The notes under the pieces: generated by a model
The model's database searches: none
What the model was told of the DNA's origin: nothing
Seen by the model: the letters and a program-made list of their open reading frames with translations, nothing else
Source: Erysipelotrichaceae bacterium
GTDB taxonomy: Bacteria > Bacillota_I > Bacilli_A > RFN20 > CAG-826
Direction: 5' to 3'
Assembly: GCA_012518455.1 (NCBI GenBank)
Contig: JAAYSA010000050.1
Coordinates: forward strand, 1 to 61,173
DNA length: 61,173 bases
Shown: positions 1 to 61,173 of the stretch, in pieces
How positions within the stretch are numbered: position 1 is the first letter of the stretch
Layout of the letters: each line of letters starts with the position of its first letter
Translations under genes and position numbers: made by a program

Positions 1-1
1 A

Positions 2-1195
2 CATAAAGGATCATTTTACGCTCTACCGCAAAGCCCGCAAACTTATAAACAACTATTGATGATTGCAGGTTTTGAACGTTATTATCAAATTGCGCGTTGT
101 TTCCGTGATGAGGATTTACGGGCTGACCGTCAACCAGATTTTACACAAATTGATATTGAAACAAGTTTTCTAACAATGGATGAATTTTTAGATATAATGG
201 AAGGACTCTTACATCATATTTTTAAGAAAGTAGCATCATATGAAGTAAAACTTCCACTTAGACGTCTTTCTTATAAGGATGCAATGGAAAATTATGGATC
301 AGATAAACCTGATACTAGATTTGAACTTAAAATTCGTGATATCAAGTTCGTTTTAGCATCTTCAAGTGCTAATTTATTTAAAGATCATGCTTTTATTAAT
401 ACGATTGTTGTTCCAGGTGTAGCAAAAGCTACCTCAAGAAAAGCTCTTGATGAACTAAACTTAATTTCACAAAAATACAATATTCGTAGTGTTGGAAATC
501 TTAAATTTAATGACGGTGACTTTAACGGCTCACTTGCAAAATTACTAACGGAAAAGGAAAAAAGCGATCTCGTTAAGTTACTTAACTTAAAAGAAGATGA
601 TCTTCTTATCGTTGCCTTTAGCAACGTAAAACGAGATGTTTTAACTGCTTTGGGTGCAATTAGGCTTCATTTTGCTAAACAACTTAATTTAATTGAGCCA
701 GGCACATTTGATCTTTTATGGGTTTATCGCTTCCCTCTATTTAGTAAAGATAGCGTTACTGGTAAATTTGTTAGTGAACACCATCAATTTACGATGCCTC
801 TTGATGAGCATCTTCATCTATTAGACACTGAACCTGAAAAGGTCCTATCGCAAGCTTATGACATTGTTATTAACGGTAATGAAGCTGGCGGTGGCTCAAT
901 GAGAATTTATGATCAAGATTTACAAGCGAAAATCTTTAATATTCTTGGTATGAGCGAAGAAGAAATCGCTAATACATTTGGCTATTTTATTGAAGCACTA
1001 AAATATGGCACCCCGCCTCATGGAGGGATTGCTTTTGGTCTTGACCGCTTAACGATGATTATTAGCGGTACTGATAATATTCGCGATGTTATTTCTTTCC
1101 CTAAAAATGTTGCAGCAGTTTGTCCAATGAGTGAAGAACCAGGACCAGTCTCAAAAGAACAACTTGATGAATTACACATCAAGATTAAAGAATAA
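2..1195 (+). CDS. aspS: Aspartate--tRNA ligase, C-terminal part (5' end outside window)
   Basis: Frame is open from base 2 (HKGSFYALPQSPQTYKQLLMIAGFERYYQIARCFRDEDLRADRQPDFTQID, class II aaRS motif 2 region); GGIAFGLDRL motif 3 near C-terminus. Confidence 0.95.
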   Translation, partial: HKGSFYALPQSPQTYKQLLMIAGFERYYQIARCFRDEDLRADRQPDFTQIDIETSFLTMDEFLDIMEGLLHHIFKKVASYEVKLPLRRLSYKDAMENYGSDKPDTRFELKIRDIKFVLASSSANLFKDHAFINTIVVPGVAKATSRKALDELNLISQKYNIRSVGNLKFNDGDFNGSLAKLLTEKEKSDLVKLLNLKEDDLLIVAFSNVKRDVLTALGAIRLHFAKQLNLIEPGTFDLLWVYRFPLFSKDSVTGKFVSEHHQFTMPLDEHLHLLDTEPEKVLSQAYDIVINGNEAGGGSMRIYDQDLQAKIFNILGMSEEEIANTFGYFIEALKYGTPPHGGIAFGLDRLTMIISGTDNIRDVISFPKNVAAVCPMSEEPGPVSKEQLDELHIKIKE

Positions 1196-1221
1196 AACAT
1201 ACATCTAAAGGAGGAATAGAT

Positions 1222-3375
1222 ATGTCAAAACCAATTTTACAAGCACCACTTTCAGTTAATGCAATACGTGCTCTTGTTATCGATGTAACAAACAAAGCTA
1301 ATAGTGGTCACCCTGGAATGGCGATTGGAAGTGCGACGATTCTATACACACTTTTTACAAAATATCTTGTAGCTAATCCTGAAAAACCAGACTGGGTTAA
1401 TCGCGATCGTTTTGTTTTAAGTGCTGGTCATGCAAGTGCTCTACTTTATTCGACACTTCATCTTGCAGGCTATAATATCACAATGGATGACTTAAAAGCA
1501 TTCCGTCAATTAAATTCAATTACTCCTGGGCACCCAGAAGTAACTGATACTCCTGGCGTTGATGCAACAACTGGCCCACTTGGTCAAGGTTTAGCTCAAG
1601 CAGTTGGGATGGCTCTAGCAGAAGAGGCAATTCGAGCTCAACATCCTGAAGTACCGTTTTTTGGGCATTATACATATTGTTTAGTTGGTGATGGTTGTCT
1701 TCAAGAAGGTATCTCACAAGAAGCAATTTCTTTTGCAGGTAATCAAAAACTAAAAAAATTAATAGTTTTTTATGATGCTAACAAAGTTACTCTTGATGGA
1801 CCTCTTGATTTATCTTTTAGTGAAGATGTTAAAAAACGCTTCCAAGCAAGTGGTTGGAATGTTTTAGTCGTTAAAAACGGTAATAATGTAAAAGATTTAA
1901 CGCGTAAAATTGCTAGAGCACGTCGTTCAAAACAAAAACCAACGCTAATTATCGTTTCAACTATTATTGGCCAAGGTTCAAGAAAAGCAGGCACAAGTGC
2001 AGTGCATGGTAGCCCACTTGGTCAAGATGATGGATCATATGCAAAAGGCACATATAATTACCCCTACGCTCCATTTGAAATTCCAAATGAAGTCTATAGC
2101 GAATTTGCTTCGACATTTGGCGAACGTGCTAAAAAAGCAGAAAAAGATTGGGCTGACAAGATTGCTAATCTAGAAAATAGTAATAACCGCGCTTATAAAG
2201 CATTTATGGCCGCATTTACTGATAATAGTCACGAACTTATTTTTGATGAAATTCCTGAATATACGGATGGATTTAATGAATCTACAAGAAAAACAAGTGG
2301 CACAATTTTAAATATGGTTCATAACGAAGTTCCCTTTCTTATGGGAGGATCAGCTGACGTTGCTAGTTCAGTTATGACTAAAATTAGTGGTCTTAGCGGG
2401 ACTGATTTCACTCCAGAAAATCGAGGCGGCCGAAATATTAACTTTGGTATCCGAGAAGCTGCAATGGCTGCAATCCAAAACGGGATGCTACTTCACGGCG
2501 GACTTAGAACATATGTAGGTACATTCCTTGTATTTAGTGATTATATGAAAAATGCAATTCGCGTTGCAGCTCTTTCAAAAGTTCCTGCTATTTACTTATT
2601 TAGTCACGACACTGTCGCACTTGGTGAAGATGGACCAACACATCAACCAATTGAACAACTAGCGATGCTTCGGGCTACACCAAATATAAATGTCTGGCGT
2701 CCAGCAGATGCTAGAGAAACTGCTACAGCCTGGAAACAAGCAATCCTAAGTAAAGAAACACCTACAGCACTAATATTGAGCCGTCAAAATCTACCAACTT
2801 TAGTTGGTTCAAATTATCAAAATGCAAAAAAAGGTGGCTACATTATTAGTAAAGAAGATAAAAAACTAGATTTTACTCTTATTGCGACAGGTAGCGAAGT
2901 TAGTTTAGCCTTAAAAGCTAAAGAAGAACTTCTTAAAGATAAGATTGATGTTCGTGTTGTTTCTCTTCCAAGTATGGAGATTTTCAAAACTCAAGATGAA
3001 GACTATATTAATGAAGTTTTGGGCAAAGATTATAATAAACGTATTGCGATAGAATTACTTTCTCCATTTGGTTGGCATGAATTTGCAAAACATACTTTTA
3101 CAATCAATCGTTTTGGTTTAAGTGCCCCAATGAAAGATGTTTTAGAATCTTTAGAATATACACCTGAAGCTCTTGCTAATAAAGTTAGGGAAATTCTCGG
3201 AATTAAGAAAGAAGTTAAAAAAGAACTTAAGGAAGATCCTAAAAAAGAAGTTAAGGAAGAAACTAAGGAAGAACCTAAGAAAGAAACTGAGGAAGAAACT
3301 AAGGAAGTAGTTAAGGAAGAAACTGAGAAAGAAATTAAAGAAGAAATAGAGAAAGAAGTTGAAGTTAAGGAATAA
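1222..3375 (+). CDS. tkt: Transketolase with about 55-aa K/E-rich C-terminal tail
   Basis: SD aaaggagg upstream; NSGHPGMAIG, GDGCLQEG and HDTVALGEDGPTHQPIE transketolase signatures; tail KKEVKKELKEDPKKEVKEETKEEPKKETEEETKE... Confidence 0.93.
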   Translation: MSKPILQAPLSVNAIRALVIDVTNKANSGHPGMAIGSATILYTLFTKYLVANPEKPDWVNRDRFVLSAGHASALLYSTLHLAGYNITMDDLKAFRQLNSITPGHPEVTDTPGVDATTGPLGQGLAQAVGMALAEEAIRAQHPEVPFFGHYTYCLVGDGCLQEGISQEAISFAGNQKLKKLIVFYDANKVTLDGPLDLSFSEDVKKRFQASGWNVLVVKNGNNVKDLTRKIARARRSKQKPTLIIVSTIIGQGSRKAGTSAVHGSPLGQDDGSYAKGTYNYPYAPFEIPNEVYSEFASTFGERAKKAEKDWADKIANLENSNNRAYKAFMAAFTDNSHELIFDEIPEYTDGFNESTRKTSGTILNMVHNEVPFLMGGSADVASSVMTKISGLSGTDFTPENRGGRNINFGIREAAMAAIQNGMLLHGGLRTYVGTFLVFSDYMKNAIRVAALSKVPAIYLFSHDTVALGEDGPTHQPIEQLAMLRATPNINVWRPADARETATAWKQAILSKETPTALILSRQNLPTLVGSNYQNAKKGGYIISKEDKKLDFTLIATGSEVSLALKAKEELLKDKIDVRVVSLPSMEIFKTQDEDYINEVLGKDYNKRIAIELLSPFGWHEFAKHTFTINRFGLSAPMKDVLESLEYTPEALANKVREILGIKKEVKKELKEDPKKEVKEETKEEPKKETEEETKEVVKEETEKEIKEEIEKEVEVKE

Positions 3376-3395
3376 ATTATTCTTAACTTAACAAC

Positions 3396-3428
3396 AAACC
3401 GTTTTGAAGCCAAAACGGTTTTTGTTTA
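3396..3428 (+). terminator. Rho-independent terminator after tkt
   Basis: Perfect 10-bp stem aaaccgtttt / aaaacggttt (3396-3405 / 3412-3421), 6-nt loop, followed by T-rich run. Confidence 0.75.
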
Positions 3429-3437
3429 TTGTAAATG

Positions 3438-3446
3438 TGGTACAAT
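3438..3446 (+). promoter_or_regulatory. Extended -10 (TGgTACAAT) candidate promoter for asp23-nusB-xseAB cluster
   Basis: tgg+tacaat 30 nt upstream of ATG 3476; no good -35. Confidence 0.35.
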
Positions 3447-3475
3447 TTCTTTATAATAATAAAGAAGGAATAAAT

Positions 3476-3826
3476 ATGGCTGAATACGTTTATATTCAAA
3501 ATTACACACGAAATGGCAATATGGGAATTTCCCATTTCGTATTTGATCAAATTGCTGCTATTGCAACTAACCAAGTTCAAGGTGCAATTCTTTTAGATCC
3601 GGTTTCCGCTACATTTAAACTTCATAAACCAATTTCTTGTAGTATTCGAAATGGTTTAGTTAATGTTAAAATTCATGTAATTTTAGTTAAAGGCGCACCT
3701 GTAGATGAAGTTTGTCTTGCTATTCAAGATAATGTTAGTAATGCTCTTGCAATGATGACAGAAATGATACCTTTTAAAATTGATGTTGTCGTAGCAGGTT
3801 TTGCTGAAAAAAAGGAGATTAATTGA
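3476..3826 (+). CDS. Asp23/Gls24 family envelope stress protein
   Basis: ATG 3476 preceded by SD aaagaagga; the ORF-track start 3404 runs through the terminator; conserved position upstream of nusB as in Firmicutes (yqhY). Confidence 0.75.
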   Translation: MAEYVYIQNYTRNGNMGISHFVFDQIAAIATNQVQGAILLDPVSATFKLHKPISCSIRNGLVNVKIHVILVKGAPVDEVCLAIQDNVSNALAMMTEMIPFKIDVVVAGFAEKKEIN

Positions 3827-4341
3827 AGCGGCGAAAACGCGAAAAATCGCCCATAAAAACACATAATATGTTTGTCGGTTTATTCAATAAAACCGTTCTT
3901 TTTTTATTGTGGGGCGCTATTATGAATTTACTTGGTAATAGCATGTTTGTTTTAAAGCAAACACCTAATTTTGCCCTTGGTTATAAAACGCTCGAACTTT
4001 TATTTAGTCTAATATATAAAAGTACTGGTTTAACGACTAGTTTTAATATTATTGTGATTTTATTATCTGCTGCGGTAAGTGCAATTTATGCGTTTTTAAC
4101 CATGTATGCAAAAAGAGCAAAGTTATGGGCGCTTTTAGTAGTAATTAGTCTTTATTTAGTAGATACAATCCTTGCTTTTATTCCTTTTTCACACCCATTT
4201 ACTAATAGAAGTTCATATTTAACTAGTGTTGCTATTCATGTAGTAATAATATCTGCTTCCTTTGTTGCCTTATTTAGTTATGCAAATGTTATTACTATTA
4301 ATAAGCAATATCCTAACTTACGAGAAAAAAGCGAAGAATAA
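3823..4341 (+). CDS. Hypothetical integral membrane protein (4-5 TM)
   Basis: TTG start overlapping asp23 stop (TTGA), SD aaaggag 5 nt upstream; hydrophobic segments; no family recognised. Confidence 0.55.
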   Translation: MKRRKREKSPIKTHNMFVGLFNKTVLFLLWGAIMNLLGNSMFVLKQTPNFALGYKTLELLFSLIYKSTGLTTSFNIIVILLSAAVSAIYAFLTMYAKRAKLWALLVVISLYLVDTILAFIPFSHPFTNRSSYLTSVAIHVVIISASFVALFSYANVITINKQYPNLREKSEE

Positions 4342-4389
4342 TAGAACTTTTACCATAAATATGGTAGTATTTCTCTCGAGGCTTGTTAT

Positions 4390-4809
4390 ATGAAAATTAC
4401 TCGAAACCAACAACAAGAAATCGGCTTAGCTATTATTTATAGTGCGCTATCATATGTTAACGCTGATGTTGTTTTTGATGTTGAAGAATTAATTGAAACA
4501 ATCAGCTGTACCCCGATTGATGAAGTTCCAATCTTTTTAAAAGAACTTACAATAAAAACACTTATAAATATAGATACAATAATTAATGAGATTACACCAA
4601 AACTTGTGAAATGGAAATTTCACCGTTTAAATCGCGTAATTCAAGCGATTTTATTAATGAGTTATACTCATTATTTCTATATTGGAAATGTCGATAAACG
4701 GATTGTTATCAATGTAGCAATTAAATTAGCAAAACGCTATGTTGTTGGAGATGAATATAAATTCGTAAATGCAATTTTAGATGAGGTTTTAGTTGATGAA
4801 AGAGCGTGA
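4390..4809 (+). CDS. nusB: Transcription antitermination factor NusB
   Basis: 139 aa, C-terminal FVNAILDEV motif, conserved asp23-nusB-xseA-xseB-dxs order. Confidence 0.85.
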   Translation: MKITRNQQQEIGLAIIYSALSYVNADVVFDVEELIETISCTPIDEVPIFLKELTIKTLINIDTIINEITPKLVKWKFHRLNRVIQAILLMSYTHYFYIGNVDKRIVINVAIKLAKRYVVGDEYKFVNAILDEVLVDERA

Positions 4810-6070
4810 TTACCTACTAGTTAGAGAACTAAATGAGTATGTGCGTTTAACTTTTGCTAATAATCCTTTTCTAAAAAGGGTGAATGTACGCGGAGAAGTA
4901 CTTAATTACAGTAAATATAAATCAGCACACTACTTTACATTAAAAGATGAAGATGATGCACGAATCCAGGTCGTTCTTTTTTATCAAGGTATTGCTTCGC
5001 TTAATTTTCCCCTTAAAGATGGCGATGATATTATCGTAACTGGAGAAGTAACTCTTTATGAGAAAAGTGGAACTTATCAACTTATTGGCTCAAATGTGAT
5101 CCTTTTTGGTGAAGGTCAAAAACTTCTTGCTTTAAAAAAGTTAAAAGAAAAACTAGAAAAACTAGGTATCTTTGATGAATCTAAAAAATTACCACTAAAA
5201 AAATATCCACATAATATCGGTGTAATTTGTGGAAAAGACAGTGCAGCATGGGCAGATATTAAAGAAAACATTTCCTTAAGATATCCGCTTGTTACGATTT
5301 ATTATTTTCCTGCAATTGTTCAGGGCGAAACGGCACCAAAAAGCCTAATAGCCGCATATAATCGTTCTTTAGAGTATTCGTTAGATGTATTAATAATTGC
5401 TAGAGGCGGTGGAAGTAGCGATGATTTATGGGCTTTTAATGATGAAGAGTTAATAATGCTTCTTTCAAATAGAAAAGTTCCTATCATTAGTGCAGTTGGG
5501 CACGAAATCGATTTTACATTACTAGATTTTCTTGCCGATTTACGTGTAAGTACACCTACTGCAGCAGCTGAAGCAGCTGTTCCAAGTAAAACAAATATAA
5601 TTCAATCGCTAATTGAAATTGAAAAGCGTCTTACAAAAGACATTAAAAACAAATACAATATATTACTAAATAAATATAACCTTTTAGCAAATAGACCTAT
5701 TTTTAAGCGAAAAGGTGAACTTTACGCAATTAAAGAACGTAAAGTTAATGACCTTAGAATACGCTTAAAAGCCGCATATAACGCATATTATTTACGTACG
5801 AAACACTATTTAAGTGAAAAAGCGTCTTCGCTCACTAAAAGCATTAAAAACTGCTATAATAAAAAGTGGGAATTCGCTAATAATGCTTTTGCAAAACTAG
5901 AAGCTCTATCTCCCTTAAAAGTTTTAGAACGTGGTTATAGTATGCTTACTGACAAAAGTGGCCATATCATCACATCAATTAAAGAAGTTAGTAAAGATGA
6001 TATGTTATTTGCTACTCTAAAAGATGGAAAAATATTAATTAAAGTAGAGGAGATTAAAGACCATGTATGA
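4793..6070 (+). CDS. xseA: Exodeoxyribonuclease VII large subunit
   Basis: N-terminal OB fold region (VRGEVLNYSKYKSAHYFTLKDE), IARGGGSSDDLWAFNDE, VGHEIDFTLLDFLADLRVSTPTAAAE; TTG 4793 or ATG 4796 start. Confidence 0.92.
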   Translation: MMKERDYLLVRELNEYVRLTFANNPFLKRVNVRGEVLNYSKYKSAHYFTLKDEDDARIQVVLFYQGIASLNFPLKDGDDIIVTGEVTLYEKSGTYQLIGSNVILFGEGQKLLALKKLKEKLEKLGIFDESKKLPLKKYPHNIGVICGKDSAAWADIKENISLRYPLVTIYYFPAIVQGETAPKSLIAAYNRSLEYSLDVLIIARGGGSSDDLWAFNDEELIMLLSNRKVPIISAVGHEIDFTLLDFLADLRVSTPTAAAEAAVPSKTNIIQSLIEIEKRLTKDIKNKYNILLNKYNLLANRPIFKRKGELYAIKERKVNDLRIRLKAAYNAYYLRTKHYLSEKASSLTKSIKNCYNKKWEFANNAFAKLEALSPLKVLERGYSMLTDKSGHIITSIKEVSKDDMLFATLKDGKILIKVEEIKDHV

Positions 6071-6269
6071 TGAAAAATTTAAAGGTTGGACCATCGAAAA
6101 AAAGATGGAAAGACTAGAAGAGATTCTTGAACTACTTGAAAATGCAAATGTTGAGCTTTCAAGTGGTGTCGAATTATATGAAGAAGGTTTTGCTTTACTT
6201 TCAATGATTAATAAAGAACTAGAAGAAACTAAAACCAAGATTGAAACAATAGAAAGTGATAAAAAATAA
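6063..6269 (+). CDS. xseB: Exodeoxyribonuclease VII small subunit
   Basis: 68 aa, overlaps xseA stop by 8 nt, LEEILELLENANVELSSGVELYEEG typical XseB helix. Confidence 0.88.
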   Translation: MYDEKFKGWTIEKKMERLEEILELLENANVELSSGVELYEEGFALLSMINKELEETKTKIETIESDKK

Positions 6270-6275
6270 CAACAA

Positions 6276-6319
6276 AGTATATTATTAGTAATATATTAGT
6301 AGTTTATAAGTAGTTTATA
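6276..6319 (+). repeat. 11-bp phased AGTA repeat array (4 units), last two units identical
   Basis: AGTATATTATT AGTAATATATT AGTAGTTTATA AGTAGTTTATA; the final A is the A of the dxs ATG. Confidence 0.85.
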
Positions 6320-8205
6320 TGTGTAAGAAAAGAAAGAATATTATTGAACCATTTGATTTAACAAGGATTAAAGATCCTCATTTTGTTGCTTCGTTAACAA
6401 AAGACGAACTTGAAATGCTCGAAAGTCAAATTAGAGAAGAAATAATTACACAAGTTTCTAAATATGGCGGCCATCTAAGTAGTAATTTGGGTTCGATAAG
6501 TTTAACTATCGCTTTAAATAGAGCCTTTGATTTTAACGAAGATAAGTTACTTTTAGACGTTGGTCATCAATCTTATACATATAAAATCTTAACTGGCCGT
6601 AAACTTGAGGGTCTAAGAACTAAAGTTGGTGTCAGTGGTTTTCAAAAGCGAAGTGAATCATCGTATGATCACTTTGAAGCAGGTCATTCATCAACTTCAT
6701 TAAGTGCAGCACAAGGAATGGCAATAGCTCGCGATTTAAACGGTGAAAAGTATCATGTTGTCGCTTTAATTGGTGACGCTTCAATTAGTAATGGGCTAGC
6801 TTTTGAAGCGCTTAATGATATCGCACATCGTAATAATAAAGTAATTATCGTTCTCAACGATAATGAAATGTCTATTACTCCTCCAACCGGTGCTTTAACA
6901 AAGATGTTTAGGCGTTGGAAGATATCACCGCGTTATATTAAATCTAAATCACGATTTAAAAGACTAATGTTTAAATCAAGAGTTGGGTACTTTTTTTACC
7001 GCATAGCATGGTATATTAAAGACTGGTTTGCTCGTCATTTGATATCGCATAACATCTTTGAACAAATGGGACTATCCTATATTGGATTAGTTGATGGACA
7101 TAACTACAAAAAACTAGATAAGGCTCTTCAACTTGCTAAAAAACAACAAAAATCTACTATAGTTCATGTTAAAACAACAAAAGGCAAAGGTTATACACCA
7201 GCTGAAACAGATCGCGAAGGTAGTTGGCATGGAATAGCTCCATTCCATGTTGAAACTGGTCTATTAAAAAACAATCATGAATCACTGATTACATGGTCCA
7301 AATTATATGCAGATATCGTTGAAAAAGTAATGGAGGAAAATAAAGATGTTCTTTTAATTAATCCTGCGACTTTAAAAGGTTCGGAATTAGAAGAAGTCTT
7401 TAAAAAGTTTCCAGGTCGCTCAATTGATGTTGGGATTGCCGAAGAACATGCTGTCACTTTATCAAGTGGATTAGCTTTAAGCGGAAAACATCCAATAATA
7501 TCGATTTATTCTACTTTTTTACAACGTTCATTTGATCAAGTTGTTCATGATTTAGCAAGAATGAACCTACCTACAACAATTTTAGTTGATCGTGCTGGTC
7601 TTATTGGTGCGGATGGTTCAACTCATCAAGGAATTTTTGATCAAGCGGCTTTTATTGGCATTCCAAATGTAGTTATAGCCATGGCCTCAACGCCTGAACT
7701 AGCAAAAAAACTCGTTTATACATCACTAAATCATAAAGGAGGCCCATTCTTTATTCGCTATCCTCGCGAAAGAATTGATAAAATAAATAGCAACTCTTTA
7801 AATGGCGATACTTTTGAAGTCGGTAAATGGCTTATAAATGAAGAGAATAAAAGTAATGTTGCACTTGTAAGCTATGGCCCTCTCTTTGAAAAGTTAAAAA
7901 TGAAACTAGGTGAAGAAAATATTCATATAACGCTTGTTAATGCTATTTTTCAAACACCATTTGATATTAATGTAGTCGCCAAATTAAATAATTATAAAAA
8001 AGTTATTATTATAGATCCTTATGCAACATCTTTTGGTTTTACAAATAATCTTGTTGCAACTTTAAATCGTAACGGTTATAAAGGACAAATAATTACAAGA
8101 GCAATACCAAGAAAGAATATTACTCACGCTTCAGTTAGTGAGCAATATAAGGAAACTCTTTTAGATATTGAAAGTCTAATCAAATTAGTTAAAAAGAGTC
8201 TTTAA
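6319..8205 (+). CDS. dxs: 1-deoxy-D-xylulose-5-phosphate synthase
   Basis: GGHLSSNLGSISLT, DVGHQSYTYKILTGR, GDASISNGLAFEALN, GIAEEHAVT, GADGSTHQGIFD; no SD upstream. Confidence 0.93.
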   Translation: MCKKRKNIIEPFDLTRIKDPHFVASLTKDELEMLESQIREEIITQVSKYGGHLSSNLGSISLTIALNRAFDFNEDKLLLDVGHQSYTYKILTGRKLEGLRTKVGVSGFQKRSESSYDHFEAGHSSTSLSAAQGMAIARDLNGEKYHVVALIGDASISNGLAFEALNDIAHRNNKVIIVLNDNEMSITPPTGALTKMFRRWKISPRYIKSKSRFKRLMFKSRVGYFFYRIAWYIKDWFARHLISHNIFEQMGLSYIGLVDGHNYKKLDKALQLAKKQQKSTIVHVKTTKGKGYTPAETDREGSWHGIAPFHVETGLLKNNHESLITWSKLYADIVEKVMEENKDVLLINPATLKGSELEEVFKKFPGRSIDVGIAEEHAVTLSSGLALSGKHPIISIYSTFLQRSFDQVVHDLARMNLPTTILVDRAGLIGADGSTHQGIFDQAAFIGIPNVVIAMASTPELAKKLVYTSLNHKGGPFFIRYPRERIDKINSNSLNGDTFEVGKWLINEENKSNVALVSYGPLFEKLKMKLGEENIHITLVNAIFQTPFDINVVAKLNNYKKVIIIDPYATSFGFTNNLVATLNRNGYKGQIITRAIPRKNITHASVSEQYKETLLDIESLIKLVKKSL

Positions 8206-8228
8206 TTTTAACTATATTATGTTAACAG

Positions 8229-8266
8229 CCATTCAATTATATTATATAATATGAATGGTTTTATTT
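8229..8266 (+). terminator. Hairpin plus T-run after dxs
   Basis: ccattca (8229-8235) / tgaatgg (8252-8258) with AT loop, followed by ttttattt. Confidence 0.55.
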
Positions 8267-9400
8267 ATGGCTAAAATTATTATGCACGTTGATTTAAATG
8301 CCTTCTTTGCTACCGCAGAAGTCATTAGAAACCCTGAATATAAGGGAAAGTCTCTTGTAGTAGGAGGTTTTTCAAAGCGTGGGATCGTTTCAACTGCTTC
8401 TTACGAAGCGCGAGCAAAAGGTATAAGATCAGCAATGCCAATTTATATGGCTAGACAACTAGACCCAAACGTTATAATTCTTCCGGTTGACTTTGAATAT
8501 TATGAACACCTTTCTCATCAATTTGTTACATTTCTACGTGGATATTCTTCAAAAGTAGAAGTCGCTAGTATTGATGAATGTTTCGTTGATATGAGCGAAG
8601 CAATGAAAAATGTAACTAATCCTATTACATATTTAAAGGATTTACAAAATCGACTTTATGAGCAAACTAAACTTTTTTGTTCGATTGGTGTAGCACCCAC
8701 AAAGTTTTTAGCCAAGATGGCAAGTAATATGAAAAAACCACGTGGAATCACGATAATTAGAAGAAGAGACATAAAAAAGAAACTGTGGCCACTTAAAATT
8801 GAAGAAATGTTTGGGATTGGTGTTAAAACAGCACCAGTTTTAAAAAAACTAAATATTAATACAATTGGTGATTTAGCAAATACTAATGATCCAAGAGTTA
8901 AGGAAAAACTAGGAAAGTTTTACGATACTATTCAAGCCTGGATACGTGGATATGGAAATGATGAAGTAGTAAGCGAGGCTGATGATCCTAAATCAATAGG
9001 AGCATCTAGAACTTTTTACGATGATACAAACGATTATAAGCAAATTGAAGCGATGTTTAAAAAATTATCCCTTGAAGTAAGCGAAAGAGCTCAAGAACAT
9101 GAAAAAAAGGGTATAACACTCCAAATAACGATAAGAAAAAGCAACTTTAAAACAACAACACATGCTAAAACCTATGATGAACCATTTAATAGTTTTTCAT
9201 TAATATTTGGGCGTGCTATGATGCTTTTTGATCAAAATTATGTTGGGGAAGCAATTCGATTAGTAGGAGTAGCACTTCAAAATATTGATAAAGTAGTTAT
9301 AAGAAATGTACAACTTTCACTTTTTGATGTAGAAGAACCGGTCGAACAATCAGCGACTATAAGATTAATAGATGAGTTTAATTCTAAAATCGATAAATAA
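8267..9400 (+). CDS. dinB: DNA polymerase IV (Y-family)
   Basis: MHVDLNAFFATAEV, SIDECFVDM, palm/little-finger layout; ATG 8267 preferred, ATG 8255 possible. Confidence 0.9.
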   Translation: MAKIIMHVDLNAFFATAEVIRNPEYKGKSLVVGGFSKRGIVSTASYEARAKGIRSAMPIYMARQLDPNVIILPVDFEYYEHLSHQFVTFLRGYSSKVEVASIDECFVDMSEAMKNVTNPITYLKDLQNRLYEQTKLFCSIGVAPTKFLAKMASNMKKPRGITIIRRRDIKKKLWPLKIEEMFGIGVKTAPVLKKLNINTIGDLANTNDPRVKEKLGKFYDTIQAWIRGYGNDEVVSEADDPKSIGASRTFYDDTNDYKQIEAMFKKLSLEVSERAQEHEKKGITLQITIRKSNFKTTTHAKTYDEPFNSFSLIFGRAMMLFDQNYVGEAIRLVGVALQNIDKVVIRNVQLSLFDVEEPVEQSATIRLIDEFNSKIDK

Positions 9401-9437
9401 GTTTTTAAACGTCTTTCTGATGTAAAAAGAGAGAAAG

Positions 9438-9470
9438 AGTAGAATATTAGTATAAAGTTAGGAGTTTTTT
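9438..9470 (+). repeat. 11-bp phased AGTA units (2 plus an SD-containing third unit) upstream of xerD
   Basis: AGTAGAATATT AGTATAAAGTT AGGAGTTTTTT then ATG at 9473. Confidence 0.55.
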
Positions 9471-9472
9471 AT

Positions 9473-10360
9473 ATGAATATAAGTGATGCTATAAACAAAT
9501 ATCAAGACTATTTAACAATCGAACGTGGTCTTTCAAATGATACAATTCAAGCCTATATAAATGATTTAGTGATATTTAATAGTTATTTTGAACTAAACGA
9601 TACATTAGAATATAACGAATTCATTGTAAATGATTTCGTAGCATTACAATCTCAAGAAGGAAAGTCAGCATCTACAATTAATCGTCGTGTTAGTAGTGTT
9701 ATGAATTTCTTAAGGTTTTTAGAGCTAGAAGGCGAAGTTAAGGGCACTTTTACAAATGTGATAAAGCCAAAAATTCCCAAAAGACAACCGGTTTATCTTT
9801 CAATTGAGCAAGTTGAAGATTTACTTAATGCTCCTGATTTAACAACAGATGCAGGTATTAGAGATCGTGCAATGCTAGAGATTATGTATGCTAGTGGCCT
9901 GCGTGTCAGCGAACTTATGGTATTAAAATTTAGTAATCTATTAAAAAACGAAGCCTTTCCCTTATTAAAAATACGTGGTAAGGGTGGTAAAGAACGTATC
10001 ATTCCATACGGTGAATTCGCGGCTGAATACCTAAATAAATATCTACAAGAGGTAAGGGTTAAAAATCGTTTTGCAAGAAAAACAAATATTGTTTTTATAA
10101 ATGAGAAAGGTGAACCATTTACAAGACAATTTTTCTTTAAACGAATTAAGTTATACGCAAAAAAAGTTGGCATTGAAGAGAACATTTCACCGCATACCTT
10201 GCGACATTCTTTTGCTACTCACCTTTTAGACCAAGGGATGAGTATAAATACACTTCAAAAGCTATTAGGTCATGAAAACCTTTCAACGACACAAATATAT
10301 ACCCATGTTTCTCGTCAAAGGGTAAAAAGTGCCTATAAGTTGGCAATAGGTGAGGACTAA
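9473..10360 (+). CDS. xerD: Tyrosine site-specific recombinase XerD
   Basis: R..HxxR..Y catalytic set (GLRVSEL, HTLRHSFATHLL, GHENLSTTQIYTHV); followed by deoB as ripX-drm in B. subtilis. Confidence 0.8.
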   Translation: MNISDAINKYQDYLTIERGLSNDTIQAYINDLVIFNSYFELNDTLEYNEFIVNDFVALQSQEGKSASTINRRVSSVMNFLRFLELEGEVKGTFTNVIKPKIPKRQPVYLSIEQVEDLLNAPDLTTDAGIRDRAMLEIMYASGLRVSELMVLKFSNLLKNEAFPLLKIRGKGGKERIIPYGEFAAEYLNKYLQEVRVKNRFARKTNIVFINEKGEPFTRQFFFKRIKLYAKKVGIEENISPHTLRHSFATHLLDQGMSINTLQKLLGHENLSTTQIYTHVSRQRVKSAYKLAIGED

Positions 10361-10386
10361 TATATAATATTAGGGAGGAAAAAAGT

Positions 10387-11589
10387 ATGAAAAAGTTTAA
10401 AAGAATAGTTATTGTCGTTATCGATAGCGTTGGTGTTGGATCAATGCCAGATGCTGCTAAATATAACGATGATGGAGCAAATACATTAGCTAATACTGCT
10501 AAAGCAGTTGGTGGGCTTAATTTACCTACACTTCAATCACTTGGTATTGGTAATTTAACTAATGTTAAAGGTGTTCCACCTACAAGCAAACATCCCGCAA
10601 GTTATGCGGCTAAATTACTTGAAGCTAGTAATGGAAAAGACACGATGACAGGCCACTGGGAAATGATGGGGATTTTAACAACTTCACCGTTTATTACCTT
10701 TACCGAAACTGGCTTTCCACAAGAACTTATCGATGAATTAGAAGAAAAAACTGGTTATAAGGTTATTGGAAACAAAGCTACTAGTGGTACAGAAATTCTT
10801 AAAGAACTTGGTGAAGAACAAATGCGTGATAATAGCATAATCGTTTATACATCAGCTGACTCTGTTCTTCAAATTGCTGCTCATGAAAAAGTTACTGGTC
10901 TTCAAGAGTTATATCGTGTTTGTGAAATCGCTCGAGAAATATGTATGAAACCAGAATATTTAGTTGGTAGAATCATTGCAAGACCCTATATTGGAACATC
11001 AAAGGATAATTTTGCTAGAACACCAAACCGACACGATTTAGCACTAAGTCCACCTAAAGATACTGCAATGAATTTATTAGAAAAGAGTGGATTTACCGTT
11101 AGTTGTATTGGAAAAATTGCCGACATTTTTAACAACAGTGGCGTAACAAAGACAGTAAAATCAAAATCTAACATCGAAGGAATGAATAAAACCATTAATG
11201 AGTTAAAAGAAGCAACCTATGAAGGTATTATTTTTACAAACTTAGTTGAATTTGATAGCGAATACGGCCATCGACGTGATCCAAAAGGATATGCTAATGC
11301 TCTAGAAACCTTTGATAAACAACTAAAAGATCTTATTGAAGTTAGTAGTAAAGATGATTTAATTATCGTTACTGCTGATCATGGAAACGATCCTACTTGG
11401 CACGGAACTGACCATACGCGAGAAATGGTACCTTTTATAGCTTATAGTAAACGTTTTAAAAATGGCACTACATTAGAAAACCGTACAGCGTTTGCAGATA
11501 TTGGTGCAACTATTTTAGCTAACTTTAGTATTAAGATGGCTCCACATATGATTGGTACACCAGTTTTAGAAATATTAGAGGATAAATAA
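10387..11589 (+). CDS. deoB: Phosphopentomutase
   Basis: VIDSVGVG, GKDTMTGHWEMMG, EFDSEYGHRRD, TADHGNDPT motifs. Confidence 0.93.
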   Translation: MKKFKRIVIVVIDSVGVGSMPDAAKYNDDGANTLANTAKAVGGLNLPTLQSLGIGNLTNVKGVPPTSKHPASYAAKLLEASNGKDTMTGHWEMMGILTTSPFITFTETGFPQELIDELEEKTGYKVIGNKATSGTEILKELGEEQMRDNSIIVYTSADSVLQIAAHEKVTGLQELYRVCEIAREICMKPEYLVGRIIARPYIGTSKDNFARTPNRHDLALSPPKDTAMNLLEKSGFTVSCIGKIADIFNNSGVTKTVKSKSNIEGMNKTINELKEATYEGIIFTNLVEFDSEYGHRRDPKGYANALETFDKQLKDLIEVSSKDDLIIVTADHGNDPTWHGTDHTREMVPFIAYSKRFKNGTTLENRTAFADIGATILANFSIKMAPHMIGTPVLEILEDK

Positions 11590-12548
11590 TGCGAAAAATT
11601 CGCTTTTTAATACCTCTATTTACCCTATTAGTCAGTTGTAGTACAAATAGAGCACCAATTAATAGTTCATTTAAACCGCATTTACTCTCTCCTGTAGGTG
11701 CACCATCAATAACCTTATACAGTCATGCAAATGATCAAAATTTTGTAACTAATAGTAATATTTCTATCATAGAAGCGCAATTTTTAACAAACGAATACGA
11801 TATAATAATAATCGATCATACGAGGGGAATTAATCAAATTATCACAAATAGTGCTCCTTTTAGGCTTGCTAGAATAATCACAAAAGGAAATTTACATCTA
11901 GTAGGTATTAATAAGGAAATGGATTCATATCCAACTACTTTAGATAAAGTCGTAACATTTGGTAGCCCAAACGCGATTACAAATAAGGTCTTAACTAAAA
12001 CATTTCCTGATATTACGACATTATATTACGTTAACAGCGTTACTGAAGCAGGTTCGGTTTTAAAAACAGGACTATATAATCAAGAAGAAATTGATTATGT
12101 ATTAATGGCCCAACCATTATTGTTTGCTACATTAAATACAACCGATGAATATCCTACAAAAGGCAAATTAAATCGTATAATTGATTTACAGGAGGAATGG
12201 CATAATTTGTCGAACTTAAACGGTTTTCCTCAAGCAGGAATTTTCGTCTGTAATAAAACTTATGACACACATAAAGAAGAACTCGATGTTTTTTTCACCC
12301 TTTATGATCAAAATATTGATAATTTAATAAATGATCCAAATCTAGCCATTAGTGCACTTAATGAATTCGGCGACCTTAATGCTCAAAAGGCTCGTTTTGG
12401 TATTACAGCCCTAATTTTAAAAGCAATGCAATTAGACAATGATAATTTACTTGGTTTAACGATTGGTGAAGTTGATATTGATGCTTTTAATGTTTATATG
12501 GGCGAAACTCCATATCCTAGTAGCATTTATGCATCTTTTTATAAGTAG
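11589..12548 (+). CDS. Lipoprotein, putative ABC transporter substrate-binding protein
   Basis: Signal peptide plus lipobox LLVSC-S; start overlaps deoB stop (TAATG); immediately upstream of a permease. Confidence 0.6.
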   Translation: MRKIRFLIPLFTLLVSCSTNRAPINSSFKPHLLSPVGAPSITLYSHANDQNFVTNSNISIIEAQFLTNEYDIIIIDHTRGINQIITNSAPFRLARIITKGNLHLVGINKEMDSYPTTLDKVVTFGSPNAITNKVLTKTFPDITTLYYVNSVTEAGSVLKTGLYNQEEIDYVLMAQPLLFATLNTTDEYPTKGKLNRIIDLQEEWHNLSNLNGFPQAGIFVCNKTYDTHKEELDVFFTLYDQNIDNLINDPNLAISALNEFGDLNAQKARFGITALILKAMQLDNDNLLGLTIGEVDIDAFNVYMGETPYPSSIYASFYK

Positions 12549-12551
12549 ACG

Positions 12552-13319
12552 ATGAAGAAAATTAAAGTATTTTGGGAAAACAACAACAAACTTATTATGA
12601 CTATAGTAGGCATAATATTTATTTTCTTTTTATGGTTTATTATATCTTTAATAGCTAATAGTCCAATTATTCCACATCCAATCGATACTTTTAGAACTTT
12701 ATTTATTCTTTTAGGGCAAAAAGATACATATTTTCATATTGGTTCGACGCTTCTAAGACTATTTATCGGCCTATTAATCTCATTATTACTTGGACTAATA
12801 TTTGGCATTTTAAGTGGTGTTTCTAGTCATGTACGTGCTTTTTTAAAGCCGTTAGTTGTAACGCTTCGAACAATACCAACTGCAAGTATAATCTTAATTC
12901 TAATATCGATTACAAAGTTCCAATATGCTCCAATATATGTAACAATATTATTGATTTTTCCTCTTATTTATGAGGCAGTCGTTTCTGGCCTTACAAATAT
13001 AGATCAAACAATATGTGACGCTCTTAAAGTAGACGGTGACAATGAATTTAAGTCATTATTTAAGGTTAAAATACCCTTAGCATCGCCAATGATTAAGCTA
13101 GGCTTTGTACAAAGTTTAGGCCTTGGTATGAAGGTTATGATTATGTCAGAAATCATATCGGGTAATAGATCTATTTATGGTTTAGGATTTGCCTTACGTT
13201 TAGCCCAGGAAGATATTTTATATAAAGAAATGTTTGCATATACACTAATAGCGATTTTCCTCGTTGGTATGATTGATATTGCAATATATTTGACTAAGAA
13301 ATTTTTCAAAAAAACATAA
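12552..13319 (+). CDS. ABC transporter permease (binding-protein-dependent, TauC/SsuC-like)
   Basis: 6 TM segments, EAA-type loop ALKVDGDNEFKSLFKVKIPLASP. Confidence 0.75.
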   Translation: MKKIKVFWENNNKLIMTIVGIIFIFFLWFIISLIANSPIIPHPIDTFRTLFILLGQKDTYFHIGSTLLRLFIGLLISLLLGLIFGILSGVSSHVRAFLKPLVVTLRTIPTASIILILISITKFQYAPIYVTILLIFPLIYEAVVSGLTNIDQTICDALKVDGDNEFKSLFKVKIPLASPMIKLGFVQSLGLGMKVMIMSEIISGNRSIYGLGFALRLAQEDILYKEMFAYTLIAIFLVGMIDIAIYLTKKFFKKT

Positions 13320-13380
13320 TATGATACGATTTCTCAAATAACCTTCAATTTATTGATTATAAGGAGGTTGAGAGAAAATT

Positions 13381-13968
13381 ATGAACTATTATAATAACGA
13401 TCATAAACGGCGCGATATTAAGCGTCGTTTTGCTAAAATTAGGCAAGAAAGCAATGAAAAACCAAAAGAATTACTATCTAGTGATACCCTTGAAGCAATC
13501 AATGATTGGCTCGCTAACTGTATTCGCTATGAACGTTTTTTACTTAGTAATGAGCTTCAGTATGATTTAAGACAAGGTGATGTCTTTGAAATCGACTATG
13601 GCGGAAGCGTTGGTGCTGAACTAAAAGGACGACACTATGGAGTAATTCTTCATAATTCCAATGAGAAAACACAAACGGCATTAGTTTGTCCATTAGTAAG
13701 TATTCGCGATACGGATATTAAAGATAGTAGTTGGAGAATTAATATTGGTAATCTACAGTGGCGATTTAGTAACTATGAGAGCATTGCTTTAATTAGTCAA
13801 ATAAGAGCTATTGATAAAGTTCGCATTTACGCAAAAGCATTAATAAGTCTAGAAAACATTCCAGAAGACCAACGACCAAATCGTGTTCCAGTAGCAATTT
13901 TAACTGAAAAGCAAATGGAAATAATAATCGAAAGTTATTTTAAATTACTGCGAAACAAACTATATTAA
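13381..13968 (+). CDS. MazF/PemK-family endoribonuclease-like protein with about 65-aa basic N-terminal extension
   Basis: SD aaggagg; GDVFEIDYGGSVGAELKGRHYGVIL and SIALISQIRAIDKVRI align with B. subtilis EndoA [25 protein letters not shown] / SVILLEQIRTIDKQRL. Confidence 0.7.
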   Translation: MNYYNNDHKRRDIKRRFAKIRQESNEKPKELLSSDTLEAINDWLANCIRYERFLLSNELQYDLRQGDVFEIDYGGSVGAELKGRHYGVILHNSNEKTQTALVCPLVSIRDTDIKDSSWRINIGNLQWRFSNYESIALISQIRAIDKVRIYAKALISLENIPEDQRPNRVPVAILTEKQMEIIIESYFKLLRNKLY

Positions 13969-13988
13969 TTAAACGAAGAACAACGAAA

Positions 13989-14043
13989 AGTAGATAATTA
14001 GTAGTTTATAAGTAATTCATAAGTTGTGGAAAACTGTGGATAA
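13989..14043 (+). repeat. 11-bp phased repeat array (5 units) after the MazF-like gene
   Basis: AGTAGATAATT AGTAGTTTATA AGTAATTCATA AGTTGTGGAAA ACTGTGGATAA; 18-nt core ATTAGTAGTTTATAAGTA identical to 6295-6312. Confidence 0.8.
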
Positions 14044-14138
14044 ACCCACTTTTCTGGCATTTGAAAACAGTTACTTAGATTGTTAGTTAATATGATTTTT
14101 AAACAAAAACGAACATAACATCGCAAAATACTACTATT

Positions 14139-14166
14139 CGTTAACATAATATGTATTATTACAACT
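14139..14166 (-). other. Candidate dif (Xer recombination) site
   Basis: Minus-strand reading AGTTGTAATAA-TACATA-TTATGTTAACG; right arm 9/11 to E. coli TTATGTTAAAT and to B. subtilis TTATGTAAACT; lies in the convergent gap. Confidence 0.45.
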
Positions 14167-14294
14167 AACTATATATTCGGAAAATTAGTTATTCTCACCA
14201 AAAAATTCTAATTAGAAAGAAATAACCTCCTTATAATAGAGAATAAAGTAATTTCCTTCTATCGGCATTGATAACTACATTCGTTTTTTTAGAT

Positions 14295-14330
14295 AAAGAA
14301 AAAAACTTCGCCGAGTGCAAAGTTTCTTCA
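14295..14330 (-). terminator. Terminator after nadD/yqeK
   Basis: Minus strand gaagaaacuu-(11 nt loop)-aaguuuuuuuc, T-rich 3' side. Confidence 0.5.
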
Positions 14331-14351
14331 AATTGTTAAACGGAATATTCG

Positions 14352-15434
14352 TTAGTCTAAATATTGTTCCATACACGCCTTGGTAAGTTCGTTGTTGATA
14401 TCTAGTTTTTTACTAAGCAAAAATTCTTTGTTAGCTTGTAAGACAATTATGAAACCTGACTCATAATCTTTTAAGCACGCCTCTATTAAATCACGCGAAT
14501 CAAAACCTCTTGTTGGTTCAATTTTATCCGCTGAATATAAAATCATTGCTAAAGGTGACATATCAGTTGTTCCAGTAGCATGAAACTTAATAGCAGTTAA
14601 TAAGTCCTTATCGGTAATATTAAATGTGGTCTTTGCTATATACTCGCCTAGGAATTGATGATGAATCCAGCGATATAAATGAACATATTCAGGATAATAC
14701 TTATTCATAATCGCAGTTTGGCGATTAGGTGCTACTTCTTTGCCAATATCATGAAGAAGGCCTGCTACAAAAGCCTTTGTTGGATCTAAATTGTTTGAAA
14801 CAGCGATTTTACGAGCTAATTTCGCCACTTCAAAAGAATGCGAAATTCGCTTCTCTCCGATGAATTTAGAAACATCTTTCATAAAATATAGTCTATTTTT
14901 TACTATATAATCAACGACTTCTTCTTTAGTATCTAAGGATGCCAAGGATCTAATTGCACTTGAAGAAACATCAAAGGCCTCACCTTTAATTTCACGCATT
15001 CTAAAGCGCTTTTTATTATCCACACCAAGTGGGTAATCTTCCCGAAGATAAACAGCAATTTGAGCTAAAGCGGCAATTTCATCAGGTTTATACCATTTAT
15101 CGAACTGATTAGCCTGATCGCTACCTATTAAAAGAAAAAATTCATCTTTAGGATGCTTACTTTTTAATATTTCTAATGTATCAAAAGTGTAGTTTGTTTT
15201 TGACTTCTTCTTTAATTCTACAGTTGAAACATGGGCCCAAGGGATATCGTGAAGGGCTTTTTTCATCATATTAAGACGATGTTCTTCGCTTGCGTTCATT
15301 TTTTTCCATCTTGAAGATGGTGCTATAACGAATTCAACTATATCGGCATTTAGTTCTTCTTTGGCTCTTTTTGCCATTAGAAAATGACCACGATGAATCG
15401 GGTCAAAGGAGCCACCGAAGATTATTCGTTTCAT
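14352..15434 (-). CDS. nadD: Fusion: nicotinate-nucleotide adenylyltransferase NadD + HD-domain hydrolase YqeK
   Basis: N-terminal GGSFDPIHRGH; C-terminal HSFEVAKLA...GLLHDIGKE HD domain. Confidence 0.88.
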   Translation of the reverse strand: MKRIIFGGSFDPIHRGHFLMAKRAKEELNADIVEFVIAPSSRWKKMNASEEHRLNMMKKALHDIPWAHVSTVELKKKSKTNYTFDTLEILKSKHPKDEFFLLIGSDQANQFDKWYKPDEIAALAQIAVYLREDYPLGVDNKKRFRMREIKGEAFDVSSSAIRSLASLDTKEEVVDYIVKNRLYFMKDVSKFIGEKRISHSFEVAKLARKIAVSNNLDPTKAFVAGLLHDIGKEVAPNRQTAIMNKYYPEYVHLYRWIHHQFLGEYIAKTTFNITDKDLLTAIKFHATGTTDMSPLAMILYSADKIEPTRGFDSRDLIEACLKDYESGFIIVLQANKEFLLSKKLDINNELTKACMEQYLD

Positions 15435-15724
15435 TTTGGTAATTTATACCTCGGATTTAAAAGATTTTGACGAAATAGAGTGATTACATGCCCTCTTTTT
15501 TCAACTAGTTCACAGTTTAAAACGAGCGTTAAATGTTCAATGATTTTTGGAATTTCATCAACTGCACTTTTTTGAATTGTAATTTTAATTAACTCACGTG
15601 CTCGTAACCCATTATCAATTAATTCAATTTGATTAGGACCAATAAGGTTTTTACCAATTTGATAATGAGAATCAAATTTTTGGGCTTCTTTACGTAAAAA
15701 CTTTACTTGTTCTTTTGTTAACAT
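15431..15724 (-). CDS. yhbY: RNA-binding CRM-domain protein YhbY/YqeI
   Basis: 97 aa, LTKEQVKFLRKEAQK...QIGKN...ELIKI pattern; position between yqeH and nadD. Confidence 0.8.
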   Translation of the reverse strand: MLTKEQVKFLRKEAQKFDSHYQIGKNLIGPNQIELIDNGLRARELIKITIQKSAVDEIPKIIEHLTLVLNCELVEKRGHVITLFRQNLLNPRYKLPK

Positions 15725-15732
15725 AGAATCCT

Positions 15733-16860
15733 CTAAATTTTACTCTTGTTATGAGCAATTGAGACCCCTTGAGGGGCATATACACGAATCTTTTGGTTGT
15801 TTTCCTTAAAAGAAACCCAACCTAAACCGGTCCATGAGATGTCACATTTTTGACCCTCACCAACGGTAATGTCAAAAGCATCTAAATCAGCAATTGATTT
15901 AATTTTTTCCGAAATTGGTCGGATCTTTTTAAATTTAATTAAATTTGCAAATGTTTGATTTGCCCAACGTAGTTGAGTTCTTAATACCTTAACATCGTTA
16001 GAAACATATAAAGTAAACGAAGTTCTAGACCCACTTAAAAAATCAATCCTAGCAATACCACCAATTAATAGGCTTTGTTGAGGTAATAATTGATAAACAC
16101 GTGGTTTTACTTCGGTTCGTGGAACAATATCACGAATTACTTCGCGTTCCATAAGGCCTAACATGCTATTGCTAATTGCTAAGCCAGGCGTATCAAAAAT
16201 CGAGATTTTCTCATCAAGAGGGATTTCAATTACTTTTAACGTCGTATTTGGATAAATGCTTGTAGTAATATAATGAGATGTTTCATTTTTATAAACCTTT
16301 AAAAAGGCGTTAATAAGTGAACTTTTACCGCTACTAACTGAACCAATAACATAAATATTACGCTTAAATCCATAGTCTTGTAAACGAGGTAAAATTTCTT
16401 TTAAGTTAAAGTTTTTTGTCGCACTTGTAACAAATATTTCACGAACTTTTAAAGAAGCCGCTTCTGCTCTTTCTTTTAAAAATTCAATAAGTTTCTCATC
16501 TTTTACTGATTTTGGTAATAAGTCACGCTTAGTTCCAAAAAGAATAACATCTGACTTTTGAAGAGCTTTATTAATTTCACGATTAAAGCTGGCTTCAAAA
16601 TTAAAAAGATCAACAACATAAACAAAAAGAGCATTACTTGCTTGAGCTTGCTCAAGTAATTTAAAGAAATCTTCACTAATTACTGGTTCTAAAGGAGTGT
16701 CTTCACTATAATTTCGAAGTTTAAAACAACGTTGACATAAAAGGACATCGCGTTCATTGAAAAGATTCTCAGGAACATAACCTTCTAATTTTTCGTCAAC
16801 AGTTTGTAAAGCTGCTCCGCATCCATAGCAACGTTTAGCTTTTTTTACATTTTCATTCAT
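15733..16860 (-). CDS. yqeH: Ribosome biogenesis GTPase YqeH
   Basis: N-terminal zinc finger CYGCG...CQRCF, circularly permuted G motifs (TKRDLL ... GSVSSGKSSLIN ... DTPG). Confidence 0.88.
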   Translation of the reverse strand: MNENVKKAKRCYGCGAALQTVDEKLEGYVPENLFNERDVLLCQRCFKLRNYSEDTPLEPVISEDFFKLLEQAQASNALFVYVVDLFNFEASFNREINKALQKSDVILFGTKRDLLPKSVKDEKLIEFLKERAEAASLKVREIFVTSATKNFNLKEILPRLQDYGFKRNIYVIGSVSSGKSSLINAFLKVYKNETSHYITTSIYPNTTLKVIEIPLDEKISIFDTPGLAISNSMLGLMEREVIRDIVPRTEVKPRVYQLLPQQSLLIGGIARIDFLSGSRTSFTLYVSNDVKVLRTQLRWANQTFANLIKFKKIRPISEKIKSIADLDAFDITVGEGQKCDISWTGLGWVSFKENNQKIRVYAPQGVSIAHNKSKI

Positions 16861-17377
16861 AATCTTCCCTCCAATTACGTAATTTATGTTGTTTTGCTAA
16901 CTTTTTTCTTATTGGTCGATCAAACAGACGATTAAAGTGAGTTGTCCATTGATCTTCTTTAACAATTTTCTCAGTTAGAATCGAGCGAATTCCAACCCTC
17001 TTACTTGCTCTAACATCAGTAATAAGTTGATCACCGATTAAAATTGTTTCTTCTTTTTTTAGCCCATACTTTTCAAATAATTTATTGAATTTAAAGGCAA
17101 ATGGTTTTCTAGCTGAATAAAGAAAGTTAACTTCTAATTCATTAGCATAGCCTTCAACACGTCTTTTTTTATTGTTAGTAACAATAATTACATTGTAACC
17201 GGCTTTTTTTAAGTTTTCGATTAAGTTAATCGCTCGCTCACTTGGAGAAAGTGAACGATAAGAATCTAGAGTGTTATCAAGATCAATAATAATGTTCTTA
17301 ACGCCAATTTTTTTATAAAAAGCGGCCGGAATTTCATATACTGATTGAGCATGATAAGTTGGGGTATATCTTGACAT
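16853..17377 (-). CDS. yqeG: HAD-family phosphatase YqeG
   Basis: IIDLDNTL, VTNN, GDQLITDV HAD motifs; heads the yqeG-yqeH cluster. Confidence 0.85.
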   Translation of the reverse strand: MSRYTPTYHAQSVYEIPAAFYKKIGVKNIIIDLDNTLDSYRSLSPSERAINLIENLKKAGYNVIIVTNNKKRRVEGYANELEVNFLYSARKPFAFKFNKLFEKYGLKKEETILIGDQLITDVRASKRVGIRSILTEKIVKEDQWTTHFNRLFDRPIRKKLAKQHKLRNWREDYE

Positions 17378-17426
17378 ATTAATTCCTCATTACTATTTTA
17401 TAATATATGAAGACAAAATTAAACTT

Positions 17427-17445
17427 AAAGAACTTTTTGTTCTTT
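17427..17445 (-). terminator. Hairpin after parC
   Basis: aaagaac-ttttt-gttcttt perfect 7-bp stem. Confidence 0.45.
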
Positions 17446-17490
17446 AAAATAATACATGATATGTAATATTAAATATATTATATTTTACTT

Positions 17491-20112
17491 TTAATCGTCT
17501 TCTAAAATGTCAAAAATTGACATTTGTTCATATTCAACTTCTTTACGTTTAGTTGATTTTTCTATCGTTTTAATTGTTGCAACTTCTGTTTGAATTACGG
17601 GTTCATATGCTTTAGTTTCAGCACTTATCGTTCGAACTAACATACGGTAGAGTCCTACAAAAACTTCTCCTTTTCCTAGTTGATCAATATTTTGTTTTGC
17701 GTATTTATCGGTCGCGGTAAGTTTTACATCATCAATAACGACTGGAACAAGGTTATTATTATCCGTTAAATTATAGGCAATAAGACTATCTTCAAGTGTT
17801 TTATCAATTGCAAGAACTCCAACAACATTATGTACATCACTCTTAAATGAGCGCATAACATACTGCATTTTGCCAAGACGGGCTGTTATTTCAAGATGAT
17901 TGACATCTACAAGTCGGACATGACCTTTATTAGTTAAAATACCGAGACGAATTTTTTCACCCGGATGAACAGAAACTAGACCAACAATAGCGTCATTTTT
18001 AAGTCGTGATATTGCTTTAACACCAGCGGCTTTTAAACTAAGTGGGCTAACTTCGTTTTCATTATAATAGCTAGCACTTCCATTTCTAGTAACGACAACT
18101 AGATCACTATTTCCGCTTGTTGCGACAACATCAACAAGATAGTCACCCTTACTTAGACGAATACAAATAAGCGGTCTAGAGAAACGAATCGCGGTAAATT
18201 CACTAATCAAACTACGTTTAATTCGCCCTTTTCCAGTAACCATAGTAAAGTAGAGATCATCACGGAATTCTTTGATTACAAAGGCTTTTATTAGTTTTTC
18301 ATCAGGGCTTAAAGTAACGATATAATTTAAATGTTTACCCTCATCCTTCCAGCGACCTTCATGAATTGTATAAACTGGAATATAGCAATAATTTCCCTTA
18401 TTGGTAAAAACAATAATCGTATCTTTATTATTTGCTTCATCTGCCATTACAAGAAGGTCACCGCTTTTAATTCCAGGTAGAGCATTTTCTCCACTTGATA
18501 CATATGAGCGCATTGAACTTCGCTTTAAGTAGCCGTCTCGCGTAATTGCAATCATAACATCTTCATCTGCAATTAAGTCGCGTTTATCAATTTCAATAAT
18601 TTCACCACGTTCCCTAATTGAGGTACGACGGTCGTCACCAAATTTTTTACTAATTTCTTTTAAGTCATTAATTAAAACGCGGTTAAGAGCATTTTCATTT
18701 GCTAAAATCTCGCGTAAATTAGTAATTTCTTTTTCGATACTATCTTCTTCGTTAACTAGCGTTGTAATATCAGTATTACTTAATCGATATAACTGCATCG
18801 TTAATATTGCTTCGGCTTGTTCTGCAGTAAAGTCAAAAGCTTCAATTAAATTTTCTTTAGCATTGGCTTTATCTTTACTTTTACGAATTAGTTTTACGAC
18901 ATCATCTAAGATACTAATGGCTTTCATTAAACCATCGACGATATGAAGTCTTTTTAATAGTCTTTCTAGATCAAATTCGCTTCTTCGTCTGATAACATCG
19001 ACTTGATGATCAATATAGTAATCAACAAGTTGAAGTAAGTTTAGTGTCTGCGGACGATTATCTGCAATTGCAACAACATTAGCGTTATAACTAGTTCTAA
19101 GAAGCGTCTTATTAAGTAGATATTCTGTGATAACTTCGCTATTGGCGTCTTTTCTTAAGTCAACGACAATTCGTAAACCTTTACGGTCGCTTTCATCGCG
19201 AAGTTCTAAAAGACCATCGATTGCTTTCTTTTCGATAATATTGCCAATGTCGCGAAGAATAATTGATTTATTTACTTGATAAGGAATTTCAGTTATGACC
19301 ATTTTTTGAAGATTATCTTCATTTACAATTTCCCATCTTGCTTCAATTTCAATTCTTCCGCGACCTGTTGTATAAATCTTATCTAGGCCATCACTTTTAT
19401 AAACAATCCCACCAGTTGGGAAATCTGGACCTTTAATAAATTCACGTAAATCTTCAATAGTTGCTTTTTTATGTGTGATTCGATAAATAATTGCCTCGAT
19501 AACTTCTTTCATGTTATGAGGGGGAATTTCAGTTGCAACTGCTACTGCAATACCTTGAGAACCATTTAAAAGTAAATTCGGAAAACGAGATGGTAAAACA
19601 ACCGGCTCAAGATCAACATCATCAAAAGTAAGTTGTTTATCAACAGTGTTTTTATCAATATCTCGCGTTAGTAGTTCGCTTAATTCGTTAAGTCTAGCTT
19701 CGGTATATCGATATGAAGCAGGCGCATCCCCATCAATTGAACCATTATTACCTTGAAAATCAATTAAAGGATAACGAAGGTTCCAAGGTTGAGATAGACG
19801 CGCAAGTGCTTCATAAATTGAACTATCACCATGTGGGTGATAGCGGCCCATAACCGCACCAACGGAATGGGCGCACTTGCGAGTTGGCTTTGTATGGATG
19901 TTTCCTTCATCATACATACAATAAACAATTCGTCTTTGAACTGGTTTTAAGCCGTCTCTAACATCAGGAATTGCTCTATTTTGAATGACCTCTTTAGCAT
20001 ATAAACCAAAACGATCACCCATGATTTCTTCCATTGGCATTTCGATGATATGTTCTTCAATTTGAGGTTCTTTAACAACTTTTTTAGTTGTTTTTTTAGT
20101 TTTCTTACTCAT
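17491..20112 (-). CDS. parC: DNA topoisomerase IV subunit A
   Basis: RAIPDVRDGLKPVQRRIVY (Q as in ParC, H in GyrA), active-site YRYTEARL; follows parE; plsY divergent as in S. aureus and S. pneumoniae. Confidence 0.82.
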   Translation of the reverse strand: MSKKTKKTTKKVVKEPQIEEHIIEMPMEEIMGDRFGLYAKEVIQNRAIPDVRDGLKPVQRRIVYCMYDEGNIHTKPTRKCAHSVGAVMGRYHPHGDSSIYEALARLSQPWNLRYPLIDFQGNNGSIDGDAPASYRYTEARLNELSELLTRDIDKNTVDKQLTFDDVDLEPVVLPSRFPNLLLNGSQGIAVAVATEIPPHNMKEVIEAIIYRITHKKATIEDLREFIKGPDFPTGGIVYKSDGLDKIYTTGRGRIEIEARWEIVNEDNLQKMVITEIPYQVNKSIILRDIGNIIEKKAIDGLLELRDESDRKGLRIVVDLRKDANSEVITEYLLNKTLLRTSYNANVVAIADNRPQTLNLLQLVDYYIDHQVDVIRRRSEFDLERLLKRLHIVDGLMKAISILDDVVKLIRKSKDKANAKENLIEAFDFTAEQAEAILTMQLYRLSNTDITTLVNEEDSIEKEITNLREILANENALNRVLINDLKEISKKFGDDRRTSIRERGEIIEIDKRDLIADEDVMIAITRDGYLKRSSMRSYVSSGENALPGIKSGDLLVMADEANNKDTIIVFTNKGNYCYIPVYTIHEGRWKDEGKHLNYIVTLSPDEKLIKAFVIKEFRDDLYFTMVTGKGRIKRSLISEFTAIRFSRPLICIRLSKGDYLVDVVATSGNSDLVVVTRNGSASYYNENEVSPLSLKAAGVKAISRLKNDAIVGLVSVHPGEKIRLGILTNKGHVRLVDVNHLEITARLGKMQYVMRSFKSDVHNVVGVLAIDKTLEDSLIAYNLTDNNNLVPVVIDDVKLTATDKYAKQNIDQLGKGEVFVGLYRMLVRTISAETKAYEPVIQTEVATIKTIEKSTKRKEVEYEQMSIFDILEDD

Positions 20113-20113
20113 T

Positions 20114-22084
20114 TTATCTAACCTCTTCTATGAATTCATCGTATGCGTTAAAGTCAATGTTTTCTTCAATCCATTTTCTTCGAACAGATGGATCTTTTCC
20201 CATAAGGACACGAACTCTCATCGCAACTAGGAGTGGATCTTCAATATTTACACGAATCAAACTACGATTTTCAGGGTTCATTGTTGTATCCCATAGTTGT
20301 TCAGCGTTCATTTCACCTAACCCTTTATAGCGATTAATTTTATAGTTAGCCCCAATTTCTTGCTTAGCTTCTTCTAGGGTTTTATCATCCCAGGCATAGC
20401 GATAAATAAGTTCGCCCTTTTGATATTTATAAACTCGATATAGAGGTGGAGCTGCTAAATAAATCATCCCTGCTTTTAATAAAGGTGTCATATAATGATA
20501 GAAAAATGTTAATAGGAGAGTTTGAATATGGGCACCATCAGTATCAGCGTCAGTCATAATAATGATTTTGCCGTAACGCGATTCACTAATATCGAAGTCT
20601 TTTCCAAAGCCTGCACCAATTGTATTAATAAGGGTAGCAAACTCTTCGTTTTTTAACATTTTTTCGACAGTGTTTGTATCAGTATTAAGCGGTTTCCCGC
20701 GAAGTGGTAAAATAGCCTGAAATTCACGGTCACGACCACTACGAGCGGTGCCACCTGCGCTGTCCCCTTCAACGATAAAGAGTTCATTTCGTGTGTAATC
20801 TTTACTTTGAGCAGGTGTTAATTTGCCACTTAAAATCATCTCATTTCGTGGTTTCTTTGTTTTTCTTAATGTTTCTTTTGCTTTTCTTGCCGCAAGTCTA
20901 GCAGCTTGAGCATCAGTACATTTTTTAACTAAAGCAACTGCAAATTCACGATTTTCATGAAGATAATAAGTTAACTTGTTATAAATAAAATTATTTAACG
21001 CACTTAAAGCTTCTGGGGTTCCTAATTTTCCTTTTGTTTGACCTTCAAATTCAGTTGGTTCTTCAGGAATTCGAAGCGAAATGATTGCAGTCAACCCTTC
21101 ACGGATATCACTTCCTTCTAGTTTTTGTTTTCCCCGAAGTAAATTATTTTCTGTAGCAAAATCGTTTACACATCGAGTAAGACCAGTTCTAAAACCGGTT
21201 TCATGAGTACCGCCATCTCTTGTTCTTACATTATTTACATATGAAAGGACAGTTTCACTATAGTCCTCGATACAATATTGCATTGCTATTTCAATTTCCA
21301 TTTTAAAATTAGCTCGATTAATACCGGTGACATCAACTATTTCTTCAAAATAAATAACCGAACTTATGGGCTTTTTATTTTGATTTATGATTTCCATATA
21401 TTCAAAAAGGCCATTTTCATAATAGAATTTTTCTTCAAGGCCTGTTCGTTCATCTTTAATGAAGAAATTTACTTTCTTTAGAAGGAAAGCTCGCTCTTGG
21501 AGATGTGAAGTAATTGTATCCCACTTAAATTCAACAGTTTTAAAAATTTCAGGATCTGGTTTAAAAGTAACTAGAGTACCAGTTCTATTTGTATTACCAA
21601 TAATTTCAAGAGGTTGTACAAGTTTTCCACCATTTTCATAACGTAAATGATGAACTTTTCCTTCGCGCCAAACGGTCACATCTAGCCATTCACTCAAAGC
21701 ATTAGTCACTGAAGCACCAACTCCATGAAGACCAGCACTTGTTTTATAAGAGCTTTCAGAAAATTTACCACCAGCGTGGAGCGTCGTAAAAATCAAATGT
21801 ACCGCTGGTAAGCCGGTTTTTTTATTAATTCCGGTCGGAATACCACGTCCATCATCTTGAACGCTAATTGATCCATCTTTATGAATCGTGACTGAAATTT
21901 TATCACCGTGACCATTCATTGCTTCATCAACCGAGTTATCGACAACTTCCCAAACAAGTTGATGTAAACCAGCCGTATTAGTTGAACCAATATACATTGC
22001 CGGGCGTTTTCTTACGCCTTCTAAACCTTCTAAAACATCAATAGAATCAGCAGTATATGTGGTGTTTTTTAATTTATCAGTCAT
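20114..22084 (-). CDS. parE: DNA topoisomerase IV subunit B
   Basis: GHKL ATPase (VDNSVDEA, DDGRGIP, GLHGVGAS), TOPRIM (EGDSAGG, IMTDADTDGAHI). Confidence 0.82.
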   Translation of the reverse strand: MTDKLKNTTYTADSIDVLEGLEGVRKRPAMYIGSTNTAGLHQLVWEVVDNSVDEAMNGHGDKISVTIHKDGSISVQDDGRGIPTGINKKTGLPAVHLIFTTLHAGGKFSESSYKTSAGLHGVGASVTNALSEWLDVTVWREGKVHHLRYENGGKLVQPLEIIGNTNRTGTLVTFKPDPEIFKTVEFKWDTITSHLQERAFLLKKVNFFIKDERTGLEEKFYYENGLFEYMEIINQNKKPISSVIYFEEIVDVTGINRANFKMEIEIAMQYCIEDYSETVLSYVNNVRTRDGGTHETGFRTGLTRCVNDFATENNLLRGKQKLEGSDIREGLTAIISLRIPEEPTEFEGQTKGKLGTPEALSALNNFIYNKLTYYLHENREFAVALVKKCTDAQAARLAARKAKETLRKTKKPRNEMILSGKLTPAQSKDYTRNELFIVEGDSAGGTARSGRDREFQAILPLRGKPLNTDTNTVEKMLKNEEFATLINTIGAGFGKDFDISESRYGKIIIMTDADTDGAHIQTLLLTFFYHYMTPLLKAGMIYLAAPPLYRVYKYQKGELIYRYAWDDKTLEEAKQEIGANYKINRYKGLGEMNAEQLWDTTMNPENRSLIRVNIEDPLLVAMRVRVLMGKDPSVRRKWIEENIDFNAYDEFIEEVR

Positions 22085-22124
22085 ATCAAATTATCCTTTA
22101 CATAATTTCGTATCTTATTATACC

Positions 22125-22142
22125 AAAGTTTTATAAAACTTT
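22125..22142. promoter_or_regulatory. Perfect 18-bp palindrome in parE/plsY divergent region (candidate operator)
   Basis: AAAGTTTTATAAAACTTT; followed by CGATTTtgAAATCG at 22148-22161. Confidence 0.3.
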
Positions 22143-22285
22143 AAGCCCGATTTTGAAATCGCATTTTCAATATACTTTCTAAACTACAATTTTTAAAATG
22201 ATTTTTTTCATATAAGTGGAGAAATAACGCATTTGTGTTATAGTATTTAAGGACAAAAGTCCAAAAGTATAATGATGAGGCAAAA

Positions 22286-22966
22286 ATGGAAACTTTATAT
22301 AGCGTCTTAATTATATTGGGTGCGATTATATGTGGCTATTTAATCGGTTCTGTTTCAACATCTATTTTAATTGGACGCATTTTTTACAAAGTGGATATCC
22401 GTGATCATGGTTCAGGTAATGCTGGTGGAACAAATGCTGGCCGTATTTTAGGTAAGAAAGCTGGTGCTGCTGTTATCATTATTGATATTTTAAAGATGGT
22501 AATATTTCACTGGGCTTTAACTTTAATCTTTCGTTTTACTTCATTAGGAGATCTTGTAAATCCTAATTTCACTATATATATTGCTTGTTTTTCACTTACG
22601 CTTGGTCATTGTTTTCCAATTTTCCATAGGTTTAGAGGTGGTAAAGCCGTGAGCGGAATCGCTGGTTTTGCTCTTGCTACAAACTGGTTAGTTTTTCTTA
22701 TCGCCTTTATTGTTTTTGTTATTATTCTAAAACTCAAAAAAATGGTTTCTCTTTCAAGTATTACTGGTTCTTTAACAATTTTTGTAATGAGTCTAGTTGT
22801 TATGATACCCACTTTGGTTGATATTTCATTCTATCCTCTTGTTTATATAACTTGGTGGTATCCTGTTTTCTTAGGTTTAACATGTGCGGTTTTAATCATT
22901 TTACATTCTTCAAATATTAAACGAATTATCAAAGGTACCGAACGAAAAATTACTTGGTTAAGATAG
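22286..22966 (+). CDS. plsY: Glycerol-3-phosphate acyltransferase PlsY
   Basis: GSGNAGGTNAGR, HCFPIFHRFRGGKAV motifs, multi-TM. Confidence 0.92.
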   Translation: METLYSVLIILGAIICGYLIGSVSTSILIGRIFYKVDIRDHGSGNAGGTNAGRILGKKAGAAVIIIDILKMVIFHWALTLIFRFTSLGDLVNPNFTIYIACFSLTLGHCFPIFHRFRGGKAVSGIAGFALATNWLVFLIAFIVFVIILKLKKMVSLSSITGSLTIFVMSLVVMIPTLVDISFYPLVYITWWYPVFLGLTCAVLIILHSSNIKRIIKGTERKITWLR

Positions 22967-22969
22967 TTT

Positions 22970-23024
22970 AGTTATCTTTTAGTAGTTTATTAGTTGATAG
23001 CGAGTAGTAAAGTAAGTAATAAAA
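22970..23024 (+). repeat. 11-bp phased AGTA repeat array (5 units) after plsY
   Basis: AGTTATCTTTT AGTAGTTTATT AGTTGATAGCG AGTAGTAAAGT AAGTAATAAAA. Confidence 0.7.
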
Positions 23025-23026
23025 AA

Positions 23027-23057
23027 GCGACACTAATTTATAATGTCGCGTTTTTTT
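23027..23057. terminator. Bidirectional terminator between plsY and yneF
   Basis: gcgaca / tgtcgc stem flanked by A6 and T7. Confidence 0.7.
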
Positions 23058-23072
23058 AACTAAATATAAGGC

Positions 23073-23294
23073 TTATTGTTTCATTGAGCGCATAACAGCA
23101 CGTACTTGTGCTTCGCTTGGTTTACGCCCAGTAGCAGAAAGCATTGCACGAACTTGTTTTTCTGATATTGGTGGATTCTTTTTTAGTTGAACTTGGAATA
23201 CTTTTCTAGAAATAAAGAAGCCAAGAACTAAACCTAGTACTAAAGCTCCAACACCAATACCAATAATTCCACCTGTAGACATTAAAATAATCAT
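23073..23294 (-). CDS. yneF: UPF0154 family membrane protein YneF
   Basis: 73 aa, one N-terminal TM, then NPPISEKQVRAM...GRKPSEAQVRAVMRSM. Confidence 0.8.
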   Translation of the reverse strand: MIILMSTGGIIGIGVGALVLGLVLGFFISRKVFQVQLKKNPPISEKQVRAMLSATGRKPSEAQVRAVMRSMKQ

Positions 23295-23296
23295 AA

Positions 23297-23854
23297 TTAT
23301 GCTCGTCCGTCGTAAGTGCCGTTATCGGTTCTTACTAGAACTACTTCTCCTTCCTCAATAAATAATGGAACACGAATACGAAGACCAGTTTGACAAACTG
23401 CATCTTTTGTTGCGTTTTGAACTGTGTTTCCACGAACACCAGGATCACATTCAGTAATTTTTAGGGCAACTTTGGCAGGTAAGGTTATACCTAAAAGTTC
23501 GCCTTCGTATGAAGCTATTTCTACTTCATGCCCTTCTACAAGAAATTGCATTTCCCATTCAAGCATGGCTTTAGGAACTTCAACTTGTTCAAATGTATCA
23601 TTGTTCATAAATACAAGACCATCACCAGCATCATAAAGATATGACATTGTCTTTTTACTAATTGAAATACGATCAATTTGATAACCAGAGTTAAAAGTTA
23701 ATTCAGTAATTGCACCTGTACGAACATTTTTTACTTTTAATTTAGCGACCATTTTTCTCATCGCTGTTTTATTTAGTAAAATATCTAGTACATTGTAGAG
23801 ATTGCCTGCTTCAATAAAATAATTGCCAGGTCTTAATTCAGTTACGTTAATCAT
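23297..23854 (-). CDS. efp: Elongation factor P
   Basis: 185 aa, LRPGNYF...KPGKG-like loop region, three OB/KOW domain layout. Confidence 0.92.
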   Translation of the reverse strand: MINVTELRPGNYFIEAGNLYNVLDILLNKTAMRKMVAKLKVKNVRTGAITELTFNSGYQIDRISISKKTMSYLYDAGDGLVFMNNDTFEQVEVPKAMLEWEMQFLVEGHEVEIASYEGELLGITLPAKVALKITECDPGVRGNTVQNATKDAVCQTGLRIRVPLFIEEGEVVLVRTDNGTYDGRA

Positions 23855-23920
23855 TTTTTATCACCTCTTTTTCATTAAAATTATATCATTATATGTTATT
23901 TATAACAAATAGAACAAATA

Positions 23921-24553
23921 TCACATTAATAAGTATGGATTGGTCTCTAATTCGTGTCGTAAAATAGTCGGTTTATCTCCATGTCCCGGATAAATTAAGA
24001 GTTTAGGATCAAGCTTTTTTAATTTATTAAGACTTTCATTAATTTTTTTAGGTTCACTTGTTACTAGATCAACTCTTCCTATCATTCCATTAAAAAGAGT
24101 GTCTCCCGTAAAAAGAATATTGTATTCTTTAAGTAAATAACAAACGCTTCCTTTTGAATGAAACGGTGTATGAATTACTTGAAATGTAAAATCACCAATT
24201 TTAAGTTCATCACCATCATTAATTGTAACTAAACCATCCTTAAGAGGTTCACCAATTTGCATATAAAAGAGAGCTTTTTGATACTTCTTAGGGTTTGTTA
24301 ACCATTCTTCGTCTTCTTTATGAACATAAACGGGACAATTAAAGGTAGTTTGAAGTAAACTAGCACCTTTTGAGTGATCATAGTGGCCGTGCGTAATTAA
24401 AACTGCTATAACATCGCCGTATTTTTCTTTAATAATTTTAGCAATGGAAGGGTCTTTTGAACCTGGATCAACTACAATTACTCCTTCTTTACTGATGACT
24501 AAATAACAATTAGCAGCTTGTTGATTTTGTGGAAATGTTAAATGTATAACCAT
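23921..24553 (-). CDS. MBL-fold metallo-hydrolase
   Basis: THGHYDH (HxHxDH) motif, later H and D ligands. Confidence 0.8.
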   Translation of the reverse strand: MVIHLTFPQNQQAANCYLVISKEGVIVVDPGSKDPSIAKIIKEKYGDVIAVLITHGHYDHSKGASLLQTTFNCPVYVHKEDEEWLTNPKKYQKALFYMQIGEPLKDGLVTINDGDELKIGDFTFQVIHTPFHSKGSVCYLLKEYNILFTGDTLFNGMIGRVDLVTSEPKKINESLNKLKKLDPKLLIYPGHGDKPTILRHELETNPYLLM

Positions 24554-24589
24554 AAAACTTATATATTGTAAAAAAATAAAGCCGGAGCT

Positions 24590-24739
24590 TTATCTTTTTT
24601 CTCTATGTAGGGTATTTTTATTGCAACGTGGGCAATATTTTTTTAGTTCTAACCGATCTGGAACGTTCTTTTTATTTTTACTACTTAGATAATTTTCTTC
24701 GTTACATTCGGTACATCTTAACATAATTCGAGTACGCAT
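24590..24739 (-). CDS. rpmG: 50S ribosomal protein L33 (49 aa, below ORF-track cutoff)
   Basis: Manual translation [49 protein letters not shown]; SD aggagg 7 nt upstream; hairpin ataaagc-cgga-gctttat at the stop. Confidence 0.88.
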
Positions 24740-24863
24740 TTATCTACCTCCGTTTATACGGAATGTATTTTATCATATAAAATAATTAAATACTATAATA
24801 AAGATGTTTAATTATTATCTTTGCGATTAAATGATATAATAAAAATGAAATATTGGAGAAGAA

Positions 24864-25916
24864 ATGAAACGAACTGAAACTAATAAAATTAAAGTTGGTA
24901 ATCTTACAATCGGTGGTTCAAATACTGTTTTAATTCAAAGTATGTGTAATATTAAAACTAGTAAAGTAAGCGAGATATGTAAACAAATTAACGACTGTGC
25001 TCGTTTAGGCGCTGATTTAATGCGTGTTTCTATCGTTGATAAAGAAGATGCTCTTGCTCTAAAAGAGATTAAAAAACATATTTCTATTCCTTTAGTTGCA
25101 GATATTCATTTTGATTACCGCTTAGCACTTCTTGCTATTGAAAATGGGGCTGATAAAATTCGTATTAACCCAGGTAATATTGGTTCAATTGATAAGATTC
25201 AGCAAGTAGTAGATGCTTGTAAAAAAGCTAATGTTTCGATTCGTATCGGCATTAATTCAGGATCTTTAGATAAAGAAATTATTAAAGATGGCGAAAAAGT
25301 GAGCCATGTTCATCTAGTTAACAGTGCTAAAAAACACATTAAAATCATTGAAGATATGGGCTTTAATAATATTGTTTTATCTTTAAAAGCAAGTGATGTT
25401 AAAGAAACTATTGCAGCATATCGCTTAGCTAGTAAAACATTTAAATATCCACTGCATTTGGGCATTACTGAGGCCGGAACTAAAGAGGTTGGCGTCATCC
25501 GTAGTGTTGCAGGCCTATCGCCACTTCTTCTTGAAGGAATTGGAAATACGATTCGTATTTCTTTAACTGATAGTCCACAAGAAGAAATTAAAGTTTGTAA
25601 AAGACTTCTTCATGATATTGGATTATATCCAAACTATCCAACTCTTATTAGTTGCCCGACATGCGGACGAACTGAAGTCGATGTTAAAAAAGTAGCTAGT
25701 CAAGTACTTGAATTACTAGAATACACAAATAAAAAAATTACAGTCGCGGTTATGGGCTGTCCTGTTAATGGACTAGGTGAAGCAAAACATGCTGATATTG
25801 GTTTAGCAGGTGGAAAAATGAAATGGGTACTTTTTAAAAAAGGTCAAGTCATCGATACAATCGATGAAAAAGACGCCTTTACAAGGCTAAAAAAAGAGAT
25901 AGAATCTTTTAAATAA
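24864..25916 (+). CDS. ispG: 4-hydroxy-3-methylbut-2-en-1-yl diphosphate synthase
   Basis: VGNLTIGG, RINPGNIG, C-terminal CPTCGR...GCPVNGLGEA Fe-S motif. Confidence 0.93.
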   Translation: MKRTETNKIKVGNLTIGGSNTVLIQSMCNIKTSKVSEICKQINDCARLGADLMRVSIVDKEDALALKEIKKHISIPLVADIHFDYRLALLAIENGADKIRINPGNIGSIDKIQQVVDACKKANVSIRIGINSGSLDKEIIKDGEKVSHVHLVNSAKKHIKIIEDMGFNNIVLSLKASDVKETIAAYRLASKTFKYPLHLGITEAGTKEVGVIRSVAGLSPLLLEGIGNTIRISLTDSPQEEIKVCKRLLHDIGLYPNYPTLISCPTCGRTEVDVKKVASQVLELLEYTNKKITVAVMGCPVNGLGEAKHADIGLAGGKMKWVLFKKGQVIDTIDEKDAFTRLKKEIESFK

Positions 25917-25944
25917 CAATGTTATAAAAATTCTTTACAAATTT

Positions 25945-25975
25945 GGTTGACATCTGTTCAACCTTTTCTTATACT
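25945..25975 (+). promoter_or_regulatory. feoAB promoter (TTGACA-17-TATACT) with overlapping 19-bp inverted repeat
   Basis: TTGACA 25947-25952, TATACT 25970-25975; GGTTGA-N7-TCAACC at 25945-25963 overlaps the -35. Confidence 0.6.
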
Positions 25976-26002
25976 ATGTTTAGTTCGGTGAGGCGAACCA
26001 TT

Positions 26003-26230
26003 ATGAAAACTATATGCAATTTAAAGTACAATCAAACAGGCCGCGTAGTGGCGGTACATGGTGAAGGCCACGTTCGTAAACGACTTTTTGATATGGGAGT
26101 TACTCCATCAATTGAAGTTACACTTTTAAAGTGTGCTCCACTTGGAGATCCTATCGAAATTTTAATTCGTGGTTATCACCTTTCATTACGAAAAGACGAA
26201 GCTCTTCTCGTTGAAGTGGAGGTTTTATAA
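26003..26230 (+). CDS. feoA: Ferrous iron transport protein A
   Basis: 75 aa SH3-like; ATG 26003 with SD ggtgagg; the ORF-track TTG start 25943 lies upstream of the promoter -10. Confidence 0.8.
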   Translation: MKTICNLKYNQTGRVVAVHGEGHVRKRLFDMGVTPSIEVTLLKCAPLGDPIEILIRGYHLSLRKDEALLVEVEVL

Positions 26231-28503
26231 TGATTAAAGTAGCACTTGCGGGTCAACCAAACAGCGGCAAAACGACCCTTTTTAATATTCTTACGGGTGC
26301 TCGTGCACATGTTGGTAACTGGCCTGGTGTAACAGTTGAAAAACGTGAGGGATTATATAGAAAAGACCGAACTAATGAAGCAATCTCAATCGTTGACCTA
26401 CCAGGTATTTACTCACTTTCTCCTTATACAACTGAGGAAATTATTTCTCGTGATTATTTATTAGGGAAAAACTGTGACATTATTATTAACATCATTGACT
26501 CAACAACACTAGAAAGAAGTTTATATTTAACTACTCAACTATTAGAAACAAATATTCCGCTTGTTATAGCACTTAATATGAGTGATGAACTTCAAAAAAG
26601 TGGAAAGCAAATTGATGTTAAATTACTTGAAAAGCGTTTAGGAGTTCCCGTTATTTCGATTTCTGCTCTTCGTGAAGAAGGAATTAATGAGCTTATTGAA
26701 GCAGTTAGAAAAAACGCTAAAAAGAAAAGAAAAGCACGAACAGTTCTCGAAAATAGCGAAATCAGTGAAACGATTAACTTGCTTGAAGAAAATTTTAGGA
26801 GCAATGAAGTCGTTGAACCTCTATTTCATGCTATTAAACTTCTAGAAAACGACGAATATGAAATAAAAAAGCATCCAGAAGCACTAAAGTTTCTTAAAAA
26901 TAGCGAATTTAAGTTCACTTCTACTACTTTTAATGATGATGTAGAAGCTTTTATCGCTGATGCAAGATATCGTTGGATTGTTACCAATTTAGAAGGTGTT
27001 GTTTCCAATGTCACTAAAGAGGAAACTACACCAAGTAAAAAGAAACGTAAATTAAGCCGTACTGGTTTAGCTGATAAAATTCTTACACATCGCATATTCG
27101 GTATTCCAATCTTTATAGCGATTGTATTTATTATTTTCCATCTTACATTTTCTGAAAATTTCCTTTTCATTGGCGGTCTTCTTGGTGAAGATTTTGTAAC
27201 TCTACCTGGAACTGCATTTGAAGGTGTATTTGGTGAGGGGGGTATAAATTCACCTGGTGTAATTTTATTTAACCTACTAGAATTAGCTTGTAATAGCATC
27301 TCAGATGGATTAGCAAGTATTTATAAGGGTCCAGAGTGGCTAGGAGGCCTTTTATTTGATGGTATCTTGGCAGGTGTTTTTGCTGTTTTATCGTTTTTAC
27401 CACAAATTATTGTTTTATACTTCTTCATTTCCCTTCTTGAAGATACTGGTTATATGGCGCGAGTCGCCTTTAATTTAGATCGTATATTCCGAAAATTTGG
27501 TCTTTCTGGTCGCTCAATCATCCCAATGCTTATGGGCTTTGGTTGTTCGATACCTGCAATGATTAATGCAAGAACACTAAAAAGCGAACATGAACGAGTT
27601 GCAACAATTAGAGTCATTCCATTCTTTAGTTGCGGTACTAAAGCTCCGATTCTACTCGCGGTTTCAGGTGGGATTGTCCAATATTTTGGCGTAGGAAATG
27701 TTGATGTAATCGTCTTTTCAATGTATGCAATTGGTGTTGTTTTAGCAATGATTACTGCAATTATTATGCGTAAAACAATGTTAAAAGGCGAAACTACACC
27801 ATTTATTATGGAATTACCGCCATATCGCGTACCAAAAGCAAAAGCTTTATTTATACATCTATACGATAAGGCCAAACACTTTGTTAAAAAAGCCTTTACT
27901 ATTATTCTTGTTTCTTCAGTTGTAGTATGGTTTTTAGCTCACTTTAGTTTCAATTGGGAGTTCTTAGAAGACAGCCAAATTGAACAAAGTATTTTAATGA
28001 ATGTTGCCCAATTAGTACGACCTTTATTTACTCCTTTAGGTTTTGGTAGCCAACTTACAAAATACGGGTGGGTCTTTATTGCTGCAGCTGTAACAGGCTT
28101 AATTGCTAAAGAAAATGCAATTGGAACATTTGGAACAATTGCTGCTTCTTTAGCAGCAGCCGGTTTAATTACCATTGGTGGAGATAGCGATGTCGATAGT
28201 GTAACGGCGATGATTCAGTTAACTAACATTAACTTACCTGCCTTACTTTCCTTTATCGTTTTTAACATGACTACTATTCCTTGTATGGCGGCTGTAGCCA
28301 CTGCTAAGGCCGAATTAACGAGAAAACAATTCATAGGAACAATAATATTCTGGTTGGCTGTTTCTTATGTAATTTCAAGTTTCATCTATCTAATCGGTAG
28401 TTGGTGGTGGACATTATTTATTATTCTTGCTATCTTAGGTTTAGCGGTAGTTGGTTATTTCCTTTACCAAAAATACCAAAATAATAAAGTTGCAAGAGTT
28501 TAA
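26230..28503 (+). CDS. feoB: Ferrous iron transporter B
   Basis: N-terminal G domain GQPNSGKTTLFN, DLPG, NMSD; large polytopic C-terminal domain. Confidence 0.93.
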   Translation: MIKVALAGQPNSGKTTLFNILTGARAHVGNWPGVTVEKREGLYRKDRTNEAISIVDLPGIYSLSPYTTEEIISRDYLLGKNCDIIINIIDSTTLERSLYLTTQLLETNIPLVIALNMSDELQKSGKQIDVKLLEKRLGVPVISISALREEGINELIEAVRKNAKKKRKARTVLENSEISETINLLEENFRSNEVVEPLFHAIKLLENDEYEIKKHPEALKFLKNSEFKFTSTTFNDDVEAFIADARYRWIVTNLEGVVSNVTKEETTPSKKKRKLSRTGLADKILTHRIFGIPIFIAIVFIIFHLTFSENFLFIGGLLGEDFVTLPGTAFEGVFGEGGINSPGVILFNLLELACNSISDGLASIYKGPEWLGGLLFDGILAGVFAVLSFLPQIIVLYFFISLLEDTGYMARVAFNLDRIFRKFGLSGRSIIPMLMGFGCSIPAMINARTLKSEHERVATIRVIPFFSCGTKAPILLAVSGGIVQYFGVGNVDVIVFSMYAIGVVLAMITAIIMRKTMLKGETTPFIMELPPYRVPKAKALFIHLYDKAKHFVKKAFTIILVSSVVVWFLAHFSFNWEFLEDSQIEQSILMNVAQLVRPLFTPLGFGSQLTKYGWVFIAAAVTGLIAKENAIGTFGTIAASLAAAGLITIGGDSDVDSVTAMIQLTNINLPALLSFIVFNMTTIPCMAAVATAKAELTRKQFIGTIIFWLAVSYVISSFIYLIGSWWWTLFIILAILGLAVVGYFLYQKYQNNKVARV

Positions 28504-28884
28504 GTGAGTAAGAAAATTTATGAATCCGGCGAGATGTATTTAGAAACAATACTTCGCCTTAAAGAAACACAAGAAACAGTTCGATTTGTTGATATTGTTA
28601 AAGAAACAAAAAAGGCAAAATCAACTGTTTCACAAGCTTTAACTGAATTAAAAACAAAAAGTTTTCTTAAAGAAGGTCCTAACGGCGAACTTCTTCTAAC
28701 CAAAAAAGGGAGAAAAGTCGCTGAAGACATATATGAAAAACACTGCATATTAACTGAGTTTTTCATTAAACTCGGTGTAGATCCTCGTATAGCAGAGGAA
28801 GATTCTTGTAAGTTTGAACACGATATTAGTGAGGAAACTTTTCAAGCCATCAAAAAAGCATTAGAAAAAGGCGAGCCTCTATAG
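28504..28884 (+). CDS. DtxR/MntR-family metal-dependent transcriptional regulator (short form)
   Basis: GTG start directly after feoB stop; GEMYLETIL, w[13 protein letters not shown] metal-site region. Confidence 0.78.
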
Positions 28885-29766
28885 AGAGTCTCGCCAATTT
28901 TTATTAAATTGCTTTGCCCTTAACATAGCAATCTCCGCCTTATACGGCGGTTTTTTATCATAATATGGTGTTTCTAGTATTTTAGGAACATGCGCTAGTA
29001 AGGGATGATGAACATATTTACTAATTGTTTCAAAACCAATCGTTCCATAGCCAAGATTTTCATGACGGTCTTTTCTTGCTCCTCGTTCATTTTTACTATC
29101 GTTAACATGAACAACTCTTAAACGCTCTAAGCCAATTACTTCATCAAATTCTTTAAGTACTTCATCAACTTTAGTTACATCATATCCTGCATCACTAATA
29201 TGACAAGTATCTAAACATACACCGAGTCGTTCGGGCCTATCAACATTGTCGATGATATGACGAATATGTTCGAATTTATAGCCAATTTCACTGCCTTTTC
29301 CTGCCATTGTTTCAAGGGCAATAATTACATCATCATTATTATCATTTGCTAAGACTTCGTTTAAACCTTTGATAATTTGTTTTAATCCTTCCTCTTCACC
29401 TGCTCCAACATGAGAACCAGGATGTAAAACGAGGGTTTTAATACCAAAGTCAGCAACTCTTTGTAATTCTTTCTTTAAAAAATCGACTGCTAGTTCAGCT
29501 GTACTTGGGTTAAGTGAATTACCTAAATTAATAATGTATGGTGCATGAGCGATAATATGATTGCTATTCATGCCACTTTTTTTAAGTGCTTCTTTACCTT
29601 TATTAATATTTAGCCGTTCAGTAGGTAAACGGTAACTATTTTGTGGGGCTCCTGTATAAATCATGAAAGTATTCGCACCATAAGAGAGTGCTTCATTAAC
29701 TGAGCCTAAATAATAATCTGGGCTACTTAAAGAGACATGGCAGCCTAAAATAAATTCTTTATTCAT
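28879..29766 (-). CDS. nfo: Endonuclease IV
   Basis: [31 protein letters not shown]-barrel AP endonuclease motifs. Confidence 0.92.
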
Positions 29767-29767
29767 T

Positions 29768-31117
29768 TTAAGATCCTTTCTTATACTTTTCGCGTCTTTG
29801 TCGTTGAATATCTTTTTTTATCATTTCTCTTCGATGACGTCTTTTTACTTTATCGACAGCTTGTTTTACTTTCTTTTTATAACCAGGTTTAACAACATTC
29901 GAGCGAGTTCTTGCGATTGTACGTTGTATTTTATTATCAAGTTCTTTTTGGGAATCTGTTTTTATTCTAGTTTTTGGCTTTTCAATTTCAGTTTCAATAA
30001 ATGTTCCTTTACTAAAGCGTAAAACATTAAAACTTACACCAAAAGATTCAAGTTTTTCAACAGTTTTTAAACTATCGTGATCATAAAAGGAAAAGCAATC
30101 CCCTTCTTGATCAAAACGGCCAGTTCTTCCTGCACGATGGAAATAAAATGCATGATCTCGTGGGAAATTAACATTAAGAACATCGCTAATATTTGGAATA
30201 TCTATCCCACGAGCGGCAATATCACTTGCAACTATTATTCTAAATTCATCATTACGTATTCTTCTAAGCATTTGTTTTCGTTCGCGTGGAGTTAAATTAC
30301 CATGTAAAATGCCACATTTTATTCCGCTATTTACTAAATACTTATATAAATTATCAACTTCTTCGACTTCAGAACAGAAAATTAAAAGTAAATAAGGATT
30401 ACGCCATTTAATAAAATCACGAACAATTTCAAAACGATTTTGATGATGAACGTCAATCAAATGATGTTTAACACGTTCACTAGTTTGATAGATGTCACTC
30501 ATTTCGATAATATGTGAAGAGCCAACATAACGCTCAATAATCGAATTTAGAGTTTTTGGAATAGTTGCAGAAAAGATCATTATTTGTGGACTATCTAGTT
30601 GAAGCAATATTTCATTTACAATTGGTAAAAACCCTGAATCCATAAGCATATCAGCTTCATCTAATACTAGTGTTTTTACGGTTCGAAGAGTAATAACGCT
30701 ATTCACAAATCCTACATCTTTTAGGCGACCAGGTGTTGCGATTATAAGTTGGGGGCCTAAAGACATTTGAGCGATGTTACGAGTTTTTTCAATGCCTCCA
30801 GCAAGAAGTAAAATGCGGAAATTTCCTAATTTTTGATTAATTTCAGTTGCAAAATCATAGATTTGTTTAGCTAGTTCTCTTGTAGGAGCAAGAATTATTG
30901 CTTGAACCTCATTAATATCAACATTTAATTTATTTAAAATTGGAACTAAAAAAGCATGTGTCTTGCCTGATCCTGTTTCTGAACGTGCTAAAAGAGATTC
31001 ACCGCGTAGGGCGATTGGAATCACTTTTTCTTGTACAGGTGCTAGATTTATATAACCTAGTTCAGCTAAAACTTCGACAAGTTCTGTTTTTAAATTAAAT
31101 TGCTTAAATAACGCCAT
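29768..31117 (-). CDS. cshB: DEAD-box ATP-dependent RNA helicase (CshB-like) with basic C-terminal tail
   Basis: Q motif [29 protein letters not shown]; cshB-nfo adjacency as in B. subtilis. Confidence 0.85.
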
Positions 31118-31171
31118 CTTTTCCTCAACCGTTATTATACTATAAAATGGTGTTTTTGTGTTATTATATGC

Positions 31172-32053
31172 ATGAGGAAGACTATGAGATTATTTGTTAC
31201 AAAACCACAAGGATATTGCTTTGGAGTAACAAGGGCAATTGACCTAGCATTAAAGGTTAGGAGTGATTTTCCTAATGCAAAAATAACCGTTGTTGGAATG
31301 TTAGTTCATAATGACGAGGTCACAAAACTACTTGAATATAACCAAATATCTACTAAAAAAGGACTTAAGCACAAATTAATTGACTTTTTAAGAAATGTTG
31401 ACCCATCAACTCATCTTATTTTCACTGCTCATGGTCATCCTGTTGAATTTAATAAAATTGCACATGAAAGAAACTTAATTATTCATGATGCAACTTGTAA
31501 AATGGTTCAATTAAGTCTAGATAAAATCAAAGAAAACCTCTTAAGTGGTCATCAAGTTATATATATTGGTAAAAAAGGTCACCCCGAAGTTGAGGCTGCT
31601 CTTTCAATTAGTAATAACATCTTCTTATATACAAATAATAAGGATTTTGATTTTTCAAAAATTACTGATGAATCACCTTATGTAATTAATCAAACTACTC
31701 TATCCATTTTTGAAATACAATCATATCATCAAAGAATTATGCAAAGAATACCTGGTGCAAGAATCGTTGATGAGATTTGTAACGCCACAAGACTTCGTCA
31801 AGAAGCTGTAATGAAAATACCTGGAGAAGTTGATCTTATTTATATTGTCGGCGGTGATCAATCAAGTAATACTGCTAAGTTAGTAGAAATTGCTAAATTA
31901 ACTCATCCAGACAGTATTGTAAAACGAATAAAAACGGTCGCTGACATTGATGTCAACGACCTAAAAGCTGTGACTTATATAGGAATTTCAAGTGGAGCTT
32001 CTACTCCACCTCATTTAGTTGATGAAATTATCCACTTTTTAGAAGGTTTTTAA
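31172..32053 (+). CDS. ispH: 4-hydroxy-3-methylbut-2-enyl diphosphate reductase
   Basis: GYCFGVTRAI, TAHGHP, ATCKMV, NQTT, ICNATRLRQ, SSNT motifs; alternative start ATG 31184. Confidence 0.92.
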   Translation: MRKTMRLFVTKPQGYCFGVTRAIDLALKVRSDFPNAKITVVGMLVHNDEVTKLLEYNQISTKKGLKHKLIDFLRNVDPSTHLIFTAHGHPVEFNKIAHERNLIIHDATCKMVQLSLDKIKENLLSGHQVIYIGKKGHPEVEAALSISNNIFLYTNNKDFDFSKITDESPYVINQTTLSIFEIQSYHQRIMQRIPGARIVDEICNATRLRQEAVMKIPGEVDLIYIVGGDQSSNTAKLVEIAKLTHPDSIVKRIKTVADIDVNDLKAVTYIGISSGASTPPHLVDEIIHFLEGF

Positions 32054-32826
32054 GCCTTAATTACCTTTGGAGGTATTTCATGGATAATTGTTTTAATTTT
32101 AAGTGTTGGATCAAAATCTAATAGCACTTTTTTTAGTTGTTCCATAAAAATATTTTCGATTTCATGTGGTAAATCTAGATAATTGTAATTTGCTAATTCA
32201 ATGTCTCTTCTTACATAATGAGGTGCATCACCACTAATAAAAAGGTCATAACCTTCTTCTTTTGCTACCTTCCAGGAGCGACTACCTGCGCCACCTACAA
32301 TTGCAACTGATTTAATTGATTGCTCTCCTTTATCAATCAATAAACCATACGGAACATTAAGAACTCTAGTAGCAAAACTAGCAAATTCAGCGATTTTAAG
32401 TGGTTCTTTTAGTTCGCCACCTCTTGCCATTGGATTATTTTCTAAGGGTCGAATATTAATTAATTCTAACTTTTCTGCAAGTGCATCGTTCATACCTTGT
32501 TTTCCGCTATCAAAATTAGTATGTAGAGAATAAACAGGTAGGTTAATTTCATCTAAATACAATGCGAATTCTTTCTTATCTTCGTCTTTTTTAAAGACTT
32601 GAAAGCGTGTTCCATAAATAAAGGAATGATGAGTAAAGACAATATCTGGTTTAAAGTCTAACACTTCTTCAATAATTGAGCGATCTAAATCTAGGCAAAT
32701 GACAATTCGTTCAATTTTTTCGGGTAACCTGCCAGTCATTAAACCAACAAAATCATGATTTTCTTTTGCAATTCGTTTTGGATAAAGTTTTCCAAAGTAT
32801 CTAAGCAATTTTCTTGTTTCAATCAT
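32050..32826 (-). CDS. yqfO: Nif3-family dinuclear metal center protein (YqfO, short form)
   Basis: FTHHSFIY, SLHTNFD, C-terminal HEIE; position next to trmK. Confidence 0.8.
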   Translation of the reverse strand: MIETRKLLRYFGKLYPKRIAKENHDFVGLMTGRLPEKIERIVICLDLDRSIIEEVLDFKPDIVFTHHSFIYGTRFQVFKKDEDKKEFALYLDEINLPVYSLHTNFDSGKQGMNDALAEKLELINIRPLENNPMARGGELKEPLKIAEFASFATRVLNVPYGLLIDKGEQSIKSVAIVGGAGSRSWKVAKEEGYDLFISGDAPHYVRRDIELANYNYLDLPHEIENIFMEQLKKVLLDFDPTLKIKTIIHEIPPKVIKA

Positions 32827-33476
32827 AAGATATTTTTTATCCTTTCTTGTTCTGCAATTATCTCGAGTCTTCGATGGGGAGGTAATTCCTCTTGTTTAAG
32901 CAAAGCTACGTTTCTGAGATAGATTTTCTTCCATTTTTCTTTAAAAGCAGGAGTTTTTTTACGAATATTAATCGGGCCAAATTCAGTTTCAAGGTTACAT
33001 ACTGGACAAGCTGCATTGATTGCGACAATAATTTCATAAAAATGACGACCTTCTTTTACAACTTCTTCATCAATAATCATAAATCCTAAAAATGATAGCA
33101 TCTTTCTAACACTAGGCTCACTGTTATTAGGTGCAAGAATTAATTTTTTTATATTATCTAGTTTTTCTTTCCCTTTTGATAATATTTCACAAAGAAGCTC
33201 ACCGCCTAAACCTGCGATTACAAGAGTATTTACTTTCTTTGGTAGACGGTCTAGGCCATCTCGAAGAGCTGTTTTAATAACTTTTTCTAGATTCGCTTCT
33301 TTAACTTTTTTATTTAAATTATCAAAAGGTCCTTTTTTATTATCACTTGCATAAACATATTTGTGCCCGTGCAATGCCAAAAAGATAGGCAGCTGACCGC
33401 TGTCGGTACCGATATCGCCAACTACATCTTCTGGTTCAATAAATTGGGAAATTATTTTCAAACGTCTTGATAACAT
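32823..33476 (-). CDS. trmK: tRNA (adenine22-N1)-methyltransferase
   Basis: LSRRLKIISQFI, DIGTDSGQLPIFL, IAGLGG motifs; sigA-trmK-yqfO order. Confidence 0.85.
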   Translation of the reverse strand: MLSRRLKIISQFIEPEDVVGDIGTDSGQLPIFLALHGHKYVYASDNKKGPFDNLNKKVKEANLEKVIKTALRDGLDRLPKKVNTLVIAGLGGELLCEILSKGKEKLDNIKKLILAPNNSEPSVRKMLSFLGFMIIDEEVVKEGRHFYEIIVAINAACPVCNLETEFGPINIRKKTPAFKEKWKKIYLRNVALLKQEELPPHRRLEIIAEQERIKNIL

Positions 33477-34819
33477 TAATCTTTCTCATGATAATCAGCT
33501 AATCTACGACTACGATTTGGATGACGTAGTTTTCTAATTGCTTTTGCTTCAATTTGTCGAATTCTCTCACGGGTAACGCCAAATTCTCGACCTACTTCTT
33601 CTAAAGTACGAGGTTTATTGTCATCTAAGCCATAACGTAGACGTAAAACACGTTCCTCACGTGGAGTTAAATCTTGCATAACTTGATATAATTCATCATT
33701 TAAAAGTGATGTTCTTGTAAACTCGGTTGGACTTTCAACTTCTTTATCTTCAACAAAATCACCTAAATAAGAGTTGTTTTCGTCTCCAATTGGAGTTTCT
33801 AGACTTACCGGCTCCATCGCTATTTGTTGAATTTCACGAATTCTTGCTGGAGTCATTTTTTCATCATCAAGTGCTTTGCTTATTTCTTCTGGTGTTGCTT
33901 CTCGGCCAAGTTCTTGCGTTAATTTGCGTTGAGTACGACTAATTTTATTAATCGTTTCAACCATATGAACAGGGATTCTAATTGAGCGGCCTTGGTCTGC
34001 AATAGCACGAGTAATTGATTGTCTAATCCACCAAGTAGCATAAGTTGAAAACTTATAACCCTTCTTATAATCGAACTTTTCTACCGCTTTAATTAGTCCA
34101 ATATTACCTTCTTGGATTAAATCTAGAAACTGCATATTAGCGTGGCTATAGCGTTTAGCAATACTAACAACAAGGCGAAGGTTACTACTAATTAATTCAT
34201 CTTTTGCACTTAAATCACCATCTTCATGATAGGCTTTAGCTAATGCTTGTTCTTCATCTTGCTTTAAAAGTTCATAATTACCAATTTGACGAAGGTACAT
34301 TTTTACTGAATCGCTTACATTAATATCATTACGTGGTTGTTGCCTAATTTTTTTTTGACTAATTTCTTCAACATGTTCGTCTTCTTCGTCTTCAGAGTCG
34401 AACATTTCATCATACATTTCATCTTCTTCGCTAGTTTCACTTATTTTCTTTTCGATTTCTTCTTCGCTAATATTTTCATCATCAAGATCATCATCATATT
34501 CATCATCAAACTCACCAGTTACAATATCAATTTTCTTTTTTTTGAAAAATTCAACTAATTCATTTAAATCATCGTCATCAAAACTATATTTTCTAAAAGC
34601 GTCAAAAATTTCATCTTGTTCAAGATAACCATTCTTTTTACCGCGTTTTACGAGACGATCTTTGATTTTTTGAATTTCGTTTTTATCATCCTCTTCATCA
34701 TCGAAATTAGGAATTTCAAAATCTTCCTCATCTTCGTCATCAAATTTAACTGTTTCTTCTTCGATATCTATTAATTTTTCATCTTGCTCTTTTAGAGTCT
34801 TTTTTTCTTTTTTGGCCAT
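33476..34819 (-). CDS. sigA: RNA polymerase primary sigma factor with long acidic N-terminal region
   Basis: Regions 2-4: [45 protein letters not shown]. Confidence 0.95.
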
Positions 34820-36648
34820 TAGTTAGAACCTCCTTTTGCATCCTTTGCTTTTTTATTCAAGCGTTCCCTACGTTGTTTTCGTAAATGTTCCGCTAAAATT
34901 GCTTTTTCTATTGGGTCACTAGTTTGTGATAGAACCTCTTCTTCAATAATTTTGACTTTATATGATTCTTTTTCTTCGTTAATTGCTCGAAGAGCATCAT
35001 TAAGTTTATTTTGATTAAATGATTTTGTTTTATCATTTTCTTCTAAATACATTACTTCATCTTGATAATATTTTTTCCGTTCATCTTCTAATAAACTACT
35101 ATTTAAATAGTTATATATATTAGCGTATACATGTTCATCATCTTCTTTTTTTACAATTGTTAAATATTGCGCGATATATTGATAAAAATCATTAATGAAT
35201 GTTTTAACATTTGCGTTATAAAATTTAACGGCTTCAGGAAAATGAATCATTTGATATAAAATTGTTTGTTCAGCAAGTTGAAGTTTTGATATTTCGCGTT
35301 TAGTGAGCAATCTATCATCAACTTTTATTGCTCTTTCATATTTTTGATCTCGTTCTTGCCGATTTTTGTAAGCTGCAACTTCAGCCTCTAACGTCGAACG
35401 GCCAAAATTAGTGATCTTAACGAGTTTATTTAAATAATCATCGATATCAAGTAGTGATTTTAGATTTGCAATCGTTGGTAGAAGGCTATTAACAAAGTCT
35501 TTTCTTTCTTTTAAATTCGATAATGGATTGTGTTTTAGATAATAATTTAGTGTAAATGTGCTCTTATCAACTAAATTATTTAAAAATCTTACTAATCCTT
35601 CTTTTCCTTCAGCTTTTAAAATATCATCTGGATCACGCTTATCATCTTTATTATCAACGATGGTATATGCTAGATTTGCCTTATCAAGGACTTTTGTCAT
35701 TGCTAAAGTAGCACTTTGGCCTGCATCATCTCCATCAAGGCATAATCTAACTTCAGCATTTAACATACGCAAAAGATTAATATGATCTTTTGTTAGTGCA
35801 GTTCCCATTAGTGCAACAACAGATTCAATCCCAACTTCATTTAAGGCAAAAACATCCATAAATCCTTCTAAAACATATACATAACCAACATTACGTGCAA
35901 TAGATTTAATCCTATGATAGTTATATAAAATGCTAGTTTTATGGAAAACAGGTGTCTCTGGAGAGTTCATGTATTTAGCTGTCTTTTCACCTTGTTTATA
36001 AATTCGACCACTAAAACCAACAACTCTTCCTTCTTGGTCATGAATTGGAAACATTATGCGTCCTTGATTAACATCAAAAGGTTTATCTAACGAACCACCT
36101 AAAATTCCAATATCTTTTATTGTTTTAATACTATGGCCTTTATTTAAAAGATAAGTTATCGTTTCACTACCTGAAATTGATGAAAGCCCAATTCTATATT
36201 TTTTCCGCATATCTTGGTTGATTTTGCGATTTTCTAAATATTTAATCGCCTCATCACCCTCTTTTGTAAGTAAACAAAATTCATAATAAGTTGCTAAGTC
36301 ATTTAAAGCTTTATATAAAGGTTCATTTTTTACATCTTGCGGTGATACATATTTTTCTTTCTCAAAAGCAGGATCAGTAAAATTAACCATATCAGCGATT
36401 CTTCTAGCTGCTTCAAAATAAGAAATCTTTTCAAACTCACTTACAAAGTTAATAGCATTTCCACCCTTGCCACAGACAAAACATTTAAAAATCTGTTTAT
36501 CAGGACTAATTGATAGTGATGGATTAGTGTCATCATGAAAAGGACAAAGTGCAACATAGTTATTACCTTTTTTATTAACGGGAATAAAGCGAGAAATAAT
36601 ATCAACAATATCGATTCTTGCTAATAATCTTGTCGCTGCATCAAACAT
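34819..36648 (-). CDS. dnaG: DNA primase
   Basis: Zinc finger [46 protein letters not shown]; stop overlaps sigA start. Confidence 0.95.
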
Positions 36649-36657
36649 ATAGCCTCC

Positions 36658-36701
36658 TTTTCTTTACTATTAAACAACTTGTAAACTACTAAAAATATAC
36701 T
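36658..36701 (-). repeat. 11-bp phased AGTA repeat array (4 units) spanning glyQS stop to dnaG SD
   Basis: Minus strand: AGTATATTTTT AGTAGTTTACA AGTTGTTTAAT AGTAAAGAAAA then GGAGGctatATG. Confidence 0.75.
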
Positions 36702-38062
36702 TTATCGCCAAAATACGCTATTAATTCGTGAATTGGTAATCTAATTTGATCCATCGTGTCTCGATCACGAATGGTAACAGTATTATCTTCTAATGTGTCA
36801 AAATCAACAGTTACGCAGAATGGTGTTCCAATCGCATCTTCTCGTCGATAACGTTTGCCAATACTACCTGTGTCATCGTAGATAACACGGAAGTGTTTGC
36901 TTAATTCATCAAAAAGCTCTAGAGCTTTATCATTAAGTTTCTTACTTAGTGGCAAAATCGCGATTGTATACGGTGCAAGTACCGGATTTAACCGCATAAC
37001 AATGCGAGAATCGTTTTCAAGTTCTTCTACATCATAGGCATCAGTTAATACCATTAATAATAATCGATCAAGGCCAACTGATGGTTCAACGCAGTAAGGA
37101 ATATACTTTTCGTTAGTCGCGGGATCTAAATATTCAAAATTTTCACCACTTTCTTCCATGTGACGTCTTAAGTCATAATCGGTACGATTAGCAATACCCC
37201 ATATTTCACCCCATCCAAAGGGGAACAAATATTCAATATCTGTCGTTGCTTTAGAATAAAACGATAATTCATTCATATCATGGTCTCTAAAACGCAAGTT
37301 TTCTTCTTTAATACCTAAACTTTTCACAAAATCAATGCAAAAATCTTTCCAATATTTAAACCATTCATCATCAGTACCTGGAGCACAGAAAAACTCTAAT
37401 TCCATTTGGGTAAATTCTCTGGTTCTAAAAATAAAATTGCCCGGCGTTATTTCATTTCTAAATGATTTTCCAACATTAGCAATTCCAAAAGGAATCTTTT
37501 TTCTGCTCGTACGTTGCACATTTTTAAAGTTTGTAAATACACCTTGTGCGGTTTCAGGACGGAGATAAACTTCACTTTGATTATCTTCGGTTACGCCAAT
37601 ATGTGTTTTAAACATTAAATTAAACTTACGAATATCTGTAAAATCAGAGGCGCCGCAATTTGGGCATTTAACTTTATTTTCTTTTATAAATGCTGAAATT
37701 TGTTCATCATTCATCGCACTTACTTTAGCTTCAGGAAATTGATCTTCTATAAGTTGATCAGCTCGATGTCTCATGCGACATTTGCGACAATCAATTAATG
37801 GATCATTAAATGTTGTTACGTGACCCGTAGTTCGCCATACGGCAGGATTCATTAAAATGGCTGCATCAACTCCAACATTGTAGCGAGATTCTTGCACAAA
37901 CTTCTTCCACCATAAATTTTTAATGTTTGTTTTTAGTTCAACACCTAAGGGACCATAATCCCATGTATTAGATAAACCACCATAAATTTCAGAACCTTGA
38001 TAAACAAAGCCAGATGTAATTAAATGATTCACAATTGTTTCGAATTCATGCTTCTTTTTCAT
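36689..38062 (-). CDS. glyQS: Glycine--tRNA ligase (homodimeric GlyQS type)
   Basis: 457 aa class II aa[29 protein letters not shown], anticodon-binding C-terminus. Confidence 0.93.
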
Positions 38063-38099
38063 ATTATTTCCTCGCTTAAAAAATAAACTATTAAGTAAT

Positions 38100-38129
38100 A
38101 TGATAGTCTAAACATAATTATTCTGTCAA
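38100..38129 (-). promoter_or_regulatory. glyQS promoter TTGACA-18-TATCAT
   Basis: Minus strand TTGACA (38129-38124), TATCAT (38105-38100); leaves only about 30-nt leader. Confidence 0.55.
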
Positions 38130-38162
38130 CCTATTATAAGTGTACTATTTTTAATATTATTT

Positions 38163-38882
38163 TTAAAGATTAAAACTTAGTTTTAAAAGTGGTAAACTTT
38201 GAAAAGTTAAACTAAAAACATCGCTTAAAAATTCAATAATAGTCCTTAAGATTGGTGCCATTTGATCTTCATTAAATTTATTAGAAAACCAATCACTTTC
38301 TTTTTTTACAAATATATTATATAGAGCATTTACATTTACTTCATCTAGTTCGATATCAATTAATTTTTTGCAGTTAACACAAAACAATCCACCTTCTTTA
38401 ATGTTAATTGCAGCTAGATTTTTAAGCGATCCGCAAGTTTGACAACTTGCGAAATTTTGTTCGTATCCACAAATATTTAAAAGATGTAGCGAAAAAATAG
38501 TAGCGATTACAAGTGGCGATTTATCTTCTTCTATATATGAAAGTGCGCTTTTAAAAAACGGATAAATTGATCTTGCTTCATCGTTTTCTTTAATAATTAG
38601 ACGTGTAAGTTCAGCTAGATAATTTAAAACAGTAAGCTTATCAAAATTACTTAACAATTTAGACATATTTAAAAGTGGCTTTGCCCCAACTACAAGTGGG
38701 CCACCTTTTGCATCAATTGTTTCTATATTAATTAGATTACCAATCGTAATAATTGAGGATAGTTTAGCAGTTGGTCTTAAAAGCCCCTTTGCCTTAAAAG
38801 AATAAAAACCATCAGTAGTTATACTAGTGACGATAACATCATATTCTTTATGTGGGACTAGACGAATAACGATTACTTCCAT
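38163..38882 (-). CDS. recO: DNA repair protein RecO
   Basis: 239 aa, OB N-domain, zinc finger CQTCGS...CVNC; era-recO order. Confidence 0.8.
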   Translation of the reverse strand: MEVIVIRLVPHKEYDVIVTSITTDGFYSFKAKGLLRPTAKLSSIITIGNLINIETIDAKGGPLVVGAKPLLNMSKLLSNFDKLTVLNYLAELTRLIIKENDEARSIYPFFKSALSYIEEDKSPLVIATIFSLHLLNICGYEQNFASCQTCGSLKNLAAINIKEGGLFCVNCKKLIDIELDEVNVNALYNIFVKKESDWFSNKFNEDQMAPILRTIIEFLSDVFSLTFQSLPLLKLSFNL

Positions 38883-38888
38883 CTTTAA

Positions 38889-39764
38889 TTACTTCATTAA
38901 ACCAAGTTTTTTTATTAATTTTGGATTATCTCGCCAATTTTCTTCAACTCTAACGAGTATTTCTAGCTTAACAGGCATCCTAAAGTGTTTATTTAAATCA
39001 TATTCGCTTTGGAGACGTATCCTTTTAATAAGTTTTCCGCCTTTTCCAATAATAATTCCTTTTTGACTATCTTTTTCAGTGACAATATCAACAAGAACTT
39101 CCTTTTTGTTTTCTTTATTTTCAATATGACGCACCACTACGGCTACGCTATAGGGGATTTCTTGTTTTGTTAGCATAATAATTTTTTCTCTAATTATTTC
39201 ACTAATAATAAACTCCTCATCAGAAATTGTTTTCATATCAAGGGGATAATATTGTGGACCCTCTGGTAAGAGTTTTTCAATTTCGCTAATAATTTCATCA
39301 AGATTAAAATTTCTAATGGCACTTGTTTCAATTAAAATCGCATCCTTAAAAAGAGTTTGATATTTTTCTTTTAAGGCTTTTACTTGCTCAAAGCGTGCTA
39401 AATCAATTTTATTAAAAACAATAATTAATGGCTTATCTTTTGGGAGGCGTTCAACAATTAAGTTATCGCCTGTTCCAAAGGGAAGACTAGCATCAACGAC
39501 TAAAACTACTACATCTGCATCAAGAAATGAACTATATGAGGCTTTATTCATAAGTTCGCCATATGCTTTATGAGGCTTATGAATTCCTGGGGTATCAACA
39601 AAAACAATTTGAAGATTATCACGGTTGAAAACGCCAATAATCGCTGAGGTTGTTGTATGAGGTTTAGGCGTAACTATTGCAACTTTTTCGCCCAAAATTG
39701 TATTTAGAATTGTTGATTTACCTGCGTTAGGTCGCCCAACGATTGAAACAAAACCACTTTTCAT
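38889..39764 (-). CDS. era: GTPase Era
   Basis: GRPNAGKST, DTPG, NKID, C-terminal KH domain; ATG 39764 preferred over TTG 39794. Confidence 0.92.
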   Translation of the reverse strand: MKSGFVSIVGRPNAGKSTILNTILGEKVAIVTPKPHTTTSAIIGVFNRDNLQIVFVDTPGIHKPHKAYGELMNKASYSSFLDADVVVLVVDASLPFGTGDNLIVERLPKDKPLIIVFNKIDLARFEQVKALKEKYQTLFKDAILIETSAIRNFNLDEIISEIEKLLPEGPQYYPLDMKTISDEEFIISEIIREKIIMLTKQEIPYSVAVVVRHIENKENKKEVLVDIVTEKDSQKGIIIGKGGKLIKRIRLQSEYDLNKHFRMPVKLEILVRVEENWRDNPKLIKKLGLMK

Positions 39765-39768
39765 TTTT

Positions 39769-40170
39769 TTATAGGTCACTATCATCAAAGGCAAAAGGTA
39801 GTAAATCTTCTTTATTTACTTCTAAAATATCGCCTTTCATATTTGTAAGAATAATAAGTGCTTCTTTTGGTAGTAATTCACTTATTACTTGTCGACACGA
39901 ACCACAAGGACTAATTGGCTTTGCAGTATTACCAACAATTGCAAGAGCGACAATATCATCTTTTTTTACACCGTGATTATACGCATTATAAATGGCGTTT
40001 CTTTCGCCACACATTGCTGAACCATAAGCAGCATTTTCAATATTTGCACCATGATATATTGTGCCATCTTTAGTTAAAAGTGCCGCACCAACTTTAAATT
40101 TAGAATAAGGCACATAAGCATTATCCATTGCCTTAATTGCTTCTTTAATTAATTTTTGTTTATCCATCAT
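39769..40170 (-). CDS. cdd: Cytidine deaminase
   Basis: CGERNAI and PCGSCRQ zinc ligands. Confidence 0.92.
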   Translation of the reverse strand: MMDKQKLIKEAIKAMDNAYVPYSKFKVGAALLTKDGTIYHGANIENAAYGSAMCGERNAIYNAYNHGVKKDDIVALAIVGNTAKPISPCGSCRQVISELLPKEALIILTNMKGDILEVNKEDLLPFAFDDSDL

Positions 40171-40625
40171 GTTCTCCTTCTTCCAATAATTTGATCTTGT
40201 AATTGAAACATTTCTTTTTCACTTTCTTCATCTTCATGATCATAACCAAGTAAATGAAGTAGGCCGTGAATAAAAAGAAATTTCATTTCTCTTTTTAGAG
40301 GGTGTTCATACTCTTTTGCTTGTTCAATTGCTTTTTCTCCGCTGATGATGATTACTCCAAGTAAGCGTGGCATTGAAGAAATTATTGCTACTTCATCTTC
40401 ACTTCGTTCATCAAAAGCAAAAGATAGCACATCAGTTACCTCGTTTTTGTTTCGATAATTTTTATTTAGTTTTTTAATCGTTTTATTATCGACGATTTGA
40501 ACTTCAACAATAAAATTATCGTCAATTTTTAATATTTTTAGTGCCTTTTTCGCATAATAACGAAAAGACCCTGCGAATTCATCAAAACTAGGATCAAGTT
40601 CATTTAGATAATCAAGTTGCATCAA
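40167..40625 (-). CDS. ybeY: rRNA maturation endoribonuclease YbeY
   Basis: HGLLHLLGYDH metal site. Confidence 0.92.
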   Translation of the reverse strand: MMQLDYLNELDPSFDEFAGSFRYYAKKALKILKIDDNFIVEVQIVDNKTIKKLNKNYRNKNEVTDVLSFAFDERSEDEVAIISSMPRLLGVIIISGEKAIEQAKEYEHPLKREMKFLFIHGLLHLLGYDHEDEESEKEMFQLQDQIIGRRRT

Positions 40626-40677
40626 AAAACCTCAACTTTATTTTATCACATTATCCTTATTACGCTTTAAAAAAGCG

Positions 40678-41856
40678 TTATTTTAAATTGTTATAATGTC
40701 TTATTGCCTGACGTTGCCTGCTTTTTTCTATATCAAGCGATAAAAGTTTATCAGTTAAATCCACAAAATAGACATAACCAAAGAAATGAAAAAGGAAATA
40801 GTTAAGACTGTAAGTTTTGTTAAAATACATAAGAGCACCAACAAGAATTATTAAAACTGCATAAACTAAATAATGTAGAATTAGCCTTTTTGTCGCTAAT
40901 TTAGCACTTAACTTGTTGATATTATCGATTTCTTTATGAAATGGTTCTCTTGCTTTATATAAATTAGAGATTATAAGAAGGTTATGATCTAGAGCTAATT
41001 CTTCACCTTTTAAATATAGTGATCCTTCCTTTTTTAAGTAAACGAGTAAGACCACAATTAATAAATTAGGGGCATTAAGCCAATCATTTGATATAAATAC
41101 AAGACTAATAATTAGAGCAATTAAAAGACGACTAAAAACAATTAGAGGATATGAAAACATCGGAGCTTTTAAACTATATACTTCCTTTAATTTTTCAATT
41201 ATATTACCTCGAAGTGATTGAATTTTAGGATTCATAACATAATCATCAAAACGCTTCATTAAATAAAATAGGACAAACCTTTCAATTAGATGTGTAATAA
41301 AGGCCAAAATTAAAAATAAAAAGGCTAACCAAGCATATTTTTCACTATGACTATAATATAAACCGATTCCTCCAAAAACGACCATTACAAGGTTTAAAAT
41401 TGAAGAAGCAATCGCATTAAAATATTTTCGTTTTTTATATGTTTCAGGAATCGGCGCCCGTGTTGAACTATAACTGTTAATTTTTAGAAAATGACCTGTA
41501 AAGTATGTCCAAAGCTGCTTCTCAGAAAGGAAATAACGACCCCTAGAAGGATCTAAAATGAGATAACGTTTAAAACCGCTTTTTTTACTTACTACAAAAT
41601 GAAGCATGCTTTGGACATCAATTTGGATGATTAATGGTCCCTTTATTTTTCTAAAAGCACTCTTATCATCGGCCTTAAAACCCTCAAATGATAAACCGTA
41701 CTTTTCACCTACTTCACAAATGTCTAAAAAGTTATCAATCTTTTTATTAAAGGAGAGATAAAGAAAGTTTTCATCACGGTTAACATTGGCCAGCAACATT
41801 TTAAGACATGTTTCACCACAAGTTTCGCTTTTATCTTGTTTAATAAAGTAACGCAT
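40678..41856 (-). CDS. Peptidase C39-like domain fused to a 6-TM ABC-exporter-like membrane domain, no ATPase domain
   Basis: QDKSETCGETCLKML (Gln/Cys), HFVV (His), LDP (Asp); six hydrophobic segments after residue about 150; no Walker motifs. Confidence 0.6.
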   Translation of the reverse strand: MRYFIKQDKSETCGETCLKMLLANVNRDENFLYLSFNKKIDNFLDICEVGEKYGLSFEGFKADDKSAFRKIKGPLIIQIDVQSMLHFVVSKKSGFKRYLILDPSRGRYFLSEKQLWTYFTGHFLKINSYSSTRAPIPETYKKRKYFNAIASSILNLVMVVFGGIGLYYSHSEKYAWLAFLFLILAFITHLIERFVLFYLMKRFDDYVMNPKIQSLRGNIIEKLKEVYSLKAPMFSYPLIVFSRLLIALIISLVFISNDWLNAPNLLIVVLLVYLKKEGSLYLKGEELALDHNLLIISNLYKAREPFHKEIDNINKLSAKLATKRLILHYLVYAVLIILVGALMYFNKTYSLNYFLFHFFGYVYFVDLTDKLLSLDIEKSRQRQAIRHYNNLK

Positions 41857-41911
41857 AATATCACCCTATTAATAAATTGACATCTTTATGTGATTTTGTT
41901 CGTTTTTATAT

Positions 41912-41937
41912 AAAAAAATCACGGCTTGCCGTGATTT
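41912..41937. terminator. Strong bidirectional terminator after rpsU
   Basis: atcacggc-tt-gccgtgat stem flanked by A7 / T4. Confidence 0.8.
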
Positions 41938-41955
41938 TCCTATTTTTTTAATTTT

Positions 41956-42138
41956 TTAGCGTCTTTTACGACGTTTGCGCCGCGCTTGTTCTTCTTTAAG
42001 TTTACGAGCTAGGCCAGGCTTGACGTAATATTTACGTTTTCTTGCTTCTGCTAAGGTTCCAGCTTTGTTAACTTGACGCTTAAAACGTTTGAGGCTATCT
42101 TCTAGCGATTCGTTTTCTCGAACTGTAATTTTTGGCAT
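41956..42138 (-). CDS. rpsU: 30S ribosomal protein S21
   Basis: [21 protein letters not shown]... 60 aa. Confidence 0.95.
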
Positions 42139-42181
42139 CGTTAATCAACTCCTTCCTTCGCAGTTTGCGTTTTCCGTTAGT

Positions 42182-42210
42182 ATTATAGATGCATAAGAGG
42201 GGAAATGCAA
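42182..42210 (-). promoter_or_regulatory. rpsU promoter TTGCAT-17-TATAAT
   Basis: Minus strand TTGCAT (42210-42205), TATAAT (42187-42182). Confidence 0.6.
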
Positions 42211-42244
42211 CACTTTTATGTGCTGATTTCCTCTTTTTGCTACT

Positions 42245-42880
42245 TTAGATAATTGCTGGTCCTGAGCTTGTGCCAATACGATTAGCGCCTGCTGCGACCA
42301 TTTTTTTAAGATCTTCGTTAGTGCGGACACCACCACTTGCTTTAACGCCAACATGAGGTCCAACTGTTTCTCTCATTAATTTAACGGCTTCAACAGTTGC
42401 GCCGCCAGTGGAAAATCCTGTACTTGTTTTTACAAAATCGGCACCAGCTTTAACACTGATTTCACATGCTCTTTTAATTTCTTCAGGGGTTAAAAGGCAT
42501 GTTTCTAAGATAACTTTTAATGTTAATTCACCACACATTTGTTTAATGCGGAGAATTTCATTAAAAACATATAAATCGTTTTTAGCTTTTAGTTGTGAGA
42601 CATTAAGTACCATGTCGATTTCTTCTGCTCCATCTTGAATGGCGATATCGGTTTCCATAACTTTTGCTTCAGTAGCATTAGCACCAAGGGGAAAGCCAAT
42701 AACGGTACAAACTAGTACATCAGTATCTGCTAATAGGTATGAAGCAAGCGGAACAAAGCAAGGATTAACACAAACACTTGCAAAGTTATGTTCTTTTGCT
42801 TCAGCACATAGTTTTCTAATTTGTTCTTCTGTAGCATCAGCTTTTAAAAGGGTGTGATCAATTAATTTATTGTATTTCAT
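42245..42880 (-). CDS. deoC: Deoxyribose-phosphate aldolase
   Basis: [25 protein letters not shown] (Schiff-base Lys), KASGGVR. Confidence 0.93.
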
Positions 42881-42905
42881 AGATTGTCCTCCTTAAATCT
42901 ATAAT

Positions 42906-43175
42906 TTATAAACTTAATTCCGTTGGAATTGGTTTTTGATTAACAAGAATAAAGGCGATGATAAGTAGGTAAAGAGCTGAACCAACTACCATTGCAATTA
43001 CATACCATTTGCGTGCAAATGGTTTGTTTTTTGCAAACGCGAATATATAAACAAGCGCTAACGGAGGAAGAATGATACTTAAAATAATTTTTAAAATATC
43101 TGGATAATCGTAAGGATCAACACCTCCATAACCTTCGTTTACTTCATGTTTTGTCTCTTTTTCTTGTTTTTTCAT
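42906..43175 (-). CDS. Small membrane protein (2 TM), hypothetical
   Basis: 89 aa; ILSIILPPLALVYIF faintly Pmp3/YqaE-like; TATAAT 6 nt upstream of ATG, no SD. Confidence 0.55.
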   Translation of the reverse strand: MKKQEKETKHEVNEGYGGVDPYDYPDILKIILSIILPPLALVYIFAFAKNKPFARKWYVIAMVVGSALYLLIIAFILVNQKPIPTELSL

Positions 43176-43187
43176 ATTACTATTATA

Positions 43188-43213
43188 GAAAAAAGTTGAG
43201 TTTAACTCAACTT
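43188..43213 (-). terminator. Terminator after rpmF
   Basis: Minus strand aaagttgagt-taa-actcaacttttttc. Confidence 0.8.
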
Positions 43214-43219
43214 TATCTA

Positions 43220-43531
43220 CTATTCACCAGTTTTTTGTTTAGTGACTACTTTTTTGGCTGCTGGAGCTGCTTTTTTTGGTGCAGCTTTTGCTTCTTTGGT
43301 AATCTTTTCTTTTCTACGTAGTGATCTTTTTGGTTTTTCCTTGGTTTTTTCTTCAACTGCAACTGTCATAACGTCTTTGCCTTTATAAAAACCACATTTT
43401 GGACAAACTTTATGTGATTGAATAAGAGCACCACAGTTAGTGCAAGTTGTTAAACCAGTAACGGTTAATTTGAAGTGTGTACGGCGTAATCTTTTACGAG
43501 TTTTTGAAACTTTTCTAAATGGAACTGCCAT
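43220..43531 (-). CDS. rpmF: 50S ribosomal protein L32 with about 45-aa Lys/Ala-rich C-terminal extension
   Basis: [19 protein letters not shown], zinc ribbon CTNCG...CPKCG; tail ...[25 protein letters not shown]. Confidence 0.9.
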
Positions 43532-43565
43532 AATAATTACCTCCTCTTAGTGATAATACTATCGT

Positions 43566-43593
43566 ATTATAACATTAGAAAATACATTGTCAA
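43566..43593 (-). promoter_or_regulatory. rpmF promoter TTGACA-16-TGtTATAAT
   Basis: Minus strand TTGACA (43593-43588), extended -10 TGTTATAAT (43574-43566). Confidence 0.65.
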
Positions 43594-43627
43594 CAATATT
43601 ACGACATTTTATCAAAAAATCGTTATT

Positions 43628-44932
43628 CTAATCATTATATGCGGTTAATTTATTGCGACACTGTCTAATTTTGTAGAGTGTTTTGATCACCTTATGTTTA
43701 ATATATTCATCACTTTTTATATAAAGAGGCAAATAATTTGAGGTGTGACCAAAATAGGCGTTTTTACTTTTATCAAAGTATTCAATGAGTACTTCAACTT
43801 CTTTATTTAAAAATTTAGAAGCATAATCTTTACTAAGTTCATTAGCTAAAGTAAGAAGTTTAGAAACTCGTTCTTTTTTGATGTCAGGCACGATTTGTTC
43901 TTTTAAAATCGCAGCTTTTGTGCCTTTTCTTTGGCTATAAGGAAAGACATGAAGATCAGAAAACTTCATTTTCTTAATAAATTCATAGGTTGAAATGAAT
44001 TGCTCTTCCGTTTCGGTTGGAAAACCGACGATAACATCGGTTGTTATTGCTACTTCCGGCATATATTTACGAATTAAATCAATCTTATTTTTAAAATCTT
44101 CTATAGTGTATTTACGGTTCATTAAGTTTAATATTTCATCATTTCCACTTTGAAGTGGAATATGAAGATGTTTTGCTAGCATTGGTGTTTTACTAATTAA
44201 TGCAATTAGTTCCTCAGTAACTTCATTAGCCTCAATTGAAGAAATGCGAAGTCGATAAAGCGACGGACATATGCGGATAATTTCTTTAATTAGCTCTGTT
44301 AGATTTGTGCCAATATCTTGTCCATAAGTGCCAGTATTAATACCCGTTAAAACAATTTCTTTATACCCAAGATTAGTTAACTCTTTTGCTTCTTTTATAG
44401 CTTCGTCAAATGAGCGACTTCTACTTTTACCTCTTGCGTGAGGAATAATGCAGTAAGAACAAAAATTATCGCAACCATCTTGAATTTTTAAATATGCTCG
44501 AGTATGAAGAGTTTTAGCGCATGCTCCAAGCTCTTCATATTCAAACTGACGAGGATTATCCCTAAGAGCAACGATTTGCTCTTTGTTTTGTTCAAAAGAC
44601 CGTATATAATCGAATACTTTATCTCTATTTGATGTTCCTAAAACAATAGAAATATTAGGAATATCACTAATAAAATTTTTATTTATTTGACTATAACAGC
44701 CCATTACTACACTTATTGCATTAGGATGTTTTTTTATTTCTCTTCTTATAATTTGGCGTGATTTTTGGGCGGCAGTATGAGTTACTGCACATGTATTAAT
44801 TATTAATACATCAACTTCATCATCAAAAAGGGCCATTTGATAGCCCTCACTATTTAGTTTTTCTGCAATAGCATCTAGTTCATAGGCATTAACTTTACAG
44901 CCAATAGATACCATCTTATAAGTCTTTTTCAT
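43628..44932 (-). CDS. mtaB: tRNA (N6-threonylcarbamoyladenosine) 2-methylthiotransferase MtaB
   Basis: N-terminal UPF0004 Cys triad, radical SAM CDNFCSYC, C-terminal TRAM; yqeU-yqeV context. Confidence 0.85.
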   Translation of the reverse strand: MKKTYKMVSIGCKVNAYELDAIAEKLNSEGYQMALFDDEVDVLIINTCAVTHTAAQKSRQIIRREIKKHPNAISVVMGCYSQINKNFISDIPNISIVLGTSNRDKVFDYIRSFEQNKEQIVALRDNPRQFEYEELGACAKTLHTRAYLKIQDGCDNFCSYCIIPHARGKSRSRSFDEAIKEAKELTNLGYKEIVLTGINTGTYGQDIGTNLTELIKEIIRICPSLYRLRISSIEANEVTEELIALISKTPMLAKHLHIPLQSGNDEILNLMNRKYTIEDFKNKIDLIRKYMPEVAITTDVIVGFPTETEEQFISTYEFIKKMKFSDLHVFPYSQRKGTKAAILKEQIVPDIKKERVSKLLTLANELSKDYASKFLNKEVEVLIEYFDKSKNAYFGHTSNYLPLYIKSDEYIKHKVIKTLYKIRQCRNKLTAYND

Positions 44933-45663
44933 TATTTAAGACCTTTTATAAATTGACGGTAAAGTTGTTCACTAATAAGTTTTTCTTTATGAAGAGCATT
45001 AACAAAACCCTTCTTATCACCTGCGTAATATGCTTTTACAACTGGCATAACACGATCTACTAAATGATTAGTAACAGGCTTTTTAATTCGTTTATCAAAT
45101 AGAGGAATTTTAGCATCTAATCTTCCCTGCTTATTAATAATAAAAATCGTTAGAAAGTCAAAATGAAGGTATGCACGAGAAGTAATATCGCCATCTAGAT
45201 AAATTAGCGTCGTAAAATTTGATTCATATAGTGCATAATTATAAACTTCAAAAGAATCTATCAAAGAGTCACCAATATGGTCAACTAAGTCAGAATAGGG
45301 GAAAGTTAGTAGTTTTTCAGGCGTTTCCGAGTAGATTATATTGTGCGTTTGTAGGTAAAGCGGAACATAAATATTTGAGTTTCCTTGCTTAACTGAAGGT
45401 AAACCTTCCTTTACGATGTTAACTACTTCTTTTAGATTCTTACCTGCATTAAGAGCAGCATCTTCAATCGCATGTTTATTAAGTAATGCTTGAATAATGA
45501 TATTAGCTTGAATAATTGTAAAATCATCATTAGCGTTATAAAGACGCGTAAAAAAGGGATAAGGCGATAGAACCTTACGATTTTGTTGAAAAAATTGGTA
45601 ATCATTACTTTTATTTACATAATCGTAATTGTGCCTAGATTCTAATGTTTCATAAATTTTCAT
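44932..45663 (-). CDS. Hypothetical protein (243 aa), no family recognised
   Basis: SD aaggag 7 nt upstream; stop overlaps mtaB start (ATGA-type coupling); soluble composition. Confidence 0.6.
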   Translation of the reverse strand: MKIYETLESRHNYDYVNKSNDYQFFQQNRKVLSPYPFFTRLYNANDDFTIIQANIIIQALLNKHAIEDAALNAGKNLKEVVNIVKEGLPSVKQGNSNIYVPLYLQTHNIIYSETPEKLLTFPYSDLVDHIGDSLIDSFEVYNYALYESNFTTLIYLDGDITSRAYLHFDFLTIFIINKQGRLDAKIPLFDKRIKKPVTNHLVDRVMPVVKAYYAGDKKGFVNALHKEKLISEQLYRQFIKGLK

Positions 45664-46140
45664 ATTGATACTCCTTTAAACCTACTAAATGAATAGCAGC
45701 TGTTTCTGTTCGTAAAATACGTTTCCCTAGACTAACTGAGATAAAGTCAGCTTCTTTTGCAATTTGTTTGTAGCGGTCTAATCTTTTTTTTCTTTTTTCT
45801 TATCTAGTCTAATAACAACATATTCACTAAGTAAGAGAATAACTTCATCAACACCAAGTTCAGTTGCCTTTTGAACTACTAAATCAACCTTACTACCTTT
45901 ACTAAGACAATAGTATAACTTTAAATATGGTTTTTTAGGATCTACTTCATCTAAAAATTTTACTAATTTGCTCTTAAAGGGTTCTATTGAAACAACCTCA
46001 TAAATTGCTAATTTTCCCTCTTTGCTAACTAATTCAAACTGCTCACCTATTTTAGTGCGCATTACTTTAAGAAGATGAAATTGATCATCTTTACTTAAAG
46101 TTAGTTCACCCTTAATAACTTCTCCAAAATAGCGCTGCAT
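45650..46140 (-). pseudogene. rsmE: 16S rRNA (uracil1498-N3)-methyltransferase RsmE, decayed (frameshift plus internal deletion)
   Basis: N-terminal 120 aa (MQRYF...PUA-like) stop after an A8 run; adding 1 A gives KKRLDRYKQIAKEA-DFISVSLGKRILRTETAAIHL; GPEGG knot segment absent. Confidence 0.65.
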
Positions 46141-46580
46141 TATTGCAAAAATTCTCCGTTACCATCTTTTAGGTCGCTTTTAGTTAAAAATAGAACTCCA
46201 ACGATGATATTTAATACATATAAAACTCCTAGAGTAATTAAAAAAGTTAATAAAATCGCACTTTTACCGCCTAGAATATATGCCATAACAACACTAGCAA
46301 GAAGAATTAAAACATGGCCAACGAGCCAACTTAAACCTTTTTTAAAATCATTTAAGTAAAAATAGGCCGCACCAGTAAAACCAACTGCTATAAATAGGAG
46401 GCTAGCAGTTAACTTCTTCTTAGGTTTATATGTGCTATGTTCTGGTTCAAGTGGATCAAGAGTTAGAGTTAAATCAACTGTTCTAACTTTTTTTGTCCTT
46501 ATAGGATTAATTTCGCCACAAACTGGACAAACTTTAACGTTAGCATCTATATTTGAATGACAATTTCGACATTTAGCCAT
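46140..46580 (-). CDS. Zinc-ribbon plus TM2-like domain membrane protein
   Basis: CRNC...CPVCG N-terminus; GFTGAAYFYLNDFKKGLSW and 3 TM segments. Confidence 0.6.
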   Translation of the reverse strand: MAKCRNCHSNIDANVKVCPVCGEINPIRTKKVRTVDLTLTLDPLEPEHSTYKPKKKLTASLLFIAVGFTGAAYFYLNDFKKGLSWLVGHVLILLASVVMAYILGGKSAILLTFLITLGVLYVLNIIVGVLFLTKSDLKDGNGEFLQ

Positions 46581-46651
46581 AATTATTACCTTCTAGATAA
46601 TAATTATAGCAATAAAAACATTTGTTTTTAAGGTATATCCTTAAAATTAAT

Positions 46652-46677
46652 AAAAAAAGAGGAACAGCAGTTCCTCT
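46652..46677 (-). terminator. Terminator after dnaJ
   Basis: Minus strand agaggaac-tgct-gttcctct followed by T7. Confidence 0.8.
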
Positions 46678-46685
46678 AAATGTTT

Positions 46686-47801
46686 TTATCGTTTGAACCT
46701 ATCCTTAAATCGCTGGAAGATCGATTTTTCTTTAGGTTCAATTTTTTTGTATTGTTCAAGTAATTCGCGTTGTTCTTTTAAGAGGTTTTCTGGTGTTTTG
46801 ATATCAAATTCTAAGTATTGATCACCTGTCCCGCCACGAAGACCATTAACGCCTTTACCTTTTAGTCTTAGTTTTGTACTAGGCTGGGTCCCAGCAGGAA
46901 TTTTAACTTCAACATTACCGTATACAGTCGGCACTTCTATAGTTGTTCCAAGAGCAGCATCGACAAAATCAAGTGGGATTGTAAGCGTAATATCGTTACC
47001 ATTTCTAACGAATGATTTATGTGGTTTAACGATGATTTCTAAGTATAGATCGCCGTTAGGACCACCGTTATAGCCGCGTTCGCCTTTTTCAACAATGCGA
47101 ATTTGTTGACCAGTATTAATACCAGCAGGAATCTTAACATCTAAATCAACCTTAACACGGTTATAGCCTGCACCATTACATTTGCTACAGCGATTTCTAA
47201 TTGTTTTACCACTTCCTCCACAAGTTGGACACGTTTTTTGTGTTTGCATTGTACCAAAAAGGGTTTGCTGCGTTGCACTAACTACACCAGTGCCATTACA
47301 TGTTGAACATGTTTCTATATCGCTTGGTGATTCAGCACCAGTCCCATGGCAATGAGTACACATTTGATCGTATATATGACGGAATTTAATACGTTTCCCT
47401 TTAATTGCATCCATAAAATCAATCCGAACTCTAGCTATTACATCGTTTCCTGTTACGGGACCAGTAGGCTGTCTTCTTGTTCTACCTCCTCCAAAGAAAC
47501 TTGAGAAAATGTCTCCAAGATCGACATCTTGGAAGCCGCCTGCACCGCCACCGAAAGGACCACTGCCGGCAGTTTGATCAAAGGCGGCATGACCAAATTG
47601 GTCATACATTTGTTTCTTCTGCGGATCACTTAAAATATCATAAGCTTCTTGAACTTCTTTAAACTTTTCATTAGCCCCTTTTTCTTTATTAATATCAGGG
47701 TGATATTTCTTAGCAAGTTTACGGTAAGAAGATTTAATTTGATCTTGTGTTGCGTTTCGACTTACACCTAAGACGTCATAATAATCTCTTTTAGTTGCCA
47801 C
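46686..47801 (-). CDS. dnaJ: Molecular chaperone DnaJ
   Basis: J domain KKYHPD, G/F region, four CxxCxGxG repeats. Confidence 0.95.
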   Translation of the reverse strand: MATKRDYYDVLGVSRNATQDQIKSSYRKLAKKYHPDINKEKGANEKFKEVQEAYDILSDPQKKQMYDQFGHAAFDQTAGSGPFGGGAGGFQDVDLGDIFSSFFGGGRTRRQPTGPVTGNDVIARVRIDFMDAIKGKRIKFRHIYDQMCTHCHGTGAESPSDIETCSTCNGTGVVSATQQTLFGTMQTQKTCPTCGGSGKTIRNRCSKCNGAGYNRVKVDLDVKIPAGINTGQQIRIVEKGERGYNGGPNGDLYLEIIVKPHKSFVRNGNDITLTIPLDFVDAALGTTIEVPTVYGNVEVKIPAGTQPSTKLRLKGKGVNGLRGGTGDQYLEFDIKTPENLLKEQRELLEQYKKIEPKEKSIFQRFKDRFKR

Positions 47802-47863
47802 AGTTACATCCTTTCTCTAACTTGGGATGGCACAGCCACCCCGATTAAATATTCATAAATTCG

Positions 47864-49696
<1,833 letters not shown>

Positions 49697-49733
49697 CTAT
49701 ATTTCTCCTTTGTATGTATATTTTCTTAATGCT

Positions 49734-50327
49734 TTAAGCATCAAGATTGTTAACTTCTTCCTTCTTTTCAATTTCTTCTTTTTTATTAGTCGCGACGACT
49801 ACTCTAGCAGGACGAATCATCCTATCGTGGAGAAGATAACCACGTGAGATAATTCTAATAATATGGTTTGGTTTTATGTCTTCGCTAAATTCAACATCTA
49901 GAGCATGCATCTTAGTAGCATCGAAGAGTTGACCAACTTTAGGATTTATCTCTTTTACACCTTCTGCTTTTAAGATTTCAATTAATTGGTTATAAATGTA
50001 GGTAAAACCAATTAAGTAGTTTTTAACTGTTGGATCATCTTGTTCAATTGAGATTGCATGATTGAATCCATCTAAAACTAGAAGGAGGTTATCAATAAAG
50101 CCCATCGTACGATACTTAAGAAAGTCCGCGCGATCTTTTTCGTTTTGCTTTCTTGTATTATCCATATCTGCAAGAGCACGGTAATATTTATCTTCCCACA
50201 TCTTTGCTTCAAGCTTTAGTTTTTCAACTTTTGATAACTTCTTTTTTTCTTTCCTTGAAAGTTTTACATCTTCAGACTTTTCTTCTAGTATTTCTTCTTT
50301 AATTTTTAGTTCTTCGTTTTTATTCAT
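49734..50327 (-). CDS. grpE: Nucleotide exchange factor GrpE
   Basis: Coiled-coil N-terminus, YRALADMDNTRKQ, C-terminal beta domain. Confidence 0.92.
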   Translation of the reverse strand: MNKNEELKIKEEILEEKSEDVKLSRKEKKKLSKVEKLKLEAKMWEDKYYRALADMDNTRKQNEKDRADFLKYRTMGFIDNLLLVLDGFNHAISIEQDDPTVKNYLIGFTYIYNQLIEILKAEGVKEINPKVGQLFDATKMHALDVEFSEDIKPNHIIRIISRGYLLHDRMIRPARVVVATNKKEEIEKKEEVNNLDA

Positions 50328-51336
50328 CTTTTATCTCACTTTCTCTTTCAAAATAAGTTTCTAAGGCGTCGGTCACATATTCTAGAGCATTAACGACAAG
50401 AGCATAATCCATACGTTTAGGGCCCACGAGGGCAATTTGCCCTTCTTTATGACCTGGAATCTTAAATGTTGAGCTAATGATACTAAGTTCACCCTCACCT
50501 TCGCCGATGTTGATGGCAAAGTCGCCTTCGTGGGCGGCAAGATTTTTGATTTTCTCAGGATCATCAAGGATTGAGATAAGTTTTCTAATCTTTTCAGCAT
50601 CATTAATAAATTCTGGTTGTTCAAGTAAACTTTCTTTGCCGTATAAACTAAGCCGATCTTTTGCGTAGCGAACAAAGGCTTCCGTAAAAGCATCATAGAT
50701 TACTTGTGTTTCAATAACATAATCACTTAAAAGTGGACGTAAATTCTCCATTTTTGCGATTACATCACAAATTTTTGTACCTTGAAGACGTTCGTTAAAG
50801 GTATTGACTACTTTACCTAGATCTTTAAAGGAAGTTTCCTCTGGTAATAGAAATGTCTTATGTTCAACGTAGCCTTGATCGGTAATAAAGACCGCGGTTG
50901 CGCTTCGATTGGTAAGGGGGACAACTTGAATTGATTTTAGTGTTTCATCTTGAGCACTTGGACCAAGAACAACACTAGCTAGATTTGTCATATGTGAGAG
51001 AATTTCACAACTTGCCCGAATTACCTCATCAATTGATTTTGTTTTTGCATCAATTAATGTTTGTACTTGCCGCTTTAAGTTTTCATCAATTTCTTTACTA
51101 CGAAGATGTTCGATGTAATACTCATAGCCTTTACTACTAGGTACTCTGCCACTTGAAGTATGTGTTTTTTCTAAAAAACCTGCTTCTTCTAGCGCATTCA
51201 TTTCAGCACGAATTGTCGCACTGCTATAAGGAAGTTTAAAATTTTCTAATAGAGTATTTGAACCAACCGGAACAGCAGTTTTAACAAAATGTTCAACCGT
51301 ATATTTTAAGATTAGTTCTCGCCTTCTTAGTTGCAT
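50320..51336 (-). CDS. hrcA: Heat-inducible transcription repressor HrcA
   Basis: N-terminal wHTH VGSNTLLE...SSATIRAEMNALEEAGFLEKTHTSSGRVPS; CIRCE upstream. Confidence 0.93.
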   Translation of the reverse strand: MQLRRRELILKYTVEHFVKTAVPVGSNTLLENFKLPYSSATIRAEMNALEEAGFLEKTHTSSGRVPSSKGYEYYIEHLRSKEIDENLKRQVQTLIDAKTKSIDEVIRASCEILSHMTNLASVVLGPSAQDETLKSIQVVPLTNRSATAVFITDQGYVEHKTFLLPEETSFKDLGKVVNTFNERLQGTKICDVIAKMENLRPLLSDYVIETQVIYDAFTEAFVRYAKDRLSLYGKESLLEQPEFINDAEKIRKLISILDDPEKIKNLAAHEGDFAINIGEGEGELSIISSTFKIPGHKEGQIALVGPKRMDYALVVNALEYVTDALETYFERESEIKDE

Positions 51337-51350
51337 CGTCTACCTCCTTT

Positions 51351-51377
51351 TTGGCACTTGCTAACTTCAAGTGCTAA
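51351..51377 (-). promoter_or_regulatory. CIRCE operator
   Basis: Minus strand TTAGCACTT-N9-AAGTGCCAA vs consensus TTAGCACTC-N9-GAGTGCTAA, between -10 and hrcA start. Confidence 0.88.
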
Positions 51378-51381
51378 CTCT

Positions 51382-51409
51382 ATTATACTCATGGTTTTGG
51401 CAGTGTCAA
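51382..51409 (-). promoter_or_regulatory. hrcA operon promoter TTGACA-16-TATAAT
   Basis: Minus strand TTGACA (51409-51404), TATAAT (51387-51382). Confidence 0.7.
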
Positions 51410-51423
51410 CCTTTAAGTGCCAA
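51397..51423 (-). promoter_or_regulatory. Second, degenerate CIRCE-like inverted repeat overlapping the -35
   Basis: Plus strand TTGGCAGTG-N9-AAGTGCCAA, 7/9 arm complementarity. Confidence 0.5.
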
Positions 51424-51518
51424 AAAGTTTAAATTTTTATCTTTTTTATATAGAAAAAATCAAAAAGCGATTTTATCATCGCCTTTTTCATTTTAAAAAA
51501 TATAATAATTTCTTTTAT

Positions 51519-52598
51519 TTAGATAATTTTTCGAAGAATATAATCGAGTTTTATTAAGCTTTCACGCGTGCATGAAACGCGCCCGTTTTCTATTTTAAGA
51601 AAGCCTTCGCTTATTAATCTAGTAACTATTTGGCTATTAAGAGGAAAAGGTTCTTTTACTTTATTTTCATAATCACTTAATAAAAAGCCTTTAGTTAATC
51701 TAAGATTTAGCATCAAATATTCATCTTTATATGTAGCATCATCAATTATTTCTTCTTTTATTTTTGCTTTTCCATTTAAATAAGAAGAAAAATTGCCGCC
51801 AATGCTATAGCGGACACGGTTTAAGTAACCACTTGCCCCATACCCTACCCCATAATATTCTCTATTTTCCCAATATGTTAAATTATGAAGTGATTCAAAA
51901 CCAGGTTTTGCAAAATTACTAACTTCGTAGCGCATAAACCCATTCTTTTCAAGTGTATTTAAAATTAATTCATACATTGCTGCTTCTTTATCTTCGCCCG
52001 CTTCTTCCCATGAGGAAAGATGAGCAATTGTATTAGGACAAATTAAAAGCGAATAATAAGAAATATGCTGGATTTCTAGTTTAATGGCTCCTATTAAATC
52101 ACACTTAACATCTTCTAAAGTTTGCTTAGGAAGTCCGTATATTAAATCAATACTAATATTTTTAAAGCCGACTTCTTTTGCTAATTTAATCGCCTGATAT
52201 ACATCTTTTTTACTATGACGGCGGCCAATTTTTTTTAATATTTTATCATTAAAAGTTTGGACTCCTAAACTCAGGCGATTAACGCCGTAACGGCGTAAAA
52301 GAAGTAATTTTTCTTTTGTTAAAGTTTCTACATTTGCTTCGCATGTATATTCTTTAACACCTTTTGAATATTTACTCAGTAAAACTAGTAAACTTTCAAG
52401 TTCTTCTAGATTTAAACAAGTTGGCGTTCCGCCACCTAGAAAAATTGTTGCTAAAGAAGTAGGAAAAAAACGCTCAAGATCTCTTTTGAGCGCTTCTAGG
52501 TATGGTTTAATCCATTTTTCTTGATAGATAAATTTTATAAAATCACAGTAGTGACAAAGCGATTTACAAAAAGGGAGATGAACATAAAGACTATTCAT
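51519..52598 (-). CDS. hemW: Radical SAM heme chaperone HemW (HemN-like)
   Basis: LYVHLPFCKSLCHYC radical SAM motif right after ATG 52598; the ORF-track start 52658 overlaps the upstream gene. Confidence 0.88.
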   Translation of the reverse strand: MNSLYVHLPFCKSLCHYCDFIKFIYQEKWIKPYLEALKRDLERFFPTSLATIFLGGGTPTCLNLEELESLLVLLSKYSKGVKEYTCEANVETLTKEKLLLLRRYGVNRLSLGVQTFNDKILKKIGRRHSKKDVYQAIKLAKEVGFKNISIDLIYGLPKQTLEDVKCDLIGAIKLEIQHISYYSLLICPNTIAHLSSWEEAGEDKEAAMYELILNTLEKNGFMRYEVSNFAKPGFESLHNLTYWENREYYGVGYGASGYLNRVRYSIGGNFSSYLNGKAKIKEEIIDDATYKDEYLMLNLRLTKGFLLSDYENKVKEPFPLNSQIVTRLISEGFLKIENGRVSCTRESLIKLDYILRKII

Positions 52599-52821
52599 CT
52601 TTTTTATTGGCTTCTTCGTGAAATTTAGCCATTTCAATTTGTGTTTCTTCATCCTCAATTGGTTCTAAAACACGTTGTAGTTCTTCATGAACTGCTGTTT
52701 CTTCATCAATAACTCCATCTTTTTCTTTAATTCCTGGTACGAATTTACGAAGAAGAAAAACAAGGAGGGCGATTGCTCCAAAAAAGAGAATAATGAGTAT
52801 TAATATAACAAAAGGATTCAT
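52591..52821 (-). CDS. Small membrane-anchored acidic protein (76 aa)
   Basis: One N-terminal TM (FVILILIILFFGAIALLVFLL) plus acidic tail; stop overlaps hemW start (ATGAATAG). Confidence 0.5.
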   Translation of the reverse strand: MNPFVILILIILFFGAIALLVFLLRKFVPGIKEKDGVIDEETAVHEELQRVLEPIEDEETQIEMAKFHEEANKKDE

Positions 52822-52835
52822 AATATGCTCTCTTT

Positions 52836-54326
52836 CTATTTATTCTTTAGGCGGATTGGTGTGTAAATGAATTTATTTTTAAACTTTTCTTTACGGTAAT
52901 ATCCGCTTGCTGCTAGATGTTCCATTGAAGTTCTTGCCGTCTCATATGCACAGCCAATTTCGTTTTTAAATTGTGAAATTGTGTAATATTTTCCCATTGT
53001 ACAGTGACGGGCATAAAAATAGGCTTCTGCTCTAGATAAACTTGGGTCCATTTCCATTAAATGGCGTTCAATTTTTTGGGCGTCATGCTCGGTTAAGCCA
53101 ACTGGAAGCGATTCAATTGCAATCTCTAGTTTAGTTTCAATTTTTTGCCTTGCGTCAGGACTAAAATCTTTTACTTGTTCCTCAACCTTATAAGTTGGAT
53201 TTACATCTTCTGCCACTTTAAAGGGAACAAAATCAGGTTCTTTTAATTCTTCCGGCTTTATAGGAGCGCTTTCTCCGTTAGCGACAGTAATTTCAAGCGG
53301 AGCTTCTTCTTTAAAAAGATCTTCGACAGCTTTTTCTTCTTTAAGACTATATTGTTCTTCAATAATTGGTCGACGCTTAATTTGAAAGATTGATTCATTA
53401 AGTTCTTCAATAATTAAAGCACATAAATCAGTCATATAATCGACTAAATATGTAAGGTCATTCGTCATTTTAACTTCATACATTACTTCTTGAATTTGCG
53501 CATAATTTTTAGCTAAAACAGTTTCTAGATTTAAAAAGACCGCGAGTTCTTGAAGATCATGCGTTTGTAGGAACCCTTTAGCAAATAAAACAGCGAGCTC
53601 TTCGCTATAGTATTCAAAGGGTTTAATGTAGTCAAAATAGTAATAAACAGCGACAAACTTTACAAACATTGGTGCACTGCTTGATTGAATAAAGGCGAGT
53701 AAATCATCTAAAGAATCATGAATTTGATTTACAGGTACAAAGAGTTGAATTGGATTAATTGTGGCCTTAGAAACGCCAGTTTCTGTTTTTCGATACAAAT
53801 GTTGTTCATTACCATTAAATAGGGCACTTAATGCTTCAACATAATTTACATCAAGTGGAATATTTGTATTTTTTAATAGGTGAGTAAGAGCTCGATGATA
53901 GTTAACAAGAATTATTTCTTGGGCACTAATAGCACTTACATGACCACTAACAAGTTGAGCATAAAAGCGTGGTTCAACTTGGATTTGATATTTGTCTGCA
54001 ATTTGAGAAACGATGGCTTCTGCTTGAGTAACACGAAGCTGTGTTAATTGGTTATGATCTTGTGAGAAAAGAGCAAAATCGCGCATGAGACGCGTTAAAC
54101 TTCTTTCAATTTGAGCAATTTTATCACTAATTTTTGGTGTTAAAACAACACTTAAACGGTTTTTTTCAACCGTTCTTAGAGTTAAAAGTTTCTTAAATTG
54201 AGCACGATATGTTAAAATTTCGTTCCATATGTCACTAATTAATGCGGTACCAAGTTCTCGAGTAACCTGATTTTTAGTCGCGTATTTGTCGTTACTAAAA
54301 TACTCTCCTCTATTAACTCTTCTCAT
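52836..54326 (-). CDS. Fic-fold protein with degenerate active-site motif and C-terminal winged HTH
   Basis: VAVYYYFDYIKPFEYYSEELAVLF aligns with Fic [21 protein letters not shown] (His and GNGR lost); C-terminal YYTISQFKNEIGCAYETARTSMEHLAASGYY; SD gaggtga. Confidence 0.55.
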   Translation of the reverse strand: MRRVNRGEYFSNDKYATKNQVTRELGTALISDIWNEILTYRAQFKKLLTLRTVEKNRLSVVLTPKISDKIAQIERSLTRLMRDFALFSQDHNQLTQLRVTQAEAIVSQIADKYQIQVEPRFYAQLVSGHVSAISAQEIILVNYHRALTHLLKNTNIPLDVNYVEALSALFNGNEQHLYRKTETGVSKATINPIQLFVPVNQIHDSLDDLLAFIQSSSAPMFVKFVAVYYYFDYIKPFEYYSEELAVLFAKGFLQTHDLQELAVFLNLETVLAKNYAQIQEVMYEVKMTNDLTYLVDYMTDLCALIIEELNESIFQIKRRPIIEEQYSLKEEKAVEDLFKEEAPLEITVANGESAPIKPEELKEPDFVPFKVAEDVNPTYKVEEQVKDFSPDARQKIETKLEIAIESLPVGLTEHDAQKIERHLMEMDPSLSRAEAYFYARHCTMGKYYTISQFKNEIGCAYETARTSMEHLAASGYYRKEKFKNKFIYTPIRLKNK

Positions 54327-54377
54327 ATTCTCACCTCGTATACATAGTTATTTTACCATTAAATTGGTAAAGTTCTA

Positions 54378-54410
54378 CAGTTAAAACTATTTAATTACTA
54401 ATTATATACT
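54378..54410 (-). repeat. 11-bp phased AGTA units (3) between lepA and the Fic-like gene
   Basis: Minus strand AGTATATAATT AGTAATTAAAT AGTTTTAACTG. Confidence 0.6.
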
Positions 54411-54437
54411 AATTCGCCGATTGCTATGTTTGTTTTT

Positions 54438-56246
54438 TTATTCATCATCAATAGAAAGAACACTCATAAATGCTTCTTGTGGTATTTCAACACTACCAAC
54501 CATCTTCATTCGTTTCTTTCCTTCTTTTTGTTTTTCTAGAAGTTTGCGTTTTCTTGTAATATCTCCCCCGTAGCACTTAGCTAAAACGTCTTTTCGAACT
54601 GCTTTTATGTCAGTTCTAGCAATTACTTTATTGTTAATTACCGCTTGAATTGGTACTTCAAATTGCTGGCGCGGAATAATCTTTTTAAGTTTACGACAAA
54701 TCGCAATTCCGCGATTAAATGCCGTAGGTCGATAGACAATTGTTGAAAGTGCATCAACGACTTCCCCGTTTAGTAATATATCCATTTTGACTAAATTACT
54801 AGCATGATATGCACTAAAAGTATAATCAAGCGTAGCATAGCCTCTTGAAACACTCTTAAGCCGATCAAAGAAATTATAAACAACTTCTGCAAGCGGTAAT
54901 TCATATTTTAAAATCATTCTTGTATCATCAAAATGATCAAGTGCAACATAGATTCCTCGCTTATCTTGACATAACTCCATAAGTGGACCAACAAATTCTG
55001 ATGGAGTCATAACTTCTGCAATAACAAATGGTTCTTCAATTCGATCAATTAGCATTACTTTAGGAAGTTTAGCAGGGTTATCCACTACTAGTTTTTCGCC
55101 GCTTGTTAAATAGACGTGATAAATTACACTTGGCGCAGTCAAAATTAAATCTAAATCATATTCTCGTTCAAGACGTTCTTGAACAACATCCATATGTAAA
55201 AGACCTAAAAAGCCACATCTAAAGCCAAAACCTAATGCTTGGCTAGTTTCAGGTTCAAAGTGAAGACTAGCATCATTAAGAGCTAATTTTTCTAAGGCTT
55301 CTTTTAGGTCGCCGTATTTACTACTTTCAGTAGGATACAATCCGCAGAAAACCATCGGGTTAATTTTTCGATAACCAGGAAGAGGCTCGCTTGTAGGAGA
55401 GGAAGCTAAAGTAATCGTTTCGCCCGAATGAATATCACGAATATCTTTAATTTGAGCGGCAATAAAACCAACTTCTCCTGCTTCAAGAGAATTACGTTTT
55501 TCTTCTTCTGGCGTTCTTACACCAAGTTCGGTAACAATATACTTTTTATTTGTTGACATGAGTAAAATTTCATCGCCAACTTTAATCGTGCCCTCTTTAA
55601 TACGAGCTAAAACAATAACACCTCGATATTGATCATAATAACTATCAAAAATAAGTGCTTTTAAAGGTGCTTTTGCGTTCCCGCTTGGTGCAGGAATCTC
55701 ACGAACTATTGCCTCTAAAACAGCTTCTATATTAATCGCATTTTTAGCTGAAATTTCTATTGAATCTTCAGCATCTAGACCAATCCGATTACGAATTTCA
55801 CTTTTAACATGCCCAATATCTGCATTTGGTAAATCAATTTTATTTATAATTGGAATAATAAAAAGATCATTATCAACTGCTAAATATACATTAGCAAGAG
55901 TTTGAGCTTCTACACCTTGAGAAGCATCAACAACTAAAAGAGCACCCTCACATGCTGCTAGACTTCTACTTACCTCATAAGTAAAGTCAACATGCCCAGG
56001 AGTATCAATTAGATTTAAAATGTATTTTTCACCATCTTTTGCTTTATATTCAAGAGTAACAGCGTTTAATTTTATCGTGATTCCACGCTCTCTTTCTAAG
56101 GAAAGTGTGTCAAGAAGTTGATCTTTCATTAAACGCTTTTCAACTCTACCAGTTGCCTCAATTAGACGATCTGCTAGAGTTGATTTTCCATGGTCAATAT
56201 GGGCAATTATAGAAAAATTACGAATGTTTTTTTGTTTAGTTGCCAT
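54438..56246 (-). CDS. lepA: Translation elongation factor 4 (LepA)
   Basis: [34 protein letters not shown]; ATG 56246 with SD ggagg. Confidence 0.95.
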
Positions 56247-58641
56247 ATTGACCTCCTTTTTTTTCGTTAGTAGCATTATCACATTTTTTATCTCTTGTTT
56301 CAATTGAAACAAAAAACCTATGTGTTAATTCATATGCATGTGAGGGATTATCAACATAGTGTCTTAGCCCGTTATAGCTATGAATTATCGTGCGATATGG
56401 GTTTTCTAAGTACCTTTCATCAACAAGAAGGACAAAGCCTTTATCTGTTTCACTTCTAATAAGACGACCCATTGCTTGAAGGACGCGGTTTATACCAGGA
56501 TTAATATAGGTATATGCAAAGCCTTTCCCATCATATCTTCGGCGATATGCAGCATAAATTCGATCTAAATCTTCATCCATTCTAGGGAAGCCAACTCCAA
56601 TAATAATTACACCAATTAATCGATCATCTGGTAGATCTATTCCTTCAGAAAAAATACCTCCCATTACAGTTAAACCAAGTAGCGACCTAGAAGGATTTTC
56701 AACAAATGAATTTAGAAATTTTACTCGTTCTTCATCGTTCATATCTTTTGTTTGAACGACTAAATCATAATCATCTTTTGTTTCTAAATAACTTTTAATG
56801 TTTTCTAAATAAGCATAACTTGGGCAATAAATAAGATAATTACCAACTTTTGCACTTATAGCCGTTAAAATATAGTCTGCTACTTCTCCATATGTTTCAT
56901 CTCTTTTTTTGTATGTTGTAGCAACATCAGTTGCAATCATTAAAAGTAAATTCTTCCTAGGAAAAGGGTTAGGAAGAGTAATAACAGTATCATTTTCTTC
57001 GATTCCAAGGACATCTTTATAAAAATTTAGCGGACCTAGTGTCGCGCTAAAAAGAAGGGATCCACGAGTTTTTAGTAAACCTTCGCGAATATAGGAGCTT
57101 GGATCTAAACATAGAATACGAAGAGCAGGCAACATACCTTCTTTAAAAACTACATAACTTTCGAGATTTTCGCTACTTATTTCACTTAGTTTTAAATAAC
57201 GAGAGACATCAAAATATAAATCTTTAAGTGTCTTACTTACAAGATCGGTATACTCATAAATAAATGTTTGAGCAGCATTGTTAAAAGAAATAAGGGCTTT
57301 ATTTAATTCAACTAAAACTTCATTAATTGATCCTTCCTCTTCAGGAGTAAGTTCTTTAAGCAATTCAATTTGGGCAATTACTTTATTTATTGTTGTCTTA
57401 AATTTTCTTTTGCTAAAACTACGGAGTTCCTTTTTTACTGTATAGAATGAGTAAAATTCGAGGAGAACACTATAATTATCGCGTACTCTTTCTACTAGAT
57501 TATGCGCTTCATCAATTAAAGAAACATAATTATCATTATAATCATCAAAAAAGCGTCTTAAGTATGCATTTGGATCAAATAAATAGTTATAATCGCCAAT
57601 GATATAATCAACAAAAAGTGAGATATCAAGTTGGAGTTCAAAAGGACAAACACCGTGTTTTAGGGCATATTTTAAGATTGTTTCTTTATCAAATAAATTA
57701 TCGCTATTTATCATTTCAAAAAGAATATCTTTTAATTTTCCGTAATAATTTTTTGTATATGGACATTCTTCTGGGTTACAGGCTACAGTTTCATTAACAC
57801 ATATTTTTTCTTTAGCAGTTATAAATACACCTTTTGTATGTAATCCTGCCCTAATAAGAGAATCTAGTGCATCATATGCGGTTTTTTGCGTACTGCCTTT
57901 AGCAGTAAAATAGAAAACTTTTTCTAGCTTTTCGCGGTAAAATTCTTTAGCAGTAGGATATAGGACTGCCATTGTTTTACCAATCCCAGTAGGAGCTTCA
58001 ATAAGTGTAATCCCACCATTTTTAAGCATCTCTTTTGTTGCTAAAAGCATTTCCTCTTGGCCATTTCTTTTATTTTCAAAAGGAAAAGGAAGATTTTTAG
58101 CGCTTTGATTTCGTAATCTTTTGTGATTATAAACATTGTCATAAAAAGAGAGAAAACTCGATAAAAAGCCAATTACTATTTCTTCTAATTCTTTAGTAAA
58201 AAAGCAGTATTTATGTGTCTTTTTTTCTTCATCGAGTTGATTAATATAAACGAGGTGTATATTGATTATCTCTAAATCTAACTCATGAGCAATCATAAGA
58301 GCATAACACTGCGCTTGACCTAAATGCCAATTACTATTTGAAAGAAAAAATTCATCAAGATCTATATTTGTTGATTTTATTTCTTCAATGATGACTTTAC
58401 CGTTATTGAATATTACACCATCTGCAAAACCGCGAAGAGTAATTTCAAAACTACCAATTTTAAAGGTTTCTTCTACTGCATATTCAGATTTATAATCATC
58501 ATTTTGCTGTTGTTGATAATATGTATGAATATGAGTACCTCTTGTCATTGATGCAAGATTAAAAATGCGGTCATCTATATCACCTGACCGTAAAACAAAA
58601 TCAACTAATTCATGAACACTTAGATTAATCTTCTTTTTCAT
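56236..58641 (-). CDS. PD-(D/E)XK nuclease domain fused to XPD/DinG-family Fe-S DNA helicase
   Basis: N-terminal GFADGV...EEIKST...QAQCY (RecB/Cas4-like D, ExK, QxxxY); APTGIGKT, Cys cluster [15 protein letters not shown]...CPFE, DEAH (LIDEAHNL). Confidence 0.75.
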
Positions 58642-58692
58642 CTTTACTTATTATCTACTAATTAACTACTAATTATTTACTCTTAATAAACT
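58638..58692 (-). repeat. 11-bp phased AGTA repeat array (5 units) filling the whole fmt-helicase spacer
   Basis: Minus strand AGTTTATTAAG AGTAAATAATT AGTAGTTAATT AGTAGATAATA AGTAAAGATGA (contains the helicase ATG). Confidence 0.8.
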
Positions 58693-58693
58693 T

Positions 58694-59635
58694 TTACTTA
58701 AAAACTCGAGTTTCTGGATCTTGTAAGCCATTTAGAAAATCTTTATAGGATAAAATTACTCTTCCTCCTCTTTGAAGTCTTAGTAATGATAGGATTCCGC
58801 CATTAACTTGAATGTAAAATCCACTCTTATTCGCTTGAATAACTGACCCTAACGGTGCTAGATTTTCACGCGACACAATCTCAACTTTAAATAATTTAAT
58901 TTCTTCTTCATCCATTCTAATTTTCGTACCTGGTGAAGGAGATAGGGCTCTTACTTTACCTACAATTACCTCAATATCATCTAAAACGCTAACTTGTTCT
59001 TCTTCAGGTTTTATACTCGGAGCAAATGTTACAAGTTCTTCGTTTTGTTCTTCACCGACTAGTTCGCCGTTTAGGTATTTTTCTAAACTTTCGACTGTGA
59101 GATCAAATGCCGCATCAACCATTTTATTTGCAAGATTACTAAAATCATCTTTTGGTTCAATTAAAAACTTCTTTTTTGCATACATTCTACCTGCATCCAT
59201 TTTTTCAACCATTTCCATTAATGTAACGCCAGTTTCTTTATCATTATTCATTAAGGCATATTGAATTGGCGCAGCTCCACGATACTTTGGTAATAGCGAA
59301 CCATGATAATTTAGACAACCATATCTAGGATAATTTATTACTTCGCTAGGGATAATTTGTCCGTATGCAAAGCATAAAATTAGGTCTGGTTTCGTTTCGC
59401 TTAGAAAAGAAAAATCACTTCTAATTCGATGAGGTTGAAATACAGGAATACCATGTTTTTTCGCTACTACTTTAGTTGGAACATCTAAAACAAGACGTTT
59501 TCTTCCAGCGGGTTTATCAGGTTGAGCAACAACTCCAACAATGTTAAGCCCAAGATTAATGAGCTTTTCAAGTAAAGCCGCACTTATCTCTGGTGTTCCT
59601 AAATAAACAATTCTAATACTTTTGCTTTTAGTCAT
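58694..59635 (-). CDS. fmt: Methionyl-tRNA formyltransferase
   Basis: IVYLGTPE, YHGSLLPKYRGAAPIQ; ATG 59635 or GTG 59644. Confidence 0.93.
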   Translation of the reverse strand: MTKSKSIRIVYLGTPEISAALLEKLINLGLNIVGVVAQPDKPAGRKRLVLDVPTKVVAKKHGIPVFQPHRIRSDFSFLSETKPDLILCFAYGQIIPSEVINYPRYGCLNYHGSLLPKYRGAAPIQYALMNNDKETGVTLMEMVEKMDAGRMYAKKKFLIEPKDDFSNLANKMVDAAFDLTVESLEKYLNGELVGEEQNEELVTFAPSIKPEEEQVSVLDDIEVIVGKVRALSPSPGTKIRMDEEEIKLFKVEIVSRENLAPLGSVIQANKSGFYIQVNGGILSLLRLQRGGRVILSYKDFLNGLQDPETRVFK

Positions 59636-59810
59636 ATTTATCACGTAAATATTATACTAAATTTAACATTGTATCTAAAGGTAAATATCTTTCGCTTTTT
59701 TTAAAAATAATAAACTCACCTTTAATGTTTTTTATCGTAACATTGGATAAATGTATTACAAAAAAATAAAAGTACCAAAACTGCGTTTTATGCCGTTTTA
59801 AGTTATTTTA

Positions 59811-59839
59811 TTGCTTACTTTTTGCCGTTTTGATATAAT
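59811..59839 (+). promoter_or_regulatory. rpsT promoter TTGCTT-17-TGaTATAAT
   Basis: TTGCTT 59811-59816, TATAAT 59834-59839 with TG at 59831-59832. Confidence 0.6.
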
Positions 59840-59872
59840 CAATAAGGAATAAATTTAGTTAAGGAGATTCAC

Positions 59873-60136
59873 ATGCCAAATACCAAATCGATGATTAAAC
59901 GGGTAAAGACAAACGAAAAAGCACGCAATCGCAATGCTTCATTTAAATCTTCTGTTAGAACAGCTATCAAAAAAGTACGTAATGCAGTTGAAGCCAATGA
60001 TAAAGAACTAGCACTCACTCATTATCGTGACGCTGTTTCTTTAGTAGATAAAGCTGTCACAAAAAATGTTATTCATAAAAATAAAGCCGCCCGTATTAAA
60101 AGCAGCATTACCAAAGCAGTTAATGAATTAAAATAG
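59873..60136 (+). CDS. rpsT: 30S ribosomal protein S20
   Basis: MPNTKSMIKRVKTNEKARNRN..., SD aaggag. Confidence 0.95.
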   Translation: MPNTKSMIKRVKTNEKARNRNASFKSSVRTAIKKVRNAVEANDKELALTHYRDAVSLVDKAVTKNVIHKNKAARIKSSITKAVNELK

Positions 60137-60156
60137 CATCGCAAGATGCTTTTTTT
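60135..60156. terminator. Terminator shared by convergent rpsT and holA
   Basis: agcatc-gcaa-gatgct followed by T6. Confidence 0.7.
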
Positions 60157-61108
60157 AATAATTTATAATAAATAATTCTAATCCATAAGCGCCATCGATT
60201 TGGCCGCTTTTTATTTTGAAATCTAGATCATGCAGTTTTTCTAATTTATCAAAGATTTCTATAAGTGTGATTTTATCTTGCATATCAAGTGCAAGTTTAA
60301 CGCGGTAAGTATGAATTTTTAATGTTTCTGCAATCTCACTTTGTCCTAAGCTTTTTTCACTTAGAATAAATATTTGACTATAAAGACGGAATTGATTTGC
60401 TAGCATCGTAATTAAGCTTACTGGCTGAACATTTAAGACCATAAAATCACGATATATTTTAAGTGCACGACCCTTTTCATCATTTACCAATGCATTTGTT
60501 AATTCATATTGCTTTTCTTCAAATGGTTCAGTTACTAATTCTTTTATAACATCAACAGTTATATCTTTTGTGTAAAGGAGAACTTTATCTGCTTCTGAAA
60601 CAAAAGCAAGGCTATCAATACCAATACGAGTAATTAATTCGTCGATTGCATCTTTACTAATTTTAGCTCCTTGCTTTTCAAAGTAGCGCTTAATAAAAAT
60701 CGGCCAATCACGTTCACTAATGTTTGAAGCAATATAAACTTGACCCTTTTCTTCTATTAATTGAAAAAGAGGTATTTTCTTATCAATAGAAGTTCCGCGA
60801 ACTACAAAAATAACAACAATTTCAGGTAAATTCTCCTGTAAAATATTAAAAAGTTGTTTATCTTCAGAATTTTCTTCTTTTGCCTTGCTACTTTTTTCAA
60901 AATAATGGGCAAAATCAAGGACAACTGCTTTTTTAGCAATTCCAAGAGGTAAAAGCATAATGCTTTCAATTATTTCATCAAATGAAGCTTCGCGGCAGTC
61001 ATAACGCTCTACATTAAAAGCATCAGGCGTACCTATTTCGTCTTTTATAATAGTTTCGATTCTTTTATTCGTAACTAGAACATCGTTACCTGCTATTAAA
61101 TAAATCAT
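60155..61108 (-). CDS. holA: DNA polymerase III delta subunit
   Basis: About 317 aa, IYLIAGND N-terminus, clamp-loader delta layout, adjacent to rpsT as in B. subtilis; ATG 61108 has TATAAT 6 nt upstream. Confidence 0.8.
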   Translation of the reverse strand: MIYLIAGNDVLVTNKRIETIIKDEIGTPDAFNVERYDCREASFDEIIESIMLLPLGIAKKAVVLDFAHYFEKSSKAKEENSEDKQLFNILQENLPEIVVIFVVRGTSIDKKIPLFQLIEEKGQVYIASNISERDWPIFIKRYFEKQGAKISKDAIDELITRIGIDSLAFVSEADKVLLYTKDITVDVIKELVTEPFEEKQYELTNALVNDEKGRALKIYRDFMVLNVQPVSLITMLANQFRLYSQIFILSEKSLGQSEIAETLKIHTYRVKLALDMQDKITLIEIFDKLEKLHDLDFKIKSGQIDGAYGLELFIINY

Positions 61109-61173
61109 GACTATATTATAAACGAAAAAGATAGAGACTTGTAGCAAATCGATGATTCTAAATCAGTTCTTCT

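What the first reader, a model, noticed from the sequence alone, without database searches (positions are those of the whole stretch)
6276..6319. Dispersed family of sense-oriented, 11-bp-phased AGTA repeat arrays in intergenic spacers (type locus xseB-dxs)
At least seven short intergenic spacers are built from tandem 11-nt units that each begin AGTA or AGTT. The rough consensus is AGTAGwTwAtT.

Loci:
- 6276-6319: AGTATATTATT AGTAATATATT AGTAGTTTATA AGTAGTTTATA
- 9438-9470
- 13989-14043
- 22970-23024
- 36658-36701 (minus)
- 54378-54410 (minus)
- 58638-58692 (minus)

That is about 28 units in total. An 18-nt core, ATTAGTAGTTTATAAGTA, is identical at 6295-6312 and 13997-14014.

Every array is on the sense strand of its flanking genes. 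Each starts right after a stop codon and often runs into the next start codon or SD. At dxs the last A of a perfect 11-bp tandem duplication is the A of the ATG, and there is no SD.

The 11-bp period matches one DNA helical turn. It is also not a multiple of 3, so the embedded TAG/TAA triplets rotate through all three reading frames.

I do not recognise this as a described element. Possible roles, all inference:
- phased binding sites for a protein on one face of the DNA
- an RNA-level element, such as an RNA-binding protein or RNase processing site, or an SD-independent translation enhancer
- an all-frame stop cassette that insulates coupled genes
Basis: seen in the sequence. Interest (0 to 1): 0.72.

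Follow-up and report, generated by a model that had tools for sequence, protein, structure and literature searches.

The report
Phased AGTA repeats after stop codons
Runs of three to five 11-base units that each begin AGTA/AGTT sit just after the ends of genes, always on the gene's own strand, in a clade of uncultured small-genome Bacilli; they are kept in register across distant relatives, match no described element, and most likely act on the messenger RNA.

Summary
AGTA-N7-AGTA-N7-AGTA occurs 5 times in the window against 0.01 expected. Within spacers, AGTW pairs 11 nt apart number 19 against 2.0±1.4 in shuffles.

Across 13 loci (271 kb) from this organism and relatives, non-coding DNA holds 94 pairs at 11 nt, 7 at 10 nt and 3 at 12 nt. 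Coding DNA shows no peak.

In the window and nine relatives, all 28 arrays of three or more units are non-coding. All lie on the sense strand and start from 13 nt before to 27 nt after the upstream gene's stop codon, ahead of any terminator. One case is ambiguous.

Arrays are conserved in place (xseB-dxs, dinB-xerD, pemK-like/dif, plsY, relA) in relatives with Dxs identity down to 52% and GC of 29-51%. AGT columns are invariant while the filler diverges.

The window contains the replication terminus (a dif-like site). The array after the head-on plsY gene follows the gene, not the replichore.

The RNA is unstructured, C-free, poor in start codons and Shine-Dalgarno-like triplets, and rich in stop triplets. 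A real Shine-Dalgarno often occupies the next in-phase slot.

Best reading (about 0.4): a multivalent single-stranded-RNA docking platform. The binder and its effect are unknown. A DNA-level winged-helix array is the main rival. I found no known family that fits.

The parts
6276..6319 (+). Four-unit array (AGTATATTATT AGTAATATATT AGTAGTTTATA AGTAGTTTATA). It fills the xseB-dxs spacer, starts 6 nt after the xseB stop, and its last A is the A of the dxs ATG. There is no SD.
   Evidence: conserved in register in 7 species (alignment A3) and in L229
9438..9464 (+). Two AGTA units (9438-9459) followed in phase by the xerD Shine-Dalgarno sequence AGGAG (9460-9464), in the dinB-xerD spacer.
   Evidence: the same arrangement is seen in L006 and L008
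13989..14032 (+). Four-unit array starting 20 nt after the stop of the PemK/MazF-like gene, in a convergent spacer. The fourth unit (AGTTGTGGAAA) runs into DnaA-box-like or hairpin sequence.
   Evidence: conserved in L006, L008, L120, L121, L206, L243, L244, L245 and L173, with a two-unit remnant in L246
22970..23013 (+). Four in-phase units (AGTTATCTTTT AGTAGTTTATT AGTTGATAGCG AGTAGTAAAGT) starting 3 nt after the plsY stop. plsY is a head-on (lagging-strand) gene to the right of dif.
   Evidence: orthologous plsY-sense arrays in L243, L245 and L246
23027..23049 (.). Bidirectional intrinsic terminator hairpin immediately downstream of the plsY array (context: the array lies inside the transcript).
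36658..36701 (-). Four-unit array at the glyS-dnaG junction. The first unit lies in the last glyS codons and the TAG stop is part of unit 2. The dnaG SD GGAGG (36653-36657) follows at phase -1.
54378..54410 (-). Three-unit array starting 27 nt after the lepA stop.
58638..58692 (-). Five-unit array starting 1 nt after the fmt stop. The last unit (AGTAAAGATGA) contains the ATG of the DinG-like helicase gene. There is no SD.
14139..14166 (.). dif-like Xer site (context: it marks the replication terminus and is needed to separate gene orientation from replichore orientation).
   Evidence: conserved in relatives

Best explanation
**What it is.** The arrays are a conserved, clade-specific cis-element that acts in the transcript, or at least co-transcriptionally on the sense strand. 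Each array has three to five AGU(A/U) cores exactly 11 nt apart. About half the units carry a second AGU at +3, giving the consensus AGUAGUUAAUU. The cores sit in A/U-rich, C-free, unstructured RNA that begins from 13 nt before to 27 nt after the stop codon of the upstream ORF.

**How it most likely works.** It is a multivalent docking platform for an oligomeric or multi-domain single-stranded-RNA-binding protein. Each protomer or domain would read a core of about 4 nt (KH, S1 or OB-type footprint), with neighbours in fixed register. The protein would coat the first ~35-55 nt of ribosome-free RNA after an ORF.

**Likely consequences.**
- At operon junctions and 3' ends, the bound block would set mRNA processing and segment stability by acting as a barrier or entry point for RNases.
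- Where the next cistron's SD or AUG falls into the next slot of the lattice, it would also set that cistron's translation.

**Why the flanks of each G are fixed.** A before G means no ATG, GTG or TTG. T after G means no GG or GAG. This keeps the platform invisible to initiating ribosomes.

**Shown:** reality, phasing, conservation, strand, position, lack of structure, translation-inert design.
**Inferred:** that RNA rather than DNA is read, that a protein binds, and what binding does.
For: **Phasing is real and strict**
- 5 hits against 0.01 expected; 19 against 2.0±1.35 within spacers.
- Non-coding AGTW pairs across 13 loci: 94 at 11 nt, 7 at 10 nt, 3 at 12 nt. Coding DNA shows no peak (34 pairs at 11 nt in 248 kb).

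**Purifying selection on the register**
- Arrays are kept in place in relatives with Dxs identity 93% to 52% and GC 29-51%.
- In the xseB-3' alignment of 7 species, the AGT columns of units 1-3 are invariant, the filler varies, and there are no indels.
- A/T-rich arrays persist as islands after plsY in a 51% GC genome (L246) and at xseB-dxs in a 49% GC genome (L229).

**Strand and position**
- All 28 arrays of three or more units in the window plus nine relatives (232 kb) are non-coding.
- All are sense to the adjacent upstream gene, starting from 13 nt before to 27 nt after its stop (with the lepA distance corrected). One case is ambiguous.
- I count about 11 non-orthologous sites by hand. 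All are sense, which gives 2^-11 under a fair coin (my own arithmetic).
- In long convergent or terminator-containing spacers (pemK-like, plsY and relA, mostly 200-480 nt) the array still hugs its own gene's stop and precedes the terminator hairpin.

**Not replichore-driven**
- plsY is head-on to the right of dif. Its array follows the gene and is conserved in L243, L245 and L246.

**RNA properties**
- No significant fold for the array-only spacers (z between -1.2 and +0.5; the two segments that also contain a downstream hairpin reach -1.4 and -1.9).
- C content is 1.3%. Start triplets number 6 against 28.7, SD-like triplets 3 against 13.2, and stop triplets 73 against 54.6 in shuffles.
- The predicted anti-SD duplex is -0.8 against -4.9 kcal/mol for shuffles.

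**Link to translation**
- A real SD (AGGAG or AGGA) occupies the next in-phase slot at dinB-xerD in three species and at L244:5829, and sits at phase -1 at glyS-dnaG. By eye it also does so at L244 glyS-dnaG and L120.
- dxs lacks an SD in 5 of 6 species, with the array abutting the ATG.
Against: - There are no expression or binding data. Transcription through the arrays is inferred only from their position upstream of terminators and inside operons.
- Single-stranded RNA is flexible, so a spacing as strict as 94:7:3 is more typical of double-helix recognition.
- The A/T degeneracy at core position 4 and the TpA-rich filler are what a DNA minor-groove reader would tolerate. The reverse complements of TAGTA and TAGTT are the pentamers preferred by B. 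subtilis Rok.
- No candidate binder was identified.
- All sampled DNA lies within about 60 kb of dif, so genome-wide behaviour is untested.
- Only one head-on gene (plsY and its orthologues) separates gene orientation from replichore orientation.
- The SD-in-phase result rests on 3-4 independent sites.
Confidence: 0.4

Rival explanations
1. **DNA-level element.** The arrays are head-to-tail binding sites on one face of the double helix for a winged-helix protein. This could be an OmpR/PhoB-type response regulator (short core plus spacer at an 11-bp period, typically four units) or a Rok-like minor-groove nucleoid protein. It would act as a polar barrier or architectural mark at gene ends.
For: - The spacing is strictly 11 bp, with almost no 10 or 12.
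- Three to five units, with a mode of four, is the same layout as double Pho boxes (my own knowledge of B. subtilis PhoP and E. coli PhoB).
- Core position 4 is A or T, and the filler is W-only and rich in TpA steps.
- The reverse complements of TAGTA and TAGTT are TACTA and AACTA. These are the top Rok pentamers, and Rok also favours TpA steps (PMC6212790).
- The A/T island is kept in a 51% GC genome.
Against: - 28 of 28 arrays are sense to the upstream gene and start within 27 nt of its stop. None lies in a divergent promoter spacer apart from one doubtful case.
- Arrays sit upstream of intrinsic terminators, so they are not themselves terminators.
- The xseB-dxs spacer is entirely array, so a roadblock there would silence dxs.
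- The invariant AGT does not match the PhoP (TTAACA) or WalR (TGTWAH) cores.
- Rok is reported only in some Bacillus species, and its sites are not phased or oriented.
Confidence: 0.22
2. **Passive translation insulator.** The arrays are spacers selected only to be inert. They would have no structure, no start codons, no SD-like runs, and stops in every frame, so that read-through or frameshifted ribosomes are stopped before the terminator or the next ribosome-binding site. The 11-nt period would be a by-product of growth by tandem duplication.
For: - Stop triplets are enriched (73 against 54.6) and all three frames are closed in 9 of 10 arrays, against 5.9 in shuffles.
- Start triplets (6 against 28.7) and SD-like triplets (3 against 13.2) are depleted.
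- Anti-SD pairing is weaker than in 99.8% of shuffles.
- The RNA is unstructured.
- There is a perfect 11-bp duplication at dxs.
Against: - The model does not explain why G is kept at exactly the same columns across relatives at 52-93% Dxs identity while the filler is saturated.
- It does not explain why spacings of 10 or 12 nt are nearly absent.
- It does not explain the strand choice: the antisense reading AAUUAACUACU would be equally inert.
- A pure A/U spacer would serve as well.
Confidence: 0.12
3. **Translation re-initiation or SD-independent initiation track.** The array keeps post-termination ribosomes on an unstructured, start-free track. It delivers them to the next start codon, or otherwise substitutes for an SD.
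For: - Arrays start right after stops and run into the next SD or ATG.
- dxs has no SD in 5 of 6 species.
- The DinG-like gene (58641) and two L206 genes also have no SD, with the array abutting the ATG.
- The SD sits in phase in several spacers.
Against: - Conserved arrays after plsY, relA, the pemK-like gene and L193 xseB are followed by a terminator and no gene.
- Predicted pairing with the anti-SD is essentially nil and lower than chance.
- The distance from the last unit to the ATG is not constant: 3-10 nt in the four non-orthologous cases that lack an SD.
Confidence: 0.1
4. **Endoribonuclease cleavage cassette.** The arrays offer several G-punctuated sites in single-stranded A/U-rich RNA, of the RNase Y type (cut after G in an A/U context) or RNase E/G type. 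Cleavage would separate cistrons or remove the terminator hairpin to trigger decay.
For: - The RNA is single-stranded and A/U-rich, with isolated G residues.
- Arrays are located at operon junctions and between the stop codon and the terminator.
- The RNase Y preference for G at position -1 is from my own knowledge (S. aureus and S. pyogenes studies), not tested here.
Against: - A nuclease site does not need an exact 11-nt register or three to five copies.
- The nuclease repertoire of this clade is unknown.
Confidence: 0.08
5. **Replichore-polar chromosome element.** The arrays would be KOPS/SRS-like or Ter-like, pointing towards dif, and only appear gene-sense because most genes are co-oriented with replication.
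For: - The window contains a dif-like site at 14139-14166 and a GC-skew switch.
- Plus-strand arrays lie to the left of dif and minus-strand arrays to the right.
- All sampled arrays lie within about 60 kb of dif.
Against: - The plsY array lies to the right of dif on the plus strand and follows the head-on gene. It is conserved in three relatives.
- Arrays are exclusively intergenic and hug stop codons, unlike KOPS, SRS or Chi.
- They occur as arrays rather than single octamers.
Confidence: 0.03

Closest known systems
TRAP and HutP binding sites in Bacillus leader RNAs (regularly spaced (G/U)AG triplets wrapped around a ring oligomer)
   Same: - Several very short purine-containing cores (here UAG/AGU) at fixed spacing on unstructured sense RNA.
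- Function is carried by multivalency and register rather than by RNA structure.
   Different: - Period is 5-6 nt for TRAP (11 triplets) and 7 nt for HutP, against 11 nt here with 3-5 units.
- Those sites lie in 5' leaders that control attenuators of one operon. These are dispersed after stop codons of many unrelated genes.
- TRAP and HutP details are from my own knowledge.
Pho boxes and other OmpR/PhoB-family direct-repeat operators (PhoB 7+4 bp; B. subtilis PhoP TTAACA x4; WalR TGTWAH-N5-TGTWAH)
   Same: - Direct repeats at an 11-bp period.
- Short conserved core plus A/T-rich spacer.
- Typically four units.
   Different: - The core AGTW matches none of these consensus sequences.
- Arrays are absent from promoter (divergent) spacers, lie inside operons and ahead of terminators, and are 100% gene-sense.
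Rok high-affinity DNA motifs (AACTA, TACTA and TpA steps; PMC6212790)
   Same: - The reverse complement of the array core with its preceding T (TAGTT or TAGTA).
- The TpA-rich, A-tract-poor filler matches Rok's preference.
   Different: - Rok sites are not phased or strand-oriented.
- Rok is reported in some Bacillus species only.
- No Rok homologue was looked for in this clade.
Rho utilisation (rut) sites
   Same: - Unstructured, ribosome-free RNA just after an ORF.
- Recognition by a ring whose subunits sample the RNA roughly every 11-13 nt.
   Different: - rut sites are C-rich and G-poor. These arrays are 1.3% C and 16% G.
- They are often followed by intrinsic terminators.
REP/BIME elements of enterobacteria
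   Same: - Genomic niche: dispersed, extragenic but transcribed, just after stop codons, inside operons or at operon ends, and not in promoters.
   Different: - REPs are GC-rich palindromic hairpins found in both orientations and mobilised by RAYT transposases.
- These arrays are unstructured direct repeats in one orientation only.
Chloroplast PPR/HAT-protein footprints at intercistronic regions (e.g. PPR10 at atpI-atpH)
   Same: - Works like the proposed mechanism: a protein bound to unstructured intercistronic RNA defines processed mRNA ends by blocking exonucleases, and can set translation of the next cistron.
   Different: - Each PPR site is a unique sequence of about 17-20 nt read by one helical-repeat protein. 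It is not a phased repeat shared by many loci.
- This is an analogy only, from my own knowledge.

Membership tests
Any Rfam RNA family | Match to a curated covariance model at the gathering score | tested here: not met
   cmscan of the whole window, both strands, gave 0 matches.
Structured cis-regulatory RNA (riboswitch or leader) | A fold more stable than composition-matched shuffles | tested here: not met
   z-scores range from -1.9 to +0.5. Centroids are unpaired for the array-only segments, and the only stable helices are the downstream terminators.
OmpR/PhoB-family operator (Pho box or WalR box) | Direct repeats at a 10-11 bp period | tested here: met
   The period is exactly 11, with 3-5 units.
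OmpR/PhoB-family operator (Pho box or WalR box) | Core matching a known consensus (TTAACA, CTGTCAT or TGTWAH) and placement at or upstream of a promoter, in either orientation | tested here: not met
   The invariant core is AGTW. Arrays are absent from divergent spacers, follow stop codons and precede terminators, and all are gene-sense. The consensus sequences are from my own knowledge.
TRAP/HutP-type triplet-repeat RNA site | (G/U)AG triplets separated by 2-3 nt (TRAP) or 4 nt (HutP) in a 5' leader | tested here: not met
   The spacing is 11 nt, with an internal +3 doublet. The location is after the stop codon.
Rho rut site | C-rich, G-poor unstructured RNA | tested here: not met
   C is 1.3% and G is 16.4% in 445 nt of arrays.
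REP/BIME | Imperfect palindrome forming a hairpin, found in both orientations | tested here: not met
   No hairpin forms within the arrays. All are in one orientation.
KOPS/SRS/Chi-type replichore-polar motif | Orientation follows the replication direction, with no preference for intergenic DNA | tested here: not met
   Arrays are exclusively non-coding. The plsY array is opposite to its replichore and is conserved. Only this one head-on site was available.
Rok-type nucleoid-protein site | AACTA/TACTA pentamers and TpA steps in A/T-rich DNA | tested here: met
   The logo gives T/A-AGT-A/T, which is the reverse complement of TACTA/AACTA, and the filler is TpA-rich.
Rok-type nucleoid-protein site | Presence of a Rok homologue in the genome | not tested
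   No complete genome of the clade was available, and Rok is reported only in some Bacillus species.
Shine-Dalgarno or standby ribosome-binding site | Complementarity to the 16S 3' tail | tested here: not met
   The best duplex is -0.5 to -2.5 kcal/mol, against -12 for a real SD, and is weaker than 99.8% of shuffles. A canonical Firmicute anti-SD was assumed.

The most novel reading that the evidence does not exclude
A previously unrecognised class of bacterial post-stop-codon RNA elements. Dispersed arrays of AGU(A/U) cores in a strict 11-nt register would be read by a dedicated oligomeric RNA-binding protein. That protein would mark the end of many ORFs in a whole order-level clade of small-genome Bacilli, and would govern operon segment stability and downstream-cistron translation. 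It would be a bacterial counterpart of the 3'-UTR or intercistronic protein codes known from eukaryotes and chloroplasts.
Probability: 0.33. Interest if true: 0.85.

Novelty: categorically new. Interest (0 to 1): 0.7.

Why it matters
If the arrays are what they appear to be, this clade of uncultured Bacilli marks the ends of many unrelated housekeeping ORFs with a shared, strictly phased signal. Selection has kept that signal in register through extensive sequence divergence and a change in GC content from 29% to 51%. The marked genes include relA, xseB, dinB, plsY, glyS, lepA and fmt.

No comparable dispersed, strand-specific, post-stop repeat family is described for bacteria. REPs are hairpins, TRAP and HutP sites are single-operon leaders, and Pho boxes are promoter elements.

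That layer could be an RNA-binding protein, or a DNA-binding protein with an unexplained polarity. The strict register offers a clean handle for experiments: G-to-A changes, spacing of ±1 nt, or inversion of the array.

The finding also bears on annotation. SD-less starts such as dxs, and the 40-50-nt 'empty' spacers, are not noise.

Tried and rejected
**Searches that led nowhere**
- Rfam at gathering score: no match. tRNA/tmRNA scan: none.
- Sigma-70 promoter scan: hits at the chance level (80 against 83.5), and arrays are not preferentially promoter-like.
- Viral contig scan with a 4-unit degenerate pattern: 107 hits, many on giant-virus (GVMAG) contigs, uninformative.
- The single genome-contig scan with Dxs returned only two relatives, both 'Bacilli bacterium' MAGs, so no finer taxonomy was obtained.
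- The single metagenome-contig scan with AGTAGTTWATWAGTAGTT was largely off-target. About 40 of the 80 listed hits were a multicopy family from one sample (Ga0256913), and there were odd arrays in high-GC contigs. Only L173, L193, L206, L229 and a few others belong to the clade.
- The look-up of the holA product failed because of a start-codon mismatch.
- Extending 10 kb beyond the right end of the window found no further array.
- Four literature searches for an 11-nt/bp repeat of this kind, or for the AGTAGTT motif, found nothing relevant.

**Ideas considered and dropped**
- Degenerate DnaA-box arrays at an 11-bp spacing. The two TGTGG boxes next to array 13989 are 10 bp apart, and AGT lies outside the box core.
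- RNA polymerase elemental pause signal (G-10, Y-1, G+1). Position -1 here is always A.
- NusG TTNTTT pause motif. It is present in only some units.
- Primase CTA/TTA initiation sites. They would be on the wrong strand.
- Type III toxin-antitoxin repeats, CRISPR arrays and contingency loci. The unit size is wrong, and the arrays are identical in five strains.
- Weak SD 'stepping stones'. Pairing to the anti-SD is weaker than chance.
Full report
**Context.** The window is 61 kb, about 33% GC and about 94% coding. It carries housekeeping genes: xseA-xseB-dxs-dinB-xerD, nadD/yqeK, parE-parC, plsY, efp, glyS-dnaG, lepA, fmt and holA. The exact Dxs protein is found only on metagenome or MAG contigs. 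Its relatives are labelled 'Bacilli bacterium', with contigs of 0.9-1.3 Mb. The source is therefore an uncultured, small-genome member of the Bacilli. One ParE relative is labelled Erysipelotrichales.

- All seven loci read as described.
- Tandem Repeats Finder independently reports period-11 arrays at three of them.
- AGTAN7AGTAN7AGTA occurs 5 times against 0.01 expected.
- Within the 3.9 kb of spacers, shuffled spacer by spacer with dinucleotides preserved, AGTW pairs 11 nt apart number 19 against 2.0±1.35, with a maximum of 7 in 2000 shuffles.
- In co-directional spacers there are 13 such pairs on the sense strand and none on the antisense strand.
- Pooling the window with 12 further loci (271 kb), non-coding DNA (23 kb) has 94 pairs at 11 nt, 7 at 10 nt and 3 at 12 nt, with 59 at 22 nt. 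Side peaks at 8, 14 and 19 nt come from the AGTAGT doublet.
- Coding DNA (248 kb) has 34 pairs at 11 nt, which is background.
- Minor corrections: 9438-9470 is two units plus the real SD, two of the 'fifth units' are not AGT units, and the total is about 26 units.

**Anatomy.** A logo from 107 units gives A-G-T-(A 81%/T 19%)-(G 50%)-T-T-W-A-T-T, that is AGTAGTTAATT. Arrays have 3-5 units, most often 4. They are 1.3% C and 16% G. Folded as RNA, the array-only spacers show no structure beyond chance (z between -1.2 and +0.5). The only stable helices in the longer segments are downstream hairpins such as terminators.

**Conservation.** I fetched the dxs and parE neighbourhoods of relatives through protein homologues.
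- Relatives fetched through Dxs were L006 (93% identity), L008 (64%), L122 (62%), L120 (57%) and L121 (52%, GC 43%).
- Relatives fetched through ParE were L243 (85% identity), L244 (76%), L246 (70%, GC 51%) and L245 (69%, GC 30%).
- Three further clade loci came from the pattern scan: L193, L206 (GC 29%) and L229 (GC 49%).
- Synteny is conserved, and the arrays are in the same places: after xseB, after dinB, after the PemK/MazF-like gene next to dif, after plsY, and (outside the window) after relA.
- In the seven-species alignment of the xseB-3' array, the AGT columns of units 1-3 are invariant, the filler differs freely, and there are no indels.
- L246 (51% GC) keeps an A/T-rich AGTA array after plsY, and L229 (49% GC) keeps one between xseB and dxs.
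- This is purifying selection on the cores and on the register, not recent duplication.
- Five strains of the source species are identical at the xseB-dxs and dinB-xerD arrays, so the arrays are not contingency repeats.

**Strand and position.**
- In the window plus nine relatives (232 kb, over 90% coding), all 28 chains of three or more in-phase units are non-coding.
- All are on the sense strand of the adjacent upstream gene, starting from 13 nt before to 27 nt after its stop codon (with the lepA distance corrected).
- The one ambiguous case is L206:4020. It lies in a 330-nt parC-yqeG spacer with a doubtful 77-codon antisense ORF.
- These arrays represent about 11 non-orthologous sites by my hand count.
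- In long spacers the array still hugs its own gene's stop and lies upstream of the terminator hairpin. This holds for pemK-like/nadD (237-481 nt), plsY (90-330 nt) and relA/hisS (about 350-410 nt in the four relatives with arrays of three or more units).
- In L193 the xseB array is followed by a terminator rather than by dxs. The array therefore belongs to the 3' end of the upstream gene, not to the 5' end of the downstream one.

**Gene orientation or replichore orientation?**
- The convergent spacer 13969-14351 contains a dif-like site at 14139-14166. It matches the B. subtilis dif sequence at 20 of 28 positions, with the XerD arm and central region best conserved. I recalled the B. subtilis sequence and confirmed it as published by the search.
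- The GC skew changes sign there, so the window spans the replication terminus.
- Plus-strand arrays to the left of dif and minus-strand arrays to the right would fit either a gene-sense rule or a dif-pointing rule.
- The discriminating case is plsY, a plus-strand (head-on) gene to the right of dif. Its array is on the plus strand, and the orthologous array follows plsY in L243, L245 and L246.
- Together with the exclusively intergenic, stop-hugging distribution, this argues against a KOPS-, Chi- or Ter-like element. It rests on a single head-on site, however.

**Translation-related design.**
- Against shuffles of the same ten arrays, start triplets number 6 against 28.7±3.7 and SD-like triplets (GGA, GAG, AGG) 3 against 13.2±3.5.
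- Stop triplets number 73 against 54.6±4.1, and 9 of 10 arrays close all three frames against 5.9 in shuffles.
- Predicted pairing with a canonical anti-SD is -0.8 and -2.5 kcal/mol, against -4.9 and -7.2 for shuffles. That is weaker than 99.8% of shuffles. A real SD gives -12.
- The A-G-T context is exactly what makes a G invisible to initiation: no xTG start, no GG and no GAG. It also creates TAG when preceded by T.
- The cores are therefore not weak SD 'stepping stones'.
- Conversely, where a real SD follows an array, it tends to occupy the next in-phase slot with AGGAG in place of AGTAG. This is seen at dinB-xerD in three species and at L244:5829, and at phase -1 at glyS-dnaG. By eye it also holds at L244 glyS-dnaG and L120.
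- dxs has no SD in five of six species, with the array abutting the ATG. The DinG-like gene in the window and two L206 genes also have no SD, with the array abutting the ATG.

**Interpretation.**
- Several properties point to the sense transcript as the level at which the element is seen. They are the strand rule, the tie to the upstream stop codon, the position inside transcripts ahead of terminators, and the translation-inert design.
- A 3-4-nt invariant core repeated in strict register suggests several identical small binding pockets. That implies an oligomeric or multi-domain single-stranded-RNA-binding protein. The binder is unknown.
- Because many arrays have no downstream gene, the common function is more likely mRNA processing or stability at ORF ends. 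Control of the next cistron would be a secondary use where its SD or AUG falls in the lattice.
- I put this reading at about 0.4.

**Main rival (about 0.22): a DNA-level array for a winged-helix protein.**
- The 94:7:3 strictness, the four-unit layout, and the A/T degeneracy at position 4 all fit this.
- TAGTA and TAGTT are the reverse complements of Rok's preferred TACTA and AACTA, and the filler is rich in TpA steps (PMC6212790).
- However, this model does not explain the strand and stop-codon rules or the absence from promoter spacers.

**Other rivals.**
- A purely passive insulator (about 0.12) explains the inert design but not the conserved register or the strand.
- A re-initiation or SD-substitute track (about 0.10) fails for arrays that are followed by terminators.
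- An RNase cassette (about 0.08) does not need a register.
- A replichore-polar element (about 0.03) is contradicted by plsY.

**Comparison with known systems.**
- The element fails the tested defining features of Rfam families, structured leaders, TRAP/HutP sites, rut sites, REP/BIME, KOPS/Chi and SD or standby sites.
- It meets only the period criterion of Pho or WalR boxes, and only the pentamer criterion of Rok sites.
- I therefore file it under no known family. In architecture it works most like multivalent phased protein-binding arrays. In genomic niche it is most like REPs or chloroplast intercistronic protein footprints.

**Limits.**
- There are no expression or binding data.
- All sampled DNA lies within about 60 kb of dif.
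- No complete genome of the clade could be scanned with the tools left.
- Only one head-on gene was available.
- The SD-phase result has few independent sites.
- The taxonomic breadth is known only as 'Bacilli bacterium' MAGs spanning GC 29-51%.

Noticed in passing
window 14139-14166 (with the GC-skew sign change near 14 kb): A dif-like Xer recombination site lies in the pemK-like/nadD convergent spacer. It reads cGTTAACATAATATGTATTATTACAACt, and its reverse complement matches B. subtilis dif at 20 of 28 positions. It is conserved in all relatives, and xerD lies 4 kb away. The window therefore spans the replication terminus.
   Followed up: partly
window 14025-14043: Two DnaA-box look-alikes, TGTGGAAAA and TGTGGATAA, lie 10 bp apart directly after array 13989. 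They are conserved in most relatives (L006, L008, L120, L244, L173, L246). In some relatives the same bases form a terminator-like hairpin (L243, L173). It is unclear whether this is a DnaA-box cluster near the terminus or just a hairpin.
   Followed up: partly
window 13381-13968: A 195-aa PemK/MazF-family protein, with a 63-aa N-terminal extension and no obvious antitoxin gene, is syntenic next to dif in nearly all relatives. That is unusual for a toxin gene. It is lost in L246, where a two-unit array remnant remains.
   Followed up: partly
window 6319 (dxs start) and orthologues in L006, L008, L120, L121, L122: dxs starts without a Shine-Dalgarno sequence in 5 of 6 species. It encodes a Lys/Arg-rich N-terminal extension (MCKKRKN... 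in the window) ahead of the conserved Dxs N-terminus.
   Followed up: partly
L208:100-143, L219:2331-2385, L232:4057-4100: Near-perfect (AGTAGTTAATT)4-5 arrays occur in metagenome contigs of 66-71% GC. Each is flanked by a direct duplication of the neighbouring sequence (roughly 14-24 nt by eye). These organisms are unrelated, possibly eukaryotic. The arrays look like insertions or minisatellites rich in stops in all frames.
   Followed up: no
L124, L131, L134-L136 and about 35 further contigs of sample Ga0256913: A multicopy family carries AGTAGTTTATTAGTAGTT inside a conserved context that looks coding (...ctgtttgaAGTAGTttattAGTAGTtcccatgtgccagctttgg...). It is unrelated to the bacterial arrays and swamped the metagenome pattern scan.
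   Followed up: no
window 3201-3364: A Lys/Glu-rich tandem repeat of 12, 24 or 36 nt forms the C-terminal tail of the transketolase gene (1222-3375, 717 aa). The tail is absent from the 662-aa orthologue in L008.
   Followed up: no
window 41857-42244, 52659-52835, 23060-23296: Three long 'spacers' contain small genes that were missed by the 80-aa ORF cut-off. They are an rpsU (S21)-like ORF, a 76-aa ORF (called in L247), and a UPF0154-family ORF downstream of efp (called in L243-L246).
   Followed up: partly
L006:1600-1818, L008:1700-1966, L122, L193 (upstream of hisS, outside the window): Conserved leader sequence (ggtggtaccgcg...) sits between the relA-3' array/terminator and hisS. It looks like a T-box leader preceded by a good sigma-A promoter.
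   Followed up: no
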